Virus record (IMG/VR): IMGVR_UViG_3300029286_000012 | Source: a virus | Length of the DNA stretch: 64,000 bases | Direction: 5' to 3' (one strand) | Made by a program: the position numbers and the translations under genes | Notes under the pieces: generated by a model | The model's database searches: none | What the model saw: only the letters and a program-made list of their open reading frames with translations | Told to the model about the DNA's origin: nothing | In this document: in pieces, positions 1 to 64,000 of the stretch | How positions within the stretch are numbered: position 1 is the first letter of the stretch | Layout of the letters: each line of letters starts with the position of its first letter

Positions 1-570
1 GCTGTGAATAAAGCTATTCACAAAGACGTTGTAGGTTATCTATCATTCGCTAAACAGGACCTGTATGAGTTTGATAGTAAATCATCAAGCCGTGCATTCG
101 CTACTCCACGTAGCTGGTGTTTCGTTAGTGACTTGTTGAATGATGAGGATGACACTGATGCCGATACATTGTTCAATTTGATTAGTGGAGCTGTTGGTGA
201 AGGTCTTGCTGTTAAGTTTGCGGCACACCGCAAAGTTGCAGGTCGTATGCCCGAGCCCTCAGATATTTTGTCAGGCAAAGTGAAGGACCTTGCAGTTAAA
301 GAAATCTCGGCAATGTATTCATTGACTATTTCAATGTGCTATGAATTGCGTGATGCACTTGAGAATAAGAAAGTGGACAGTAAGAAGTTCCACGAAATGG
401 CTGATAACTTCTTTAACTACATTATGGCAAACTTTGAGACTGAGTTGGTTGTAATGGGTGCGAAGATTGCATTGAAAACATACAAGTTGCCGATTGAGCC
501 AAGTCAATTGAAAAACTTTGATGAGTTTCATAAGAAATACGGCAAGTACATTGTGCAAGCTGGTGAGTGA
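1..570 (+). CDS. MoxR-like AAA+ ATPase, C-terminal part (5'-truncated by window edge)
   Basis: FATPRSW sensor motif typical of this AAA family; lies just upstream of a vWA/metallopeptidase gene, its usual partner. Confidence 0.75.
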   Translation, partial: AVNKAIHKDVVGYLSFAKQDLYEFDSKSSSRAFATPRSWCFVSDLLNDEDDTDADTLFNLISGAVGEGLAVKFAAHRKVAGRMPEPSDILSGKVKDLAVKEISAMYSLTISMCYELRDALENKKVDSKKFHEMADNFFNYIMANFETELVVMGAKIALKTYKLPIEPSQLKNFDEFHKKYGKYIVQAGE

Positions 571-576
571 TTTAAT

Positions 577-603
577 GGGTGAGTGTAATGCTCACCCTTT
601 TTT
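577..603 (+). terminator. Rho-independent terminator
   Basis: GGGTGAG-tgtaatg-CTCACCC stem-loop followed by a T run. Confidence 0.8.
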
Positions 604-614
604 AAAGAAATATA

Positions 615-767
615 ATGTCAGGTAAGAAATATTTTTACGCATTGGGGCAAAGTGCCCGGTCAAAAGGAATGACAAAGGACCAAGGAATGGCCTTGTATGC
701 TATTGAGTCCGCACAGGATTACGCACGTATTGCATTTGATGCAGGATATCGAGGCTTGTCTATTTGA
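615..767 (+). CDS. small hypothetical protein (50 aa, MSGKKYFYALGQSARSKG...)
   Basis: ATG at 615, TGA at 765-767, fills the intergenic gap; below the ORF-track cutoff. Confidence 0.6.
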   Translation: MSGKKYFYALGQSARSKGMTKDQGMALYAIESAQDYARIAFDAGYRGLSI

Positions 768-792
768 CAATAAATAGAAATTCTGCTATAAT
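764..792 (+). promoter_or_regulatory. sigma70-type early promoter (TTGACAATAAAT class)
   Basis: TTGACA-17 nt-TATAAT, perfect consensus. Confidence 0.85.
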
Positions 793-818
793 AGACACAT
801 AAACAGTAAAGGACCAAT

Positions 819-2090
819 ATGAGCGAAGTACTTAATCCCACTAAAAAACGTAGTCGTAGTAAGAAATTTGAAAATCTAGTAGGACCTACAGATAGCAAAA
901 TTGATGCATTAGCACGTGAAAGGTTAGTCACCGCACGTATTGGTTTACTATTACGTCATTCATTCTTTGGCAATCTTGCTACACGTATGCAACTTATCAA
1001 TGCCGATCTATGGTGTAGTACTGCGGCAACTGATGGTCAGAAGTTTTATTACAATAGTCGCTTCATTATGATGTTGAAGCCGAAAGAAGTTGAATTTTTA
1101 GTTGGTCACGAAGTATTGCACGTGGTGTACGATCATATGGGTCGCCGTGATAATCGTGATCCTGAAATCTGGAATATTGCTGATGACTATGCTGTCAATG
1201 CAGATTTGAAACGTCACAAAGTTGGCCAGTTTATTACATCAGTGCCTTGCTTATATGAATCAAAATATGATGGTAAAGCCGCAGAAGCTATCTATGATGA
1301 TTTGATAAAAAATGTTCAGAAAATTTCTATTGAAGATTTGCTGGATCAAATGATTGATGACCATATGGATGGTGACGGAGATGGCGAAGGTGATGGGGAT
1401 AAAGAGGGTAAAGGTAAACGTCCCTCAATGAGTCCCGAAGAACGTGAACGTGTACGTCAGGAAGTTAAACAAGCTATTATCAATGCCGCAAGTAGTGCAG
1501 AAGCAGGTCAGTTGCCCTTAGGTGTCGAACGATTGATCCGTCAGCATACTAACCCAGTTATGCCCTGGCGTGAACTGATTCAAACTAACTTGACAAGTGC
1601 TATTCGTACAGATTACAGTTGGATGCGTCCCTCACGCAGAGGTTGGCACATGGATGCTATCATGCCCGGCATGACACCGGGAGAAGAAATTGATGTTGTC
1701 GTATCAATCGATATGTCAGGTAGTATCAGCAACAAACAAGCACAACAATTCTTAGGTGAAATTGGTGGTATGATGGATGCGTTTGATGGTTACAAGGTCC
1801 ACGTATTCTGCTTTGATACTGATACATATAACCCACAAGATTTCTCTAGTGAGAATATGGAAAGCATTGAAGAATATCAGCCAATGGGCGGTGGTGGAAC
1901 TGACTTTGATTGTATCTTTACATACTTGAAAGAGAATGCTATTGATCCAAAACGATTGATTGTATTCACTGATGGATACCCTTGTGGTAGTTGGGGTGAC
2001 CCAGACTATTGTGATACAACTTGGATCATTCATGGTGATAAGAATCCGAATCCCCCATTCGGTACGTATGCTATCTATGATGAAAAATAA
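819..2090 (+). CDS. metallopeptidase-like + vWA domain protein (DUF2201-type)
   Basis: TAATDG, HEVLH (HExxH), acidic/Gly linker, DMSGS MIDAS motif, GGGTDF, FTDG. Confidence 0.85.
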   Translation: MSEVLNPTKKRSRSKKFENLVGPTDSKIDALARERLVTARIGLLLRHSFFGNLATRMQLINADLWCSTAATDGQKFYYNSRFIMMLKPKEVEFLVGHEVLHVVYDHMGRRDNRDPEIWNIADDYAVNADLKRHKVGQFITSVPCLYESKYDGKAAEAIYDDLIKNVQKISIEDLLDQMIDDHMDGDGDGEGDGDKEGKGKRPSMSPEERERVRQEVKQAIINAASSAEAGQLPLGVERLIRQHTNPVMPWRELIQTNLTSAIRTDYSWMRPSRRGWHMDAIMPGMTPGEEIDVVVSIDMSGSISNKQAQQFLGEIGGMMDAFDGYKVHVFCFDTDTYNPQDFSSENMESIEEYQPMGGGGTDFDCIFTYLKENAIDPKRLIVFTDGYPCGSWGDPDYCDTTWIIHGDKNPNPPFGTYAIYDEK

Positions 2091-2200
2091 TGAGTTGGCT
2101 TGACTATATTATAATTTCAATACTTATATTGGGCTTATGTTGGCTTTTTGTTATTGCCTTAGTTAGATTCTTGGGAATGATAAAAGATGTCGATGATTAA
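2090..2200 (+). CDS. small single-TM membrane protein (36 aa)
   Basis: MSWLDYIIISILILGLCWLFVIALVRFLGMIKDVDD; start overlaps upstream stop (TAATG). Confidence 0.55.
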   Translation: MSWLDYIIISILILGLCWLFVIALVRFLGMIKDVDD

Positions 2201-2435
2201 GTCTAGTGAGGAAATAATTATTTACGAAAGCCCAGATGGCGGCAAGACGGTCTATTCACGTAAGAGTGGATCGTCGGACCGAACAATGGTTAAAGAAGAT
2301 ACTTCCCAACGTTACATTACAAAATGGTATGAGTGGAAAGAAATTCTTAAACTAGCAGAAACAGAACCTTCATTAGCAAACGCAATTAACAAAGCAGAAA
2401 TGTTATATGTCATCCTTAAGAAAGAAGAAAACTAA
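2187..2435 (+). CDS. hypothetical protein
   Basis: ORF in operon; IYESPDGGKTVY motif common in T4-like phage small proteins. Confidence 0.7.
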   Translation: MSMIKSSEEIIIYESPDGGKTVYSRKSGSSDRTMVKEDTSQRYITKWYEWKEILKLAETEPSLANAINKAEMLYVILKKEEN

Positions 2436-2781
2436 ACACTATCTTGCAATGTGGGATATGTTAGGTCTTGAATGTTTATATGATGTTGACTTACATATGA
2501 GTAAGTACAACGAATGGGAAAAACAAAAAGTTGTTGCTATTCTTAAAGAACAACGAACCCCCGACCAGCCATCAGGCATCCCATTACAAATGATGTTACT
2601 CCGTGCAAGAGTAAACAGTCAACGTGCGTATGAGATTTATGAGTTTAATAGCACAATGGCTTATGATGAACTTAAAACAGCATTTGAAGTTGATCCGCAA
2701 CCTGTTGTTGAATGGATTAGAGAGAACGGCAAAAAGGTTTATAGTGATTATGTTAAACAAAATAGAAAGATGATTGTATGA
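2407..2781 (+). CDS. hypothetical protein
   Basis: ORF overlapping neighbours in operon. Confidence 0.7.
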   Translation: MSSLRKKKTKHYLAMWDMLGLECLYDVDLHMSKYNEWEKQKVVAILKEQRTPDQPSGIPLQMMLLRARVNSQRAYEIYEFNSTMAYDELKTAFEVDPQPVVEWIRENGKKVYSDYVKQNRKMIV

Positions 2782-3209
2782 TGTATATCGGTACTAGCCT
2801 TGGTGGATGCTTGAATAGTTTGATGGCAAACGAAGTGTCCGAGGATAATGTTATGTTTATTGTAACCCGAACAATGTGCCCTAACTATGAAACCTTTATG
2901 CAGGTAGTAGAACAATATTATGTAGAAGGTACTTCAATTACACGTTCTACCTACTCATATGCACTTAGTGAGTATGATTTAACCAAAGTAAAAGAATTGG
3001 CTACTAGATTATATTTCTCAGGTAGGATACACCAACCTAGAGTATTTGACAGTGAAGGTAGAACCGCCGGACATTATTCTGATTATAATCATCCAGCAAA
3101 GCTAGGTCATGGATTGTGGATGCAAGTGGTACCAACTAACGATAACTCAACACCTTCAGTAGTTGAAGCTTGGGAAAAATATAAGATGTTAGATAATTTA
3201 ACAAAATGA
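2778..3209 (+). CDS. hypothetical protein
   Basis: ATGA-coupled ORF. Confidence 0.7.
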   Translation: MMYIGTSLGGCLNSLMANEVSEDNVMFIVTRTMCPNYETFMQVVEQYYVEGTSITRSTYSYALSEYDLTKVKELATRLYFSGRIHQPRVFDSEGRTAGHYSDYNHPAKLGHGLWMQVVPTNDNSTPSVVEAWEKYKMLDNLTK

Positions 3210-3451
3210 CTGAATATAAAATTGATCCTTATATTTGGTTTGGTAAAAGACAGGTAGACTTTTGTCCAAAACATTTTATATTAACCGCTACACCATTGAC
3301 AATTGATTCTAAACAATGGGTATTAGATAATCTCAAAGGTAGATTTTGCATTATTCAAACCAGTCAATTGTTTTTGGTAGAATATTATTTAGGTAACATA
3401 GCATTTGAGGATTCCAAAGATGCTACATTTTATGAATTGAAATGGTCATGA
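3206..3451 (+). CDS. small protein of the 'F-x-L-[RK]-W' C-terminal motif family
   Basis: ends AFEDSKDATFYELKWS, like the paralogues at 32887-33806. Confidence 0.7.
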   Translation: MTEYKIDPYIWFGKRQVDFCPKHFILTATPLTIDSKQWVLDNLKGRFCIIQTSQLFLVEYYLGNIAFEDSKDATFYELKWS

Positions 3452-4740
3452 TAAAAATTATTGTAAGTTTATTAACGTTAAGTGTTATTCTGTCTGGTTG
3501 CGGTGGAGGTGGATCTAGCCAAACAGAATTAGACACTACACCAGTAATAACATCCAGTTCGCAGATTGAAACTCCTGCTAATATATCGGTAAATAATGTC
3601 TCTACACCAGTAATAAAATCTATTTCTCAATTTGAAACTCCTACTGCTATATCAGTGGATAAATTTAGATTGGCACAGCTTGATTATAGATATGATACAC
3701 CAAAAACTCAATTTGATATTAATGGATATCATACTACTTCATTTGAATCAGTAAAACCAGCAATTGATAAAATTAAACAAATAGGATTTAATGGGATTAT
3801 TGTGCAATTGCAAACACCCATTAACAAACATACCGGACGTATTAGTCTTTATGATACAGCAAACACTGATAAAACAATTCCAAAAGATACTTGGAAATTA
3901 GTTGAGTATATAAAATCTCAAGGATTACAAGTATGGTTGTCACTACAAATTGTAGATAGTGATACCGATTCATTATTGACGCCGGATTTTAATAAATATA
4001 CCGAACAATCAATGTTTAACAACATCATTGAATATCAACGAAAACTTGCAATAACTGCCGAACAATACAAAGTACAAGGTATTTTTATCAGTGAAGGTAA
4101 CTATAACTTAGAATCATATGAACATTTATTTTATTGGCAACAGTTAATTTCTGAAATTAGGAAAGTGTATTCGGGTAAATTATCATATACTACCTACTTA
4201 ATGATGCCAACATCAATTTGGAATCATGTTGACTATGCTAGTGTTAATTTAAATGAAACTTTATCTAAAACTCCGATTTATGATTTAAAAACAATTGTAA
4301 ATTTATATTTTAATGATGCATCCAATAAAAATCAAATTCAATTGATTAAGAATTTTCACATGGTGTATGGTAAGAAATTTATTCTAATAACGCACCCAGT
4401 TATTACGGACATGGGTGTGGGTTATGTACCTTCTACTTTTTGGGAAAATGTAATTAATAATGTTTGGTCAAATGTATTTACACCCCATACTGATAAACGA
4501 ATGCAATTATTAAAAATTACTGCATTTATGGAAGCAGTAAACAAACATTTAATAGATGTTACCGATGGTGTAGGTTTTGGAGGATTTAATCCCTGGTTAC
4601 AGCATGTGAATTTTAGTAAACAAGGTACCGGAATATATCATTACTATTGTTGTGGAGTTGATTTAACTAATAACACAGATGCCCAAAAAACTATTAATTC
4701 ATATTTTAGCAAACAATGGGGCCATCATACTAACCAATAA
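3442..4740 (+). CDS. lipoprotein with TIM-barrel glycoside-hydrolase-like domain (GH113-like)
   Basis: lipobox LSGC then GGGG; segments KSQGLQVWL, AEQYKVQGIFI, WQQLISEIRKVYSGKLSY resemble GH113-type barrels; start may be ATG 3448. Confidence 0.55.
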   Translation: MVMIKIIVSLLTLSVILSGCGGGGSSQTELDTTPVITSSSQIETPANISVNNVSTPVIKSISQFETPTAISVDKFRLAQLDYRYDTPKTQFDINGYHTTSFESVKPAIDKIKQIGFNGIIVQLQTPINKHTGRISLYDTANTDKTIPKDTWKLVEYIKSQGLQVWLSLQIVDSDTDSLLTPDFNKYTEQSMFNNIIEYQRKLAITAEQYKVQGIFISEGNYNLESYEHLFYWQQLISEIRKVYSGKLSYTTYLMMPTSIWNHVDYASVNLNETLSKTPIYDLKTIVNLYFNDASNKNQIQLIKNFHMVYGKKFILITHPVITDMGVGYVPSTFWENVINNVWSNVFTPHTDKRMQLLKITAFMEAVNKHLIDVTDGVGFGGFNPWLQHVNFSKQGTGIYHYYCCGVDLTNNTDAQKTINSYFSKQWGHHTNQ

Positions 4741-4802
4741 AAATATTTGATTGATGAATATCAGTTAAATATCTTAAGCTTATATAAGAGGAGAACACAA
4801 CT

Positions 4803-5468
4803 ATGAGTTTTACACGACACGTTGGTAAACACGGTGATAGAAAAGTTGCAATAGTATTTCGGGAAGTGCCTAATGAAGTTCATATGTGCTTAGTCACATA
4901 TACAGAGACATTAAATCAGCACGTTCACGACCCACTAATCAAATGCATTGAAAGTGATATTGGACAAAATAGCGAACATTTAGCAGATGCACTAAACAGA
5001 ACATATGCTAAAGATGGTAGACCAATTCTACAGGTATTGCATTTGGAAGGTCAATTAAAGAAGGTTCAAACATCGGCAATTGTTATGACACCTTCACCAA
5101 ATCAAACAATTCGCTTAGATGAATTGAATAAGATACTAGATGAAATGCAACAGGGTGAAAGTGCAGTTAAGCGTTTGCAAGAATTAGATGACAGTCGTGG
5201 ATTACAAGATCCAGCTGATGTAGTTCGTAGAATGCGTGGTAATCAAAACCCAGTAACACCGACAGGTGATTTATTAGGAGATGCGTCACTTGCAAAACAA
5301 AGACTTGAACAAGCACAAAAAATGGAACGTGAAGCAAAAGGCTTACTAGCAGAAGCAAAGCGTTTGACCGATGAGGCAAAAAGTTTAGATCCTACTATTG
5401 CAGAACCTGCAGTTATAGAAACAAAACCAGTTAAAGTTAAAAAACCAAGAGCAAAAGTTAGTGTCTAA
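4803..5468 (+). CDS. conserved phage hypothetical protein
   Basis: GAGGAG SD; C-terminal coiled coil. Confidence 0.75.
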   Translation: MSFTRHVGKHGDRKVAIVFREVPNEVHMCLVTYTETLNQHVHDPLIKCIESDIGQNSEHLADALNRTYAKDGRPILQVLHLEGQLKKVQTSAIVMTPSPNQTIRLDELNKILDEMQQGESAVKRLQELDDSRGLQDPADVVRRMRGNQNPVTPTGDLLGDASLAKQRLEQAQKMEREAKGLLAEAKRLTDEAKSLDPTIAEPAVIETKPVKVKKPRAKVSV

Positions 5469-5764
5469 TGTCACCAGAATTCATTTCAAAATGGGAACAT
5501 ATCCTTGAAGATGTAGAAAAAAATAAGATACCTGTAGAGTTTATTAAGAAGTTAGTTATTAAGCTTCAAGGTAAAAAACAACAGACTATCAATATTCAAA
5601 AGTTTCTACAACAAGGATTGAATCCAGACCAAATAGAAGAAGCAGTCAGTCGCAAACTTGATGAACTTGATGAACTAATAGTGAGTGTAGAATTTGTTCT
5701 CAATGTTCAAAGTATTGCTGACACCGTACAACCAGAGACAGACAGACTATTAGGTAAGCTTTAA
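5468..5764 (+). CDS. hypothetical protein
   Basis: TAATG-coupled ORF. Confidence 0.7.
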   Translation: MSPEFISKWEHILEDVEKNKIPVEFIKKLVIKLQGKKQQTINIQKFLQQGLNPDQIEEAVSRKLDELDELIVSVEFVLNVQSIADTVQPETDRLLGKL

Positions 5765-5766
5765 CT

Positions 5767-6372
5767 ATGCACTACCACTATGTTGATATAGGTACCAGTA
5801 ATTTTGATACAAGCGCGGAGTTTGCTAAATCTGATCCTTCAATTAATGTATTACTTGTTGAACCATTAGACTTTTATTTAAATTCTCTTAAAGGAAATAA
5901 TGTTAAATTGTGTAATTGTGCAATAAGTGATATTGAAGGAACATCAATTATATATTTTTTACCTGAAGAATATATTGAAAAAACGTTCCCCATGCCAGAT
6001 AAATTTTGGTTAAAAGGATGTAATAAATTAGATGAGCCGCATCAACTGGTATTATCAGAATTACAACAGTTATCAATAGACCCGAGTGTTATTCATCAAC
6101 AAGAAATTAAAAAAATAACATTCGATACTTTATGCAATGAATTTGATATAACCTCTATAGGTAGATTACAGATTGATACAGAAGGATACGAATGTCAGAT
6201 ACTTCCATCAGTGATTCAAAAAATAAAAAATGGCATGAAAGTACAATCATTGTTTGTTGAGAACAATAACAACTCGGATACAATAAAAATAGAAAAATTA
6301 TTTACACAATTTACTGAATTAAATTATACACGAACTAACCATTTAATGGATGTAGAATTGACATTAATATGA
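5767..6372 (+). CDS. FkbM-family methyltransferase
   Basis: VDIG, LVEP, NCAISD and LQIDTEGYE motifs. Confidence 0.8.
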   Translation: MHYHYVDIGTSNFDTSAEFAKSDPSINVLLVEPLDFYLNSLKGNNVKLCNCAISDIEGTSIIYFLPEEYIEKTFPMPDKFWLKGCNKLDEPHQLVLSELQQLSIDPSVIHQQEIKKITFDTLCNEFDITSIGRLQIDTEGYECQILPSVIQKIKNGMKVQSLFVENNNNSDTIKIEKLFTQFTELNYTRTNHLMDVELTLI

Positions 6373-7268
6373 AACAATACAAAGAATTATTACAAGATAT
6401 ACTAGATGACGGAGAGATTAAAGATGACAGAACTGGTGTTGGCACCTATAGTGTTTTTGGACGTCATATTCGCTTTGATTTGCGTAGGGGCTTTCCCGCA
6501 GTCACTACTAAAAAACTTGCTTGGAAAGCTTGCGTCGGTGAGCTTCTCTGGTTTATTGAGGGATCTAGTGATGAACGTAGATTGGCAGAACTTACCCACG
6601 GTAGTAGTGAAGGAAAAGTTACTATCTGGACACCAAATGCGCTTGCACCGTATTGGAAACACAAAGCAAAATTCGAAGGTGATCTCGGTCGTGTCTACGG
6701 GGTACAATGGCGTCACTGGAACAAGTATCGCACAGAGAAAGACATGGGCAAAGCACACAAAGGTGGTACACGCCTCGCAGTTGACAAGATTGAAGTCGAC
6801 CAATTGGCAAATCTCATTAAAGGGTTAACTGAAGATCCTAATGGGCGCAGGCATATACTAAGTGCCTGGAACGTGAGCGAGTTAGACGAAATGGCTTTGC
6901 CCCCTTGTCACGTTATGAGTCAATTCTATGTTAACAAAAATCGTGAACTTTCTTGCCATATGTATCAGCGTAGTGTTGATGTTTTCTTGGGTTTACCTTT
7001 TAACATTGCTAGTTATGCATTACTTACACATCTATTGGCACATCACTGTAATCTAAAAGTAGGTGAACTTGTAATTAGTACAGGTGATACACATATCTAC
7101 AAGGATCACATTGAACAAGTTAAAGAACAATTAACACGTGAATCTTATCCATTACCTACATTGATGTTAAATGCGTCAAAGACTAATATCTTTGAAATCT
7201 CAATGGAAGACATACATTTAGAGAACTATCAAAGTCATGGCCCTATCAAAGCAACAATGGCAATCTAA
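6369..7268 (+). CDS. thyA: thymidylate synthase
   Basis: DRTGVGT, ELLWF, ALPPCH, YQRSVDVFLGLPFNIASY, GDTHIY. Confidence 0.97.
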   Translation: MKQYKELLQDILDDGEIKDDRTGVGTYSVFGRHIRFDLRRGFPAVTTKKLAWKACVGELLWFIEGSSDERRLAELTHGSSEGKVTIWTPNALAPYWKHKAKFEGDLGRVYGVQWRHWNKYRTEKDMGKAHKGGTRLAVDKIEVDQLANLIKGLTEDPNGRRHILSAWNVSELDEMALPPCHVMSQFYVNKNRELSCHMYQRSVDVFLGLPFNIASYALLTHLLAHHCNLKVGELVISTGDTHIYKDHIEQVKEQLTRESYPLPTLMLNASKTNIFEISMEDIHLENYQSHGPIKATMAI

Positions 7269-7569
7269 AGAAGAATTCACTAGACCCAAATATCAGGTAC
7301 AAGTATCTGATATCAGGGGAGAATCAGTATCTATTACTCAAGTAGTACATACTATTAGAATGGGTGATGTTGAAGATCCTGATTTGTTTGTAGCACACCC
7401 TATATACGAGTGGCAACAAACAGAAGAAGGTAAGTGGATAATGGAAAACTCTAATCCCGCACCCAGTTGGCATCGTAACAATGACCTATACGATTATAGT
7501 TATGTATATCAGATTAGAGCATATCTAACACACAAACAATTAACATTTTGGAAATTAAAATATGAGTAA
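7237..7569 (+). CDS. hypothetical protein, distant member of the F-x-L-[RK]-W family
   Basis: ends AYLTHKQLTFWKLKYE. Confidence 0.7.
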   Translation: MALSKQQWQSKEEFTRPKYQVQVSDIRGESVSITQVVHTIRMGDVEDPDLFVAHPIYEWQQTEEGKWIMENSNPAPSWHRNNDLYDYSYVYQIRAYLTHKQLTFWKLKYE

Positions 7570-7600
7570 TATATTAGTTACAGGCGGATTGGTAAGATAA
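7562..7600 (+). pseudogene. orphaned original 5' end of the epimerase gene (MSNILVTGGL)
   Basis: encodes the same ILVTGGL Rossmann start as the gene at 8426, then a stop; sits directly before the endonuclease insert. Confidence 0.75.
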
Positions 7601-7622
7601 ATAAAGTAACAAGGAAATTGTT

Positions 7623-8429
7623 ATGATTATTTACACATTGTATTTGAAAGAACATACTATAACAGGATTAAAATATCTAGGCTATACTAAAAATGATATA
7701 ACAAAGTATAGCGGATCCGGAAAATATTGGTTAAGACACCTAAAAATTCACGGGTCAACCCACAAGACTGAGATACTTTTACAGACAACCAACAAAGAAG
7801 AAATAAAAAGTATGGGAAGGTATTATAGTAATTTATGGGATGTTGTTAATGCCAAAGATGAGGCAGGAAATAAGATATGGGCAAATTTAAGAATTGAAGA
7901 AGGTGACGGTGGTGCTGGGTATATTTTCTCGGAAGAAGATAGGAAAAAAATTAGTGATAAATCAAAGATAGCATGGGCTAATGACCAATCAAGAGAAAAA
8001 CGAATATTGTCTATAAAAGAATCACTTAATAAACCTGAAGTTAAAGCTAAAATTGGTGAAACAAGTAAAAGAACACTTGCTGATCCAGTGACTAAAGCAA
8101 AATTAAAAGCATCAAGTAAAAAAACTTGGAGTGACCCCGTATTGCGAGAAAAACATAGCGTAATTCAATCCGAAGTTCAAAATAGAGAATCAGTCAAGGA
8201 AAAGAAAAGGGCGGCGGCCATCAAAAACTGGGGTGATGAGAATATTAGAAAAACTAGAATTGATAGAATGACAGACCAAACTATATACACTTTTGAAAAT
8301 ATTAAAACTGGTGAAAAAATTAAATCAACGAGAAAAGAATTAGTTGATAGATATAATTTAAACAGAGCACACTTATCAAAAGTTATTACCGGTAAAGCAA
8401 ACTCTATAAAAGGATGGAAGAAATTATGA
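7623..8429 (+). mobile_element. free-standing GIY-YIG (Seg-like) homing endonuclease gene
   Basis: N-terminal YTLY...KYLGYT and YSGSG; NUMOD3-like basic helical repeats; C-terminal HTH-like LSKVITGKANSIKGWK; own late box GATAAATA at 7596-7603. Confidence 0.8.
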
Positions 8430-9394
8430 CACGCATTTTGGTCACAGGAGGTCTAGGACTTATAGGACATAACGTAGTAGATAGATTACAACGTATGGGG
8501 CACCGTGTTGCTATTACTGATATACGAACTAACTATGGTATCATCCCGCAAGATGAAATTGACTATCTAATGACAGAAAGGTTGAAGAAAATTCAACCCG
8601 GTAGTATCCATGCGATTGACATTTCTAGTGAAAGTATTGATTGGTTATTTGGTAAATATAACTTTGATATTGTAATTCATATGGCTAGCTTTCCGAGACA
8701 AAAAGTTGTTAATGCTAATCCAACTATGGGAGCAAAAACAATGATGGAAGGTCTATTGAATTTGTGTGAAGTAAGCAAGAAACATAAAATAAAGAAATTT
8801 GTTTATATCAGTAGTTCAATGGTATATGGTGACTTTAAAGATGATGTAACAGAAGATTATAACTGTAAGCCACAGGGACAGTATGGCATTATGAAACTAT
8901 CAGGTGAGCATATTGTTAAAGACTATAGCCGTCGTAATTGTTTCAGTCACACTATCATTCGTCCTAGTGCTGTGTATGGTGAACTAGATGTTGAGGATCG
9001 TGTTATTGCAAAGTTTATGTTGACTGCGATGCGTGATGGAGTATTGAATGTTAATGGTGCGAATGAAACATTAGACTTTACTTATGTTGAAGATGCCGCA
9101 GATGGCATTGTTGGAGCCGCACTAAGCGAGAATACAATGAACAAAACGTATAACATCACTAAGTCACATAGCAGAACATTACTTGATGCCGCAAACTTAG
9201 CAGTAAAGTGTGCAGGTAAAGGTACCATCAATGTTAGAGATAAAGACGCTGACTTCCCTAGTCGTGGTGCATTAAACATTGATGCCGCCCGTAGAGACTT
9301 TGGATATGATCCTAAAGTAGATGTAGAAGAAGGCTTTCAAAAATATTATGATTGGCTTAGTACATCAAGTTTTTGGCAAGATAAAATAAAATGA
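8426..9394 (+). CDS. NAD-dependent nucleotide-sugar epimerase/dehydratase
   Basis: TGGLGLIG, ISSSMVYG, YGIMK (YxxxK), DFTYVED; ATG 8426 overlaps the endonuclease stop. Confidence 0.92.
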   Translation: MTRILVTGGLGLIGHNVVDRLQRMGHRVAITDIRTNYGIIPQDEIDYLMTERLKKIQPGSIHAIDISSESIDWLFGKYNFDIVIHMASFPRQKVVNANPTMGAKTMMEGLLNLCEVSKKHKIKKFVYISSSMVYGDFKDDVTEDYNCKPQGQYGIMKLSGEHIVKDYSRRNCFSHTIIRPSAVYGELDVEDRVIAKFMLTAMRDGVLNVNGANETLDFTYVEDAADGIVGAALSENTMNKTYNITKSHSRTLLDAANLAVKCAGKGTINVRDKDADFPSRGALNIDAARRDFGYDPKVDVEEGFQKYYDWLSTSSFWQDKIK

Positions 9395-9600
9395 ATGAAT
9401 TAGAAACTGCACTAAAAACACATGATTGGACTCTAGCTGGATATAAATCTAGAATCAATATAGACAAGTTGATGAAAGAACATCCTGACCAATCAAAGGC
9501 ATTGTGGGAACAGTATTGCCCATGGTCTGTTACTAATGGTGGATATATAGCTTGGGCAAAAAATGCAAATCCCTCACTTTGGTCTAGCAAGACAATATAA
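9391..9600 (+). CDS. small hypothetical protein
   Basis: ATGA-coupled ORF between epimerase and aminotransferase. Confidence 0.6.
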   Translation: MNELETALKTHDWTLAGYKSRINIDKLMKEHPDQSKALWEQYCPWSVTNGGYIAWAKNANPSLWSSKTI

Positions 9601-10621
9601 GAATATAGGTGAAGAGTTGCTTGATGCAACTCACCGTGCCCTCAAAGATGGTCAACTTGTAGGTGGTCATTATACCCGATCGTTTGAAGAATGGCTGAAA
9701 CATCGTACTAAAACAAAGTATGTAGTAACAGTTCATAGCGGCACACAAGCACTTGAAATTATCGCAAGATATAAGAAAAAGAAACACTTAGAAACATTTA
9801 AAAATACTCCTAAGATTCGTATTCCTAATTTAACATACCCGGCAACACTAAACTCATTACTGACTGCAGGATGGGATGTAGAGTTAGTTGACACAGATAA
9901 GAATGGTGTTATTGATGTAGAGAATAGTCTTAAGGGATATACTTGTGTAATGGGTTATGCAGGTCGCAAGCCCTGGCCTATTGCAGGATATGCTAGTGCA
10001 AATGCAGTGATTGTAGATGGGGCACAGCATTGGTTAGTTTGTGACGGTGATGTTGGTAGTGGTATGTCTATCAGTTTTGACCCCACAAAGAACTTACCTA
10101 GCTCAGGTAATGGTGGTGCGATTGTCACGAATGATGAACAACTATACCTATATGCCGCAACACATAGAGATAATAACAAACCTGCATTCCACGATGTAGG
10201 AACTAATAGCAAGATGAGTGAACAAGATTGTGCTCAGATTATGGTTCGTGCAAAGTACATTGATGAGTGGCAAAACCGTAGAGGTGAGATAGCAAAGTAC
10301 TGGTGCGAGAAGTTTAAAGAACTACCTTTACGTTGCCTATCAGATACCAAAGATCCTCACGCACATCAAAAGTTTGTAATGTACATGGATGATAGAAATA
10401 GATTACAATCATATTTAAAAGAACACGGAATAGATAGCAAAGTTCATTATGAATATGTACTAGGTGATTTACCCACTGGCCAAAGATTAACAAAGCCGGA
10501 TTTATTAAGCACTAGTGTAATGCTTTCTAGGGGAGTAATAAGTCTGCCCATGTACCCTGAATTAACAGACGAAGAAGTAAGCTATATTTCGGATAAATTA
10601 AAATTATTTTTTGATAAATAA
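9563..10621 (+). CDS. DegT/DnrJ/EryC1/StrS PLP-dependent sugar aminotransferase
   Basis: SGTQAL, VDGAQ, SFDPTKNL (PLP lysine), GNGGAIVT, SLPMYP. Confidence 0.92.
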   Translation: MQIPHFGLARQYKNIGEELLDATHRALKDGQLVGGHYTRSFEEWLKHRTKTKYVVTVHSGTQALEIIARYKKKKHLETFKNTPKIRIPNLTYPATLNSLLTAGWDVELVDTDKNGVIDVENSLKGYTCVMGYAGRKPWPIAGYASANAVIVDGAQHWLVCDGDVGSGMSISFDPTKNLPSSGNGGAIVTNDEQLYLYAATHRDNNKPAFHDVGTNSKMSEQDCAQIMVRAKYIDEWQNRRGEIAKYWCEKFKELPLRCLSDTKDPHAHQKFVMYMDDRNRLQSYLKEHGIDSKVHYEYVLGDLPTGQRLTKPDLLSTSVMLSRGVISLPMYPELTDEEVSYISDKLKLFFDK

Positions 10622-10625
10622 CTTT

Positions 10626-11084
10626 ATGTGGATACTATCAATACTACCCGAAGCCGCAATACATACAATCTTTGGATTGGGTATTTTGGGCACAATAGCA
10701 GGATTCGTCCTAGGATTTATTCCTTTTGTTAAAACCTATAAACTAGCAATACAAGTCATTAGCTTGATTGTATTAGTATTGGGTGTATATCTAGAGGGCG
10801 GCCTAGCCGACTATAAAGAATGGGAACTTAGAGTTAAAGAGATGGAAGCTAAAGTAGCAAAAGCTGAGGCACAATCTGCAAACAAGAATGCTGAAATACA
10901 GGAAAAAGTTGTAGAAAAGACTAAAGTTATCCGTGAAAAGGGCCGTGACATTATCAAATACATTGATAAAGAAGTCATTAAAAAAGAGGAAGTTATCAAG
11001 TACATTGAAAACTGCCCTGTTCCTAAAGAATTCATAGACTTGCATAATCAAGCCGCTGAGTTGAATAAAGGAGCATCAAAATGA
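10626..11084 (+). CDS. inner-membrane spanin-like (Rz-like) protein
   Basis: N-terminal TM segments, coiled coil and a C-terminal Cys; followed by a lipoprotein; start at MWILS just after a late box. Confidence 0.6.
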   Translation: MWILSILPEAAIHTIFGLGILGTIAGFVLGFIPFVKTYKLAIQVISLIVLVLGVYLEGGLADYKEWELRVKEMEAKVAKAEAQSANKNAEIQEKVVEKTKVIREKGRDIIKYIDKEVIKKEEVIKYIENCPVPKEFIDLHNQAAELNKGASK

Positions 11085-11344
11085 AATATCTATTAGTTGC
11101 TCTATTGCTTGCAGGATGTTCAACTACAGTTCCTGTAACTCAGAAATTCCCTAATGCTACCCCTGAACTTATGAAGAAATGCGAAGACCTTAAAAAGATT
11201 GAGGGTGACAAAGTAGCTATTACTGAAATGATGAAAGTTATCGTACACAACTATTCATTGTATTGGGAATGTAGTGCAAAAGTAGATGGTTGGCAAGATT
11301 GGTACAACGCACAGAAGAAAATCTATGATAACATTGCAAAATAG
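11081..11344 (+). CDS. outer-membrane spanin-like (Rz1-like) lipoprotein
   Basis: lipobox LLAGC, Pro-containing segment, two further Cys. Confidence 0.65.
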   Translation: MKYLLVALLLAGCSTTVPVTQKFPNATPELMKKCEDLKKIEGDKVAITEMMKVIVHNYSLYWECSAKVDGWQDWYNAQKKIYDNIAK

Positions 11345-11597
11345 TAGCATATTATTAGCATTGTGTTTAATGACGGGTTGTGCAACAGTAGATAACTATC
11401 CAGTATATGTAGAAGCACAAAAGTCATTGAGCAGAGATGCTACCGTAGCAGAAGCCGCACGTATAGCAGCCTTAACTGAAATGGTTAAAAGTTCAGACAA
11501 CGAAGTAAAGATACAAGCTATCAAAGCACTACAAGAAATCCAACGTAGTAAGCGTCAAGTTATCATCCAACAACCCAAAGGTATGTTTGGAAACTGA
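11325..11597 (+). CDS. putative lipoprotein
   Basis: hydrophobic signal and MTGC lipobox; ATG 11325. Confidence 0.55.
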   Translation: MITLQNSSILLALCLMTGCATVDNYPVYVEAQKSLSRDATVAEAARIAALTEMVKSSDNEVKIQAIKALQEIQRSKRQVIIQQPKGMFGN

Positions 11598-11624
11598 TAA
11601 ATACATTATAGTCTAGGAATTATA

Positions 11625-12446
11625 ATGACACAAGAAGTTATTGAAACAGGTGAGTTACCCAACGACGGTTCTGGTGATCCACTTCGTTTAGCATTTGATA
11701 AAATTAACAACAATTTTGCTAACTTATTCACCACAATAGGTGCCAATGTAGAGTTAATTGATTCCTCACAATTTCCTGAAGGCAATGTGTCCAACAATAG
11801 TGGCACACAGAATATTTTAAATATTGGTCAGGTTATATTCAACACGACACAAATTGTTGAATCTACTTATACTGAACCACAGTTACTATCATTCACTACC
11901 AGTGAAGGACCTTACGGAGCACAAGAATATATTAACATTGGTGTAACACCCAATGATGGTTTAGGTGATCCCTTACGAGTTGCGTTTGGTAAAATTAACA
12001 ATAACTTTAGTAATTTATTCTTTACTACTGTTAATACAAGTAATGTTTACACAAGTGGATTAACTGCAGGGCAAGTTATATATGAATACCCGGCAAATGC
12101 ATTCACCCAGGGTATGTTTCAAATTCGTTCAAGTGATCCGGGAACTCCTGATAGCCAAGATATCACAATTTCAGCACAACTTACAAATAACAATAACGCA
12201 GTGAAATTCACTGGTTATGCTATGACCTTTGCAGGTAATGCATTGACTAGATACGATATGGATGTAAGTGGTGGTAATGTTAGAATTCTTGCTAATCCTA
12301 TTGCAAACACATTCATACTACACTTTATAGCATCTCAAGTTACGTTCATTGGTGAAATCACCCCGGGTGTTGATATTGCTCTTAATGGATATGTTGATTC
12401 AGTGTTAGGCACAGAGAATAATGATATCTTAACAACTGAGAATTAA
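11625..12446 (+). CDS. baseplate/fibre-associated structural protein
   Basis: two copies of the G..PNDG.GDPLR.AF.KINNNF motif seen at the N-termini of T4 gp9/gp10-like proteins. Confidence 0.7.
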   Translation: MTQEVIETGELPNDGSGDPLRLAFDKINNNFANLFTTIGANVELIDSSQFPEGNVSNNSGTQNILNIGQVIFNTTQIVESTYTEPQLLSFTTSEGPYGAQEYINIGVTPNDGLGDPLRVAFGKINNNFSNLFFTTVNTSNVYTSGLTAGQVIYEYPANAFTQGMFQIRSSDPGTPDSQDITISAQLTNNNNAVKFTGYAMTFAGNALTRYDMDVSGGNVRILANPIANTFILHFIASQVTFIGEITPGVDIALNGYVDSVLGTENNDILTTEN

Positions 12447-12447
12447 G

Positions 12448-12825
12448 ATGAGAGCAAAAGAATTTATAACCGAGGAAAATAATTTGCCTGATAGGATTAC
12501 TAAACCATTACCTGCGACTTGGGTAATACCAGAATTACAGAATCAAAATGCATATTTGCAATATAGATTTGCTGTAGCACTGGCAGGTGCAAAGGCTGCA
12601 CGTAATGGTGATATACCTAAAATGGATAGAGAGTCTGTTTGGGGAGAAAATCAACTAGTTTCCGGATATATGAATCCAGATGTAGCAGATGATATTGATT
12701 TTGCTTTGGGTGAAATGGGTCTTAAGGGTAGTAAAGTATTAGTTACAAGTAAAGATAGCGAAGAAACATCTGATACTGGTATAGATAGCCCAATAAAGGG
12801 ATTTAAGGGTTATAAGAGAAGATGA
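12448..12825 (+). CDS. putative internal head protein, paralogue 1
   Basis: N-terminus MRAKEFITE resembles the T4 capsid-targeting sequence; C-terminus DSEE..DT...SPIKGFKGYKRR shared with next gene. Confidence 0.6.
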   Translation: MRAKEFITEENNLPDRITKPLPATWVIPELQNQNAYLQYRFAVALAGAKAARNGDIPKMDRESVWGENQLVSGYMNPDVADDIDFALGEMGLKGSKVLVTSKDSEETSDTGIDSPIKGFKGYKRR

Positions 12826-13196
12826 GAGCAAATGAATTTATATCCGAAGCTAAGGTTGGTAAAATATCTAAACAACAACAACACGCTACCCGCGGTTTAA
12901 ATATTTTTTCAAAGAAAATAGATAGTTACGATAGACTATACGATTTAAATCGCTTAATGATGGCTGTAGCAAGTAGCGACGGGGTAAACCCAATTGTAAT
13001 GGATGCTGAAAGTTGGGTAGGTAAACACAACACAACACACCCCTACACTAAAGAAGAACAGGCTATGCTTAAATTAGCATATAAAGCTGCCGGTTTAGAA
13101 TACAAAGATTTAAATAATGGTGATTTAGATAGTGAAGAATTACCCGATACAAATACCCAAAGTATTGCAAAACCCTTCAAGGGCTATAAAAAATAA
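12822..13196 (+). CDS. putative internal head protein, paralogue 2
   Basis: MRANEFISE; C-terminus DSEE..DT...SIAKPFKGYKK. Confidence 0.6.
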   Translation: MRANEFISEAKVGKISKQQQHATRGLNIFSKKIDSYDRLYDLNRLMMAVASSDGVNPIVMDAESWVGKHNTTHPYTKEEQAMLKLAYKAAGLEYKDLNNGDLDSEELPDTNTQSIAKPFKGYKK

Positions 13197-13247
13197 TTTC
13201 ACCATCAGTTTTGAGAATAAGTAAATGTATAATTTATAGGATTCTCA

Positions 13248-13937
13248 ATGATTGATATCAACAACACACTAGACTTAATCAAGTTAAAATTTTACAACGA
13301 ATGGCTGTACACAGCGCATATCTATGACGAGGGTAACAGCCCAATGCACGAAAATCTTACCAAAGAAGTAGTTCTAAAATACATAGACCCGATCAACTTA
13401 TCAAAAAATAGTAAAATATTAGATTTGGGATGTGGCCCGGGCTATTTTTTGGATGAAATGAAAACTCGTAACTATACAGATGTTACCGGAATTACATTAA
13501 GCCCCGGCGATATTAAAATTTGTGAAGATAAGGGTCATACTATTGCAAAATATGATTTAAGTTTCTTACCACAAAAAGACGGATACTTTGATGAAAGTGT
13601 AGACTTTATTTTCTTACGTCATGCATTAGAACATAGTCCATATCCTATCTTTAGTATAATGGAATACAATCGTGTCTTAAAACAAGGTGGTAAGATTTAC
13701 ATCGAAGTCCCCTCGCCAAACTGTGACCGCAGACATGAATGGAATTTAAATCATTATAGTATTTTAGGTGAACAGCAATTGGCAGCACTATTAACACGTT
13801 GTGGATTCAATATTGATTACTTTAACAATTTAGAATTTGATATTCAAGCACCAGGTGAAAACGGTGAACTAGTAACATCTAAAGAAAAATATTATTGTAT
13901 CCTTGCTACAAAAGCAAGACCTTTAGACATCAAATGA
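13248..13937 (+). CDS. class I SAM-dependent methyltransferase
   Basis: ILDLGCGPG, FDESVDFIFLRHALEH, RVLKQGG. Confidence 0.9.
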   Translation: MIDINNTLDLIKLKFYNEWLYTAHIYDEGNSPMHENLTKEVVLKYIDPINLSKNSKILDLGCGPGYFLDEMKTRNYTDVTGITLSPGDIKICEDKGHTIAKYDLSFLPQKDGYFDESVDFIFLRHALEHSPYPIFSIMEYNRVLKQGGKIYIEVPSPNCDRRHEWNLNHYSILGEQQLAALLTRCGFNIDYFNNLEFDIQAPGENGELVTSKEKYYCILATKARPLDIK

Positions 13938-14653
13938 TAGAACCAAAAAGATTTCTAATGCGATATTGCATTGGCGCCCGTGGAGATTTTTTATGTAATT
14001 TATTATGTGATAGAAAAAGTAATATTAATGGAACTTTCTATTCTTTACCACCGGTAAATGGTAGAACAGTAAAAGTTCATAGTATGAAAGATGGAGCCGT
14101 TTCAACAATTGACTCTTTTCCAGAAGCAATAACAAATTATGATGATATGTTTAGATTAGCAGATGAGCATAATCTAATCAAAATAAAAATAATTGCCACT
14201 ACTGAGGAAGAAAGATTAGATGTAGCATATTTTGGGTGGTTAAAAAGTTTGTATTATGGCATTGATAGAACTAGACCACATATAACTGTTGATAAAAGAG
14301 ATATAGAAAATCATACAGAAGAAATAAGAAAAAATACAAGTTATTTAGTTAATACTGCATTATACAGCACACCCAAAATACAAAATGAAGATCGTGGATA
14401 CGAGGATAAATATAATTATATAGTTAATTTTGATGATTTGTTTAAAATGGATTATTTGAATTATATCTATGAACAAGTTAACAAAAAACCTATTCCATTA
14501 TCGTATATTCCTAGAATCAAAGCTAACTTAGCTATTCAAAATAGATTAAGTGAATCTGTCAACTATCCGTATTTTAAAGAAATTTTATTAAGACACCATA
14601 ACATACATGAAGAACATTTGGCAATAAGTAATTTAATACAACAATTAATTTAG
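13934..14653 (+). CDS. hypothetical protein (AT-rich accessory)
   Basis: ATGA-coupled at 13934; GARGDFL near the N-terminus. Confidence 0.65.
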   Translation: MIEPKRFLMRYCIGARGDFLCNLLCDRKSNINGTFYSLPPVNGRTVKVHSMKDGAVSTIDSFPEAITNYDDMFRLADEHNLIKIKIIATTEEERLDVAYFGWLKSLYYGIDRTRPHITVDKRDIENHTEEIRKNTSYLVNTALYSTPKIQNEDRGYEDKYNYIVNFDDLFKMDYLNYIYEQVNKKPIPLSYIPRIKANLAIQNRLSESVNYPYFKEILLRHHNIHEEHLAISNLIQQLI

Positions 14654-14688
14654 TTACTATAGATATTGTTCCAAACTAAATACTTGTT

Positions 14689-16236
14689 ATGAGTAATACA
14701 CCATCACTAGTAAAAAATCCTTATACTAAAACAGTTTTTAAAACTGACAAAGAACTACAGGATTTTATAAAATGCTGTGACCCGGATACAGGTTATCTAT
14801 ATTTTATGGATAACTTCTTTATTATACAACACCCTACTAAAGGTAGTATGGTCTATCATCCCTGGGCTTATCAAAAACGATTGATTGAAACATATCACAA
14901 TTATCGTTATTCAATTAGCTTGATGCCACGACAATCAGGTAAATCAACTTCAGCGGCTGGTTATCTACTTTGGTACGCAATGTTTGTTCCCGACTCTACT
15001 ATCTTAGTTGCGGCACACAAATATACAGGTGCTCAGGAGATTATGCAACGTATACGTTACGCATATGAAAACTGCCCGGATCATATTAAAGCAGGTGTAA
15101 CAACATACAACAAAGGCTCATTAGACTTTGAGAATGGAAGTCGTATTGTAAGTGCAACAACTACTGAAAATACTGGTCGTGGTATGTCTATTACATTACT
15201 ATACCTAGACGAGTTCGCATTCGTTAGACCAAGCATTGCTAAAGAATTCTGGACATCTATTACTCCTACATTGTCAACTGGTGGTAAGGCTATTATTACA
15301 AGTACACCAAACAGTGACGAGGATCAGTTTGCATTTATTTGGAAGGGTGCTAATAAGACAGAAGATGAATTTGGTAACACCACTGAAGTAGGAGTTAATG
15401 GATTTAGAGCGTATAGGGCACATTGGAGTGAACAGCCCGGTCGAGATGACAAATGGGCGGCAGAGATGAAATCACAGCTTGGTGAGGATCGTTTCAATCG
15501 TGAAATTGGTTGCGAGTTTATTATTGCCGATGAAACATTAATCAATCCAAACACATTGATTGCAATGGAAGGCATAGAACCAGTAAGTCGTATAGGTCAA
15601 GTTCGTTGGTATAAGAAACCAAGTAAGGGTAATATATATTGTGTGGGATTAGATCCAAGTCTTGGCACAGGTGGCGATCCATCAGCTATTCAAATCTTTG
15701 AAGCAAACACTACTACTCAAGTAGGTGAATGGAAACATAACAAAACTGATATTCCTAGTCAGATTAAACTATTAGCACAGATTAACAAACATATTGCTGA
15801 ATGTACCAATGAACCCAATAATATCTATTACAGCATCGAATGTAATGGAATTGGTGAAGCCGCAATTATATCATTAAACGAATACGGGGAAGGTAATATT
15901 CCGGGTATTTTTATCAGTGAGGTAGGTAAAGGACGTAGAGGGTTTAATACAACTAATAAGAGTAAATTAGCTAGTTGTGCTAAGTTTAAAACATTAGTTG
16001 AAAGCAAGAAGATGACTGTAAATAGTCGTAGTCTTATCAGTGAATTAAAAGCGTTTGTAGCACACGGTGGTAGTTATGCCGCTAAAACTGGTGATACTGA
16101 TGACTTGATTATGGCTAGTTTATTAGTAACACGTATGTTACAGCAGTTAAGTGACTATCATTATGATTTAGAGAATCAAATCAGAGACCACAACGAAGTT
16201 ATAATGCCTTTACCGTTTTATGCGGTCATGGGTTAA
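14689..16236 (+). CDS. terL: terminase large subunit (T4 gp17-like)
   Basis: PRQSGKS Walker A, LYLDEFAF Walker B, ITSTPN, GLDPS nuclease motif, DDLIMA. Confidence 0.95.
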   Translation: MSNTPSLVKNPYTKTVFKTDKELQDFIKCCDPDTGYLYFMDNFFIIQHPTKGSMVYHPWAYQKRLIETYHNYRYSISLMPRQSGKSTSAAGYLLWYAMFVPDSTILVAAHKYTGAQEIMQRIRYAYENCPDHIKAGVTTYNKGSLDFENGSRIVSATTTENTGRGMSITLLYLDEFAFVRPSIAKEFWTSITPTLSTGGKAIITSTPNSDEDQFAFIWKGANKTEDEFGNTTEVGVNGFRAYRAHWSEQPGRDDKWAAEMKSQLGEDRFNREIGCEFIIADETLINPNTLIAMEGIEPVSRIGQVRWYKKPSKGNIYCVGLDPSLGTGGDPSAIQIFEANTTTQVGEWKHNKTDIPSQIKLLAQINKHIAECTNEPNNIYYSIECNGIGEAAIISLNEYGEGNIPGIFISEVGKGRRGFNTTNKSKLASCAKFKTLVESKKMTVNSRSLISELKAFVAHGGSYAAKTGDTDDLIMASLLVTRMLQQLSDYHYDLENQIRDHNEVIMPLPFYAVMG

Positions 16237-16257
16237 ACAATATTTGATAAATACATT

Positions 16258-18504
16258 ATGCCAAAAAATTCAGAATCCTTAAACCGCTCATTATTTGACC
16301 TTTTACACAGTAAAGGGTTCGATCCTACTATGCTAGATACCTCAGGTAAAGAAATTCCTACCCCAGAAGAAGCAGAAGTATTCCAATTCAACTTCATCAA
16401 AGACGGAGAAGATTACGGTAAAGTAACTATATCTATTGATGGATTGCATAAATTATGCATATACTTTAGTGATGAAGTAGCTAATAGTGAAAAAGAAGAA
16501 AGTCACGGAGAAGATGAATCTTGGTATAAAGTATTAAATCAGTTGAAGCGTTTCGCACAAAAATATCAATTGAGTTTTGAGTTAAAGAATATTGACCATT
16601 TGAAACACGATATGGCAAAAAGGGAATATATGAAAAAGCAAGAAAGAATATCTGAAGGTTACTACCCAATGGGTAAAAAGGCAAGTTACAATGATGCTGT
16701 GCCAAATGTAAAAATTGTATTACAACACACTCGTCAAATTGAAGAAGGTGAACAACGTTATCGTAATATCGCTAAAATCTTCCTAGAGAATGGTGAAGGT
16801 GAAAGATTCTTAGCTCCAACTATCAAGCCAGGTATTGCACGTGTATATGGTCGATTGATTGCTGAAGGTGATAAGCCACACGGTGAACGTTGGAATCACG
16901 TTACTAGCTTGGTAGAAGAATATCAAAAAATGGGCGCATTCGTTCGTGCTACACGTAATGGTCAGTTCAATGAATCAGCACAACGATTAGTTAATGAAGG
17001 TATCAATCACTATCAAGGTCTACGTGAAACATTAAGTAGAATGACTGGTCATCGTGGTTACAATAGTTATTTTGAAAGTTGGACACCATCATTGATGGAA
17101 GATGAAACTGAAGAAAACAACTTAAATGAGTTGTTTGTACAAGAGACATTAGACCCACGTATTGAAAGTGTAATGCCAATATTGAACAAACTACAAAAGA
17201 AAGTAGCAGAGATGAAAGAAGTCAATGAGTTAAGTGAGTGGGCTGATAGTTTAACAGAGGCACCTGGTGCTGAAACACTTGGACACAATGTTAGAACAGA
17301 CGCTAAGAATTTAAAAGCATTTGATTTGGAAGAGGGTGACATGGATGAAGGTGCAGCCGTGGATGCATATATGGCAGGCAAGAGTCCAGCACTTGCACAC
17401 TTTGCTGACAAATTAGACAAAGAGATAGATGAAGGTTTTGATGATATTGATGATCCAGTAGTAAGTGCAATAACTCGCCGCATCATACGTCAACACCCTG
17501 AATTATTAAAGCATGGTCCTGATAAAGTATTGGCTGCTATTGCCGACGTTGCAGATTTTGTAGGTGACGTTGAAGAAATTGGGTCAAGCGATGTAAGTGG
17601 TTGGGTAAAACAAGTAGAACGTTCATTGAGTAATATGGATGAAGGTATATTGGACAATGTTAAAAAGGTTGGAAGTAAAGTATTTGATAAATTGGGTGGC
17701 GGCAATGAAGAAGACCTAATTACAAAATTACAAAAAGATGCAGGTATAACACCGACAGGTAAGAAGCCTGATTTTGATGTTAAAGCAAAAGAATTAGCAA
17801 GAAATAATCCTAGTGACCCAGGTGGCAACTTTATGAAGGGTGGAAAAGATTTGGGTATCTTTAAAGAAGAAGATATGGATGAGGCTAGAGTATTTGGTTA
17901 TGATATCAAACGAGTACCTGATTTAAAAGTATCATATGATGATGCACAAGAACTTAAAAATCAATTAGGTATGTTACAAAAAGTAATGATGTATGCTACT
18001 CCAGATGACATGAGCCCAGAGATACGAAGCCAAGTAAAAAATATATATTTTAAGATTACTAACATATTACAAAGTAATGGTTTACAAGAATCAGATTTAA
18101 TGAGTACGGATGAAGGAATGTTTGACAAAGTTAAAGATGCAGTTAAAAAAGTTGGTGGTAAAGTATTAGATAAATTAGGTCATGGTAGTGACGAAGAACT
18201 ATTGAAGAAGATACAAAAAGATGTAGGTGCCCCGGCAGGATCACAACACGGTAAACCTAGTATGGCTAAACCAAATGATGATTCAGATATTGTTGAAGAT
18301 GATATTGAAGAAAGCGCACTGCAAGCGTCTTTTGGTATTAAGAAGTACGGTAAAAAAGGTATGGATAAACTGCGTGCCGCTGGTCAAAAACATGCTAGTG
18401 AAAAAACAATGCAAAACATTCGTGCTGAATACAGCGATAAAGAAAAACCTGTATCAGAAGGTCAAGAAGACCTAGATACTATTAGACGTTTGTTAAAAAA
18501 GTAA
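16258..18504 (+). CDS. large acidic late protein, probable proteolytically processed head/core polyprotein
   Basis: late box 4 nt before ATG; recurrent (M/I/T)DE-G/A junctions; duplicated module DEG..D.VKKVG.KV.DKLG.G..E.L..K.QKD.G. Confidence 0.55.
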   Translation: MPKNSESLNRSLFDLLHSKGFDPTMLDTSGKEIPTPEEAEVFQFNFIKDGEDYGKVTISIDGLHKLCIYFSDEVANSEKEESHGEDESWYKVLNQLKRFAQKYQLSFELKNIDHLKHDMAKREYMKKQERISEGYYPMGKKASYNDAVPNVKIVLQHTRQIEEGEQRYRNIAKIFLENGEGERFLAPTIKPGIARVYGRLIAEGDKPHGERWNHVTSLVEEYQKMGAFVRATRNGQFNESAQRLVNEGINHYQGLRETLSRMTGHRGYNSYFESWTPSLMEDETEENNLNELFVQETLDPRIESVMPILNKLQKKVAEMKEVNELSEWADSLTEAPGAETLGHNVRTDAKNLKAFDLEEGDMDEGAAVDAYMAGKSPALAHFADKLDKEIDEGFDDIDDPVVSAITRRIIRQHPELLKHGPDKVLAAIADVADFVGDVEEIGSSDVSGWVKQVERSLSNMDEGILDNVKKVGSKVFDKLGGGNEEDLITKLQKDAGITPTGKKPDFDVKAKELARNNPSDPGGNFMKGGKDLGIFKEEDMDEARVFGYDIKRVPDLKVSYDDAQELKNQLGMLQKVMMYATPDDMSPEIRSQVKNIYFKITNILQSNGLQESDLMSTDEGMFDKVKDAVKKVGGKVLDKLGHGSDEELLKKIQKDVGAPAGSQHGKPSMAKPNDDSDIVEDDIEESALQASFGIKKYGKKGMDKLRAAGQKHASEKTMQNIRAEYSDKEKPVSEGQEDLDTIRRLLKK

Positions 18505-18505
18505 T

Positions 18506-19798
18506 ATGAAAATATCGTCATTGTTAAGAGAAGCACAAAAAGGTCCTACATTATCTTTAGATAAAGATTTGATGCAGAGAGCCATGTTGAGGTTTCCTGG
18601 CTATGATAGCCAACAAGCATTGTCCTTATACATAGCTGATAAAGCTGCCAAACAACAAAAAACTGATGATGCACAAAATAACTTAATCAATACCCAACAG
18701 AAGGCTATTAAGTCTATTGGGCAAGAGTTACAAGATTATGAAGACCAAGCACAAGAAACTGACCGTGAAGTTGAAAGATTGAAACAACTAAGTGGTGCAT
18801 TAACTACTGGTAGTGCTGATAGACAACAGAAGGCTAAAGTAAGTGCTGATGAGTTAGAGAAGCTACAAAAAGATTTAGAAGATTTAAAATCTAAGCCTGG
18901 TATGGATGCTGAGAAATACAAAGAGATAGAGCAACAGATTACTAGTTTGGCTAATAGTAATGGTGCAGAAGATGCTGATGTTAAGAAGTTACAAAGTCTA
19001 GTAAACAATATTCAAAGTAAAGCAAATGTTAATTATGATGCGGTTGCCGCACAACTTGAAAAAACAAAGCAAGATTTGGATAGTAAAGAAATGCGATTTC
19101 AAAATTACATTGATAAAACAGATAACTATAAAAAGACTACTAATGTAGAACTACAACAAATAGCTAAAAATTCTGCTGAAGAAATTAAAAAGTATTCTGA
19201 TATAGTTCAAGGTTATCAAAAACAAATTGACAATTTTGATAGCGAAATAGAACAAGAAAAAAATGCTATTATAGGTATGCGAAAACAGATTGAGCAAGAA
19301 GTACTTAATGTAAATGATTTAATTGCCCGCACAAAACGAAAAGCAAGTATCCCTTGGATAGCAGGTAAACGTCCATCCGGCGGTTCCCCGACTACAGCTA
19401 TTCAACCCGAACTGCAACTAGAAGATACCAAAATTCTTAATAAACAAGGTGTTCTAACAACTCAGGACAATAGTGATTACAATGAATGGAGAGACGACCA
19501 TATATATGGATTATTTACCATGTTTAAGAGTAAATATGTTTCATTTATTCAACAAAATGGATATTCGGATAAACAGATTCAGGATATGTTAATAAAATAT
19601 TTACCTAAGTTATATAACTTGGGTGATGATTCTACACCAGTATCACCAAAAGAAGTCGCTAACTGGATGGAAAATGACGTTAAACCTAATTTAGAACAAG
19701 AAGTAGTTCAATATGATGTGTTGAGAGGTAAAAATTTATCTGAAACATATTCACGTATGTTGGACAAATTAATCGAACTACCCTATATAAAAGGGTAA
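18506..19798 (+). CDS. coiled-coil hypothetical protein, probably virion-associated
   Basis: Q/K/E-rich heptads; MKISSLLREA leader. Confidence 0.6.
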   Translation: MKISSLLREAQKGPTLSLDKDLMQRAMLRFPGYDSQQALSLYIADKAAKQQKTDDAQNNLINTQQKAIKSIGQELQDYEDQAQETDREVERLKQLSGALTTGSADRQQKAKVSADELEKLQKDLEDLKSKPGMDAEKYKEIEQQITSLANSNGAEDADVKKLQSLVNNIQSKANVNYDAVAAQLEKTKQDLDSKEMRFQNYIDKTDNYKKTTNVELQQIAKNSAEEIKKYSDIVQGYQKQIDNFDSEIEQEKNAIIGMRKQIEQEVLNVNDLIARTKRKASIPWIAGKRPSGGSPTTAIQPELQLEDTKILNKQGVLTTQDNSDYNEWRDDHIYGLFTMFKSKYVSFIQQNGYSDKQIQDMLIKYLPKLYNLGDDSTPVSPKEVANWMENDVKPNLEQEVVQYDVLRGKNLSETYSRMLDKLIELPYIKG

Positions 19799-19835
19799 AA
19801 AAACCGTAGAAAAAAATGTGTTTACCCACAAACGG

Positions 19836-19909
19836 GATAAATACTATTGACATTGAGAGATAGTACTGCTATACTATCTCTAATGTTAGCTACTTCATAG
19901 GGAAGTAGC
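19836..19909 (+). promoter_or_regulatory. gp32 control region: late box, sigma70 promoter and two hairpins
   Basis: GATAAATA 19836-43; TTGACA(19847)-17-TATACT(19870); inverted repeat 19850-19886; GCTACTTC/GAAGTAGC 19889-19909. Confidence 0.75.
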
Positions 19910-19956
19910 GAATATTAAAAAACGAGACCATCTCAATTTTATAAGGAAATATTATC

Positions 19957-20961
19957 ATGGCATCATTAGCAGACATTCGTGCTCGTATCGCGGCACAAGA
20001 CAACAAAACAAACAACAAGAGTTCTAATACTCAATCAGATAACTCTATCTATCCCCATTGGAATATTGACGAAGGCACAACAGCCACAGTTCGTTTCTTG
20101 CCCGATGCAAATAGTAGTAATACATTTTTCTGGGTAGAGCGTCAACTGATTAAGTTGCCGTTCAATGGTGTCAAGGGTGATTCAAACATTAAACAAATAG
20201 TTGTTCAAGTACCTTGTATTGAAATGTATGGTACAGGTGAGACTTGCCCAATCTTGGCAGAAGTTCGTCCTTGGTACAAAGACGAAACATTGAAAGAAAT
20301 GGCTAACAAGTATTGGAAGAAACGTAGTTACATCTTCCAAGGTTTTGTTCGTCAGAATCCACTAGGCGACGACAAATTACCAGCAAATCCAATCCGCAGA
20401 TTTGTTATCAGCTCACAAATTTTTAATGTGATTAAATCTAGTTTGATGGATCCTGAAATGGAAGAATTGCCAACAGATTACTTGCGTGGTGTTGACTTCA
20501 ACATTAAGAAAACAAGTAAAGGTGGCTACGCAGATTACTCTACTAGTAATTGGGCACGTAAAGAATCACCATTGAATGAGTCAGAACAAGCCGCTATTGA
20601 AGCACATGGTTTGTTCAACTTAACAGACTTCTTACCTAAGAAGCCTAATGAAGCAGAGTTACGCATCATTAAAGAAATGTTTGAAGCATCAGTAGATGGT
20701 CAACCGTTTGACAATGAGCGTTGGGGTAGTTACTATCGTCCTTGGGGACTAGAAGCACCTGCAGGAGCGACAGCGGATAAACAAACAGCTACTACTGAAA
20801 CTAGAGCAACCGCAACAGCACCCGTAGCAGAAACTTCAGCACCATGGGAAGATGAACCCGCAACAACAACTGCACCAGTTAGTGTACCGGCATCTGGCAC
20901 ATCAAGTGACAAAGCACAAGATATTCTAGCAATGATTCGTGCTAGACAAAACAAGTCTTAA
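19957..20961 (+). CDS. single-stranded DNA-binding protein (T4 gp32-like)
   Basis: VRFLPD, CIEMYG..CPI, YWKKRSY, GGYADYSTS; low-complexity C-terminal tail. Confidence 0.9.
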   Translation: MASLADIRARIAAQDNKTNNKSSNTQSDNSIYPHWNIDEGTTATVRFLPDANSSNTFFWVERQLIKLPFNGVKGDSNIKQIVVQVPCIEMYGTGETCPILAEVRPWYKDETLKEMANKYWKKRSYIFQGFVRQNPLGDDKLPANPIRRFVISSQIFNVIKSSLMDPEMEELPTDYLRGVDFNIKKTSKGGYADYSTSNWARKESPLNESEQAAIEAHGLFNLTDFLPKKPNEAELRIIKEMFEASVDGQPFDNERWGSYYRPWGLEAPAGATADKQTATTETRATATAPVAETSAPWEDEPATTTAPVSVPASGTSSDKAQDILAMIRARQNKS

Positions 20962-20969
20962 TAGGTGCT

Positions 20970-20985
20970 AGGGGCTACGGCCCCT
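20970..20985 (+). terminator. stable C(UACG)G hairpin (terminator or mRNA-stability element)
   Basis: AGGGGC-TACG-GCCCCT right after the gp32 stop; only a short T tract. Confidence 0.55.
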
Positions 20986-21001
20986 TCCAAAGGAGAACTA
21001 G

Positions 21002-21238
21002 ATGACACTACCAGATGAACGATACCGTGCCCTAAAACAAAGCAAAAGGTTGTTGGAAGAATTATGCGATCCGGGTAAAACACCCAGAGTGCCTAGTTTA
21101 ATAAGAGATAAAGCAAGGACTGCATTACGGCATTTTCCACAAGATTATGAGATTGATAATTTAGCAGATAAGTGCCCGGAACTCTTTGATAAAGTATCAT
21201 ATAGTGATAAACTATATAGCAATGGACTACACAAATAA
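21002..21238 (+). CDS. conserved phage hypothetical protein
   Basis: AGGAG SD; MTLPDERYRA...TPRVP...LRHFP. Confidence 0.75.
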   Translation: MTLPDERYRALKQSKRLLEELCDPGKTPRVPSLIRDKARTALRHFPQDYEIDNLADKCPELFDKVSYSDKLYSNGLHK

Positions 21239-21246
21239 GGAATAAT

Positions 21247-21438
21247 ATGAAATACTTAGAAAAATTAAACAAAGTAAATGAATCATTTACTGTTAACCGA
21301 TATGACAATGGCTTTATGATTGAAGTCGGCGGTCGTAATAATGAAAATGATTGGACAAACTGCAAGATTCTTTGCACTACAGAAGATGAATTATTCGCTG
21401 TAATCAAAGAAGCATTGTCAATGGAAGTGGATAGTTAA
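21247..21438 (+). CDS. hypothetical protein
   Basis: AAGGA SD; ORF abuts uvsX. Confidence 0.7.
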   Translation: MKYLEKLNKVNESFTVNRYDNGFMIEVGGRNNENDWTNCKILCTTEDELFAVIKEALSMEVDS

Positions 21439-22506
21439 ATGGCAAAACCTTTTGACGTAAGTAAGTTCCGTAAGGATATTACAAAAAGTATTGAAGGTCT
21501 GTCAATAGGATTTAACGATCCTACTGATTGGATCTCGACAGGAAATTATGCTCTCAACTACCTCATTAGCGGTGATTTTAATAAAGGCGTACCTCTTGGT
21601 AAAGTTACTGTCTTTGCCGGAGAGTCAGGCGCCGGGAAATCGTTCATCTGCTCAGGAAACCTCGTCCGACACGCACAAGAACAAGGAATTTTTGTAGTCT
21701 TAGTTGACTCAGAGAATGCCCTTGACGAAGCATGGCTACACGCACTTGGTGTGGATACTGCTGATAATAAACTATTAAAATTAAACATGGCTATGATTGA
21801 CGAAGTAGGAAAAACTATTTCTATGTTCGTTAAAGATTACAAAACACTACCAGAAACAGATCGTCCTAAGGTATTGTTTGTAATTGACTCTTTGGGCATG
21901 TTATTGACTCCGACTGATGTTAATCAGTTTGAAGCAGGTGATATGAAAGGTGACATGGGTCGTAAGCCTAAAGCACTAACAGCACTTGTTCGTAACTGTG
22001 TTAATATGTTTGGTTCATTGGGTATTGGCTTAGTTGCTACTAATCACACATATGCTAGTCAAGATATGTTTGATCCAGATGATAAAATCTCAGGCGGCCA
22101 AGGTTTCGTTTACGCATCAAGTATCGTTGTTGCTATGAAGAAACTAAAACTTAAAGAAGATGAAGATGGTAATAAGATTAGTGATGTGCGAGGAATTCGT
22201 GCGGCATGTAAAATTATGAAAACTCGTTATGCGAAACCATTTGAATCTGTACAAGTTAAGATTCCTTACGAAACAGGTATGAGCCCTTACTCAGGATTAT
22301 TAGATATGATTGAGAAGGCTGAACTTGTTAAGAAAGAAGGTAACAGTTTAGTCTATACAACACTTGATGGTGAAATCATTAAAAAGTTTCGTAAAGCATG
22401 GGAAGCAAATAGTGACGGATGCTTAGACAAAGTTATGACTGAGTATGGTCAAAAATCAACAACAAAGATAAGTACTGTAACACCTGAGGAGGAGGGTACA
22501 GAATGA
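21439..22506 (+). CDS. uvsX: RecA-like recombinase
   Basis: GESGAGKS, DSENALD, VIDSLGML, TNHTY, SGG. Confidence 0.95.
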   Translation: MAKPFDVSKFRKDITKSIEGLSIGFNDPTDWISTGNYALNYLISGDFNKGVPLGKVTVFAGESGAGKSFICSGNLVRHAQEQGIFVVLVDSENALDEAWLHALGVDTADNKLLKLNMAMIDEVGKTISMFVKDYKTLPETDRPKVLFVIDSLGMLLTPTDVNQFEAGDMKGDMGRKPKALTALVRNCVNMFGSLGIGLVATNHTYASQDMFDPDDKISGGQGFVYASSIVVAMKKLKLKEDEDGNKISDVRGIRAACKIMKTRYAKPFESVQVKIPYETGMSPYSGLLDMIEKAELVKKEGNSLVYTTLDGEIIKKFRKAWEANSDGCLDKVMTEYGQKSTTKISTVTPEEEGTE

Positions 22507-22751
22507 GTTTAAATTTTGTTACTGAAGTATGGGACGCATTGCGAACTCATATTGATTTCAACGAACGCGGTGATGCTGCCGACACATTAATCAATTTATT
22601 AATTGATAACAATTATGAAGCAGACGAAATTAAAGATGCCTTTAAGAATGACAAAGAGGTACTTAAGGCGTTAAAAGGTTATACCGATCAACACGATGCC
22701 GAAGAGTATGAAGAATATGATGAAGACGAAGACCACGAAGAATGGGATTAA
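22503..22751 (+). CDS. acidic hypothetical protein
   Basis: coupled ORF between uvsX and uvsY. Confidence 0.7.
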   Translation: MSLNFVTEVWDALRTHIDFNERGDAADTLINLLIDNNYEADEIKDAFKNDKEVLKALKGYTDQHDAEEYEEYDEDEDHEEWD

Positions 22752-23213
22752 ATGTCAAATTGGTACACAAGGGTATCACAAAATTTAAGTGTGATACCCG
22801 ATTTTATCATTCATTTTGAGAATGAATTATTATCTGCAAAAAGTGAGGTAAAGGTATACGGTAATGTTGAAAAGAACATTGCCGCTATTCCGGGACATAC
22901 CGAACATCGTTTTAATCAACTACAAGAGATAGAAGCAGTATTAAACTATCTTAATATTAAACTACGTCAAATTCGCCGTAAACACTTTCAAAAATACTTA
23001 GAAGCATACAATAGAGTATTGACAAGTCGTGATGCTGAAAAGTATGTTGATGGTGAAGATGAAGTTGTAGATTTTGAAACACTTATCAATGAAGTGGCAT
23101 TACTAAGAAATAAGTGGTTGGGAATTATGAAAGGTCTTGAAGCTAAACAATGGCAGATGGGTCACATTGTAAGATTGCGTACAGCCGGCATGGAAGATAT
23201 TACAATAGGATAA
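22752..23213 (+). CDS. uvsY: recombination mediator UvsY-like
   Basis: helical protein with AEKYVDGE and QWQMGHIVRLRTAG C-terminus; next to uvsX. Confidence 0.75.
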   Translation: MSNWYTRVSQNLSVIPDFIIHFENELLSAKSEVKVYGNVEKNIAAIPGHTEHRFNQLQEIEAVLNYLNIKLRQIRRKHFQKYLEAYNRVLTSRDAEKYVDGEDEVVDFETLINEVALLRNKWLGIMKGLEAKQWQMGHIVRLRTAGMEDITIG

Positions 23214-23222
23214 AAGTGACTG

Positions 23223-24248
23223 ATGGATCAGTATCAATTAATCTCACGTTGGATACAAGGTAATATACCAGGTAAAATACTACCATGGCAGATAGATTTA
23301 GACACTACAAATATCTGCAATCAAGCCTGCTATTACTGTAACACCGAACAATTCAGAACAGAGTTGCCGGTGTATCAAACTGTGGACCAATATATCAAGT
23401 TAATTGACAGATTACATACTTGGCGTCAACACGATAGTAATGTAATTGGAACATTAAGTAATGTTATCTTCAGTGGTGGAGGTGAACCTACACTACTTCC
23501 AGGCTATGAAGATTTATTGGAAGATGTGATTGATAAAGGTTATGTTGCCGCTATGAATACAAACGGCACAAAACTACACAAGATATTAACTATTGATACT
23601 GATAAGTTAAAGCGTATGGCTTATGTAGGTCTTGATATTGACAGTGGTAATCCTGACACTTATGAGTTAATACGTAAAAGCAAAATGACAGATAGCCCTT
23701 TTGGTAGAGTCAAAGAGACTGCAAAAGAGTTAGGTAGTAAAGGTGTTCCATTAGATATAAAAGCATTATTAATGCCAGAGAACACAAGCCAATTAGAAAT
23801 CAACAGTATATTTGAATACGCAAGAGATGTTAACGCACGTGCAGTGCATCTACGACCTATGGTATTGAATGGTCATAGCTTTATTATGAATGATGAAGTT
23901 GCTAGTAGGATTAAAACTGCAAGTGAATTTTATGGCATTAAGGCAGACGTATCATTAGGTAGATATGATGCAAGAGAATATAAACGTTGCCATCAGATGT
24001 TTTTGTTCCCTAGTTTTTGTGCTGACGGAAATATATATCTTTGCTGTGAATATAAAGGCCGAGAAGATACTAAATTAGGTTCTTGGATAGATGATGATTT
24101 TAGAGATATATGGTGTAGTGATAAACACAAAGAAATCTATAATAATTTTATAACAAGTTTCTGTAAACCTTGCAGACCTAACTCAACCAATAATAAAATA
24201 CAATCTGCTATGAATGATTATAGTCAGGTCATTAAAGGGTTTATTTAA
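23223..24248 (+). CDS. radical SAM protein with SPASM/twitch domain
   Basis: CNQACYYC, SGGGEP, TNG; C-terminal C...ADGNIYLCC...CKPC. Confidence 0.92.
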   Translation: MDQYQLISRWIQGNIPGKILPWQIDLDTTNICNQACYYCNTEQFRTELPVYQTVDQYIKLIDRLHTWRQHDSNVIGTLSNVIFSGGGEPTLLPGYEDLLEDVIDKGYVAAMNTNGTKLHKILTIDTDKLKRMAYVGLDIDSGNPDTYELIRKSKMTDSPFGRVKETAKELGSKGVPLDIKALLMPENTSQLEINSIFEYARDVNARAVHLRPMVLNGHSFIMNDEVASRIKTASEFYGIKADVSLGRYDAREYKRCHQMFLFPSFCADGNIYLCCEYKGREDTKLGSWIDDDFRDIWCSDKHKEIYNNFITSFCKPCRPNSTNNKIQSAMNDYSQVIKGFI

Positions 24249-25555
24249 AAAGGTTTGTCTTTATCCCGTTGAAATACAGCATAATCTCTTAATCTATGCC
24301 AAAAGCTTTTACGCATATTGTCAGGGTATTGAGAAGTTAATAAATCATAATTATGGTTAGTAATAACCATTGACTTATAGAAAAACTTTTTCTTTTTAGC
24401 ATCATTCCAACTTTGTATATCTTTACAAATTTCTACTATCTTTAATAATCTTTCAAATGGATCTTCAATATCATCATATGTTTCATCCCAAAAATCACTG
24501 AATGTTTTATATCCCAGTTCTTTTAGATATTCTAATGTTTTATATGAACCTACTAGAATAAATGGGTGCCTATGAACCATTGGTTTAAATATCTTTTCTG
24601 TATTAAAAATATCGTTGTTTTGAAAATTGGTTTCAGTAACTATACTAATTAAACTACGTTGGTAATACGGATCTACTGTACCAAATAATTTAGCCATAAC
24701 ATCTGGTTCCACAAACTCATCTATTTTTAAAGGCAATGTGACTTGTATTTTATCTATATCTTCTTCAGTTAATCCTAATTTATTAACTAATCTAGTATCA
24801 ATAGTTCTTCTCCAAATATCATTATCATAATCCTCACCTACAGGAAAATTGGATTTATTATTCATTGTATAATAAGAATCTTCCATTAGATTATTGATAT
24901 TCCATAACACAAATAAATTAACACGATGCCATCGATGAACTCTATTTAGGCATAGAAATGTTTTTTCAATTTTACTATAGTCTACGTTTTTTGGAAGAAT
25001 TTTATTATTAATTTTTTTATTTTCCGTTACTAATCTACTACTCAGCCATTCAAAATATTCTATACAACATATATTGATTCCTCTACTAATTTGTTTTTTA
25101 AAACAATATTCTTTATAGTATTTTTCACCATTTGCACTACCGGTTTGTAATATTACCTTTCTTAAAGGAATATCTTTTAGTTTTAAATACTCATGGATAG
25201 TATCTATAATTTTATCATTTAATATAGATTCATGTCCCAAATCAAGAAGTAAAAATCCATTTCTACCTCTTATTCCATTAAATGTATGAATCGATATATT
25301 AGTAGTAGCTAATAAATCTATTTCTGGACGATTTATCCAATCATCAGGCTCTAATCCTAAACGAATTGGATATACGAAATAATCAAGTTCTTTTAATGAT
25401 AATGACGGTACGCATTCAAACCCATCCAATGATTTAAAAAACTCGTATACTCCATTATCTATTTCTAATTTATCTAATGGTTGATTAAAATTTTGATTAT
25501 TAAGCAATGGATAAGTGGGGGCGAAATAATCGAAGGCTACTAATATTCTATTCAT
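24245..25555 (-). CDS. GT-B/GT10-like putative glycosyltransferase, paralogue B
   Basis: FLCLNR..R.HR; IVTETNF...FNTEKIFKP..HRHPFILVG resembles the GT10 E-N...TEK motif. Confidence 0.5.
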   Translation of the reverse strand: MNRILVAFDYFAPTYPLLNNQNFNQPLDKLEIDNGVYEFFKSLDGFECVPSLSLKELDYFVYPIRLGLEPDDWINRPEIDLLATTNISIHTFNGIRGRNGFLLLDLGHESILNDKIIDTIHEYLKLKDIPLRKVILQTGSANGEKYYKEYCFKKQISRGINICCIEYFEWLSSRLVTENKKINNKILPKNVDYSKIEKTFLCLNRVHRWHRVNLFVLWNINNLMEDSYYTMNNKSNFPVGEDYDNDIWRRTIDTRLVNKLGLTEEDIDKIQVTLPLKIDEFVEPDVMAKLFGTVDPYYQRSLISIVTETNFQNNDIFNTEKIFKPMVHRHPFILVGSYKTLEYLKELGYKTFSDFWDETYDDIEDPFERLLKIVEICKDIQSWNDAKKKKFFYKSMVITNHNYDLLTSQYPDNMRKSFWHRLRDYAVFQRDKDKPF

Positions 25556-26843
25556 GGTTTATATTCTTAAATTCATGCCAAAAGTTTTTACGCATGTTAT
25601 TGGGATAACATTCTGTTAAGAGTTTATGATTATGATTAGTAACAATCATTGATTTATAAAAAAACTTCTTTTTTTCTGTGTCACTCCATTCATATATGGA
25701 TTTACATAATTCAACTATTTTTAATAATCGTTCAGTAGGATCTTCAATATCATCATAACTCTCATCCCAAAACTCACTAAATGTTTTATATCCCATATTT
25801 TTTAAATGTTCTAATGTTTTATATGGGCCTACTAAAATAAATGGGTGTCTATGAATCATTGGTTTAAATATCTTTTCTGTATTAAAAATATCAGACACCT
25901 CAGATCCCTCAAAATTAGTTTCAGTGACCACACTTATTAAACTACTTTGATAATACGCACCAATCGATACAAACAAAGATAATAAATTTACTGGTCTAGG
26001 GTCATCAAGTGTAAGTGGCAACGTTTTTCCTATTTCATCAATGTATTCAGGTGTTGCCCCAACCCTGCACATTAAATTAGTATCTATATAATCATTAAGA
26101 CTATATGTTTTAGTGTCAAGCGTATATCCGGATTTATTAGGCATTGTATAAAAACTATCTTTAATTAAATCATTTAAATTCCATAGTATAAACAGATTTT
26201 TTCTATGTTGCCGCTGTCTGTTATTTAAACATAAGAATGTTTTTTCAATTTTACTATAATCTACATTTTTTGGTAAAGGTATAAATCCTTGATTATTGAT
26301 ACCTACATGGTAGTGTTTACTTGTATGCCATTCAAAGTATTCAATACAAGATATATTCATTGCTTTTTCAAAAATAATTCCTTTTCTGAAACAATAATTT
26401 TTATATATTTCTATTCCATTACAATTTCCGATTTGAAATATAACCTTTCTTAATGGAATATCCTTACTTAAAATATATGAATGCACCTTATCTAATAAAG
26501 AATCTGTCATTGCCGACTCGTTACCTAAATCTAAAAATAAAAATCCATTTCTACTACGTATGCTATTAGCTACATTAATTGACATTGAGGTTGATGATAA
26601 TATATCAATATCAGTATTATACGGCCATTCATATTGACCGAATCCTATTATTATAGGGTAAATAAATAAATCTTTATCTTTTAAAATGGATGATGGTACA
26701 CATTCATATCTTGGTATCTTATTAAAAAACTCACAACTGGTATCGTCAACTATTAACTCTGAAAATGATTTATTAAAGTTTTGATTATTCCTTAGTGGAT
26801 AATTCGGGCCCCAATAATCAAATGCTACTAGTATTCTATTCAT
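25548..26843 (-). CDS. GT-B/GT10-like putative glycosyltransferase, paralogue A
   Basis: same motifs; both paralogues begin MNRILVAFDY; late box CATAAATA at 26850-57 (-). Confidence 0.5.
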   Translation of the reverse strand: MNRILVAFDYWGPNYPLRNNQNFNKSFSELIVDDTSCEFFNKIPRYECVPSSILKDKDLFIYPIIIGFGQYEWPYNTDIDILSSTSMSINVANSIRSRNGFLFLDLGNESAMTDSLLDKVHSYILSKDIPLRKVIFQIGNCNGIEIYKNYCFRKGIIFEKAMNISCIEYFEWHTSKHYHVGINNQGFIPLPKNVDYSKIEKTFLCLNNRQRQHRKNLFILWNLNDLIKDSFYTMPNKSGYTLDTKTYSLNDYIDTNLMCRVGATPEYIDEIGKTLPLTLDDPRPVNLLSLFVSIGAYYQSSLISVVTETNFEGSEVSDIFNTEKIFKPMIHRHPFILVGPYKTLEHLKNMGYKTFSEFWDESYDDIEDPTERLLKIVELCKSIYEWSDTEKKKFFYKSMIVTNHNHKLLTECYPNNMRKNFWHEFKNINHE

Positions 26844-26870
26844 AAATTTTATTTATGTTTGTGCAAAAGG

Positions 26871-26899
26871 TTGACAATAAATCGGTTTGGGTATACAAT
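26871..26899 (+). promoter_or_regulatory. early promoter (TTGACAATAAAT class)
   Basis: TTGACA-17-TACAAT. Confidence 0.8.
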
Positions 26900-26967
26900 A
26901 GAGTCTTATTCAGTTGAAAGGTGCACATGGGTTCGAACAAAAGCTACGCTAATTTAGTAGCCAAAAT

Positions 26968-26996
26968 TTGACAATAAATGGGCTTTCTGCTATAAT
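26968..26996 (+). promoter_or_regulatory. early promoter (TTGACAATAAAT class)
   Basis: TTGACA-17-TATAAT. Confidence 0.85.
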
Positions 26997-27029
26997 AGAA
27001 TCTTAGACAGTAAAGAAAAGGACTTGGAA

Positions 27030-27407
27030 ATGACTACAGAATTCAAATCTTGGGAAGAGTTGACACAATTGGAACAAGCCCAATCTATATATTGGGATAT
27101 GTACAAGGACGCTTATGGTGTTCGCCCTCGTGGTGTTGACACTTCAACTTGGACTTTGGAGCAGTTTGAAGCTGAGTTTGAAGGACTAGGTGTGGCTATT
27201 GAAGCCGAAGATAAGGCCCGTAAAGAGGCCGAAACAGAGGCAACTGTTGTTTTTGAGCAACGGATTCAATCGTTGATTCAACTTGGTGCTAAGGACCGTG
27301 CTACCGCTATGCGTTGGATCCACGAAGCTGAGGACACTAACGGTGATGATGAGTATTTGGCTTGGACACTTAGCTTACCCTATGGGTATTTTCGTAAGGC
27401 CGCTTAA
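27030..27407 (+). CDS. early hypothetical protein
   Basis: AAAGGA SD before ATG 27030; DMYKDAYGVRPR motif. Confidence 0.75.
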   Translation: MTTEFKSWEELTQLEQAQSIYWDMYKDAYGVRPRGVDTSTWTLEQFEAEFEGLGVAIEAEDKARKEAETEATVVFEQRIQSLIQLGAKDRATAMRWIHEAEDTNGDDEYLAWTLSLPYGYFRKAA

Positions 27408-27417
27408 GGCACAAAAT

Positions 27418-27446
27418 TTGACAATAAATGGATAACGTGATACAAT
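27418..27446 (+). promoter_or_regulatory. early promoter (TTGACAATAAAT class)
   Basis: TTGACA-17-TACAAT. Confidence 0.8.
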
Positions 27447-27477
27447 ACTTGTATTGACACTGAAATAAAGGAAACAA

Positions 27478-28509
27478 ATGTCTACTATTCGCATTCTCTC
27501 TGGCTCTTATCGTAAACAATCTGTAGTCAATACAGAGTTTACATTAGTTAAAGGTTTTCAGACCGGTGCTAAAGGTGGTTATGTGACTGTTAAAAATGAC
27601 GGTCAATTCGCAATCAACATACCTGAAGTCAAGGTGCTTGTTGATAGTATCAATGAAATTGAATTTTTGAATGGAGAATCTATGACAGAAAATACAGTAA
27701 AATTTGCAAAAGCTGAACAAGCTAAAGAAACAGAAACAGAAGCAATGGACCGTATTGCGGCTCGTTTCGAGGTCCTCGATGAAATGTCACGTGCGGCAAT
27801 CAATGGTGACATTCGTGCTATGATTGTATCAGGCCCGCCCGGTGTCGGTAAGTCATATGGTGTTGAGACACAAATGGAAAAGGCAAGTATGTTTGACAAA
27901 CTTGCAGGTAAACGTGTTCGCTTTAACATTGTTAAAGGTGCGATGACTGCATTGGGTTTGTATGCTCAGTTGTACAAATATTCTGACACTAAAAACGTAT
28001 TGATTTTCGATGATTGCGATAGTGTTTTTACTGATGACTTGGCATTGAACATTCTTAAGGCCGCATTAGATTCAGGTAAGACTCGTAGAATTTGCTGGAA
28101 TAGTGATAGTCGTTTGTTGCGTGAAGAAGGTATCCCGAATACTTTCAACTTCAATGGTAGTGCTATCTTTATTACTAACTTGAAATTTGGCAACTTGAAA
28201 TCTAAGAAATTGCAGGATCACTTAGAGGCATTGCAGTCACGTTGTCACTTTCTGGACCTGACTATTGACGGTGATCGTGACAAAATGTTGCGTATCAAGC
28301 AGGTCCATCGTGATGCTGAAGGTGGTTTGTTTAGTGATTACGATTTCACAGAAGAACAATCACAAATGGTAATTGACTTTATGTGGGACAATCATACTAA
28401 ATTGCGTGAAGTGTCTTTGCGTATGTGTTTGAAGATTGCTGATTTGGTAAAGATTAGCCCTAACAATTGGAAAAATCTTGCACGTACAACGTGTATGAAA
28501 TCTGCATAA
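27478..28509 (+). CDS. AAA+ family ATPase (early)
   Basis: GPPGVGKS Walker A, LIFDDCD Walker B, FITN, ALQSR. Confidence 0.85.
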   Translation: MSTIRILSGSYRKQSVVNTEFTLVKGFQTGAKGGYVTVKNDGQFAINIPEVKVLVDSINEIEFLNGESMTENTVKFAKAEQAKETETEAMDRIAARFEVLDEMSRAAINGDIRAMIVSGPPGVGKSYGVETQMEKASMFDKLAGKRVRFNIVKGAMTALGLYAQLYKYSDTKNVLIFDDCDSVFTDDLALNILKAALDSGKTRRICWNSDSRLLREEGIPNTFNFNGSAIFITNLKFGNLKSKKLQDHLEALQSRCHFLDLTIDGDRDKMLRIKQVHRDAEGGLFSDYDFTEEQSQMVIDFMWDNHTKLREVSLRMCLKIADLVKISPNNWKNLARTTCMKSA

Positions 28510-28554
28510 ACCCTGCAGTGTGCGTAGAGGCAACGTCAATAAGTCCTCTCCGAT

Positions 28555-28575
28555 AAAGGAGCATTGCTCCTTTAG
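28555..28575 (+). terminator. hairpin, probable terminator
   Basis: TAAAGGAGC-att-GCTCCTTTA. Confidence 0.55.
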
Positions 28576-28618
28576 CCATTATGTTTGTAAATAATATTTG
28601 ACTATGATATAATAAAGA

Positions 28619-29653
28619 ATGGATTTTAAGACACTTGAAGATGTTGGCACCTTTATGCTTATCAATATACGATTAAGCAGGTATGACCTACAATTTGTAA
28701 ATAACTTAACTAATCTAATCGGCATAAAGAATATAATCACTACTAATCAGGATGGTCTTTTTAGAAAGATTGCATTAAAATACCGTAGACAGTTTACACA
28801 ACAAAAATTTGATATTGATAACTTATTGATATTACCTTGGAAATGTAATGTTATAGAAAGTTCTCCGCAGTATACAAATGCATCCATTGCTATTTTAAAA
28901 GACACTATAATTTTTAGATCACCTTTTAATAAAAACTTTTTAACTGCACTAAAAAAGAATCCAATACATTCAATGGAATGGCACAGGGACAAACGTCAAT
29001 ATGAAATTGAGTACGGACCAACAACATTAAAAATGCTAATTACATTAAGTGCGGATTACTTTGAAGTGATAGACTATTGTCCGACTACTAAAGATATTAT
29101 TAACAGTCTTAGCGAATATGAATCAGTTAAATATTGGGAGCCGACACTTGTATATAACAATGGTTACTTCTATGTAGCCGCACTCAATGAAGTATTGTAC
29201 GACATTATTAAAGATATACCACTAACCAACGATTTAGTAATGATAGCGGATTATGTTCAATATGGAATTGCCATCAGTGATTCTGTTATAGAATATTTCT
29301 CTACTATCGAAGATCCACGCAAAGTAAACCTTGCTGTTAATTTTCAAAGTGACTTTGAAATCAAAGAATTAGAAACTGCCATTAAATGGTTAAGTGAATT
29401 GGGATGTGATGGTATATCCGAATCTTCAAGGCTAAGTTCTAATTTCAAGCAATTATTCTTATTAGGAGAATATTCGGAAAATCTATTAAATCAATTAGAA
29501 ATTGATATCATAAGAGACCACTCTAACTTGAAATCATATGAGAAACCTGTTATGCTACATTATAGAAATTACGGAGCAATGGATTTTCCTACAACTCTAT
29601 TTAAAACTATAAAATGTGTAAATTCAGAACCTGTAAATTTAGGAATTAAATGA
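28619..29653 (+). CDS. hypothetical protein
   Basis: long ORF upstream of the helicase; TATAAT at 28608-13. Confidence 0.7.
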   Translation: MDFKTLEDVGTFMLINIRLSRYDLQFVNNLTNLIGIKNIITTNQDGLFRKIALKYRRQFTQQKFDIDNLLILPWKCNVIESSPQYTNASIAILKDTIIFRSPFNKNFLTALKKNPIHSMEWHRDKRQYEIEYGPTTLKMLITLSADYFEVIDYCPTTKDIINSLSEYESVKYWEPTLVYNNGYFYVAALNEVLYDIIKDIPLTNDLVMIADYVQYGIAISDSVIEYFSTIEDPRKVNLAVNFQSDFEIKELETAIKWLSELGCDGISESSRLSSNFKQLFLLGEYSENLLNQLEIDIIRDHSNLKSYEKPVMLHYRNYGAMDFPTTLFKTIKCVNSEPVNLGIK

Positions 29654-31107
29654 AACAATGTAAGATAATCGTTAAAGATGAAGTTAACGTAAAGATAGAA
29701 GGCCTTGAACTTGCAGAGCGTAAAGCACTGATGAAAATGTTTGAGTACGAAGTACCCGGAGCACGTTATCTACCCGCAGTACGACTGGGTAGATGGAACG
29801 GTAAGGTAAGTTATTTCAGTTTAGCAGGAAGTACTTACATTAATTTGTTAGAAGAAATACTTCCTGTATTAGATAGAGCAGGATATGATATTGAGTTGGA
29901 TGATACAAGGGATTATACCACAACCTTTGAATTTGCTGAAGTGTCTGAGTCAACGTTTGCTCATAAGAACTGGCCTAAAGGTCATCCCAAAGAAGGTACA
30001 CCTGTAGAATTACGTGACTATCAAATTAGTATCGTTAATAACTTTTTAAAGAATCCACAATCATTGCAAGAAATTGCAACAGGCGCGGGTAAAACATTGA
30101 TGACTGCCGCACTAAGTTATAGCATAGAACAATATGGACGTAGTATCGTTATCGTTCCAAACAAAAGTCTAGTAACACAAACAGAAGCAGATTACATTAA
30201 TCTTGGATTAGATGTTGGCGTATACTTTGGTGATCGTAAAGAATACAATAAAACACACACTATCTGTACTTGGCAGAGCCTTAACAATATGCTTAAGAAA
30301 ACAAAAGCCGGAGAAGCTGAAGTAAATATCAGTGACTTCATTGAAGGTGTTGTTTGTGTAATGGTTGATGAAGTGCATATGGCCAAAGCAGACGCATTAA
30401 AAACATTACTTACAGGTGTGTTTGCTAAAGTTCCCATTCGGTGGGGGCTAACAGGTACTATCCCTAAAGCTAAGTTTGAAGCACAATCGTTGTTTGTTAG
30501 TTTAGGCCCTGTAATCAGTAAATTAAGTGCAAGTGAATTGCAGGATCAAGGTGTGTTAGCACAATGTCACGTTAATATTGTACAACTGAAAGACGATGTA
30601 GAGTTCACTAATTACCAAAGTGAGTTGAAACATTTATTAGAAGATACACACAGACTGGATGCTATTGCTGAATTGATACTAAAGATTAAAGAGAGTGGTA
30701 ATGTCTTGGTCCTAGTTGATAGAGTTAATGCAGGTAAAGAAATTATTAGTAGGTTACCGGACAGTGTGTTCGTCAGTGGTGCTACTAATATGGTTGATAG
30801 GAAAGAAGAATATGATGAAATTGCAACCAGCACAAATAAAATCATTGTTGCTACTTATGGTGTCGCCGCTGTTGGTATCAACATACCTCGTATTTTTAAT
30901 CTGGTTCTCATTGAACCTGGAAAATCCTTTGTCCGTGTTATCCAAAGCATCGGTCGAGGCATTCGTAAAGCAGAAGATAAAGACTTTGTACAAATCTGGG
31001 ACATAACCAGTAGTTGTAAGTTTGCCAAACGTCACTTGACCCAACGTAAAGCTTTTTACCGTGAAGCCAATTACCCTTTTGACTTAGAAAAGTTGACATA
31101 CAGATAA
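29650..31107 (+). CDS. uvsW: SF2 DNA helicase
   Basis: LRDYQ, ATGAGKT, DEVH, LTGT, QSIGRGIR. Confidence 0.93.
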   Translation: MKQCKIIVKDEVNVKIEGLELAERKALMKMFEYEVPGARYLPAVRLGRWNGKVSYFSLAGSTYINLLEEILPVLDRAGYDIELDDTRDYTTTFEFAEVSESTFAHKNWPKGHPKEGTPVELRDYQISIVNNFLKNPQSLQEIATGAGKTLMTAALSYSIEQYGRSIVIVPNKSLVTQTEADYINLGLDVGVYFGDRKEYNKTHTICTWQSLNNMLKKTKAGEAEVNISDFIEGVVCVMVDEVHMAKADALKTLLTGVFAKVPIRWGLTGTIPKAKFEAQSLFVSLGPVISKLSASELQDQGVLAQCHVNIVQLKDDVEFTNYQSELKHLLEDTHRLDAIAELILKIKESGNVLVLVDRVNAGKEIISRLPDSVFVSGATNMVDRKEEYDEIATSTNKIIVATYGVAAVGINIPRIFNLVLIEPGKSFVRVIQSIGRGIRKAEDKDFVQIWDITSSCKFAKRHLTQRKAFYREANYPFDLEKLTYR

Positions 31108-31121
31108 GAAAGTGTTACAAT
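31093..31121 (+). promoter_or_regulatory. sigma70-type promoter of an apparently leaderless gene
   Basis: TTGACA-17-TACAAT; ATG begins 7 nt after the -10 box. Confidence 0.7.
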
Positions 31122-31127
31122 AATAAC

Positions 31128-31628
31128 ATGCGAATATTAACCTTAGACAACGAATTCTATAACTTAGAAACACTTCCCGAAGAGATTGATGACCTGCGGT
31201 TTGCTATACTAGATAACAGTAACCCAAGTAATGTAGATTATCATTATATACCACTAATCTTTTTAGAGAGTTTTAACAGCCCTGCTCTTGTATTGAAGAT
31301 TGGCAACAGTACAATTAAGATGCCAATTGATTGGCAAATACTAATTGGTGAACAAGAACATGGAGACTTAGAAACATTGCCTCTTACAAGTATCAATGAC
31401 AGAGGCTTCAATGCGTTTGAGTTTAATCCACTTAGTTCATTCAGTCCGAGTTTTGTATCTATTGAGATTATAGACATCTATCACGATGTAACTTGGTATG
31501 CACCACGATTAAAGAACGGACAATTCTTATGCGTACCGTTAGATGATGGACCTAAACCTAGATGTGTGTATTTTGTAAAAGAGATTAGTCGTAACTGTGA
31601 GATTGTAGATTATAGTCAGGCATTCTAA
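31128..31628 (+). CDS. conserved hypothetical protein, possible inactive Hint-fold
   Basis: beta-strand pattern follows Hint blocks but catalytic residues are absent. Confidence 0.5.
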   Translation: MRILTLDNEFYNLETLPEEIDDLRFAILDNSNPSNVDYHYIPLIFLESFNSPALVLKIGNSTIKMPIDWQILIGEQEHGDLETLPLTSINDRGFNAFEFNPLSSFSPSFVSIEIIDIYHDVTWYAPRLKNGQFLCVPLDDGPKPRCVYFVKEISRNCEIVDYSQAF

Positions 31629-32221
31629 TGGCAACAAAGAAAATAGCAATACCTCAAGATGAGAAATTAGAGAATCAAGACTTTAACTTGTTTGAAGCTA
31701 TTGCGGCACTAGACAAGAAGGACTATGGTTATTATGATAGACTTACGCCCGAGCAACAACGTAAGTTTGTTCCGTTTATGTTAATCAAGTGGTTAAGTTA
31801 TGTAAAGGGTTCTAGTGATATTGCAGGATACTATGCAATGAGTACAGAATATCACGCTAACAAATACTTCTTTAATGAAAATGTATCAAAGCATCCTAAA
31901 CTACAATGGTATATGATGTGTGCGGCAAGCCCCGGTAAAGGTAAACAATATCATCAATGGTTACCTCAGATTAAAGAACGTGTTAGTTTGTTAAAAGAAC
32001 CTGCACAAGTAAAAGAAATCAAAGAGTACTTTACAAAGATTTATCCTAAAGCAAATAGTGAGGATTTAACAGAATATTCAAAGGCATTTGTGCAAGAGCA
32101 GAGAAAGAAAATGCATCTTGCAGAAATATACCCCCATTTAAAAATAGCAGACATAGAAGTACTAAGCCAAACGGTTACAGATGAAGATATCACTCAATAC
32201 GAAAAAGACAGAGGCAACTGA
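31628..32221 (+). CDS. clamp-loader small subunit (T4 gp62-like)
   Basis: F.PFML.KWLS, HPKLQW, GKQYHQW, IKEYF pattern. Confidence 0.65.
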   Translation: MATKKIAIPQDEKLENQDFNLFEAIAALDKKDYGYYDRLTPEQQRKFVPFMLIKWLSYVKGSSDIAGYYAMSTEYHANKYFFNENVSKHPKLQWYMMCAASPGKGKQYHQWLPQIKERVSLLKEPAQVKEIKEYFTKIYPKANSEDLTEYSKAFVQEQRKKMHLAEIYPHLKIADIEVLSQTVTDEDITQYEKDRGN

Positions 32222-32903
32222 TAAGACAATCAAATATGGTTGTGATTTTTGCAATAGAGAGTTCCTACGTGAGTCTACTATGGCTAAACACCTATGCGAA
32301 AACAAACAACGTTGGATGAATAAAGATATGCAAGGCAATCGTATTGGCTTTCAATCTTGGCTACAGTTTTATAAAAAGAATACTAGTACTAAAAAGAATA
32401 AAACTTATGAGGAGTTCATTCGTAGTGCTTATTATACTGCCTTCGTAAAGTTTGGAACTCATTGTGCAAATATCAATGCCATCAATATTAGCAGATACGT
32501 AGATTGGTTGTTAAAAAATAACATCAAAATTGATACGTGGGCAAGTGATAGCGTCTATACAAAGTATCTGATTGAGTATTTGCGTATTGAAGATCCATTA
32601 GATGCTATTGCACGTAGTGTCCAAACTACTATGGATTTAGCAGAGAAAGAGGGTATTGTACCTAAAGACTATTTGTGTTACGGTAACCCTAACAAGATAT
32701 GCCATAGTATTACCAATGGTAAACTTAGTCCTTGGATGCTATATCAGAGTAATAGTGGCGTGAAGTTCTTAGATGGTTTAAATGAATCACAGGTTAAGAT
32801 GGTTATTGACTATATTAATCCAGAACTATGGAAGATTAAATTCAATCGTGAGCCTGAGAATGTGAAACAAGTTAAGGAGTTATTGAATGCAGGCGGGTAC
32901 TAG
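32181..32903 (+). CDS. conserved hypothetical protein with N-terminal zinc finger
   Basis: CDFCNREFLRESTMAKHLC. Confidence 0.7.
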   Translation: MKISLNTKKTEATDKTIKYGCDFCNREFLRESTMAKHLCENKQRWMNKDMQGNRIGFQSWLQFYKKNTSTKKNKTYEEFIRSAYYTAFVKFGTHCANINAINISRYVDWLLKNNIKIDTWASDSVYTKYLIEYLRIEDPLDAIARSVQTTMDLAEKEGIVPKDYLCYGNPNKICHSITNGKLSPWMLYQSNSGVKFLDGLNESQVKMVIDYINPELWKIKFNREPENVKQVKELLNAGGY

Positions 32904-33081
32904 AGTCCGTATACCTTGGAAAAAGGGAGATATTATAGATTGGAATGAAACCTGTGCTTGGGCTATAGAACAGTACGGATTACCGGGAGATAAATTTAGT
33001 ACAGATCCTACCGTAGATTATATGGATTTCTATTTTAAAGATGAGCGTGACGCTGTTCATTTTGAATTAAGATGGGGTTAA
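32887..33081 (+). CDS. F-x-L-[RK]-W family small protein
   Basis: ends FYFKDERDAVHFELRWG. Confidence 0.7.
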   Translation: MQAGTRVRIPWKKGDIIDWNETCAWAIEQYGLPGDKFSTDPTVDYMDFYFKDERDAVHFELRWG

Positions 33082-33082
33082 A

Positions 33083-33307
33083 GTGCGTCAAGTAACATTG
33101 TACATTGATGTTAGTAGAACCTTAGAAATAGTTAATGAGTTAAAACGTCACGGTTGGTTCATGGGTAAAGATTTTGATTTTGCTTATCATAAACCAATCT
33201 ATGACAGCTTTAGTGGATCTAATTGGGAACCAGAACTAGAGAAGCATACTGTGTTTACTTTTTACAATGATGTTAATGCAAGTTATTTTATGTTGAGGTG
33301 GGGATGA
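33083..33307 (+). CDS. F-x-L-[RK]-W family small protein
   Basis: GTG start; ends FTFYNDVNASYFMLRWG. Confidence 0.7.
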   Translation: MRQVTLYIDVSRTLEIVNELKRHGWFMGKDFDFAYHKPIYDSFSGSNWEPELEKHTVFTFYNDVNASYFMLRWG

Positions 33308-33540
33308 TAATTGAACATTATGACTATGCTGTCGGATGGGAAAACACCAAACCCGGTTGGTATGAATGCACAGTTCGTGCCAAACGTTTTGACAAAATTA
33401 ATGAAATAATTAAATGGTTAGAAACTAATATAGGCAAATATGAAAGGCATTGTAGATGGGGTGTAACTGATGATGACACTATTAGCTTCAAGTTTAGATA
33501 TGAGAGAGATTACATTTTATTCACATTGAGGTGGAGTTGA
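33304..33540 (+). CDS. F-x-L-[RK]-W family small protein
   Basis: ATGA overlap at 33304; ends FKFRYERDYILFTLRWS. Confidence 0.7.
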   Translation: MIIEHYDYAVGWENTKPGWYECTVRAKRFDKINEIIKWLETNIGKYERHCRWGVTDDDTISFKFRYERDYILFTLRWS

Positions 33541-33806
33541 TGGTATCAATACCTCACATACAGGACTACGATGACGATGATCCAAATATAAACCAACGTA
33601 GAAATCGTTGGAACTATTGGGAAGCATTGAAGAAAGTGCGTAAAGAATATATGGAACAAAACCGTGAGTTTGACGCATATGATTTTGAAGATTATCTTAT
33701 AGGAAAGTATGGTGTAAAGATGAATATAGTCAATGGCAACATAACAGATGGTTATGAGATTGTTGACGAAAAGAAGTACCTAATATTTTTATTAAAATTC
33801 CAATGA
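33540..33806 (+). CDS. F-x-L-[RK]-W family small protein (divergent)
   Basis: TGATG overlap; ends YEIVDEKKYLIFLLKFQ. Confidence 0.7.
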   Translation: MVSIPHIQDYDDDDPNINQRRNRWNYWEALKKVRKEYMEQNREFDAYDFEDYLIGKYGVKMNIVNGNITDGYEIVDEKKYLIFLLKFQ

Positions 33807-34153
33807 ACAATACACCCTTTCCCATAACAGCTTTACAAGATAATAAATTTATGTTATCATGGCCTAAATGGCAGAACATTAAACACTTTCACACAAAGAA
33901 AAAACTATTGGATGTGTTGTTTGACTATATAGGCAGTGAAGAAGTAGGTATTAGCATATCAATTGTAAAAGACGAATTAGATATTATGTGGATTACATGG
34001 AACACTTGGGCACAAGATGTTAACGGTGACTATGCTACCTACTTAGAAGATATGTATGAGATTAAAGGTGTAGCATTCAATAGCGAGACAGAAGCATTGA
34101 AGCTACAAGATTACTTAGAGAAGAAATATATTTGGAAAACATTACAGGCATAA
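33803..34153 (+). CDS. hypothetical protein
   Basis: coupled ORF; VAFNSETEA resembles the family's F..E.DA element. Confidence 0.65.
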   Translation: MNNTPFPITALQDNKFMLSWPKWQNIKHFHTKKKLLDVLFDYIGSEEVGISISIVKDELDIMWITWNTWAQDVNGDYATYLEDMYEIKGVAFNSETEALKLQDYLEKKYIWKTLQA

Positions 34154-34154
34154 T

Positions 34155-34709
34155 ATGGCACAGGATATAATGATTGATATGGAAACACTTGACACAAGTC
34201 CTAATTGTGTTATATTAACCATTGGTGCAGTAAGATTCGATCCTAAAGGTAGTGGGGTTGTTGAAAGATTAGAGTTGCGACCTACAATTGAAGAACAGAC
34301 AGAAATATACAATAGGAGTATCAATGAAGATACATTACGTTGGTGGAGTGAGCAAAGTCCTGAAGCACTTGAAGAGGCTATGGGAGAAAATGGCAGAATT
34401 CCATTTAGAGAGTGTATGGAAATACTTTATAAGTTTTGTTGGAATCGCCGTGCTGTTTGGAGCAATGGTGCATCATTCGATGTGGTTGTGGCAGAGTCGG
34501 CCTGGAGAAATCTCGAAATGCGAATCCCCTGGCCTTTCTACACCGTCAGAGATACACGTACCTTGTATGAGATAACCGGAGTAAGTCTTAAAGACGGCGG
34601 TCACGTAACCAGTCACAAGGCAGTTGAAGATGCCGAAAGACAAGCTATTGTTGTGCAAAAAGCGTATACTAAATTAATTAAAGCAGAACTGGTACCTCTC
34701 CCAAGATGA
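34155..34709 (+). CDS. DEDDh 3'-5' exonuclease
   Basis: MIDMETL (ExoI), WSNGASFD (ExoII), RDTRT, HKAVEDA (ExoIII). Confidence 0.88.
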   Translation: MAQDIMIDMETLDTSPNCVILTIGAVRFDPKGSGVVERLELRPTIEEQTEIYNRSINEDTLRWWSEQSPEALEEAMGENGRIPFRECMEILYKFCWNRRAVWSNGASFDVVVAESAWRNLEMRIPWPFYTVRDTRTLYEITGVSLKDGGHVTSHKAVEDAERQAIVVQKAYTKLIKAELVPLPR

Positions 34710-35278
34710 GAATTGATTCAGACATTGACATTGACTTTGGGTCAAGAGATGATTTGTTAAAGTTAATACGTCATACCCCGGCGGCAATGCGTAATGCTAA
34801 ACCTATGCGTAAACATGCTACTGGTGTATATGTTACTGACATACCATATGATCCAGTCAATGATATGGCAGCTATTGACTATGTTCAAGCAGAACAACGA
34901 GGGTATTTCAAACTAGATTTATTGAATGTTCACGTTTATTCTCATGTTCGTGATGAGCTACATTTAGCAACATTGATGCGTGAGCCTAATTGGGATAACT
35001 TAAATAAAAGAGAATTTGTAGAGAAATTGATTCACTTGGGGAATCATTATCAATCATTGCAGAAGATGCCAAGTTCAGTAAATAGCATTCCCAGACTAGC
35101 AATGTTTTTGGCACTAATTAGACCAGCTAAACGACATTTAATAGGGCAACAATGGTCTGAAATATCAAAGACTATTTGGGATACAAATACTGATGGGTAC
35201 AGTTTTAAAAAGAGTCATGCAATCGCATATGCACATTTAGTAGTGGTCCATATGAATTTACTAGAAGAACAGACTTAA
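34706..35278 (+). CDS. miniature DNA polymerase III alpha (DnaE)-like nucleotidyltransferase
   Basis: SDIDIDF, KHATGVYV, GYFKLDLL, LALIRP, GYSFKKSHAIAYA in canonical order within 190 aa. Confidence 0.8.
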   Translation: MRIDSDIDIDFGSRDDLLKLIRHTPAAMRNAKPMRKHATGVYVTDIPYDPVNDMAAIDYVQAEQRGYFKLDLLNVHVYSHVRDELHLATLMREPNWDNLNKREFVEKLIHLGNHYQSLQKMPSSVNSIPRLAMFLALIRPAKRHLIGQQWSEISKTIWDTNTDGYSFKKSHAIAYAHLVVVHMNLLEEQT

Positions 35279-35655
35279 ACTATTCTTTTTACTAGTGTAA
35301 TACTACGGCGTTTGCTTCTGCGCTTACTCAATTCAGACATACTACACAAGGGGCCGTGTATTACTGTTAAACTTTTGTTATTAAAAGTTCTGAGATATGG
35401 TTTAAATATAATCCATTCTTCTTTTAAAAAGAGGTTGATTGGGATAAGTCTATTACTTTCCCACCACCAAATATCACCTAGTTCTAAGAATTTTTCTCTA
35501 ACAGTAGACTCTATTATAGACCCATAATCGTAAATAGTGGTGACTATATCATCACGGTTCTGAACTATTCCAACGTAGTCTTGGTTGGCATATGAACATA
35601 TAGTTATGAACGGATGATTTGTTGTTAGTTTATTAAAAAATTCGTTTGATATCAT
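35275..35655 (-). CDS. conserved late hypothetical protein
   Basis: YVGIVQN and WWWESNRLIPI motifs; late box GATAAATA on - strand at 35676-83. Confidence 0.7.
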   Translation of the reverse strand: MISNEFFNKLTTNHPFITICSYANQDYVGIVQNRDDIVTTIYDYGSIIESTVREKFLELGDIWWWESNRLIPINLFLKEEWIIFKPYLRTFNNKSLTVIHGPLCSMSELSKRRSKRRSITLVKRIV

Positions 35656-35721
35656 TGTTGTTATATTGACCGAAATATTTATCATCGGGTAGCTTGGCAA
35701 TATATTTTGATAAATATCATT

Positions 35722-36489
35722 ATGTACTCAACTCAAGTTTTCGTCTATACACAAAGACAAATCGTTATACTTTTATCAGGATTTTCCCCAAGGAGCTATA
35801 TGCCTCAGTATGCCAAGCCACTTACACTTAATAAGGGTGTAGACAATCAAATTCAATTTCAGTTCTTAAACCAAGAACAAAAACCCGTAGATATTACAGG
35901 TAAATCAATAGTTTGTAGGATTATTAATTATGAAGGTAATGTGGTCCTATTACAAAAAGCATTAACTCTACAATTACCTGCAACTGGTATTGCCGCATTG
36001 CTTTTAAATTCTGCTGATTTAGCAAGTCTTGATGCACAGAAATGTTATTATTCATTGGAGATTCCTGTAGGAGAATTTGATTACCCTGTGTTTGTAGACC
36101 AAAATGCAGGAGCACGTGGTGATATGAATATCGTTAATAGTGTATTACCAAGCTTTGTTCCTTCAATGCCAGTAAGTATTCCGACTGGACAAGACTTCCC
36201 TAACTTACACCCTGATGGTAACGGTGAAAGCAACATCACATATTACACTAGCGTAATTGATACCAACGACAGTCCAATATTAACACTACAAGCACAATAT
36301 AGTGATTTTTATGGCAACGTTGTTGTTGAAGGTTCTACGATTGTAGATGGTGATTGGTATCCTATATTAACCGATACTTATACGGCTGCAACCGATACAA
36401 AAGGTTATGTTGTTCAGGGTTATCATCCATATGTTAGAATGCAATTTGAAAGCAATAACGGTGCAGTAACCAATATTTTGTCAAGATAA
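35722..36489 (+). CDS. putative structural (beta-rich) late protein
   Basis: late box 35709-16, then ATG 35722. Confidence 0.6.
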   Translation: MYSTQVFVYTQRQIVILLSGFSPRSYMPQYAKPLTLNKGVDNQIQFQFLNQEQKPVDITGKSIVCRIINYEGNVVLLQKALTLQLPATGIAALLLNSADLASLDAQKCYYSLEIPVGEFDYPVFVDQNAGARGDMNIVNSVLPSFVPSMPVSIPTGQDFPNLHPDGNGESNITYYTSVIDTNDSPILTLQAQYSDFYGNVVVEGSTIVDGDWYPILTDTYTAATDTKGYVVQGYHPYVRMQFESNNGAVTNILSR

Positions 36490-36537
36490 TCAACCTAAAG
36501 TATTGTTTATCTATGACAGTTGTGTTATACTACATAG

Positions 36538-37518
36538 ATGTTTGATATCCTATCAGTAATTCCCGGAAAGAAAAAACTCACGCATGGTGGATGGCATAGT
36601 TTTAATGCTATCTGTTGTAGCCGTCGTGGGCATAAAACTGATACACGTGGGCGTGGTGGTATTAAATTTGATGGGCAATTCAATTGGTCATATCATTGCT
36701 TTAACTGTGGGTTTAAGTGTGGATTTATGTTGGGTAAAAGTATTACTCAAAATACTAAAAATATATTATTGTGGTCAGGTATTCAACCTGAACAAATTAG
36801 TAAATGGAGTTTAGAAAGTTTACAGCATAAAGATTTACTAGACTTTACTAATCTTAAAAAACAAAAATCAAAAATAAAATTTAAAGAACATACGTTGCCT
36901 GTAGGCGAATTAATTGATATTAAAAACACATTACACAAAGTATACATTGATTATCTATCTGCGAGGTCGATAAATTATAATGACTACCCGTTCTTAGTTA
37001 CACCTAATGATACTGGCAGACAGTCAAACAGAATTATTATCCCTTATACTTACAAGAATAAAATTGTAGGTCATACGAGCAGATTCTTAGATAACAAAAT
37101 CCCAAAGTATATTAACGAGCAACAACCAGGCTATGTATTTGGTTATGACTTTCAGAAACCCGATTGGGAAGTATGTTTGTTAGTTGAAGGTATCTTTGAC
37201 GCATTAAGCTTAAATGCTTGTGCGTTAACACATAATACAATCAATGACGACCAAGCACAGATTCTAGCACAACTTAATAAACGTATTATCTTTATTCCCG
37301 ATAGAGATGCGACAGGTTTAGAAACGTGTGATAGAGCATTAGAGCTAGGTTATAGTGTAAGTATTCCCAACTGGGATGACAGTGTTAAAGATGTAAATGA
37401 CGCGGTAGTTAAGTATGGTAAGTTGCCTACATTACTCAGTATATTGAGTAGTGCGACAACTAGTAAAATCAAAATAGAACTACAGAGGAAGAAAATTGAA
37501 AAAAGATTACGAAAATAA
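36538..37518 (+). CDS. DNA primase (T4 gp61-like)
   Basis: zinc-binding CC..H / HCFNC, RIIIP, PKY, TOPRIM LVEGIFDA and PDRD, KDVND. Confidence 0.92.
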   Translation: MFDILSVIPGKKKLTHGGWHSFNAICCSRRGHKTDTRGRGGIKFDGQFNWSYHCFNCGFKCGFMLGKSITQNTKNILLWSGIQPEQISKWSLESLQHKDLLDFTNLKKQKSKIKFKEHTLPVGELIDIKNTLHKVYIDYLSARSINYNDYPFLVTPNDTGRQSNRIIIPYTYKNKIVGHTSRFLDNKIPKYINEQQPGYVFGYDFQKPDWEVCLLVEGIFDALSLNACALTHNTINDDQAQILAQLNKRIIFIPDRDATGLETCDRALELGYSVSIPNWDDSVKDVNDAVVKYGKLPTLLSILSSATTSKIKIELQRKKIEKRLRK

Positions 37519-38938
37519 AAAAGATTACGGTATTGAGATGCAAAAGATATTTTTGCGTGTAATGATTACTGAGGCAGAACTCTACACTAGAGTTATGAAC
37601 ATATTAAACAGCGAAAACTTTGATAGGTCATTAAGACCTATCGTAAATCTATACAAAGAACATACTACAAAATATAGTATCTTACCCGATCCGACACAGA
37701 TTAAAGCTATTACTGGACAAGATATTGATATCATCCCTAACTTTAGTCCCAATCAATTTAATTGGTTCTTAGATGAGTTTGAAGCATTTACTAAACGACA
37801 AGAGTTGGAACGAGCTATTCTTAAAGCTGCCGATTTACTTGAGAAGGATGACTTTGGTCCAGTTGAAAAACTAATCAAAGACGCAGTTCAAATCAGTTTA
37901 CAAAAAGATATGGGAACTGATTACTTCTATGACCCGGCGGCACGTATCAACAAATACTTTAACAATGGTGGGCAAGTAAGTACAGGCTGGCCACAAATGG
38001 ATCGTATCTTATACGGTGGATTCAGTAGGGGTGAACTTAATATCTTTGCAGGTGGTTCAGGTTCAGGTAAGAGTCTTGTTATGATGAATATTGCATTGAA
38101 CTGGTTGCAACAAGGGATGAGCGGGGTGTACATTACATTAGAACTTAGTGAAGAACTAACATCATTAAGAACAGATGCTATGTTGACTATGATGGGTACA
38201 AAAGCAATTCGTAAAGATATTGATACCACTAGTCTTAAAGTTAAGATGGTTGGTAAGAAGTCAGGACAGTATCGTGTTAAAGGATTGCCTGCACAAAGTA
38301 ATGTGAATGATATTCGTGCTTACTTAAAAGAAGTGCAAATTCAAACAGGTATTAAGATTAACTTTGTGATGGTTGACTACTTAGACTTGGTTATGCCCGT
38401 CTCTGTTAAAGTTAATCCTAACGACCAGTTTATCAAAGACAAGTATGTTGCCGAAGAACTACGTAATCTTGCAAAAGAGCTAGGTATACTGATGGTGACT
38501 GCATCGCAGTTGAATCGTAGTGCTGTTGATGAGATTGAGTTTGACCACAGTCACATTGCTGGTGGTATCAGTAAGATTAACACAGCGGATAATGTGTTTG
38601 GTATCTTTACAAGTCGCAGTATGCGTGAGCGTGGTAAGTATCAAATTCAATGTATGAAAAGTCGTAGTAGTACTGGTGTAGGACAAAAGATTGACTTAGA
38701 CTATGATATTGAAACTATGCGTATTAGTGACAGTGACCCTGATAATCAGACTAGTTATACTCCTAAGCCCAGTGCTAATGATATTATGAGTCAACTTAAA
38801 CCGCAAAGTACGTTACAGTCAACTGAACCTATCATAGACCAGGCTACGGGAGAGATACTAGAGCCAGAAAATAAGCGTATTATAGCAGATGTTCAGGGTT
38901 CTAAGCTCAAGGCAATGTTAAACAGTTTAAAGAAATAA
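37496..38938 (+). CDS. replicative DnaB-like helicase (T4 gp41-like)
   Basis: GGSGSGKS, ITLELSE, VDYLDL, TASQLNR, KSR; exact start uncertain (TTG 37496 or a later ATG). Confidence 0.93.
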   Translation: MKKDYENKKDYGIEMQKIFLRVMITEAELYTRVMNILNSENFDRSLRPIVNLYKEHTTKYSILPDPTQIKAITGQDIDIIPNFSPNQFNWFLDEFEAFTKRQELERAILKAADLLEKDDFGPVEKLIKDAVQISLQKDMGTDYFYDPAARINKYFNNGGQVSTGWPQMDRILYGGFSRGELNIFAGGSGSGKSLVMMNIALNWLQQGMSGVYITLELSEELTSLRTDAMLTMMGTKAIRKDIDTTSLKVKMVGKKSGQYRVKGLPAQSNVNDIRAYLKEVQIQTGIKINFVMVDYLDLVMPVSVKVNPNDQFIKDKYVAEELRNLAKELGILMVTASQLNRSAVDEIEFDHSHIAGGISKINTADNVFGIFTSRSMRERGKYQIQCMKSRSSTGVGQKIDLDYDIETMRISDSDPDNQTSYTPKPSANDIMSQLKPQSTLQSTEPIIDQATGEILEPENKRIIADVQGSKLKAMLNSLKK

Positions 38939-38973
38939 ACCTAAAAGTAGATAAATACTATTAGGAAACTAAT

Positions 38974-39222
38974 ATGCAAAAACAAACTCGCAGTCTCTTA
39001 GAAGAACTAGAAGCAATTGGTAACAATAGGGACACGACACACATTATTGAGAGTCGTGGCCACAATATTATTACCAGTGCTATCAATCTAATAGAGATGA
39101 TTAATCGTAATTATAGTCCAGAGCAAGCCGCTATTTTAGAGCGTAAACTGTTAGGTGCTATAAAGAGCAAGGATCAAGCAAAGTTTTCCAAATCATTAAG
39201 GAAAAACCGTGAAGCTGAATGA
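38974..39222 (+). CDS. conserved late hypothetical protein
   Basis: late box GATAAATA at 38950-57; AGGA SD. Confidence 0.75.
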   Translation: MQKQTRSLLEELEAIGNNRDTTHIIESRGHNIITSAINLIEMINRNYSPEQAAILERKLLGAIKSKDQAKFSKSLRKNREAE

Positions 39223-40750
39223 ATTTAAGAAACCTGTAGTAAATGAAATAGATAGTAGAAGTTTATTTGGTGATTATGGTTCTGCCGCATTAAGGACAGG
39301 ACTAGGATCATTGGCCGGTAAAAATGTATTAAGCACCACTGACCAAATGGCTAAAGATGATTATATTACAAAATTCACAAGTCGTGCCCTTAGCGGATTA
39401 CAAAGTGCGATTAATGGCGGGTTAGTTGATCCTAATGCCGCAGGTCAAGGTGCTCAGACTACTGGACAAACTACTCCGCAAACAACTCAAACTACTCCAC
39501 AGACAACTCAAACTACACAACAAGACGAACTACCTAGTGCGGCTGATGCTATCGCACAAAAACGTATAGCCGCACAAAAAGCACAAGCAGATGCTATCAG
39601 AGAACCAGGAGCTTCTGAAGGTCCTAAGTATAATATTGATCCTAACAAACAAATGTCACCGTATAGCAAATTACCTGCTACCACACCAAAGACACCTGAA
39701 CAGATTAGACAAGAAAAACTTGCTGCCGCAACTCAAGCCGCACAAGGTCAGATGACAACAAAGGCACCGGCTGTAGCAGTAGATACACCAAAGACACCTG
39801 AACAGATTAGACAAGAAAAACTTGCTGCCGCAACTCAAGCCGCACAAGGTCAGATGAATCCTATGAACAAGTTACCGGCAGATCAGTTTGCCAAGAGTGC
39901 TGCCAATGTAAGACAACAACAGCAAAATGTTGCTACTCAAAATGCACAAGGTGAAATGTTACCAGTAAGTACATTACCCACAGACCAGTTTAACAAAAGT
40001 GCGACTAATGTAAGACAGAGAAAGCAATCAACTGCCAAAAAATCTGTTAAAAAATATAAGGACAATACTATTACGATGCCTAAGCGTAATGTAAAACCTA
40101 GAAATGCAGGTAAAAATGCATTTGGGCAGATAGCACAGAACTTAGGTAAGGTTGCTGAAGGTAGTCGTTTTGATAAGCTAAACTATATCTTTGAAACTAT
40201 TTTAGCTGAACAAGATCCTGCACAAAGCGGAACAAAACAAACTATCAGCCAATATATTACTAACTTCTTCAAACAGTTTATGAAGAATGTGGATATCAGT
40301 GATCCTACTGTAACGACTAATGTAGCATCATTGGCTAAAGAGTTAGAACAAACCTATGCAAAAGATAAAGGTAGAACAACTTTACCCAAGTTAGCTAACT
40401 TGGCATATTCTGTGAGTCATGCACAGCAGTTAAAAGATCCTGAAGCGGAACAAACTACAAAGCCTGCACTACCAACACCATCAACATCCACAACCACACC
40501 ACAAAATACTACTACTCAATCTACACAAGCTTCAACACAACAAGCTAAAATGACTGTTGCACAAATCACTAAGTTGATGCAAGGTTTATCTACTAGACAA
40601 AAACAATCTATATTGAAAAGCTTACAAAATGAGGTAGGCAAAACTTCACAACCTACTATTTCTGTCGGCAAACAAAAGAACAATAAAAAAACAGTTGACC
40701 CTTCAGATGCAAGATTGTTAGCTGTAGCAAAACAACAAGGTAAGATTTAA
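39209..40750 (+). CDS. Q/T/A-rich low-complexity protein, putative internal virion protein
   Basis: GTG start MKLNEF; internal repeats. Confidence 0.65.
   Translation: MKLNEFKKPVVNEIDSRSLFGDYGSAALRTGLGSLAGKNVLSTTDQMAKDDYITKFTSRALSGLQSAINGGLVDPNAAGQGAQTTGQTTPQTTQTTPQTTQTTQQDELPSAADAIAQKRIAAQKAQADAIREPGASEGPKYNIDPNKQMSPYSKLPATTPKTPEQIRQEKLAAATQAAQGQMTTKAPAVAVDTPKTPEQIRQEKLAAATQAAQGQMNPMNKLPADQFAKSAANVRQQQQNVATQNAQGEMLPVSTLPTDQFNKSATNVRQRKQSTAKKSVKKYKDNTITMPKRNVKPRNAGKNAFGQIAQNLGKVAEGSRFDKLNYIFETILAEQDPAQSGTKQTISQYITNFFKQFMKNVDISDPTVTTNVASLAKELEQTYAKDKGRTTLPKLANLAYSVSHAQQLKDPEAEQTTKPALPTPSTSTTTPQNTTTQSTQASTQQAKMTVAQITKLMQGLSTRQKQSILKSLQNEVGKTSQPTISVGKQKNNKKTVDPSDARLLAVAKQQGKI
39683..39857 (+). 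repeat. 73-bp perfect direct repeat (39683-39755, 39785-39857)
   Basis: encodes TPKTPEQIRQEKLAAATQAAQGQM twice; period 102 bp. Confidence 0.9.
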
Positions 40751-41905
40751 ATGAATCTATCCGAATCATTAGCTTATCTTAGAAATAAAGTAGATAGTAT
40801 TAACACTATCATTACAGAAGATAAAGGTCACTTGGATCACCCTGAAGATTTAATTTTCTTACGTGGTACACAAGGTGCCAATCAAGCTATACAAGCAATG
40901 GCTGATACTGTAGCTAAGCCTGAAAAGGTAACAATTAAATGGGACGGATATCCTGCATTAATTTTTGGACGTAATAGTAACGGGAAGTTTACTATATTAG
41001 ACAAGCATATGTTCAACAAGAAAGATGGTACTGGTCGTCAAGTATTCAGCCCAGAGCAGTTTGCACAATATGATATGGCACGTGGTGTAAATCGTTCAGA
41101 CTTACATCAATTAATTGCACAAATATGGCCTGGACTATCAAAAGCAGATAAAAGTAAGGGCTATTATTGGGGTGATTTATTGTTTAGTAAACCATTAGTA
41201 GAAAAGAACGGGCTATACACATTCAAAGCAAATCCTAAAGGTATTACATATACAGTAGATGCAAACAGTGATTTAGGTAAATTTTTAGATGGTAAAAATT
41301 CAGGGATAGTTGTGCATGGATATATTCCACCGGATGCATTAACAACCGATCAATCAACACCGTTAGATGGTACTATTGGCAATCTTAAGAATAATAGTGA
41401 TGTAGCTATATTACCTGCTAAAATGCCGATCACACCTAATTTGAAATTAAATTCAGCATTGTTTAAAAAAGCACAAGCATCTATACAAAAATATGGTCAG
41501 GCAGTAGAACAGTTAATGAGTACTGCACCTCAGGCAAGAAATACGTTTAATCAGTTATTCACTACTTACATTAATAAGCGTATTGTAGCCGGAGACTTGA
41601 ACGATTTATATGCAGGATTTATTGAATATGTTCAATCAAGACCAATGACTGATAAAATGCGTGAGAAAATAAGTCAACATTTAGAAGCCAATAAAGCAGG
41701 ATTGGTAGGTGCATTTACTATCTGGGTAGCTATATACAACCTCAAAATGAACATTGTAGACCAGCTTAATAAAGCCGCAAAAACAGCCCCTGTAAAAGGT
41801 TATTTAGATGATGGTACACAAACTCAAGAGGGTTTCGTGAGTCACGGTCTTAAATTTGTGGATAGAATGGGCTTTAGTCGTCAGAATTTGGCTGGAAGAC
41901 AATAG
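40751..41905 (+). CDS. ligase-like nucleotidyltransferase-fold protein (DUF6267-like)
   Basis: HLDHPED, TIKWDG (KxDG), WGDLLF, EGFV, LKFVDR. Confidence 0.6.
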   Translation: MNLSESLAYLRNKVDSINTIITEDKGHLDHPEDLIFLRGTQGANQAIQAMADTVAKPEKVTIKWDGYPALIFGRNSNGKFTILDKHMFNKKDGTGRQVFSPEQFAQYDMARGVNRSDLHQLIAQIWPGLSKADKSKGYYWGDLLFSKPLVEKNGLYTFKANPKGITYTVDANSDLGKFLDGKNSGIVVHGYIPPDALTTDQSTPLDGTIGNLKNNSDVAILPAKMPITPNLKLNSALFKKAQASIQKYGQAVEQLMSTAPQARNTFNQLFTTYINKRIVAGDLNDLYAGFIEYVQSRPMTDKMREKISQHLEANKAGLVGAFTIWVAIYNLKMNIVDQLNKAAKTAPVKGYLDDGTQTQEGFVSHGLKFVDRMGFSRQNLAGRQ

Positions 41906-41985
41906 CCAAAACCGACTTTTTTTATTGCCTGGCATAAATAATAGTATGAATCTATATGATTCAAACTTTTTAAAGGAATTTTATT

Positions 41986-42408
41986 ATGGCAGGTTTTACA
42001 AGAACACACGGCGATGCACAACCAGTATTCGCAATTGACGTACAAAATGGTCCAGTAGCTCCAGACACGGCAGCTAACGGCACGACTACTAACTTATATG
42101 GTCCAGCGTTAGACTTCTTCGGTTTTGACTTAGGCGCCGCTCCTACAACACAACTTGGTGTTGATGAAATGGTTGCACAAGTTATGGTTTCTATTGAGCA
42201 ATTAGCTACAGTTGCAATCTATGCAGTTCAAGCTACAACAAGTACAACTAATATGTCTGTTGCTGTTTATCCAGTTGGCGCATATACAGCGGCTGCACTA
42301 CAAGCACAAGTTCGTGCTTTAGGCACAGTTAATGGTTATGACCTAAGCGGTGCTGTTGTAACAAACGTTGGTTTCCGTTTAGCTTCTACAGCTACAAGCG
42401 CAAGCTAA
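41986..42408 (+). CDS. small, probably abundant virion structural protein
   Basis: own late promoter (CATAAATA 41933-40), AAGGA SD, A/T/G/V-rich sequence, strong terminator downstream. Confidence 0.6.
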   Translation: MAGFTRTHGDAQPVFAIDVQNGPVAPDTAANGTTTNLYGPALDFFGFDLGAAPTTQLGVDEMVAQVMVSIEQLATVAIYAVQATTSTTNMSVAVYPVGAYTAAALQAQVRALGTVNGYDLSGAVVTNVGFRLASTATSAS

Positions 42409-42428
42409 TCAGAAGTTTAACTTCAAAG

Positions 42429-42458
42429 AAATCCGAGATTTATTCTCGGATTTTTTTT
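42429..42458 (+). terminator. Rho-independent terminator
   Basis: AATCCGAGA-tttat-TCTCGGATT followed by a T run. Confidence 0.88.
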
Positions 42459-42474
42459 GCCTCTAAATACAAGT

Positions 42475-42930
42475 ATGAGTTTTAAAGTAAGCTGTTATAC
42501 ATTGTTTGATATTACACAGACTGGTATTGTCAATCGTTCTAAACCAGGAATGGATGATGATCCTGAAGTTTGGCTACATAACAGAAATACACAGTGTAAT
42601 TTTGATACTATTATACAGGCTGTTTCATTACGTAGTCAGCCAGAAAACATCACAACACCAATCTTCAATAAGATTAAGTTTGATGAGTTTGAGAATTTTG
42701 GATTTTTGTTAGAGGATAACGAGCAAATAATTTGCTGGACCTTTGATTTTGATATTCAACATCCTAGTGTGTTTAATGATGGTACTTCTGATTTGGGTGC
42801 ATTATACTCTGATTGTGATAGTGTTCCTATGATTAAAACTAAAAATGCTTGGGATAAATTACCTGCGTTTTTAGATTCATCAGATGAATTACGAAATATT
42901 TATTTTAAGGTGTTATACAATGAGAATTGA
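42475..42930 (+). CDS. conserved hypothetical protein
   Basis: CTAAATA late box then ATG 42475; TLFDIT.TG, RNTQCNFDT..Q..SLRSQP. Confidence 0.7.
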   Translation: MSFKVSCYTLFDITQTGIVNRSKPGMDDDPEVWLHNRNTQCNFDTIIQAVSLRSQPENITTPIFNKIKFDEFENFGFLLEDNEQIICWTFDFDIQHPSVFNDGTSDLGALYSDCDSVPMIKTKNAWDKLPAFLDSSDELRNIYFKVLYNEN

Positions 42931-43402
42931 TGTTAATAAAATTGATAGAAAACTAGATAAAATGATATCAAATTCAGAATTTGCTAAATTGCAAGATGTT
43001 GTAATTTTTAAAGATATTGACGGTACATACAGTTTGTTTAACAAATATCATATTAAAAAGAAAGATGCAAATGACATTGTTGTGTCGTTAAATAACGGCG
43101 ATGACGTTAACTCCTTTTTTAGTATAAAGAATGCAGTATGCTGGTGTGTTTTGGATAAAATAGGTAAATACCAGTTAGCAAATAGAGTTATTGATTTGGA
43201 TATGCATTTAAGTAGCGTAGAAGTACATATCTCCATTCATTCCAAACTGTTCAAAAAAGCCAAAAAAACAGAGGATAAATTGATATATCTTGCTAAATTG
43301 AATGAAGATAAGTTTCAAAAAAAAGCCATGAGTGATGAACTAAATCAATATATAGCAAATTCATATGCTTGGCAACAGAAAAGATTTGATTCAAAATCCT
43401 AA
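42920..43402 (+). CDS. hypothetical protein
   Basis: AAGGTG SD before ATG 42920. Confidence 0.65.
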   Translation: MRIDVNKIDRKLDKMISNSEFAKLQDVVIFKDIDGTYSLFNKYHIKKKDANDIVVSLNNGDDVNSFFSIKNAVCWCVLDKIGKYQLANRVIDLDMHLSSVEVHISIHSKLFKKAKKTEDKLIYLAKLNEDKFQKKAMSDELNQYIANSYAWQQKRFDSKS

Positions 43403-43451
43403 CAATAAATGAAAAAAGATAAATACTTTATATTAGTCTTGGAATACAACT

Positions 43452-44153
43452 ATGAAATTAACTGATTTTGACAAAAACCCAATAGAGAACGCTACTAAAG
43501 CGTTAAAAGAGCATTATGACGTTCCGTTTAATGTTCGTAAAATGTCGTATGCTCAATCAAGAGACATGCTTAATAAAGTTCGCGGCCTAATGACTGAAAC
43601 AAAGAAATCTACAGGTTTCTATGAAAGTCAACAGAATTCTTCATACCTAAAACTTGTGTTTATGGAACAAGCACTGAGTAAGCATTTTGCTGAAATCAGT
43701 CTACGTAAGCCACGTATCGTTGTAGAGAACGAAGAAGTTGAAAAGTCACAGGTTGTTTTGGCAGCGCAAGATTTAGTAGACCAAGTTCAGAAAATGGTTG
43801 AAGAAGTTAGTGATATGTTAGTAAAAGAATTACCGGCATTAACAGACTCAGTTCAATCTGAGATTGGTGTTAACGAAAGTGAAACATTCAATCAACAAGT
43901 TTCTGAAGCATTAACTTCATTACAAGCCGCATTGACACAAAGTCAAGCAACATTGAAAACAGCATTGAATGGCATCACCGGTCAAGGTGGTACTGAAGCG
44001 TTTGATGCGGGTGGTGATATGGCAGGTGGTGAGATGGGTGCTGAACTCGATGTTGAAGAACCACTACCAGGTGGTGGCGAAGAAGAAATGGACATTGGCA
44101 TCGAAGCTCCTGAAGAAGAGCCTCTAGGTGGTGTTGGTCGTCCTAAGAGATAA
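43452..44153 (+). CDS. acidic helical protein, possible prohead core/scaffold component
   Basis: late box upstream; MKLTDF leader; acidic Gly-rich tail ending GRPKR. Confidence 0.5.
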   Translation: MKLTDFDKNPIENATKALKEHYDVPFNVRKMSYAQSRDMLNKVRGLMTETKKSTGFYESQQNSSYLKLVFMEQALSKHFAEISLRKPRIVVENEEVEKSQVVLAAQDLVDQVQKMVEEVSDMLVKELPALTDSVQSEIGVNESETFNQQVSEALTSLQAALTQSQATLKTALNGITGQGGTEAFDAGGDMAGGEMGAELDVEEPLPGGGEEEMDIGIEAPEEEPLGGVGRPKR

Positions 44154-44155
44154 TC

Positions 44156-44485
44156 ATGCGATTATATGAGTTTGCCGGTAGTCCACTATTAATTAGACTT
44201 GTCGCCGCAACTAGTCAGCTTAAAAGTGAGATTGACTCGGGTGAAGTTCATAGTGATTGGACTGTTCCAGAATTGTTGCAATACTACAGAGATAATGATA
44301 TAGTTATTGATAAGTCTGACTTATATAATATGATTAAAAATCCTCCACTAAACAAGAGTATAGCAAACATTCAGGGCGATAATGTTATTTTTAAGGGTAG
44401 TGAGCCTGCTCCGGCAGCACAGCCTGACGAGAATCAAAAAATCGTAGCACAAATGGCTCAAAATGCAATGCAACAACCGCAATGA
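44156..44485 (+). CDS. conserved hypothetical protein
   Basis: MRLYEF leader; coupled in late operon. Confidence 0.7.
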   Translation: MRLYEFAGSPLLIRLVAATSQLKSEIDSGEVHSDWTVPELLQYYRDNDIVIDKSDLYNMIKNPPLNKSIANIQGDNVIFKGSEPAPAAQPDENQKIVAQMAQNAMQQPQ

Positions 44486-44802
44486 TTAGTATAACCGACA
44501 AAGCGTCAAAAAAAATACAACAGACAATACAAAAACGGGGCAAAGGTCTTGGCATTCGTATAGGTGTAAAAACTACAGGATGCTCAGGTCTTGCTTATGT
44601 GCTTGAATATGTTGATAACCCACTAGAATACGATATTAAAGTAGACTGCAATGGTTGTACTTTATACGTCGATCCAAAAAGTTGTGCATACGTTCAAGGT
44701 ATGATTATTGACTATGCACGTAATGGGTTGAATGAAGGGTTTGAGTTTCAAAACCCAAACGAACGTGATAAATGTGGTTGTGGGGAAAGTTTTAGAGTGT
44801 GA
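44482..44802 (+). CDS. iscA: A-type Fe-S cluster carrier protein
   Basis: TTGCSGLAY, GLNEGFEF.NPN, CGCGESF. Confidence 0.95.
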   Translation: MISITDKASKKIQQTIQKRGKGLGIRIGVKTTGCSGLAYVLEYVDNPLEYDIKVDCNGCTLYVDPKSCAYVQGMIIDYARNGLNEGFEFQNPNERDKCGCGESFRV

Positions 44803-45698
44803 AACATTTAGTAACAGTAACTTGTAATAAGGAACGTCATTTAATGTTATTGCAAGCTGAAAGCATACATAAATTTTTAGAACCATGTTGTCATTGGGTT
44901 ATAGTAAATGAAAAAATAACTGACATAGAAGCGTGGGAAGAATTACTGAGTCCCTTTTATAGCAGACATGAGTTAAAGATTATATCACAGCAACAACTGT
45001 TTGAAAATAAAGAAAATATATATGGTCATTTTACTCAGCAAGTATGCAAGCTTGAAATAGCAAACTTAATTAAAGATGACTATTTAATATTAGATAGTAA
45101 AAATTTCTTCATAAAGCCATCTAACATAGATGAATGGGATAATTATATAGGCTCAGGCATTATAGAATTTGTAAATGAACCTCCCGACAATTACCTTGAC
45201 TATCAACCATATAAAAATGGAAATGATAAAAGTTGGGTAGATGCTATAGCACAGTATAAAAATATGCTGGATTTAAAGGTAACACCTTTATATTTTTTAA
45301 AACCAGAAACACCGTTTAAGATAGAATACGAAGTATTGAAAAATTCTAATATACTAGATGACATTTTTTATAAACTTCTATTCATCGATGGTCGTAAGAT
45401 AAATTATGGTATAAGTGAATTTATTTTATATTCTTTTTTAGCATATGATAAAATTGACCTGGGAAAAAATACAATAATTGATTACAATCATATAAAAAAT
45501 AAACATATTTCATGTTCCCCTTCTAGTTTTGATTTATTTTTAGATGAAAATTTTTCAGTTGATAAACTAATTACGATAAATGATAGAGTAAAGATATTTG
45601 GCTTTCACCGTAGATTTTTAAAAAATTGCGGCCCTAAACAAATCAAACAGATAAACGAGTATCTAAAAATTCTTGGATTTAACTTTCAATACAACTAA
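44799..45698 (+). CDS. putative glycosyltransferase-like protein (DUF6492-like)
   Basis: QQVCKL, YLILDSKNFFIKP, TPF, SEFILY. Confidence 0.5.
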   Translation: MKHLVTVTCNKERHLMLLQAESIHKFLEPCCHWVIVNEKITDIEAWEELLSPFYSRHELKIISQQQLFENKENIYGHFTQQVCKLEIANLIKDDYLILDSKNFFIKPSNIDEWDNYIGSGIIEFVNEPPDNYLDYQPYKNGNDKSWVDAIAQYKNMLDLKVTPLYFLKPETPFKIEYEVLKNSNILDDIFYKLLFIDGRKINYGISEFILYSFLAYDKIDLGKNTIIDYNHIKNKHISCSPSSFDLFLDENFSVDKLITINDRVKIFGFHRRFLKNCGPKQIKQINEYLKILGFNFQYN

Positions 45699-45703
45699 TA
45701 GTC

Positions 45704-46513
45704 ATGTCTAAAACTATATACGTAATTGGTGACAGTTTTTCAGCAGGTGCAGAATTAGAAGACCACACATTTAATTCATTTTATAAATTTAATCCCAAAA
45801 ATACTACCGAATATTATAAATGGTTAACAAGTAAAGATTATCAAATTGAGCTAGAATCTAGGAAAAATTATGACAAATATGAGTATGAATTGAAAAGAGC
45901 ATGGCCTGCCAAATTAGCATCACTTGCTAATGTCAATATGATTAATCATTCATTCGGTGGTTCTGGTCCAGCAATGTGGAGAGCTAAAGTTTTTTTAGAT
46001 TTGTTAAATTTTAAAAAAAATAATATTAAAGTAGATACTGCAATAATACAAATTTCAGAATACACTAGAGATTGTATATTTGACACACTACCAAATGGTG
46101 CACGAACCACTTATAATAATATAGGAATACAAAAATTATTAAATGGCTCATCAATTGAAAAGATATATTTAAAACTTAGATTAAAACTAGAATCAGAATA
46201 TGGATATTTTTTTAGATTTTTGTTAGATTTAGCATCTATTAAGACAAGTTTACTAAATTTTGGAATAACGGAAATCGAAATAATTTCTCATAGTTCATCT
46301 ACTCTCAACGATTGGAAAAACTTAGAATTTATAAATAATCCTGATATTCAATCACTATTAAGTTATTTAGGAATTAATTTAGACATACCTATCACCGCTA
46401 TATGGGAATATACTAAAACTAATCCCTTACCACCTATTCTACCTAATTCTCATTATCCAGAATATATACACGATGATTTTGCAAAACTTATGAAATCTAA
46501 ACTAAATTTATAA
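45704..46513 (+). CDS. SGNH/GDSL-like hydrolase or acyltransferase
   Basis: IGDSFSAG block I, AWP..LA, INHSFGGSG, C-terminal SHY. Confidence 0.65.
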   Translation: MSKTIYVIGDSFSAGAELEDHTFNSFYKFNPKNTTEYYKWLTSKDYQIELESRKNYDKYEYELKRAWPAKLASLANVNMINHSFGGSGPAMWRAKVFLDLLNFKKNNIKVDTAIIQISEYTRDCIFDTLPNGARTTYNNIGIQKLLNGSSIEKIYLKLRLKLESEYGYFFRFLLDLASIKTSLLNFGITEIEIISHSSSTLNDWKNLEFINNPDIQSLLSYLGINLDIPITAIWEYTKTNPLPPILPNSHYPEYIHDDFAKLMKSKLNL

Positions 46514-46561
46514 TTATCCCTTTACTCTTTACAATTTATAACAATAATGTATAATAACACA

Positions 46562-47248
46562 ATGTACATTCCAAACAAATATAATTACACACCCTTACTA
46601 AGGGAAACAATAAATGGCTCACGCAAATACGCTACACCTGACGGTGAAAAACTCCCAAGTGTCACTACTATATTAGATGCTACTAAAAGTGAAGAATCTA
46701 AACAAGCACTCAACAATTGGCGTAAACGAGTTGGTGTTCAGAAAGCACAAGAAATCACAACAGAAGCCGCAGGTCGTGGGACACGAATGCACAAGTGGCT
46801 TGAAGATTACATTAAGACAGGAGTACTCAATGAGCCCGGAAGCAATCCGTATAGCTTGCAAAGCCATAAAATGGCCCAATCAATCATTAATCAAGGTCTT
46901 GTTAAATGCAGTGAATATTGGGGTACAGAAGTTCCTCTCTATTATCCGAAAGTTTATGCAGGGACGACAGACTTAGTAGGTGTACACGATGGTAGTGACG
47001 CTATTATGGACCATAAACAAACAAACAAGCCCAAAAAACGTGAATGGATTGATGATTACTTTGTTCAGTTAGCGGCTTATGCTAATGCACACAATGAAGT
47101 TCACGGGACAAAGATACGTAAAGGTGTCATTTTTATGTGTTCTGCTGATAACCTCTATCAGGAATTCATATTAGAAGGACCTGAGTTTGTCAAGTATACT
47201 GACATTTGGTTCAATCGGGTTGAACAATACTATATGAAGTTCTTATAA
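46562..47248 (+). CDS. PD-(D/E)XK exonuclease
   Basis: LPSVTTIL, RGTRMH, YAGTTDL, IMDHKQT, QLAAYA. Confidence 0.88.
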   Translation: MYIPNKYNYTPLLRETINGSRKYATPDGEKLPSVTTILDATKSEESKQALNNWRKRVGVQKAQEITTEAAGRGTRMHKWLEDYIKTGVLNEPGSNPYSLQSHKMAQSIINQGLVKCSEYWGTEVPLYYPKVYAGTTDLVGVHDGSDAIMDHKQTNKPKKREWIDDYFVQLAAYANAHNEVHGTKIRKGVIFMCSADNLYQEFILEGPEFVKYTDIWFNRVEQYYMKFL

Positions 47249-47291
47249 TGTTTTAAGATAAATAAGTGTAAATCTTCAAAGAATTACACTT

Positions 47292-50048
47292 ATGGCCATT
47301 ATACAGATATCGAAAATCCAACAGCGTTCAGGTAACCTTGTAGACCTGCCACAATTAGATGAAGCGCAATTTGGCTTTGCACAAGATGCTAGCCGACTAT
47401 TCATTGGTAAAACTACTGGCACTCCCGAAAACATTGAAGTACTTACTAGCTACTCAGAGATTAGTTTTAGTCAAGTACAAGGTAGTGGCAATAGTAATGT
47501 TAATATAACTGCAAACACATTGCAACCTGGACAAATATTAGGATATGATAGTGTTACTGGTTCGTGGGTAAATACAGGTGGTAATGCTAACTCTCCGGGA
47601 AATACGGCAGCATATACAGGTATACCGGTACATTTAGGTAGCGTTAGTAATGTTAAAATTGGCGGAGGTGCGATTGGATATGTATTAACAACAGATGGTT
47701 CTGGTACCTTATCTTGGAGCCCTAAGACTACTGTAGTTGCAAATATTATAGCTATATCAAATGCTAGCCCTGCAATAATGACGTTTAATCCTAACAATGT
47801 TAGTTATGTAAGTGGTACAGCAATTACAATTTTAGGTGTTAACGGTAATGCTAATAGTGAAATCAACGGTGAAACTTTATATGTTAAAGTAGCTAACAAT
47901 TTTGGTACTACTGGTAATGTAAGTTTATATACCGATGACACACTCGCTAACGCATTCAATGGCGCAAATTTAACATACACTAATTCTCCAAATGCTACTG
48001 CAACCAGTTCGTTTGGAACCGGTGGAAGCTCACCGGCAGCTGGAGTAGACGGATCTATTCAATATAATGTCAGTGGTGTATTAACTGGTTCTGCTTTATT
48101 AAAATATGCAAACGGTAATGTAGAAATAGCTAATAGTAGTGTTGTAGTATCAAATGGTAATGTATCAGCTAATTTATTAACTGGCACATTGACGACAGCA
48201 TCACAACCAAATATCACAAGTACAGGTACTCTTGCTGGTTTAGTTGTTGCAGGTAATATCACACCAAGCACAGACATAACATACAATTTAGGTAATAACA
48301 CAAATAGATTTAATGATTTGTATTTGGCTAACAGTACAATATACATTGGTACTCAAACAATTAGTGCCAATGCAACTAACGTTATTATTTCAGGTACACT
48401 AACAGCAAACATATCTGGAAATATATCAGGTAATGCCACAACAGCAGGCACAGTAACAACTAATGCTCAACCTAACATCACAAGCGTTGGTATATTAAGT
48501 AGTTTATCAGTTAGCGGTAACATTACTACTGGTAACTTAGATGGTGCAAATAGTATTACAGCTAACTACTTTATAGGTAGTGGTAACAATTTAAGTAATA
48601 TACAAGGTGCCAATGTAACCGGTGCAGTCAGTTATGCTTCAACTGCAAATAGTGTAGCACTTGCAAATGTTTCTGGTGCAGGCAACATTGCATCTATTAA
48701 CTTAGACGGCAGTACAAGCAATATATTGTATGGTAACGGTGTATTTGCTCCAGCTGCCGCAACGTATGGCAATAGTGATGTAGCAACATTCTTAGCAAGT
48801 TATGGTAGTAACACAATTACTACAACCGGTAATGTAAGTGTAGGTAATATCATAGGTAATGGTCAAGCACTAACTGGCATTGCTGGTGCTAATGTATCGG
48901 GTTTTGTACCCAACGCCAATGTTGCTAATACAGCATTTGCAGTAGCAGCCGCTAATGTTTCTGGCTTAGGTAATATCGCAACTGCAAACTTAGATGGTAG
49001 CAATAGCAATGTATTATATGGTAATGGTGTATTTGCTCCGGCAGCCGTATCATATGGGAACAGTAATGTTGCTACGTTCTTGGCAAGTTTTGGATCTAAT
49101 ACTATTACTACTACTGGTACTGCTAACGTAGGTAATCTATTATCATTGGGTACAATTGGTGGTAATGTAGGCGGCAATGCCGTATTCTTAGGTGATGGTG
49201 GTTTATTAAGTAATATCAATATAGCCGCCGGCTCAAGTATTGTTAATGGTAACAGTAATGTTTCAGTTGGTGCAAATAGTAATGTAGTCATTAGTGTGTC
49301 AGGAACACCTAACGTTGTTGTTGTGACTAACACCCTTGCCAATATTACAGGAAATTTATCGGTTAGCGGTAATATTACTGCAGGTAATATATCTGCAACT
49401 TTGTTTACTGGCAATGTTAGTGGTAATGTCACTGGCAATGTTAGTGGTAGTGCAACTACAGCCGGTATTGTAACAACTAATGCACAGCCCAATATTACAA
49501 GCATAGGTACCTTAACAAGCCTAAGTGTTTCAGGTAATGCTAATGTAGGTAATTTAAATACAGCAAATGCAGGCATAATTGGTGGTAGTAATGTAACATT
49601 TACTACTGGATCAAATACTAATCCAGGAACATTTACTGGTAACTTCTCATTAAGTGCAGGATCAAGACTTAATGCGACATATGCTGACTTAGCAGAATAT
49701 TATGAGGCAGATGCTGTATATGAGCCGGGAACTGTTTTAGCTTTTGGCGGAGATAAAGAAGTTACACTTGCACAAGATGGAACAAATAAAGTAGCAGGTG
49801 TAGTATCTACTGATCCAGCATATGTTATGAATATGAAATGCCAAGGTGAACATATAGTAGCGTTAGCTCTACAAGGTCGTGTACCAACTAAAGTTCGTGG
49901 AACAATAAGTAAAGGTGATATGTTAGTGTCAGGTGGTGATGGTTATGCTAGACCAGCAAACAATCCTGGTATGGGAACAGTTATAGGTAAATCATTAGCA
50001 AACTTTACCGGCGAAGGTATAATAGAGGTCGCCGTAGGCAGACTATAA
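47292..50048 (+). CDS. tail fibre/whisker-like protein with C-terminal intramolecular-chaperone-like domain
   Basis: Mtd_N-like N-terminus (LPQL...FG...RLFIG); N/G/T/S-rich repeats (QPNITS x3); YADLAEYY..D and ALQGRVP.KV.G. Confidence 0.8.
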   Translation: MAIIQISKIQQRSGNLVDLPQLDEAQFGFAQDASRLFIGKTTGTPENIEVLTSYSEISFSQVQGSGNSNVNITANTLQPGQILGYDSVTGSWVNTGGNANSPGNTAAYTGIPVHLGSVSNVKIGGGAIGYVLTTDGSGTLSWSPKTTVVANIIAISNASPAIMTFNPNNVSYVSGTAITILGVNGNANSEINGETLYVKVANNFGTTGNVSLYTDDTLANAFNGANLTYTNSPNATATSSFGTGGSSPAAGVDGSIQYNVSGVLTGSALLKYANGNVEIANSSVVVSNGNVSANLLTGTLTTASQPNITSTGTLAGLVVAGNITPSTDITYNLGNNTNRFNDLYLANSTIYIGTQTISANATNVIISGTLTANISGNISGNATTAGTVTTNAQPNITSVGILSSLSVSGNITTGNLDGANSITANYFIGSGNNLSNIQGANVTGAVSYASTANSVALANVSGAGNIASINLDGSTSNILYGNGVFAPAAATYGNSDVATFLASYGSNTITTTGNVSVGNIIGNGQALTGIAGANVSGFVPNANVANTAFAVAAANVSGLGNIATANLDGSNSNVLYGNGVFAPAAVSYGNSNVATFLASFGSNTITTTGTANVGNLLSLGTIGGNVGGNAVFLGDGGLLSNINIAAGSSIVNGNSNVSVGANSNVVISVSGTPNVVVVTNTLANITGNLSVSGNITAGNISATLFTGNVSGNVTGNVSGSATTAGIVTTNAQPNITSIGTLTSLSVSGNANVGNLNTANAGIIGGSNVTFTTGSNTNPGTFTGNFSLSAGSRLNATYADLAEYYEADAVYEPGTVLAFGGDKEVTLAQDGTNKVAGVVSTDPAYVMNMKCQGEHIVALALQGRVPTKVRGTISKGDMLVSGGDGYARPANNPGMGTVIGKSLANFTGEGIIEVAVGRL

Positions 50049-50075
50049 GAATAAATAAGATATAGGAATTAAAAA

Positions 50076-50627
50076 ATGGCATCATACGCATATACAGCAA
50101 ACAGCGCAACAGCGGCAGCATCCGCAAATATTGCGACGGATAAGATTAGAATAGCTACTTCTAACGTAGCTATTCAATACACCACTAGTTTTCCAAACGT
50201 TGCATTAACTGGCACTGTAACTTGCGCTACTAACAGCACAACTGTCACTGGTTCAGGAACAGCATTCAGTACTGAATTAGCAATAGGCAGTTGGATAGGT
50301 AATACTGCAGGCGCAAATGTGGGTATCGTTGCATCTATTGCGAATAACACAAGTTTAACATTGACAGCGAATGCCGCAGTAGCAATCAGCGGCGCAACAG
50401 CAAGATATAATCCATACGGAGTTCCTTATACTATAGCTACTGCAAATAGTGAAATGATTCCTCCTAATACTGTTAATAATAGTATTATAGTTGGACAAGG
50501 TAATATAGTGTCTTATCTAACTGTAGACGGAGCCAATAGTTTGTTTACTATAACTGAGTTGGGCGCACCTCATCCTAATACAGGAACAAGCGGTTATAAC
50601 AGCCCAACTGGTAGCTTTACTGGTTAA
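50076..50627 (+). CDS. virion structural protein
   Basis: late box, AGGA SD; TVTGSGTAF motif; A/T/N-rich. Confidence 0.65.
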   Translation: MASYAYTANSATAAASANIATDKIRIATSNVAIQYTTSFPNVALTGTVTCATNSTTVTGSGTAFSTELAIGSWIGNTAGANVGIVASIANNTSLTLTANAAVAISGATARYNPYGVPYTIATANSEMIPPNTVNNSIIVGQGNIVSYLTVDGANSLFTITELGAPHPNTGTSGYNSPTGSFTG

Positions 50628-50657
50628 TTTTACTCTTTTTTGATAAATACATCATAC

Positions 50658-50713
50658 ACTCTCATTCGGAGGGTTTATGCAGTAACCCACTGCGTAGCGG
50701 CTAGAACCCGCTA
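50658..50713 (+). promoter_or_regulatory. structured 5' leader (three hairpins)
   Basis: stems 50658-74, 50676-96 and 50695-713 downstream of late box 50642-49. Confidence 0.65.
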
Positions 50714-50734
50714 ATTTTATCAAAGGAAAAACAA

Positions 50735-52114
50735 ATGGGACGTCCTCTAAAAATCGCAAAGGCGCAAGCCATATTAACAATTACAGATACAACAGCGGCA
50801 ACAGGTGCTGTTACTGTAACTGAAAGTCTAACAACAACCGGTGTTATCGCAGGTATGCCATTCGTAATAGCATCAAGTGTTGGTAATCTACTTACTGCAA
50901 CAACATACTATATATTAACAGTTATTGATGCAAACAACTTTACAGTGTCAGCCACTGACTTAAGCGCAAACACAACTCGCACAGCAGTTACATTGGCTGA
51001 CACTACTGGTCAATCAGTAGCAATGTCAGTTGGTGTAGTTGATGCATATTTCAACAACCCTGAAGGTGGTGCCGGCTTCCCTGCAACTAACGCTAATACA
51101 TATGGTGTAGTTGGTGGCAACACAGGAATATATGGTTCACAGGTTCTACCACGTGTAGCTATCGGTATCTCTGGTACAGGTATATTGTATGCTGCCACTG
51201 ATACTGCATATGTAACCGGTATTGGTACTGACTTAACAAACACATTAAGTGTGGGTTCTGTAATTCAAGTTGCAAGTGCAAACGTTAATGGTACAACGAC
51301 TGATTATACTACTCTAGGTTTTGCAAACACAGTGCCTGGCTTAACGACTGTTGCTGTTGCTAACACACAAAATACAGGTAACATCATTGGTACTTCAGGT
51401 AATGCTCAAACGTTATTAGCTAATGGAACAGTAAGATTTACTGCTAATTTGGGTGGTCTAGTTTCTGGTCAAGTTTATTTTGTTAAAGCAATAGCAAATG
51501 CGGCTGCATTCACTGTTTCTACAACATTGGGTGGTGCTGAAGTTGACTTGTCAAGTGCTACTGGTACACCAGACGCACAACAAGATGTAGTTGAATTAGT
51601 TGCAAATGCGGCAGTGGCTGCTTCAGGATCTGCATTCATCTATGCAGATGACGAAGCTGGTTTCATTGTTCGTCAAAAAGGTAAGACAAAGTATCTTGTA
51701 CAAGGTGGTACAACTGGTTTAATTGCACAATGCTATACAGCAAACGTTGCTAACACAGCATTGACACCAAACACAATGAACATCTTGTCTACTGATGCAG
51801 CCTCTGGTACAGCATATGTTTCAAGTGTAAATGATTATAACACTGAAGTGTTCCCAACGCAAGTTGATGCCGCTTCACTAAGTGTAGGTACATTGTATAC
51901 AATTTATAGTAGTGGTACAACAGATTGGTCAGTATGCGGTGCGGCATCTAATATGACAGGCGTTACATTCCTTGCTACAGCCGCAGGAACCGGTACAGGT
52001 ACTGCTGTTGTTAATAGTGTTAACCCTGATGTTATTGCTACATTCAACACAGCATACGCCGCTAATACATATGAAGGTCAGCCTAACCCAATTGTGGTTA
52101 TTGCTAGTGCTTAA
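50735..52114 (+). CDS. virion structural protein
   Basis: MGRPLK start, T/A/G-rich beta repeats, FIVRQKG..KYLV. Confidence 0.7.
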   Translation: MGRPLKIAKAQAILTITDTTAATGAVTVTESLTTTGVIAGMPFVIASSVGNLLTATTYYILTVIDANNFTVSATDLSANTTRTAVTLADTTGQSVAMSVGVVDAYFNNPEGGAGFPATNANTYGVVGGNTGIYGSQVLPRVAIGISGTGILYAATDTAYVTGIGTDLTNTLSVGSVIQVASANVNGTTTDYTTLGFANTVPGLTTVAVANTQNTGNIIGTSGNAQTLLANGTVRFTANLGGLVSGQVYFVKAIANAAAFTVSTTLGGAEVDLSSATGTPDAQQDVVELVANAAVAASGSAFIYADDEAGFIVRQKGKTKYLVQGGTTGLIAQCYTANVANTALTPNTMNILSTDAASGTAYVSSVNDYNTEVFPTQVDAASLSVGTLYTIYSSGTTDWSVCGAASNMTGVTFLATAAGTGTGTAVVNSVNPDVIATFNTAYAANTYEGQPNPIVVIASA

Positions 52115-52116
52115 TT

Positions 52117-52428
52117 ATGGTAACTAGTAGGACAATCAAAATGCCAAAAACTGAAACAGAAGTAGCAATACTTCAGGTACAGGTTCAAAACATTACCGAT
52201 GATATCAGTGAAATAAAAGCTGATATCAAAGACATTCACCTTGAAATGGTTAAAAACAACGATGATACCAAGGTGATGCTAAAAGGTATGAAGGACGCTA
52301 GTTCTAATGCACATCAGGCAATGTCTGACAAAATCTCTGCGCTTGAAAAATGGCGCTGGATGATGATGGGGGCAGGTGTTGTAATAGGATCATTGGGATT
52401 TGATACGATAGCAAAATTGCTAAAATAA
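52117..52428 (+). CDS. coiled-coil protein with C-terminal TM helix (holin/XhlA-like)
   Basis: heptads followed by LEKWRWMMMGAGVVIG. Confidence 0.5.
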   Translation: MVTSRTIKMPKTETEVAILQVQVQNITDDISEIKADIKDIHLEMVKNNDDTKVMLKGMKDASSNAHQAMSDKISALEKWRWMMMGAGVVIGSLGFDTIAKLLK

Positions 52429-52454
52429 AAAAAGAGACTTAGGTCTCTTTTTTT
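52427..52454. terminator. bidirectional terminator between convergent genes
   Basis: A7-GAGAC-ttag-GTCTC-T7. Confidence 0.8.
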
Positions 52455-52855
52455 GTAAGTGCGTTTAATTTTTTCTGAACAACATCAAAGTTTACTGTAT
52501 TAAATAATCCCGGATGTAATGGTTTGGGATATTGTTTGTTTCCTACCCAAGCATAACCACAATGCTCATCATTTAATACAGGGGTAAATTCATCAGTTAC
52601 TTTACAAAAGAATGTATGATATGTAAATGTATTATTGACAAACTTCTGAATGGGTACAAGTTTAGCGTGTTCGGGAAAGTAATTTACTTCTTCCATACAT
52701 TCACGCTGTAAACCTTCAAGTAACGTTTCACCAGTTTCTATTTTACCACCGGGTATACCCCAGTTACCTGGATTCTTATTGTCATTACGTAGCAGGTATA
52801 GGAAACGTTTTGTATTTTCAGAATAGAAAAAGATACCTGCGGAAATATTGTTCAT
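52439..52855 (-). CDS. NUDIX hydrolase
   Basis: PGGKIETGETLLEGLQRECMEE Nudix box; EHCGYAW. Confidence 0.9.
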   Translation of the reverse strand: MNNISAGIFFYSENTKRFLYLLRNDNKNPGNWGIPGGKIETGETLLEGLQRECMEEVNYFPEHAKLVPIQKFVNNTFTYHTFFCKVTDEFTPVLNDEHCGYAWVGNKQYPKPLHPGLFNTVNFDVVQKKLNALTKKET

Positions 52856-52874
52856 ACTATGATTTATCACAGTA

Positions 52875-54251
52875 TTAGATGACGATAGAATAATCCCCTT
52901 GGTTGTACCAACCTTCATATGACTTCATCCAAACGTTGTTGATATAATCAAATCTATACTGCAAATCAGTAGTAAGATTGGTTACGTATTCTACTGTAGT
53001 AGCAGATTGACTATCAAATGATACAAACCATTCACCTGATGTTGCGTCAAACTCAACAATGTCATTTGCATTTGCAATCAATGCTCCCCAAGCAATAGTA
53101 GTATTACCCGGACTACCCACATCTTCTACAATAAGATATCTACGACCGTTGATTGGTCCTGGCAGTCCTGCGTTTGGTCCAGTGACTAGTGGGTTAACCA
53201 CGCTGTCTACAGGATCCAATGTGTTTTGTGGCAGGGTGTCAGTATCAATATCATATATTAACAATCTATCATCTGTTGGGTCAGGAACAATAGTACCAAC
53301 AATGTCGGTAGTCATAAATGGATTTTGTAACCATATTTGACTGATACCGGGACGTAATGTACCGTATACGTTTAACAATGCGGTCCAATATAAACTTGTA
53401 TCTGGTGGAGGTGGATATTCTAAACTCTCATTACTTGGATAGAATGCTTCATCTGCAGGTAGTAATTGTAATCTATTACCAATCAGTAACAACTTATATC
53501 CATATGGTGTAATCTTTTGTCGAGTACCTAACAACAAATCATCATCTTGAATATCTTGTAATGCTTGACCTTTAAAGATACTAGCAATAACTTTTTCGAT
53601 AACGCCCATCTTTTTAAGTTTAGCGGCATTACTTAGCCATATAGGCATATAAAACTTCCAACTTAATACATCAATGGGATTACCTGTACCTTGTGGGATA
53701 CTACGGCTGGTAAATGTTATACCATCTTGGTAAACAACACTTAAACTAGTCCAATCAATAAAGTTATCAGTACTTTGTATCTCTAATGAAGGATTGAATA
53801 ATGTTCCCAATTGCTCTATTAGTTCTAATTTTTGTTGGTAGTTAGTAGTCCAGAAGTCAACATTAATACGTAATGTATAGGGTACAGGCATCAATCGTTC
53901 AATCGTAAATGCTTGACCTTGAACTTGCTCATATTGTTGTGTTTCAGTATTATAACTACGTTGTCTAACCTGCATCTTGTCAATGAATGTAGGATCTTGT
54001 GTACGTTTTTGGTCGTACTCTAATGCACTGATATAATATGTAATCAATGGCGCACTTGGTAAGTTACTTGCACTATTGTTAGCAATGATAGTACTTGCTT
54101 GTCTACTACTATCACCATACATAATAGGTACACGAACAAATATTTCATTACCTGCAGGGTCTTTACCTTTAGTAACTTCCCAGTTACTGAATATTTTTGC
54201 AAACTGTATTAAAAATCTGCGTATCTGATTGTCATAGAAAAAGGCTGCCAT
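52875..54251 (-). CDS. tail completion/sheath terminator (T4 gp15-like), extended
   Basis: FFYD.QIRRFLIQF..IFS, VPI.YG, PVPY.L, QKLELIEQ. Confidence 0.75.
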   Translation of the reverse strand: MAAFFYDNQIRRFLIQFAKIFSNWEVTKGKDPAGNEIFVRVPIMYGDSSRQASTIIANNSASNLPSAPLITYYISALEYDQKRTQDPTFIDKMQVRQRSYNTETQQYEQVQGQAFTIERLMPVPYTLRINVDFWTTNYQQKLELIEQLGTLFNPSLEIQSTDNFIDWTSLSVVYQDGITFTSRSIPQGTGNPIDVLSWKFYMPIWLSNAAKLKKMGVIEKVIASIFKGQALQDIQDDDLLLGTRQKITPYGYKLLLIGNRLQLLPADEAFYPSNESLEYPPPPDTSLYWTALLNVYGTLRPGISQIWLQNPFMTTDIVGTIVPDPTDDRLLIYDIDTDTLPQNTLDPVDSVVNPLVTGPNAGLPGPINGRRYLIVEDVGSPGNTTIAWGALIANANDIVEFDATSGEWFVSFDSQSATTVEYVTNLTTDLQYRFDYINNVWMKSYEGWYNQGDYSIVI

Positions 54252-54261
54252 AAGTTATTCT

Positions 54262-55968
54262 TTAAGGTGTTGGTGGAATTGAATCCGGGGCTATTGTAAG
54301 TATTGTACTTAATGCTTGTTTCTGAGTAGTAGTGGTACCATCTGTCAATACCGTTACATTACTATTATTTATGAAACTAGATTGTTGTGACAAATCTCCT
54401 GCAGTCATACCAGTTTGAGTCCTTACATTTTCTGATATTCTTACCCATAGACGACCATCCCAGCGATATAATAATTGCGGTAAGTAATCAATACGTAAGA
54501 AGTAATCACCCACTGCAGGATTTTGCGGGAATGCAATACCTGCACCAGTTGGGAAACCGTTAGGAGCAGTACCGTCACCGTCTAAGTAACCAGTTGTGTA
54601 ACCAAATGTTCGCGGGCTACTACGTGCAATGAACTGGAATCTAGGATCACTATCTGCACGATAGTCCATAGTATTTGGACCGTATGGTTCAGTACCAGTA
54701 AAGTTTGGAGCCTCTGGATTTTGGTCAGCAGTTGCGTATGTGTTATCAGCAGTACCATATGGACCTGTAATATTATAACCAATACTATCAACAGTTAATA
54801 CAGTATAACCAGATACTGGACCTGAACCAGAGTCGGTCAGTACAGGTAAAAGTGATGCAGTTCTTAACGAAAGTGTTGACCTAGGTGCAACTACACCACC
54901 ATCAACAGTCATGTCCCAAATAGACTGTGCTGAAGCTGCCGAAATTCTTAACACAGGACTAGCAGTTCTATACAATGAAGATTGTACCATTGAAACTGTA
55001 GCAACCGGTGGACCTGGATTAGGCACCACAACATTTATAGGTGGTGCAGGTTGATTGTATTTACCCGACAACTCTGTATTAGTTTCAAAGGTACCGTATG
55101 TAGGTACAATGTATAAGTTGTTTCTATCATAACCTGATTTAGGTACAAGTCGTGCAGCCTCTTGAAGTGCGGCATCATTAATAGCAATATTTTTATTATA
55201 CGTAGCAAGTATATCTTTAAGATTTGAAGCCGTATCTAACTCCCAATATGTTGTATTTGGTGGCATAGTGCCAGCCGGAACTTCTATTTTACTAATGTAA
55301 TTCTTATCACCAAATGTCATTACATAACCAGCTGGATATACTTTAGTGGGATCCCATAATCCTAAATAGTTATCTTGGTTAATCGGTTCTGCTAATATCT
55401 GACTAAATTCTTCACTATCAACTAATGGCTCACATTTAATACGCCACATATGTGGATACCAAGTTTGACTAAATCCCTCACTAGAAAAATTAGCATCAGT
55501 AATACTATAAAATCTTTTTAATGCTACCGGTATAGTTTCTGTTAATGGATTATAATCTAATAAGTGCGGTAATTCTAATACGTCACCTACCATTAGTTTC
55601 CGACCAACAATATCAATCATATCATTATAATGAACATTGATAAAGATAATATCGTTATTTAAAAACAATCCAAACTGACTTAAATCAAAGTCTAAATTCT
55701 GTACATTATAGTGGCCACGTAACCTATAAATGTTTGGATCATATGTTCTATCTCTATTTTCCAAGAATAATAAATCCTGAATATTGGTAGGATTTAAACT
55801 GTCATATTCTGGTTGAGTATAATCAATACTAGGTCCTTGATTAGTTGGACCTAAATATTTGTGAATGTATAAATCCGTGCCACCGACACGCAATTCTTCG
55901 GATATTGTTCTATCAAAGAACCGATAATCATTTTGTTTATTTGGGCGGTATAAGGATAACTTTGGCAT
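54262..55968 (-). CDS. neck/head-closure protein (T4 gp14-like), extended
   Basis: LSQFGLF, GRKLMVGDVLELPHL; adjacent to the gp15-like gene; late box 55974-81 (-). Confidence 0.65.
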   Translation of the reverse strand: MPKLSLYRPNKQNDYRFFDRTISEELRVGGTDLYIHKYLGPTNQGPSIDYTQPEYDSLNPTNIQDLLFLENRDRTYDPNIYRLRGHYNVQNLDFDLSQFGLFLNNDIIFINVHYNDMIDIVGRKLMVGDVLELPHLLDYNPLTETIPVALKRFYSITDANFSSEGFSQTWYPHMWRIKCEPLVDSEEFSQILAEPINQDNYLGLWDPTKVYPAGYVMTFGDKNYISKIEVPAGTMPPNTTYWELDTASNLKDILATYNKNIAINDAALQEAARLVPKSGYDRNNLYIVPTYGTFETNTELSGKYNQPAPPINVVVPNPGPPVATVSMVQSSLYRTASPVLRISAASAQSIWDMTVDGGVVAPRSTLSLRTASLLPVLTDSGSGPVSGYTVLTVDSIGYNITGPYGTADNTYATADQNPEAPNFTGTEPYGPNTMDYRADSDPRFQFIARSSPRTFGYTTGYLDGDGTAPNGFPTGAGIAFPQNPAVGDYFLRIDYLPQLLYRWDGRLWVRISENVRTQTGMTAGDLSQQSSFINNSNVTVLTDGTTTTQKQALSTILTIAPDSIPPTP

Positions 55969-56008
55969 AATAGTATTTATCGCAATGTCCTACGCTTGAA
56001 TCCTAAGG

Positions 56009-56037
56009 TTGACAATAAATATGGGTTGTGTTATAAT
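56009..56037 (+). promoter_or_regulatory. early promoter (TTGACAATAAAT class)
   Basis: TTGACA-17-TATAAT. Confidence 0.85.
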
Positions 56038-56063
56038 AATAAATCAATTCAAAGGAGTGCCTA

Positions 56064-57230
56064 ATGGCAACACGTAAGCGTAATACAGAGGACCATAGTC
56101 TAGTTAAAGCATTAAATCCACGTGATGTGGATGTACAACATTATGGAGATGAGCCGTTATTTGTACTACAACCGGATGAGGATAAACGCAGGGTTGCATT
56201 GATGCGTAGTTTTACTTGGTATCATCGTTTTTATGGGAAAAAAGATGCAAAAGAATTGCTTTCCCAATATTTAGAATTTCATAAACGTACCGATGATGCT
56301 AAAACAATGCGTAGGATTCACGAAAATGAATTTCTATTGACACTATGCTGGTTAGCACGTATGCAGTTACGTGGGCTAGAACTATCTGAACACGAGGAAC
56401 TGACACTTGGAAACGAAATCAATCGTTTGTTAAAGTTAGTACACAAACCAGAAGAAGAAAAAGTTGAAGTTGAAGCACCTGCTCGACCCAACATTCAAGA
56501 CATATTAAAAGAAAAAGCACGTGATGCCGCAGGTGAGCTTGAGGGATTGTTTGATGAATTCATCACATCCGGTGCACCTACAAAACATTCACTACGTCCA
56601 ATGGATGAAGTTGCTAAAAAGAATGTGATGCCACAACATATCAGTATTTTAACTGAAGTATGGAAAAAGAAATTGAATGAATTTGAAGAGGTAATTAAAG
56701 GAACTGATAGTCAATTGATTCAAGGTTACAATCATCTCAGTAAAATTCAATTAAAAAACATTGTTAAGTTTATTGAATTAGTTATCAATGACTTGAATAG
56801 TTATATCAGTGTTAAGAAGGCTGCAAAAGCTCCTAGGGCACGTAAAGCAGTACCTGTTGAGAAAATTGTATCTAAATTAAAGTATTTGAAAACATTTAAA
56901 GATACTGCAAATAAACTTGATTTAGTCAGTATTAGTCCTATCAAACTTCACGGTGCAAGTGAAGCGTGGGTATATGATAGTGCAAAACGCAAACTGCATC
57001 ACTATATCGCAGATGATTATAGCAAAGCATTTACGGTTAAAGGTAATACATTGCTAGGATTTGATACAGCAAAAAGTGAAGTTAAAACACTACGTAAACC
57101 TGCTGAACAATTAAAAGAAATTATGGGAAGTAAGCCGGCAGCTCGTAAATACTTTAACGACATTAAAGCAGTAGTTACTGCATCTAATGGCCGCTTTAAT
57201 GAGAATATGATTATACTAAAAGCGTTCTAA
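56064..57230 (+). CDS. conserved early hypothetical protein
   Basis: AGGAG SD; VKGNTLLGFD, KTLRKP, NGRFNE motifs. Confidence 0.75.
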   Translation: MATRKRNTEDHSLVKALNPRDVDVQHYGDEPLFVLQPDEDKRRVALMRSFTWYHRFYGKKDAKELLSQYLEFHKRTDDAKTMRRIHENEFLLTLCWLARMQLRGLELSEHEELTLGNEINRLLKLVHKPEEEKVEVEAPARPNIQDILKEKARDAAGELEGLFDEFITSGAPTKHSLRPMDEVAKKNVMPQHISILTEVWKKKLNEFEEVIKGTDSQLIQGYNHLSKIQLKNIVKFIELVINDLNSYISVKKAAKAPRARKAVPVEKIVSKLKYLKTFKDTANKLDLVSISPIKLHGASEAWVYDSAKRKLHHYIADDYSKAFTVKGNTLLGFDTAKSEVKTLRKPAEQLKEIMGSKPAARKYFNDIKAVVTASNGRFNENMIILKAF

Positions 57231-57250
57231 AACAGCGATATCTAAGGATC

Positions 57251-57287
57251 ATTAGTTTCCTGATAAATACAACATCAGGAAACTAAT
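57251..57287 (+). promoter_or_regulatory. late promoter embedded in an SD-sequestering hairpin
   Basis: perfect 14-bp inverted repeat ATTAGTTTCCTGAT/ATCAGGAAACTAAT overlapping GATAAATA. Confidence 0.85.
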
Positions 57288-58085
57288 ATGACTATATCTG
57301 CAACAGCAAACATTCTTTCTACACCAACTGGTTTAACACTAGATGAGTTGAAACAAGCATTATTCAGTAATCTACGTTATAGATTGGGTGATGGCATTAT
57401 TGACCTTGAGTTAGATCCTCAACATTACGAAGCGGCATACAACTACGCAATAAAAGTATATCGTCAACGAGCGCAAAATGCTACGGCAGAGTCATACACA
57501 CTAATGACAGTTGTAAAAAACGTGGACACTTACACATTGCCACAAGAGTTTATCAATGTTCGTTGTATCTATCGTAGAACAGTTGGATTAGAGACTGGAC
57601 CGGGAGCAAGCAGTTTTGATCCATTCAGTTCAGCTATATTAAACACTTATCTATTAAACTATAACTATGCAGGTGGTATGGCAACATATGACTTTTATGC
57701 TGGTTATGTAGAACTAGCCGCACGTATGTTTGGTGGATATGTAATCTATACATTCGATCCAGTTACAAAAGTAATACGTATTGTTCGTGATCCAAAAGGT
57801 AGTGGTGAGCGTGTTCTTATTTGGGCTGACGTACAAAGACCAGAAGAAGTGTTACTACAAGATCCGGGTGCTGGTGTATGGATTGGTGACTTCATTTTAG
57901 CTAACTTAAAACTAATCATTGGTGAGGCACGTGAGAAGTTTGGTACTATCGCAGGTCCAGGCGGCGGCACAACATTAAACGGTACAGCTATGAAAGCTGA
58001 AGGCAAAGCCGCAATGGAACAACTATACGATGAACTAAAACGTTATGTAGATTACAGTCAGCCATTGACTTGGGTACAAGGTTAA
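57288..58085 (+). CDS. neck protein / head-tail adaptor (T4 gp13-like)
   Basis: RLG..IIDLEL, GEAREKF..IAGP.GGTTLNG. Confidence 0.85.
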   Translation: MTISATANILSTPTGLTLDELKQALFSNLRYRLGDGIIDLELDPQHYEAAYNYAIKVYRQRAQNATAESYTLMTVVKNVDTYTLPQEFINVRCIYRRTVGLETGPGASSFDPFSSAILNTYLLNYNYAGGMATYDFYAGYVELAARMFGGYVIYTFDPVTKVIRIVRDPKGSGERVLIWADVQRPEEVLLQDPGAGVWIGDFILANLKLIIGEAREKFGTIAGPGGGTTLNGTAMKAEGKAAMEQLYDELKRYVDYSQPLTWVQG

Positions 58086-58103
58086 ATAGGATTTTATAAT
58101 TAT

Positions 58104-58661
58104 ATGATGCGTGAATTTATTACTTTACTTGAAGATAAGAGTAAACCCCAAGACATAGAAATCATTCCACTAAACTTTACTGAAGGTGAACTTGCACCTG
58201 TACTTAGTAAAGATACAATAGAACTTCACTATGATAAATTAGCCAATGGTTATGCTGAACGTTATAATAAAGGCGAGGGTGATAAAGATTTTAACTATGC
58301 AGGTGCATTCTTACATAATACATTGTTTCCTCAGTTCCGCGAAGTTAGAAATAAAAACAATCCAAATGGCCCTATTATGGGATTTATCAACAAACACTAC
58401 GGTTCATATGATAATATGAAAGAACAGTTTGAAACTGAATTTATGAAGTTAGAAGGATCTGGTTGGCTATACCTAGCATATGATGGTAAGATTAAAACAA
58501 TTAAAAACCATGAAGTACGCAATGATATATTGTTATTAGTTGATAGGTGGGAACATGCTTGGATACTAGATTATGGTAGTGATAAGAAAAAGTATTTGAA
58601 AGAACAATGGAAGATTATCAATTGGAACGTAATCAATACTCGTTGGGGTAAGAGTCTATGA
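58104..58661 (+). CDS. sod: Fe/Mn superoxide dismutase
   Basis: L.P.LS..TIELHY.K, FLH..LF, GSGW, DRWEHAW.LDY, IINW. Confidence 0.88.
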   Translation: MMREFITLLEDKSKPQDIEIIPLNFTEGELAPVLSKDTIELHYDKLANGYAERYNKGEGDKDFNYAGAFLHNTLFPQFREVRNKNNPNGPIMGFINKHYGSYDNMKEQFETEFMKLEGSGWLYLAYDGKIKTIKNHEVRNDILLLVDRWEHAWILDYGSDKKKYLKEQWKIINWNVINTRWGKSL

Positions 58662-59167
58662 GAGCCAATGAGTTTATTGTAGAAGGTGTGGCGGAAGGCT
58701 CAGAACAAAAATATCTATGGCATGGTTCAAGACAAAAGATTCCTATGTTAGAACCACGCCAATCAGTTGATACAGGTGGTGCCGCAGGTAGCAATCAAAA
58801 TGCTATCTATGCTACCAGTGATCCTAAAGTTGCTATCGCAGTTGGTGGGTTAACTACTCCCGATTCAGATACCGCAATGTTTCCTAACGATCCACAGATG
58901 GTTTTGTTTAGTGGCAAGATTAGAAAAGGAGAAAATGTGTATCTACACAAACTACCTTTTTATAGTCTAGATGGTAAACCGCAGTTTGTTCAGGGTGCCC
59001 ATGACAGGGAATTTTATTCAATACCTGGAGTAAAAGGTATCAAGCCTACAGAAATAAAAGCAGTTCCGGTAGACAAATATCTTAATCTAATCAGGAAGGC
59101 AACTCCTGCTGATTTGGAATTGCGTAAAAAGAATATGAAAGAGCAAGGTGTGGCGGAAGATAATTAA
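58658..59167 (+). CDS. putative ADP-ribosyltransferase-fold protein with capsid-targeting-like leader
   Basis: MRANEFIVE leader; YLWHGS ... IYATSD ... REFY (H-Y-E pattern); flanked by GVAE. Confidence 0.5.
   Translation: MRANEFIVEGVAEGSEQKYLWHGSRQKIPMLEPRQSVDTGGAAGSNQNAIYATSDPKVAIAVGGLTTPDSDTAMFPNDPQMVLFSGKIRKGENVYLHKLPFYSLDGKPQFVQGAHDREFYSIPGVKGIKPTEIKAVPVDKYLNLIRKATPADLELRKKNMKEQGVAEDN
58683..59159 (+). repeat. 15-bp direct repeat AAGGTGTGGCGGAAG (58683-97, 59145-59)
   Basis: identical GC-rich copies, same reading frame, bounding the domain. Confidence 0.9.
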
Positions 59168-59176
59168 CCTAAACAG

Positions 59177-59219
59177 TTTACTTTATAACTCTCCTGTAGT
59201 ACAATATGTATTACAGGAG
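59177..59219 (+). promoter_or_regulatory. sigma70-type promoter embedded in an SD-sequestering hairpin
   Basis: TTTACT-17-TACAAT; 13-bp stem 59191-203/59207-219 includes AGGAG. Confidence 0.7.
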
Positions 59220-59226
59220 TTACCAT

Positions 59227-59859
59227 ATGATTATTGGAGTTACAGGATTAATTGGGTCAGGTAAAGATACAATTGCTGACTATCTTTGCACATTTCACGG
59301 GTTTAAGCGTGTTAGTTTTGCGGCTAGTTTAAAAGACGCAGTAGCAAGTGTCTTTGGTTGGAATAGAGAATACTTAGAAGGTTCAACTAAAACTAGTCGT
59401 GCTTGGCGTGAGCAACGTGATGAATGGTGGAGTAATCGTTTAGGTATGGAAATCACCCCACGATGGGTATTACAATATTGGGGAACAGAAGTCTGTCGTA
59501 ATAACTTTCATACTGATATCTGGGTGGCCAGCGTAGAAAACAAACTACGTCAGACTAATGATAACATTGTTATTACTGATTGTAGATTTGTCAATGAAGT
59601 TAAATCTATCAAAAGTGTCGGTGGCACTACTATGCGTGTGAGCAGGGGTGAACGCCCAATTTGGTATAGTGCCGCAGTTGATTATAACAATGAACCTGAA
59701 GGTAGCGAACAAAAACTAAAAGCTATGGTAGAGTTAGGTAACTATGCAGTTCACGCTAGTGAGTATAGTAGCATTGGTTTATTGTATGACTATTACATTG
59801 ATAACAATAGTACCATTGATGAGTTACACAAGCAAGTGAACTCAGTGGTCAACTTCTAA
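59227..59859 (+). CDS. deoxynucleoside monophosphate kinase (T4 gp1-like)
   Basis: GLIGSGKDT, FAASLK, TPRWVLQ.WGTE, ITDCRF.NE, HASE. Confidence 0.92.
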   Translation: MIIGVTGLIGSGKDTIADYLCTFHGFKRVSFAASLKDAVASVFGWNREYLEGSTKTSRAWREQRDEWWSNRLGMEITPRWVLQYWGTEVCRNNFHTDIWVASVENKLRQTNDNIVITDCRFVNEVKSIKSVGGTTMRVSRGERPIWYSAAVDYNNEPEGSEQKLKAMVELGNYAVHASEYSSIGLLYDYYIDNNSTIDELHKQVNSVVNF

Positions 59860-60189
59860 GTCACCTCGACGCCAAGTTATTTCTTTACGCTTAACCACCT
59901 CAATACAACATAAGCAGACCGTTCGTAAATTAGTAAGAGCAATATTCTCTAAACTACCATCAATATGATATACTGTCATTTGAGTTGGGAACAAACTTTT
60001 AAAGCCACATAAGTCACACGTGGCTTTTTTCTTATAGCCACTTTTAGTCCAGTTTGCTTTTCTAGGCTTTAACTTCTTTTTCTTACGACCGCACTCATCG
60101 CACCCACTGCGATAGTGTGTAATACCCTCACGGATGTAATTCACTGCACAGTGATTTTTTCCGCAACTCTTACATATAGGTCTTAGCAT
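59842..60189 (-). CDS. zinc-finger/HNH-like protein
   Basis: CxxC pairs, HIDG, NLRTVCLCC; late box 60194-201 (-). Confidence 0.7.
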   Translation of the reverse strand: MLRPICKSCGKNHCAVNYIREGITHYRSGCDECGRKKKKLKPRKANWTKSGYKKKATCDLCGFKSLFPTQMTVYHIDGSLENIALTNLRTVCLCCIEVVKRKEITWRRGDLEVDH

Positions 60190-60304
60190 ACAGTATTTAT
60201 TACCTTCGAAGGCACGGTAATACCGTCTTTTTTGAATTTTCTACTAAATAATAGTATGCAATTTAGGTAGTAAACCTCATAATTTTACATAAAGGAAAAA
60301 TAAA

Positions 60305-63300
60305 ATGGCATTAACATCTCCAGGCGTAGAAGTAACGATTACAGACGAAAGTCAATACTTACCGGCCGCAACAGGTTCAGTTCCGCTAGTTCTATTAGCA
60401 ACAGCACAAAATAAAGCAAACGCTAGCGGTACAGGAGTAGCAGTAGCTACTACGGCAGCTAACGCAAATAAATTATATCAGGTAACAAGTCAACGTGATT
60501 TAGTAAACTTATATGGTACACCTTTCTTCTATACAACGACAAATGGTACACCAATTCAAGGTTATGAATTAAATGAATACGGTTTGTTAGCGGCTTACTC
60601 TTTACTAGGAGTTACTAATCGTTGCTATGTACTACGTTGCGATATTGACCTAGCAAGTTTAGTTGGTCAAACTGGTCGCCCAACTGGTGCCCCAGCAGAT
60701 GGTACATATTGGTTGGACAGCACTACAAGTACTTGGGGTATCTATGAATTTAATGCAACAACCGGTCAGTTTGCACTACAATCCCCGATTGTTATCACTG
60801 ATAGTACTGACTTGTCTGGTGGTGTTCCTTTAGCGAGCATTGGTGCTATTGGTGATTATGCAGTTAATGCAATGCAAATAACAACTGATTCAACAGATGC
60901 AGAACGAACATATTATTATAAAACAACAGATAACGTGTGGGTTATATTAGGTAGTAGTGATTGGAAAAATGATACCCCTGCAGTTACATCAACTGTTTCT
61001 AATCCTACAATTTCGGCAGGCGGAACACTTGTTATTAATATGAGTGGTTTGTTCTCTGCTACTATTACCATTTCATCAGGTAATACCGTATCTACTATTG
61101 CAACCGCAATTAATAATCTAGGATGGACATACTTAAGTGCAGGAGTTAGAAGTGGTAAGTTATGTTTGTTTACTAGTCAACGTCTATCAGTTAGTGTTGG
61201 TACATCAAACGCTTATTTAGAAATTAGTGGGACAGGTTCATTCTCTGCATTAGGTATTAGTGCAGGAACGTACTATACTCCAATATTGACATACGGTACA
61301 AGTGCTCAAATGCCATTATGGACAAGCAGTCAATCACAGCCTCGTCCAACAGGTAGTGTTTGGCTTAAGGTAGGAGCAGCCGGTAATGGATTAGCACCTG
61401 TTATATCAAGATACAGTACTGCAACAGCATCATGGATTGCAAAAAATGTAACACTTGCTACTTCTGATTGGTCTGTGACTGCTGGGTTAGATGCAACAGG
61501 TGGACAAGCTATTCCTGCAGGAAGTATTTATGGTCAATATAATTACAATAATACCGGATCTACATCACCCTTATACTTCTGGGAAAGAGTTGCAACTGGC
61601 CCTACAGTAATAACAGGTAGTAATACAACTCCTGACTTCACAGCAGGTCCATATTATATGGATGTGTATGTTAGTGTTCCAGGAAGCAGTTCGTTAAGTA
61701 CAGCATATCAATTTACTCTTGCTGATAATACTGATGCTACTGATTTTGTAACAGCTTGGTACGCCGCTGGCATTCCATACACAACAGCAACAGTAACAAC
61801 AGAAGGTTCTATTCAGTTGACACATACTGAAGGTGGTGAAATTGTTATGGATGATACAGTAGATTCATCATTCGTTTCAACTGGAGTATCTAATGGATTA
61901 ATCACAGAAGCTGGCTTTATTATAGGTACAACATCTGGCGTTAAGTATGGTCCAACTGAATTTATAAGTTTAACTGGTATAGCACAAACTTCTACTAGTG
62001 GAAGTGGTTCAGCCGCAACATTCCAAGTACAAGCACTATACGGAGTTTATATTCTAAACAGTAGCGGTGTAACTGCAGGAGGAAGTGGATATGCAGTAGG
62101 AGATACAATTACAATTGCTGGTACAGTATTTGGTGGTGCAACACCCGCTAACGATTTAGTTGTTGAAGTAGCATCAATTTCCGGTGGAGGTGGAACTGGT
62201 CCTGTGACAGCAGTAACATATGTATCAGGCGCCCCTGTTGCACAATATAGAACTCAATTAAGTAACTGGGTTGAGTTTACATATACCGCTAACGAAGGTG
62301 CCCCGGTAACTGAACCTGCTAATAATACTAACTGGTTCTGGTCTGTAGTTGACCAAGTTGATATTATGGTTCAAAAAGGTGGTGCATGGATTGGTTATAA
62401 GAATACCAATTATGACACAACTGGTGCACCAGCTTCATCCGGTGCAAATACAACTGATCCAAATGGTCCTATCATTAGTGCTACTGCACCTACAACACAA
62501 AGTGATGGCACTGCACTAGTATATGGTGACTTATGGCTTGATACAAGTGATTTAGAATTATATCCTGTAATCAGTCGTTGGCAAGCAGTCAACGGTGAAG
62601 ATATGTGGGTATTAATCAATAATACTGACCAAACAAGTTCAACCGGAGTCTTATTCCAAGATGCACGTTGGGCAACAAATGGTAACACAAGTATTACCGA
62701 TGATCCAATTCCAACAATAGTTAGTTTATTATCAAGTAACTACTTAGATTTAGATGCTCCTAATCCAACACTATATCCACAGGGTATGTTGTTATTCAAC
62801 ACACGCCGTTCAGGTTATAATGTTAAACAATATCGTAGTAACTACCTTACACCAGCTAACTTCCCAGATGAAGGTAGCTATCCAACTGAAACAGCGGCTT
62901 GGGTTACAGTAAGTGGTAACACTGCAAATGGTGCTCCTTATATGGGACGTGCGGCACAACGTGCTATGGTTGTTCAAGCATTGCGTTCAGCAATTGATAC
63001 AAACACAGATATACGTGATGAAGATAATTACTTCAACTTGATGGCTACTCCTAATTATCCAGAACTACAACCTAACATGGTTGTATTGAATGCGGATCGT
63101 GGTGAGACAGGTTACATTATCGGTGATACTCCTTTAGGATTATCTGATAGTGCAACTGATATTCAAGCTTGGGCTAACAATGACGCAGGTGCTACATCAA
63201 CTGGTGAAACTGGTTTAGTTACACGTAATACATACTTGGGTCTATTCTATCCAAGTGGAATTACAAATGACTTGTCAGGTAACGAAGTTGTTGTTCCGGC

Positions 63301-63886
63301 ATCACATATGATGTTACGCACATTCTTACGTAATGACACAGTAGCTTTTCCGTGGTTAGCGGCAGCCGGTACTCGTCGTGGTAATATTGACAATGCATTA
63401 AACATTGGTTACTTGGATCGTACGACCGGTGAATTTGTAGCAATCAAGACACGCTTAGGTATTCGTGATGTATTGTATATCAATCAAATCAATCCATTAG
63501 TATTCTTTACTGGTGTCGGCTTGTTGAATTATGGTAACAAGAATAGCTTCAATTCACAAAGTGCATTAGACAGAACTAACGTTGCACGATTAGTTAACTA
63601 TATTCGCCGTCAACTAACATTGGCAGCTAGACCGTTCGTGTTCGAACCTAATGACACGTTAACACGTAATAGTATTGCTGGTGTTATTCAAACATTGATG
63701 GTTGATCTAGTTGCTAAACGCGGTATCTATGATTATCTCGTTCAGTGCGATGATAGTAATAATACACCGGCAAGAATAGATAGAAACGAATTATGGGTAG
63801 ACGTTGCGATTGAGCCAGTAAAAGCGGCTGAGTTCATCTACATACCGGTTCGTGTTCTAAACACAGGTGAAATATCAGGTGTATAA
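60305..63886 (+). CDS. contractile tail sheath protein (T4 gp18-like) with large insertions
   Basis: MALTSPGVEV, PWLAAAG.RRG, RDVLY..QINP, LDR.NV.RL, FEPND, CD.SNNT, IEPVKA.EFIYIP. Confidence 0.95.
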   Translation: MALTSPGVEVTITDESQYLPAATGSVPLVLLATAQNKANASGTGVAVATTAANANKLYQVTSQRDLVNLYGTPFFYTTTNGTPIQGYELNEYGLLAAYSLLGVTNRCYVLRCDIDLASLVGQTGRPTGAPADGTYWLDSTTSTWGIYEFNATTGQFALQSPIVITDSTDLSGGVPLASIGAIGDYAVNAMQITTDSTDAERTYYYKTTDNVWVILGSSDWKNDTPAVTSTVSNPTISAGGTLVINMSGLFSATITISSGNTVSTIATAINNLGWTYLSAGVRSGKLCLFTSQRLSVSVGTSNAYLEISGTGSFSALGISAGTYYTPILTYGTSAQMPLWTSSQSQPRPTGSVWLKVGAAGNGLAPVISRYSTATASWIAKNVTLATSDWSVTAGLDATGGQAIPAGSIYGQYNYNNTGSTSPLYFWERVATGPTVITGSNTTPDFTAGPYYMDVYVSVPGSSSLSTAYQFTLADNTDATDFVTAWYAAGIPYTTATVTTEGSIQLTHTEGGEIVMDDTVDSSFVSTGVSNGLITEAGFIIGTTSGVKYGPTEFISLTGIAQTSTSGSGSAATFQVQALYGVYILNSSGVTAGGSGYAVGDTITIAGTVFGGATPANDLVVEVASISGGGGTGPVTAVTYVSGAPVAQYRTQLSNWVEFTYTANEGAPVTEPANNTNWFWSVVDQVDIMVQKGGAWIGYKNTNYDTTGAPASSGANTTDPNGPIISATAPTTQSDGTALVYGDLWLDTSDLELYPVISRWQAVNGEDMWVLINNTDQTSSTGVLFQDARWATNGNTSITDDPIPTIVSLLSSNYLDLDAPNPTLYPQGMLLFNTRRSGYNVKQYRSNYLTPANFPDEGSYPTETAAWVTVSGNTANGAPYMGRAAQRAMVVQALRSAIDTNTDIRDEDNYFNLMATPNYPELQPNMVVLNADRGETGYIIGDTPLGLSDSATDIQAWANNDAGATSTGETGLVTRNTYLGLFYPSGITNDLSGNEVVVPASHMMLRTFLRNDTVAFPWLAAAGTRRGNIDNALNIGYLDRTTGEFVAIKTRLGIRDVLYINQINPLVFFTGVGLLNYGNKNSFNSQSALDRTNVARLVNYIRRQLTLAARPFVFEPNDTLTRNSIAGVIQTLMVDLVAKRGIYDYLVQCDDSNNTPARIDRNELWVDVAIEPVKAAEFIYIPVRVLNTGEISGV

Positions 63887-63909
63887 ATGATGCCCGAAAG
63901 GGGTATCAT
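63887..63909 (+). terminator. hairpin after the sheath gene
   Basis: ATGATGCCC-GAAA-GGGGTATCAT. Confidence 0.55.
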
Positions 63910-63943
63910 CTTAAAGATAAATAAAGATACAGGAGATTAAAAA

Positions 63944-64000
63944 ATGGCTATAGCCTCACAATCATTGTTCAACATGACCGTAGCGTCAGATAACGCAGGT
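63944..64000 (+). CDS. probable tail tube protein, 5' end (truncated by window)
   Basis: late box and AGGAG SD; MAIASQSLFNMTVASDNAG; position after the sheath gene is the only basis for the call. Confidence 0.55.
   Translation, partial: MAIASQSLFNMTVASDNAG

Follow-up and report, generated by a model that had tools for sequence, protein, structure and literature searches.

Mobile endonuclease open reading frames (mORFs) that create hybrid genes have been described in fungal mitochondria, where they affect atp6 of Allomyces macrogynus, atp6, atp9, cox2 and nad3 of Glomus, atp9 of Rhizopus and cox2 of Mortierella (PMC3630166). They are the closest known cases to the locus described here, which lies in a 64,000-nt stretch of phage DNA (referred to below as the window). 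In both systems (i) an endonuclease ORF is located inside a coding sequence without any intron, (ii) the gene end that is expressed is a divergent copy of the displaced one, with mostly synonymous differences, and (iii) the native end remains adjacent as a relic that matches endonuclease-free relatives. In contrast, the fungal elements replace the 3′ (C-terminal) end, often with an in-frame fusion of the ORF and the host gene, whereas in the phage it is the 5′ end that is replaced, by a separate ORF with an ATGA overlap and a promoter-like box of its own. Replacement of the 5′ end further requires the cassette to provide a start codon and a ribosome site.

The T4-type phages encode free-standing endonucleases of the Seg (GIY-YIG) and Mob (HNH) types, for which intronless homing has been described (PMC2988022). 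The endonuclease of the window resembles them in several respects: it is a modular protein with a GIY-YIG domain and NUMOD3-type DNA binding (both predicted here), its gene is preceded by a late-promoter-like box and perhaps has its ribosome site covered by a hairpin, its occurrence among relatives is patchy, and the endonuclease gene contains signals on which the downstream gene depends, an arrangement that would favour its retention. However, the seg and mob genes of T4 sit between genes or split a gene into two working polypeptides; endonuclease-split genes include nrdA-mobE of Aeh1, 39/60-mobA of T4 and gene 43 of phage 25 (PMC2988022). No such division occurs at the present locus, where ten codons are present twice and one of the two copies is dead. 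The text of PMC2988022 contains no word beginning with "duplicat" and therefore describes no duplicated gene end. As in the case reported for phage ICP1 (PMC10448857), the site forms a boundary of genetic exchange.

A further parallel is I-TevI of the T4 td intron, which provides the best structural match for the catalytic domain and likewise targets a conserved enzyme gene. I-TevI is expressed from a late promoter, and a late-promoter-like box is present here as well. Unlike the td intron, the locus contains no ribozyme, so the harmlessness of the insertion would come from the replacement gene start and not from splicing. The free-standing endonucleases of phages are usually said to be harmless in one of three ways: they lie between genes, reside in introns or inteins, or split genes. 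Replacement of a gene start would be a fourth way, documented here by a series of approximately 70 empty sites and 9 occupied backgrounds, with endonuclease identity down to 46%; in the literature we found no description of a start-replacing endonuclease cassette in phages.

Structure of the interrupted epimerase gene

The features of the locus are listed in Table 1. The stop codon of the 110-aa gene overlaps the native epimerase ATG (ATGAGTAA). The frame opened by this ATG continues with AGT AAT, passes through the seven codons of ILVTGGL and ends with GTA AGA TAA (MSNILVTGGLVR-stop). Its homology to endonuclease-free alleles, from which it shows no differences in 20 positions, extends to about position 7590. 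The insertion point lies between epimerase codons 10 and 11, within the Rossmann TGGxGxxG motif, and the inserted cassette consists of a promoter box, a leader, the endonuclease ORF and a new start with ten epimerase codons. The endonuclease ORF takes up 807 of the 864 bp, and only 31 nt of the insert are non-coding. The TGA of this ORF overlaps a second ATG (ATGA), which is followed by ACA CGC, a second set of ILVTGGL codons and the GGA with which the intact epimerase gene continues (MTRILVTGGLGLIGH); the dN/dS of the epimerase is approximately 0.1. A dead start followed by an intact one, and an element inserted in the Gly-rich motif, had both been claimed in the original prediction, and both are plainly visible. 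This pattern is not a product of chance. The window contains no second copy.

Table 1. Features of the epimerase locus (window coordinates)
Feature	Position	Strand	Remarks
110-aa gene	7237..7569	+	left neighbour in most relatives
Native epimerase start stub, MSNILVTGGL + VR-stop	7562..7600	+	12 codons
Inserted cassette	7591..8454	+	864 bp, boundaries ambiguous by 1–3 nt; comparison with contiguous endonuclease-free alleles
Late-promoter-like box GATAAATA	7596..7603	+	20 nt 5′ of endonuclease ATG; putative promoter
Possible small hairpin (GUAACAA/UUGUUAU)	7606..7628	+	around AAGGA ribosome site and endonuclease AUG
Endonuclease gene, free-standing	7623..8429	+	268 aa; homologs, predicted fold
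Shine-Dalgarno-like sequence AAGGATGG for epimerase	8410..8417	+	inside last codons of endonuclease gene
Cassette-borne replacement epimerase start, MTRILVTGGL	8426..8454	+	
Intact NAD-dependent sugar epimerase/dehydratase	8426..9394	+	322 aa, with TGGLGLIG and YxxxK; PF01370 1e-37; phrog_540
DegT/DnrJ/EryC1-type aminotransferase	9563..10621	+	downstream, same transcription direction

In approximately 70 related contigs without the endonuclease ORF, MSNILVTGGLGLIGH is unbroken and ATGAGTAATATATTAGTTACAGGCGGATTAGGACTTATTGGACAT is contiguous. The original prediction had expected endonuclease-free relatives to have one start and a contiguous MSNILVTGGLGLIG, and this was the case; relatives with both starts, which it had named as contrary evidence, numbered 0 among the ~70 contigs. 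A search of IMG/VR for empty alleles of the distant L095-type epimerase found none. Megablast of positions 6300–10700 against INPHARED gave no match, and tblastn of known phages recovered only distant relatives of the endonuclease (<43%) and the epimerase (<28%).

The replacement start had been described as recoded and probably cleavage-resistant. Six of the seven ILVTGGL codons do differ synonymously between the two copies (stub/new: ATA/ATT, TTA/TTG, GTT/GTC, GGC/GGA, GGA/GGT and TTG/CTA; ACA is common to both), and the longest identical run within these codons is 5 nt. The difference nevertheless lies within natural synonymous variation: it amounts to 7 of 21 positions, compared with 4.46 ± 1.53 for random allele pairs, 9% of which reach 7, and is therefore only moderately above that of random pairs. 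Comparison with endonuclease-free alleles revealed no immunity-specific bases in the new ILVTGGL codons of the window, each base being found in some such allele. Because of this, and because the difference is moderate, the new copy may simply be of foreign or older descent.

The endonuclease and its expression signals

The AlphaFold model of the endonuclease (pLDDT 85.7) is composed of an N-terminal GIY-YIG fold, a helical NUMOD3-like middle part and a C-terminal I-HmuI-like DNA-binding domain. Residues 2–95 align with the catalytic domain of I-TevI (1mk0) with Z 9.2 and an rmsd of 2.6 Å over 86 of 97 residues (VIA-align), and other GIY-YIG proteins (PD-T4-3, UvrC, Slx1) score below I-TevI; Foldseek alone gave a weak match to 1mk0 (E = 0.055). 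Residues 205–268 match the DNA-binding end of I-HmuI (Z 8.8).

No Pfam model, that of GIY-YIG included, matched the protein even at E = 10, and the GIY-YIG label, which the original prediction had given to the ORF and which the model supports, therefore rests on the predicted fold. Homologs reached E values of 0.04–0.05 at best with Pfam GIY-YIG or SegE_GIY-YIG, a profile of 36 homologs found no GIY-YIG match among PDB sequences, and PHROGs gave only a weak match (phrog_314, E = 0.0025). Many homologs contain NUMOD3 (PF07460), for which Pfam found no match in the protein of the window. GIY-YIG-like residues include IIY (2–4), YLG (18–20), R38/H39 and an invariant N88; an invariant Gly65 occupies the place expected for the catalytic Glu, and an invariant E92 follows N88. 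All endonuclease alleles are intact (dN/dS 0.09–0.18). We predict that the protein is a Seg/I-TevI-like GIY-YIG homing endonuclease with nuclease activity. The combination of a Rossmann-motif target and a modular I-TevI-like enzyme may be of interest for studies of nuclease specificity.

A late box ahead of the endonuclease ORF had also been proposed, and at the motif level GATAAATA is indeed present there; (G/C)ATAAATA is kept in all nine endonuclease-bearing backgrounds. The window contains 15 GATAAATA boxes (6.7 expected), most of them located 5–35 nt ahead of ORF starts, and this enrichment and placement suggest that GATAAATA acts as a late promoter. From the endonuclease gene to the DegT gene, the + strand contains no terminator-like site.

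The Shine-Dalgarno-like sequence of the epimerase is encoded by the conserved C-terminal K-G-W codons of the endonuclease family, in which G264 and W265 are nearly invariant. The hairpin over the ribosome site of the endonuclease is a weak lead, because the comparison with shuffled sequences gives a z of only −2.2 for the window and no significance for most other lineages; in L075 and L092, a variant leader contains a hairpin of different sequence in the same place.

Recurrence of the cassette and its probable spread

The layout of stub and new start was found in 9 of 9 distinct endonuclease-bearing backgrounds, always with the stub at the same codon, and endonucleases of 88, 84, 76, 60, 54 and 46% identity all directly precede an epimerase gene. 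Each recurrent stub matches the start of its own local lineage. The endings of the stubs vary: the stub of the window stops after 12 codons, and that of L075 runs on for 33 codons. The left neighbours vary too (the 110-aa gene, a hydroxylase gene with a 78-aa gene, thyA, or Endonuclease_NS), and the same slot and stub occur even beside an epimerase only 36% identical. Endonuclease homologs of approximately 36–39% identity are located elsewhere, outside the epimerase slot.

We consider it very probable that a GIY-YIG homing cassette invaded the epimerase coding sequence and replaced the gene start, by a mechanism that we infer to be homing. The enzyme would cut endonuclease-free epimerase alleles near the DNA encoding TGGxGxxG, and the break would be repaired from an endonuclease-bearing genome. 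Homology on the left would be provided by the stub and upstream DNA and on the right by the epimerase body, so that endonuclease and replacement start would be copied in together. Such a cassette would be self-sufficient: a late-type promoter box and a ribosome site would serve the endonuclease, whose K-G-W codons would hold the Shine-Dalgarno-like sequence ahead of a stop codon overlapping the new ATG and its ten-codon synonymous copy. The epimerase would be made whole from this second start, and the native one would persist as a dead remnant of 12 codons. The cassette would then be hard to lose: the sugar-modification gene now has its only start and ribosome site within it, so that a simple deletion would leave the epimerase inactive.

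More tentatively, the cassette may represent an evolved, portable strategy of gene-start replacement and not a one-off accident, which we regard as possible, if somewhat less than an even prospect. Its promoter, hidden ribosome site, start codon and ten codons would allow it to live inside the motif of a gene that is conserved most strongly. The 30-nt stub would be the only left homology arm common to phages with differing upstream genes, and would permit homing into epimerases as little as 36% identical. I-TevI autorepresses at its own promoter; by analogy the stub, 5 nt upstream of the late-promoter box, might also serve as an operator for autorepression.

Alternative origins of the duplicated start

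The insertion could instead be old, vertically inherited and no longer homing, with its patchiness produced by repeated loss (through recombination with phages that lack the endonuclease, or of the two start copies with each other) and the protein kept for another role, e.g. in regulation, or only as carrier of the epimerase start. We consider this unlikely. It would be consistent with the comparison of the window and L075, in which the endonuclease (87.6% nt identity) and the flanks (88–90%) are equally diverged, as vertical descent would also predict. No co-conversion tract around the cassette of the window could be distinguished by comparison with endonuclease-free relatives, the first 360 nt downstream being 92–99% identical in all close relatives, irrespective of whether they have the endonuclease. 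In addition, a common 5-nt deletion in the stubs of L098 and L099, the oldest lineages, suggests descent, and L053 combines a cassette-type start (MTS...) with a different gene in the slot, which may reflect loss of the endonuclease.

Against an old insertion, endonuclease dS is below epimerase dS in all three pairs in which both genes were measured. Between the window and L088, amino acid identity is 84% for the endonuclease and 75% for the epimerase (dS 0.86 versus saturated), and between the window and L095 it is 61% versus 36%. The strong purifying selection over the whole endonuclease ORF also argues against this explanation, as does a sharp boundary at the site: over the 1222 nt that end at the stub, the endonuclease-bearing L075 shares 99.9% identity with the endonuclease-free L015/L016, but beyond the cassette its identity to the L015/L016 group (L013) is only 87.5%. 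On the epimerase tree, alleles with the endonuclease are dispersed, and the supported branches require at least 4 changes. The endonuclease is thus present or absent at one site among close relatives and bears signs of lateral spread. Under the favoured reading, a homing cassette would create such sharp boundaries of genetic exchange and leave lasting marks, e.g. cassette-type starts.

It is highly improbable that the duplicated start arose as a side effect of a general insertion hot spot where the upstream gene meets the epimerase gene, at which any cassette enters by illegitimate recombination that is not driven by the endonuclease. Other genes do occur at this boundary, namely a methyltransferase gene (L037), a 62-aa ORF (L062-65 and L078) and the gene for a DUF6071 protein (L053). 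However, the L037 and L062-type inserts lie cleanly between genes and have no stub, whereas the stub is found at the same codon in every endonuclease background, including those in which the left neighbour is quite different.

There is a negligible chance that splicing of RNA or protein, or translational bypass, connects the stub with the downstream gene and leaves the second start unused: only the shared orientation of the two copies speaks for it, while the stub and the endonuclease ORF are in different frames, each lineage has its own stub ending, and, as the original prediction had held, the insert has no room for an intron core and the gene needs no splicing, since the downstream ORF encodes the complete Rossmann N-terminus. 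A search of positions 7000–9500 against Rfam found no RNA family up to E = 1, and therefore no intron; together with the 31 nt of non-coding DNA and the frame, this led us to reject a group I intron or intein. A gene in pieces was rejected as well, the stub only repeating residues 1–10 of a complete protein, and so was a transposon target-site duplication, as in several lineages the upstream copy is the same as the local empty alleles, all of which differ from the downstream copy.

In genome annotations, such loci should be recognizable by a useful signature, namely short "orphan" ORFs in which the start of the next gene but one is repeated.

Layout of the interrupted epimerase locus and its empty counterparts

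The features of the locus are compiled in the table below. Their arrangement agrees with the original prediction: a stub of the native epimerase start is followed by a late box and an endonuclease ORF, whose end overlaps a second start opening an intact epimerase. The stub ATG shares bases with the stop codon of the preceding gene (110 aa; ATGAGTAA), the TGA of the endonuclease ORF overlaps the second epimerase ATG (ATGA), and a DegT-type aminotransferase gene comes next.

Features of the epimerase locus in the window
Feature	Position	Strand	Basis
Native epimerase start, now a stub	ATG at 7562, TAA 7598-7600	+	MSNILVTGGL then VR-stop, from sequence
Late-promoter-like box GATAAATA	7596-7603	+	motif
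AAGGA ribosome site of the endonuclease	7612-7616	+	sequence
Endonuclease ORF, 268 aa	7623-8429	+	sequence; fold prediction
Epimerase, 322 aa, opening MTRILVTGGLGLIGHNVV...	from ATG 8426	+	PF01370 Epimerase, 1e-37, residues 4-244

Querying IMG/VR with the epimerase yielded 80 loci. In approx. 70 of these the upstream gene directly abuts the epimerase, without an endonuclease; all such empty relatives have a single start, and a double start was seen in none of them. Those of the window's own lineage read ATGAGTAATATATTAGTTACAGGCGGATT-AGGACTTATTGGACAT, i.e. MSNILVTGGLGLIGH is unbroken, as had been anticipated for endonuclease-free alleles. The insert (the cassette, comprising the box, the ORF and the replacement start MTRILVTGGL) therefore corresponds to 7591-8454 (864 bp; ends uncertain by 1-3 nt), and the insertion point lies between epimerase codons 10 and 11, within the sequence encoding the Rossmann TGGxGxxG motif.

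The earlier statement that there is no room for an intron core also holds, since the non-coding part of the insert is only 31 nt and no Rfam match was found in 7000-9500 up to E = 1. Stub and endonuclease ORF are in different frames, the stub terminus varies lineage by lineage, and the downstream epimerase ORF is already complete, with a full N-terminus and a YxxxK motif. The contiguous empty sites, the recurrence of the cassette (see below) and the lack of an Rfam match support the proposed reading of the locus as an endonuclease cassette that carries a replacement start and does not rely on splicing.

The endonuclease ORF and recurrence of the cassette

The ORF gave no match in Pfam or in a sequence-profile search of the PDB, and a weak 'homing endonuclease' match in PHROGs; NUMOD3 (PF07460) is present in many homologs. 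The AlphaFold model (36 homologs; mean pLDDT 85.7) has a beta-beta-alpha-beta-alpha N-terminal domain, and its top Foldseek match was the catalytic domain of I-TevI. In VIA-align, residues 2-95 matched I-TevI (Z 9.2, rmsd 2.6 A, 86 residues), with further GIY-YIG proteins scoring lower, and residues 205-268 matched the DNA-binding end of I-HmuI (Z 8.8). The predicted fold thus suggests a modular homing endonuclease of the Seg/I-TevI type. In the homolog alignment an invariant Gly65 occupies the place expected for the catalytic Glu, and an invariant E92 follows an invariant N88; the catalytic Glu is thus not confidently placed, and we infer that the product acts as a nuclease. All endonuclease alleles are intact (267-271 aa), with dN/dS of 0.09-0.18.

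Among 289 homologs in a large protein collection, those with 88, 84, 76, 60, 54 and 46% identity all lie directly 5' of an epimerase, while those with approx. 36-39% identity occupy unrelated locations. An epimerase-start stub immediately precedes the cassette in all nine distinct occupied (endonuclease-bearing) backgrounds; its spelling tracks the local lineage (MSN.., MN.., MY.., MNIIV.., MK..), and the left neighbours differ (a 110-aa gene, a hydroxylase plus a 78-aa gene, thyA or an Endonuclease_NS gene). The stub can decay, as indicated by a 5-nt deletion common to the two most distant lineages, L098 and L099.

All cassettes keep (G/C)ATAAATA 5' of the endonuclease ATG. In most backgrounds they end in ...AAAGGATGGAAGAAnnATGA, which places a Shine-Dalgarno-like sequence in the last endonuclease codons and a stop overlapping the new epimerase start. 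L098 and L099 depart from this: their ORFs terminate in KGWRIPE or KGWRINE, with a different overlap to the epimerase start (ATGAGTAG in L099). Across the whole endonuclease family, including members away from epimerases, K-G-W hardly varies, so the epimerase ribosome site would be a by-product of this motif. In L098 (2117-2160), the lineage with 54% endonuclease identity, the epimerase is called from a start 44 nt within the endonuclease ORF, in a different reading frame; this start adds 14 N-terminal residues and may not be the true one.

The left end of the cassette (xAAGATAAATAAAGTAACAA) is nearly identical in L095 (2974-3000) and the window (7591-7612) though their endonucleases share only 60% identity, so conservation is higher here than in the coding sequence. 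L075 and L092 have another leader (ATAGGCATAAATACAT...), unrelated to this one. A 364-kb contig has, upstream of thyA and on the opposite strand to it (L060:2951-3208, minus strand), a sequence that is either a fragment or a relative of the endonuclease N-terminal domain, with 47% identity across residues 1-92.

Probable movement of the cassette and origin of the replacement start

There are four indications that the cassette has moved laterally. Occupied alleles are dispersed over an epimerase tree from which the first 12 codons were left out, with at least four changes forced by supported branches, and the window is the lone occupied allele amid 16 empty relatives. The endonucleases are also closer than their epimerases: 84% versus 75% aa identity between the window and L088 (dS 0.86 versus saturated), dS 0.71 versus 1.45 between L088 and L092, and 61% versus 36% aa identity between the window and L095. 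The occupied L075 is 99.9% identical to the empty L015 and L016 over 1222 nt up to the stub. Compared with L013, of the same group, two of its few mismatches fall within the last 7 nt of the stub, and the epimerase 3' of the cassette is only 87.5% identical, marking the insertion site as a sharp boundary of exchange. Endonuclease-initiated gene conversion with long one-sided co-conversion would be expected to give this pattern. The sole other large difference between L075 and L013, otherwise 99% identical, is a 626-nt indel with a methyltransferase-like ORF upstream of thyA (L075:2313-2937 versus L013:3750-3807). No exchange signature was seen in the window's own flanks, and its endonuclease and flanks have diverged from those of L075 to an equal degree, which suggests that part of the descent is vertical.

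Between the two starts, synonymous differences were confirmed in six of the seven ILVTGGL codons, and the longest identical run within these codons is 5 nt. The stub shows 0/20 differences from empty alleles, while the cassette-borne start differs from every one of them at 2-5 of 21 positions; the two copies thus differ in their history, like those of the fungal systems discussed below. Each base of the window's new ILVTGGL codons is present in some empty allele, and stub and new start differ at 4-9 of 21 positions, only moderately above random allele pairs (4.46 +/- 1.53). Selection in the new start for cleavage resistance, or against recombination between repeats, is plausible, and interruption of the target site alone may be enough for protection. 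Both the cleavage resistance of the new start and the promoter effect are putative.

TATAAATA, the late-promoter octamer of T4, is far rarer in the window than expected (1 found, 12 expected), and GATAAATA (e.g. at 11596, 16246, 38950, 47257, 57262 and 63916) is enriched (15 versus 6.7 expected; 0/100 shuffles as high). Thirteen of the 15 copies are on the plus strand, and most copies are 5-35 nt 5' of an ORF ATG, with structural genes among these ORFs. GATAAATA is probably the late box of this phage group, and the box 5' of the endonuclease is consistent with this class. On the plus strand no terminator-like site was found before DegT, so, judging from the motif, transcripts from the endonuclease box should read into epimerase and DegT. 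A small, statistically weak hairpin covers the endonuclease ribosome site in both leader variants.

Related systems and other genes at the insertion site

The closest described systems are the mobile endonuclease ORFs of fungal mitochondria, inserted in atp6, atp9, cox2 or nad3; each supplies a foreign copy of the C-terminus, and the native one persists as a relic (PMC3630166, where the Allomyces atp6 case is also summarised). There the C-terminal end is replaced, whereas here it is the 5' end, in a phage, by a separate overlapping ORF with its own signals. A review of T4-type mobile elements lists insertions between genes and split genes (Aeh1 nrdA-mobE, T4 39/60-mobA, phage 25 gene 43) as the only cases; no word starting with 'duplicat' occurs in it, so a duplicated gene end is not described there, and it notes that embedded signals for downstream genes favour endonuclease retention (PMC2988022). 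A study of ICP1 phages places nuclease genes at exchange boundaries, and a term search of its text gave no case of gene-end replacement (PMC10448857). The literature searched yielded no account of a phage gene whose start has been replaced. We read the locus as a 5'-end, phage variant of the fungal mitochondrial type, and the natural series of relatives behind it is unusually rich.

Other genes occur at the same boundary between the upstream gene and the epimerase, which suggests a general insertion hot spot. A 195-aa methyltransferase (L037:4192-4779) and a 62-aa ORF (L062:724-912 and L078:4810-4998) lie cleanly between the two genes, with no stub. In L053 (4279-5040) the slot holds, without an endonuclease, a 241-aa DUF6071 protein beginning MSKLLITGG, which resembles the epimerase stub. 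The L053 epimerase opens ATGACCAGTATTTT... (MTSILVTGGL), which resembles the cassette-borne starts found in L088 and L092, whereas L052, the sister of L053, shows the native MSN start; L053 may have had its endonuclease replaced, with the cassette's start left behind. Elsewhere in the window, a 423-aa ORF (819-2090) is labelled 'HNH endonuclease' in PHROGs (phrog_1314), a name that looks misleading given its DUF2201 metallopeptidase-like and VWA-like domains in Pfam.

Follow-up and report, generated by a model that had tools for sequence, protein, structure and literature searches.

The closest described counterparts of the locus reported here are the internal proteins of phage T4 and the repeat-bounded cassettes of T4-type genomes. 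The T4 capsid targeting sequence (CTS) is MKTYQEFIAE (PMC8442874), in which targeting depends on residues 4 and 7 and processing by gp21 on residues 8 and 10 (PMC9026906). T4 Alt, an ADP-ribosyltransferase (ART), is packaged, trimmed by gp21 at both ends, and ejected into the host (PMC9026906). PeSL cassettes (Arbiol et al. 2010) involve short repeats in the hyperplastic regions of T4-type genomes, with insertion, deletion, and replacement of the units, and a unit lying between two direct repeats could loop out (PMC2839356).

Integrons hold a variable array of exchangeable units after a fixed 5′ element at a fixed locus, each cassette being a promoterless gene. The 'recer' sequences of de Chateau and Bjorck (protein PAB, protein G) are reportedly nucleotide-conserved interdomain stretches that permit in-frame shuffling without introns; they belong to surface proteins of Gram-positive bacteria, have no protease-site reading, and serve far fewer modules than the joint described below. 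Polyvalent proteins, as reported by Iyer, Aravind and co-workers in 2017, are said to be multi-domain proteins with ART, ParB-like, acetyltransferase, and conflict-related domains that would be delivered to the host together with the DNA; to our knowledge neither a uniform DNA-conserved linker nor a T4-type leader has been described for them.

The 64-kb stretch of DNA analysed here (the window) comes from an uncultured giant T4-like myovirus, and contains a gene for a 169-residue protein with the order MRANEFIVE / GVAE / G / ~149-residue module / Q / GVAE / DN / stop (Table 1). This is the arrangement of leader, repeat, domain, and repeat that an earlier note on this DNA had described, and the 15 bp repeats at the two GVAE segments (the joints) are identical, as it had claimed. 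Our preferred reading, to which we give a probability of about 0.6, is that this is a cargo-polyprotein locus in which the joint is both an in-frame exchange point and a head-protease site, and the module is an ART-fold enzyme. A single T4-style N-terminal head-targeting leader would be followed by at least one module, each bounded by (K/E)-Q-G-V-A-E-(G), and ~15–20 nt of fixed DNA (G NAA GGT GTG GCG GAA G) would form an in-frame identity patch at which recombination could move, add, delete, or replace whole modules with the reading frame intact. A gp21-family prohead protease would presumably separate the leader and modules inside the head, such that the ART-fold enzyme would ride in the capsid and enter the host with the DNA. 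The gene in the window is the shortest form of such a locus, with a single module and both of its joints.

Table 1. Coordinates of the cargo gene, its parts, and its neighbours in the window.
Feature	Coordinates	Strand	Description
Head-tail (neck) adaptor gene	57288..58085	+	Conserved left flank of the locus
Fe/Mn superoxide dismutase (SOD) gene	58104..58661	+	Insertion separating the neck adaptor gene from the leader
Whole cargo gene (169-aa ORF)	58658..59167	+	Leader, joint, ART-fold module, joint, 2-aa stub, stop
Leader MRANEFIVE	58658..58684	+	Resembles the T4 capsid targeting sequence; ends I-V-E, a gp21-type (L/I)-x-E candidate site
Joint 1, AAGGTGTGGCGGAAG	58683..58697	+	GVAE codons 58685-58696; left edge of module DNA homology in other contexts
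ART-fold module (predicted), residues ~14-163	58698..59144	+	H22-G-S, Y51-A-T, E118; distant relative of Pfam DUF6886
Joint 2, identical 15-mer AAGGTGTGGCGGAAG	59145..59159	+	GVAE codons 59147-59158; right edge of module homology
Terminal stub Asp-Asn-stop	59159..59167	+	Same GVAEDN-stop closes different module line-ups in 4 other contigs
Conserved hairpin, 8-bp stems CTCCTGTA and TACAGGAG	59191..59219	+	Between the cargo gene and the dNMP kinase start at 59227
dNMP kinase gene	59227..59859	+	Conserved right flank of the locus
HNH-like gene	59842-60189	other strand	HNH_3 E = 0.067 (weak); ~700 bp downstream

As in IPI, IPII, IPIII, and Alt of T4, the leader is short and ends in (L/I)-x-E (MKTYQEFIAE in T4, MRANEFIVE here) (PMC8442874), and diverse, non-essential cargo lies behind it in a T4-type background (PMC9026906, PMC8442874). 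The T4 cargo proteins, however, are encoded by separate genes each with its own leader, whereas here the modules are strung behind one leader and joined by a uniform linker with fixed DNA. PeSL cassettes likewise use short repeats as sites of modular shuffling in T4-type genomes, but these are intergenic promoter-plus-terminator units that move whole genes (PMC2839356), whereas the joint is 15–20 nt long, lies within a reading frame, is translated, and moves protein modules. What sets the locus apart is the combination of one leader, many modules, and one translated joint with fixed bases at which exchange takes place. A text search of the literature for the linker peptide returned no description of it, the matches being unrelated and mostly concerned with alpha-synuclein.

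The two copies of the 15-mer are separated by 462 bp (58683 to 59145) and are consequently in the same frame. No further copies are present in the 64-kb window even if two mismatches are allowed (0.06 expected), and two copies were reached in 1 of 100 shuffles. Alone, an exact 15-mer pair would be unremarkable in 64 kb, and the weight of this pair comes from its frame, its position, and its choice of codons. In the ORFs of the window Val is encoded by GTG in 9.7% of cases and Ala by GCG in 7.0%, bearing out the claim that these are unusual in this AT-rich genome, and the probability of GGT GTG GCG GAA given the peptide GVAE is therefore ~0.003 per site.

The exact 15-mer is present in more than 120 IMG/VR contigs among the matches listed, which is a lower bound. 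A few matches in high-GC contigs look like chance, and the others lie in the GVAE frame of long ORFs (up to ~1,500 aa), mostly as (K/E)-Q-GVAE-(G/E/A/D), and often with several joints per ORF spaced 50–400 aa apart. At these sites one left flank is joined to different right flanks, and vice versa. Among the fetched IMG/VR loci, 225 of 229 distinct exact 12-mer sites are in the GVAE frame of ORFs of at least 80 codons, such that many in-frame copies bounding unrelated domains, as the earlier note had anticipated, are indeed found. In two relatives that are 98–99% complete the exact 15-mer is limited to one gene, with four and two copies, respectively, a point against our reading. The wide recurrence of the 15-mer bears on a further alternative, that the two copies in the window arose by chance or are a target-site duplication from the insertion of a mobile element. 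Although such a pair is not rare in 64 kb, in-frame copies of this 15-mer flank hundreds of unrelated modules on more than 100 viral contigs, and a target-site duplication would vary from site to site. We regard this explanation as refuted by the recurrence of the 15-mer and by the limits of homology at the joints, and give it virtually no weight.

Loci that are picked by the 15-mer cannot test DNA conservation, and 38 loci were therefore fetched through peptide patterns internal to the module. This set, found through the module alone, contains 67 distinct GVAE sites, and at 47 of these GVAE is encoded by GGTGTGGCGGAA (GGT GTG GCG GAA), compared to 0.36% expected from the codon usage of the loci (GTG 16% of Val, GCG 6.5% of Ala); GCG is never used at the conserved Ala positions within the module. 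The suppression of synonymous variation that had been predicted is thus evident, and it reaches beyond the GVAE codons. In the codon just 5′ of the Gln position (i.e. two before Gly), Lys is AAG rather than AAA by 26:3, Glu is GAG by 9:1, and Gln is CAG by 7:2, against backgrounds of 20–30%, and in the next codon the preference is reversed, with Gln as CAA (47:0) and Lys as AAA (5:0). At 63 of the 67 sites the joint Glu is followed by G, A, E, D, or V, residues whose codons all begin with G. Because the bases hold where the amino acid varies, a base string of approximately G-NAA-GGT-GTG-GCG-GAA-G is kept over and above the peptide.

These patterns also bear on the possibility that the joint is a peptide linker or protease site only, with its DNA identity a passive by-product of copying, exchange, or gene conversion and no role in recombination under selection. 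As every module carries its 3′ joint along, the joints are copied repeatedly, and terminal joints that no longer link modules decay, as in the GVVEST at the terminal joint of locus L129 and the GVGGR-stop that ends several homologues, which as judged from the protein only reads like a 1-base shift of the joint DNA. However, the rare GTG and GCG codons are kept across modules that are just 50–60% identical, the bases are held despite amino acid change (AAG, GAG, or CAG before CAA, and a G-starting codon after GAA), and mutation pressure in AT-rich genomes should have eroded rare codons that were neutral. We consider the passive explanation unlikely, if a rival to be taken seriously.

A further alternative is that the motif has its effect on the mRNA or the ribosome, such as a pause between modules that aids folding, with exchange as a side effect. 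The motif holds AGGTG (AGGUG can pair with the 3′ end of 16S rRNA) together with two rare codons, and is always located between folded units, but Gly and Glu use their commonest codons (GGT and GAA), so there is no general rare-codon patch; no start codon follows the motif, and the breaks in homology exactly at the motif would be left unexplained. We think this improbable. Under the preferred reading of an exchange point that doubles as a protease site, the stronger proposal that the ~20-nt stretch is itself selected as a frame-keeping crossover point spelling a head-protease site, and that it yields re-assortable injected enzymes from a pool shared by many lineages, is tentative, and we place it somewhat below even odds.

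Comparison of the loci shows related phages exchanging, adding, or dropping whole modules exactly at the joint. The window module is 98.5% identical in DNA to that of locus L121 and 97.5–97.9% identical to those of L122 and L123, and these alignments begin at 58683 and finish at 59158–59160, corresponding to the two 15-mers, with unrelated flanking sequences. The module follows an MRANEF leader and HAD-like and dCMP-deaminase units in L121, as the third unit of a 604-aa ORF, and in L122 and L123 it is within a 360-aa ORF. As is said of recer sequences, a nucleotide-conserved sequence is therefore present at the module borders, and the homology of relatives breaks exactly there.

Eight syntenic loci, including that of the window, have the order adaptor, polyprotein, dNMP kinase, HNH-like gene, and sheath (amino acid identity 78–99% for the adaptor and 92–94% for the dNMP kinase), and among them at least six different module line-ups are present. 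Using L for the leader, X and Z for unnamed modules, and V for an uncharacterised stretch after the last joint, these are L-[ART]-stub in the window, L-[X]-[ART]-decayed stub in L129, L-[X]-[ParB-like]-[ART]-[V] in L132, L-[ParB-like]-stub in L170, L-[X]-[DUF6886 module]-stub in L171, ...[ParB-like]-[Z]-stub in L069, ...[ParB-like]-stub in L172, and ...[ParB-like]-[ART]... in L155. The differing line-ups are framed by the same leader and the same GVAEDN-stop end, and the GVAEDN-stop is followed by the same hairpin and kinase start in the window, L069, L170, L171, and L172; joint 2 is also the left edge of homology to syntenic loci carrying other modules. Orthologous loci thus do differ by whole cassettes, as the earlier note had proposed. 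Relative to the syntenic locus L129 the module DNA is 80% identical while the flanks are 84–99% identical, a pattern more in keeping with replacement of the module than with its vertical inheritance.

The association is also seen more broadly. Of the abrupt homology breakpoints in 170 non-redundant polyprotein ORFs, 31% are no more than 6 aa from a GVAE, compared to 5% for random positions, and a looser test gives a weaker signal (13% versus 3% within 3 aa) because many HSP ends are not true breakpoints. In a profile search of 1.84 billion representatives the module is found at residue positions ranging from 9 to 1228 of proteins that are 160–1622 aa long, and ParB-like and GNAT modules adjoin the ART module in relatives. 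None of the window's other leader-bearing proteins (the products of the genes at 12448, 12822, and 44156, and SOD) is present as a GVAE-bounded module in the fetched polyproteins.

Chimeric assembly at the repeat was considered and rejected, as 15–20 nt is shorter than assembler k-mer sizes; chimeras are also unlikely because the same architectures recur in independent samples (L122/L123; L146/L147/L148; L141/L142).

Exchange at the joint could in principle be the work of a dedicated enzyme, with the 15–20 nt recognised by a site-specific nuclease or recombinase and the locus a cassette system in the true integron sense. In favour of such a site, the conservation is at base level and reaches past the needs of the peptide, and of the seven other syntenic loci six keep the HNH-like gene downstream, while L155 stops short of that region. 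On the other hand, the HNH-like gene is weakly supported and does not adjoin the polyprotein genes of relatives G001 and G002, located elsewhere in those genomes, and a tyrosine-recombinase integrase (PF00589) is absent from the two 98–99% complete relatives, whereas 14 of 14 control genomes score. The 15-mer is neither palindromic nor self-complementary, attC-type inverted repeats are absent, and there is no conserved flanking structure, since the flanks differ at each joint. We therefore regard a dedicated enzyme as improbable. Instead, exchange at the joint would presumably proceed by general recombination, i.e. homologous or microhomology recombination by the phage's own UvsX-type machinery.

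The resemblance to integrons is accordingly one of outcome. Both have a variable array of exchangeable units after a fixed 5′ element at a fixed locus, but the units here are protein modules within one ORF rather than promoterless genes, and 'integron-like' holds only as an analogy, not as a description of mechanism. The interpretation in the earlier note is thus supported in part: exchangeable units at a fixed joint are seen, whereas the integrase (in two relatives) and the hairpin of an integron are not. Of the outcomes that would have spoken against it, namely a repeat restricted to this gene, freely varying GVAE codons, and domain boundaries that fall away from the repeat, none occurred. 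We also note that 15–20 nt is short for efficient homologous recombination.

The leader MRANEFIVE has EFI-x-E in common with the T4 CTS and is of the CTS type, and two further window genes, at 12448 and 12822, begin with the leaders MRAKEFITE and MRANEFISE. CTS-like leaders are present in 33% of GVAE ORFs compared to 8% of other ORFs at the same loci (odds ratio 5.8, p = 3e-12). A Peptidase_S77 (gp21-type prohead protease) is encoded by the module-bearing relatives G001, G002, and G004, scoring 85–89 bits with a cut-off of 27; the window, which stops within the gene for the sheath, does not include such a gene. Of the 84 variants of the 12-mer that have one mismatch, 51 are silent and 33 alter the peptide; Glu is affected in two of the 33, the Val changes are mostly to Met or Leu (six of seven), and Ala and Gly vary freely. 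Because these variants rarely alter Glu, replace Val with Met or Leu, and let Ala and Gly vary, V-A-E may be read as a candidate (L/I/V)-x-E type site for a gp21-family prohead protease. On the strength of the T4-like leader, the [LIVM]-x-E linker variants, and the gp21-type protease in near-complete relatives, we infer that the modules are probably packaged in the head, cleaved by a protease of the T4 gp21 type, and injected.

Residues 1–15 and 164–169, at the termini of the modelled protein, are disordered. The capsid protein of relative G001 contains no GVAE, and has I-L-E and L-A-E candidate sites, so the protease does not require precisely this peptide and cannot account for the uniformity of the linker. 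Moreover, cleavage at joint 2 of the window protein would take off just two residues. Both observations speak against a joint that serves the protease only, and suggest that joint 2 persists as the border of the module at the DNA level. The HAD-like and dCMP deaminase units in some polyproteins, which belong to nucleotide metabolism, fit a description as injected effectors poorly.

The module has no match in Pfam (E up to 1) or PHROGs, nor in the PDB when searched by sequence with the family profile (E up to 10). An AlphaFold (AF2) model built from 31 homologues has a mean pLDDT of 81, and in a wide structural search of 48,161 PDB representatives most of the best 50 matches belong to the ART superfamily. 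The top ART match is KptA (Z 8.1, rmsd 2.5 over 81 residues), followed by pertussis toxin S1 (Z 6.5), diphtheria toxin (Z 6.5), and Arr (Z 6.0), with ParT, DarT, RES and Rhs toxins, and PARPs among further matches, although each of these scores, including the best, is middling when taken singly. Foldseek against the PDB returned weak rows for Arr and Tpt1 (best E 0.08), and the fold assignment is therefore based on the wide structural search. At the level of the fold this favours the ART-like domain that had been suggested from the sequence, and the H-G-S / Y-A-T / E pattern on which the suggestion drew is real: W21, H22, G23, S24, Y51, A52, T53, and E118 show little or no variation across 18–31 homologues, and H22, Y51, and E118, which are invariant, are on predicted strands in the model (residues 19–24, 51–53, and 118–121).

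The nearest described family is DUF6886 (PF21820), with a Pfam gathering cut-off of 27 bits. The window protein does not match it, nine of ten distant stand-alone homologues score below threshold at 15–22 bits, and the replacement module in L171 falls just short at 26.5 bits. Alignment of the module family with the L171 module by hhalign is weak (E 0.018), the motifs being collinear. We read the module as a predicted ART-fold domain of the H-Y-E type, in an undescribed family that is distantly related to DUF6886; the ART fold of T4 Alt is of the R-S-E type. Most likely the module would be an NAD+-using enzyme that, like T4 Alt, is carried in the capsid and reaches the host along with the DNA.

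If the preferred reading is correct, it would explain how large lytic phages vary the proteins that precede their DNA into the host, by swapping modules in frame after one packaging tag, and the 15-mer would provide a searchable signature with which hundreds of candidate injected proteins, of unknown function, could be picked out of metagenomes. It would also offer a natural design rule by which one gene could load T4-type capsids with several foreign proteins, a clean example from nature of coding sequence under a base-level constraint that is tied to evolvability, and, in the ART-fold family, a new candidate enzyme of host takeover or counter-defence. Should the joint prove to be a selected crossover, giant T4-like phages would have a protein-level counterpart of the integron that operates without an integrase.

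The window encodes a large terminase, a gp32-like SSB, UvsX, a primase, DnaB-like and UvsW-like helicases, neck and sheath-stabiliser proteins, and a sheath of 1193 aa. None of the cultured phages in INPHARED matches the locus; the dNMP kinase alone is matched, at 65–73% DNA identity, in Asteriusvirus-like jumbo phages. Relatives of the module are on IMG/VR contigs of up to 354 kb, whereas the junction between SOD gene and leader has no match in IMG/VR. No T4 late promoter (TATAAATA) is present near the gene, and the one copy in the whole window is far off. The SOD gene is missing at the equivalent place in the syntenic relatives L129, L132, L170, and L171, and the N-terminus of its product, MMREFITLLE, is itself leader-like; the ATG of the cargo gene shares bases with the SOD stop codon (ATGA). 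On the other side, the hairpin in front of the dNMP kinase gene covers the GGAG ribosome-binding site of the kinase, and belongs to the conserved right flank of the locus.

The polyprotein of locus L121, in which modules are strung together by GVAE joints behind a leader resembling the T4 capsid targeting sequence, carries two other modules besides the ADP-ribosyltransferase-fold (ART) module. Nucleotide-metabolism enzymes are present among the modules of polyproteins of this type, to which a pure 'injected effector' reading is poorly matched. The Fe/Mn superoxide dismutase (SOD) encoded next to the ART-module gene in the window has an additional N-terminal segment, MMREFITLLE, that resembles the head-targeting leader and has L-L-E as its last residues, and its homologues in the relatives G003 and G001 also have N-terminal extensions, ending in L-V-E and L-L-E, respectively. 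In L146–L148 a SOD gene likewise lies immediately 5′ of a polyprotein containing the ART module. The window SOD may be virion-borne.

Gene content in the neck region varies, and comparison of the window with its close relative L129 indicates that this is a hot spot of gene gain and loss. L129 contains a 139-aa gene (L129:1195-1614; compare window 57230-57288) between the phrog_11903 homologue and the head-tail adaptor gene that is missing from the window, and the window SOD gene is missing from L129. To the right of the ART-module gene, a hairpin is kept in all of the syntenic loci irrespective of the preceding module; it could act as a terminator or in the control of translation. Between the kinase and sheath genes, the opposite strand carries an HNH-like ORF. 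Of the seven other syntenic loci, six have a conserved counterpart (70–96% aa), and L155 stops short of this region.

Features of the window and of locus L121
Feature	Coordinates	Strand	Description
Polyprotein ORF	L121:1834-3645		604 aa; leader MRANEF; HAD-like phosphatase + dCMP/cytidine deaminase + ART module
Small gene	12448-12825		125 aa; N-terminus MRAKEFITE
Small gene	12822-13196		124 aa; N-terminus MRANEFISE
Paralogous gene 1	24245-25555	-	436 aa; N-terminus MNRILVAFDY
Paralogous gene 2	25548-26843	-	431 aa; N-terminus MNRILVAFDY
ORF	44156-44485		109 aa; N-terminus MRLYEFAG
Fe/Mn SOD gene	58104-58661		Immediately upstream of ART-module gene
Hairpin	59191-59219		8-bp stems; overlies GGAG ribosome-binding site of dNMP kinase gene
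HNH-like ORF	59842-60189	-	115 aa; Cys-rich; HNH_3 E = 0.067

Two neighbouring small genes whose products have leader-like N-termini show weak paralogy to each other (35% over 66 aa). The basic C-termini of the two products are also alike; neither has a family match, and both are candidate internal head proteins lacking GVAE joints. The 109-aa ORF, whose leader resemblance is looser, adjoins a virion structural protein homologue (43452-44153). The paralogous genes 1 and 2 are arranged in tandem on the minus strand within an otherwise plus-strand region.

The T4 late-promoter octamer TATAAATA is strongly avoided, with one copy (46330) in the whole window versus 12.2 ± 3.4 expected, and late promoters in this phage therefore probably rely on a different motif.
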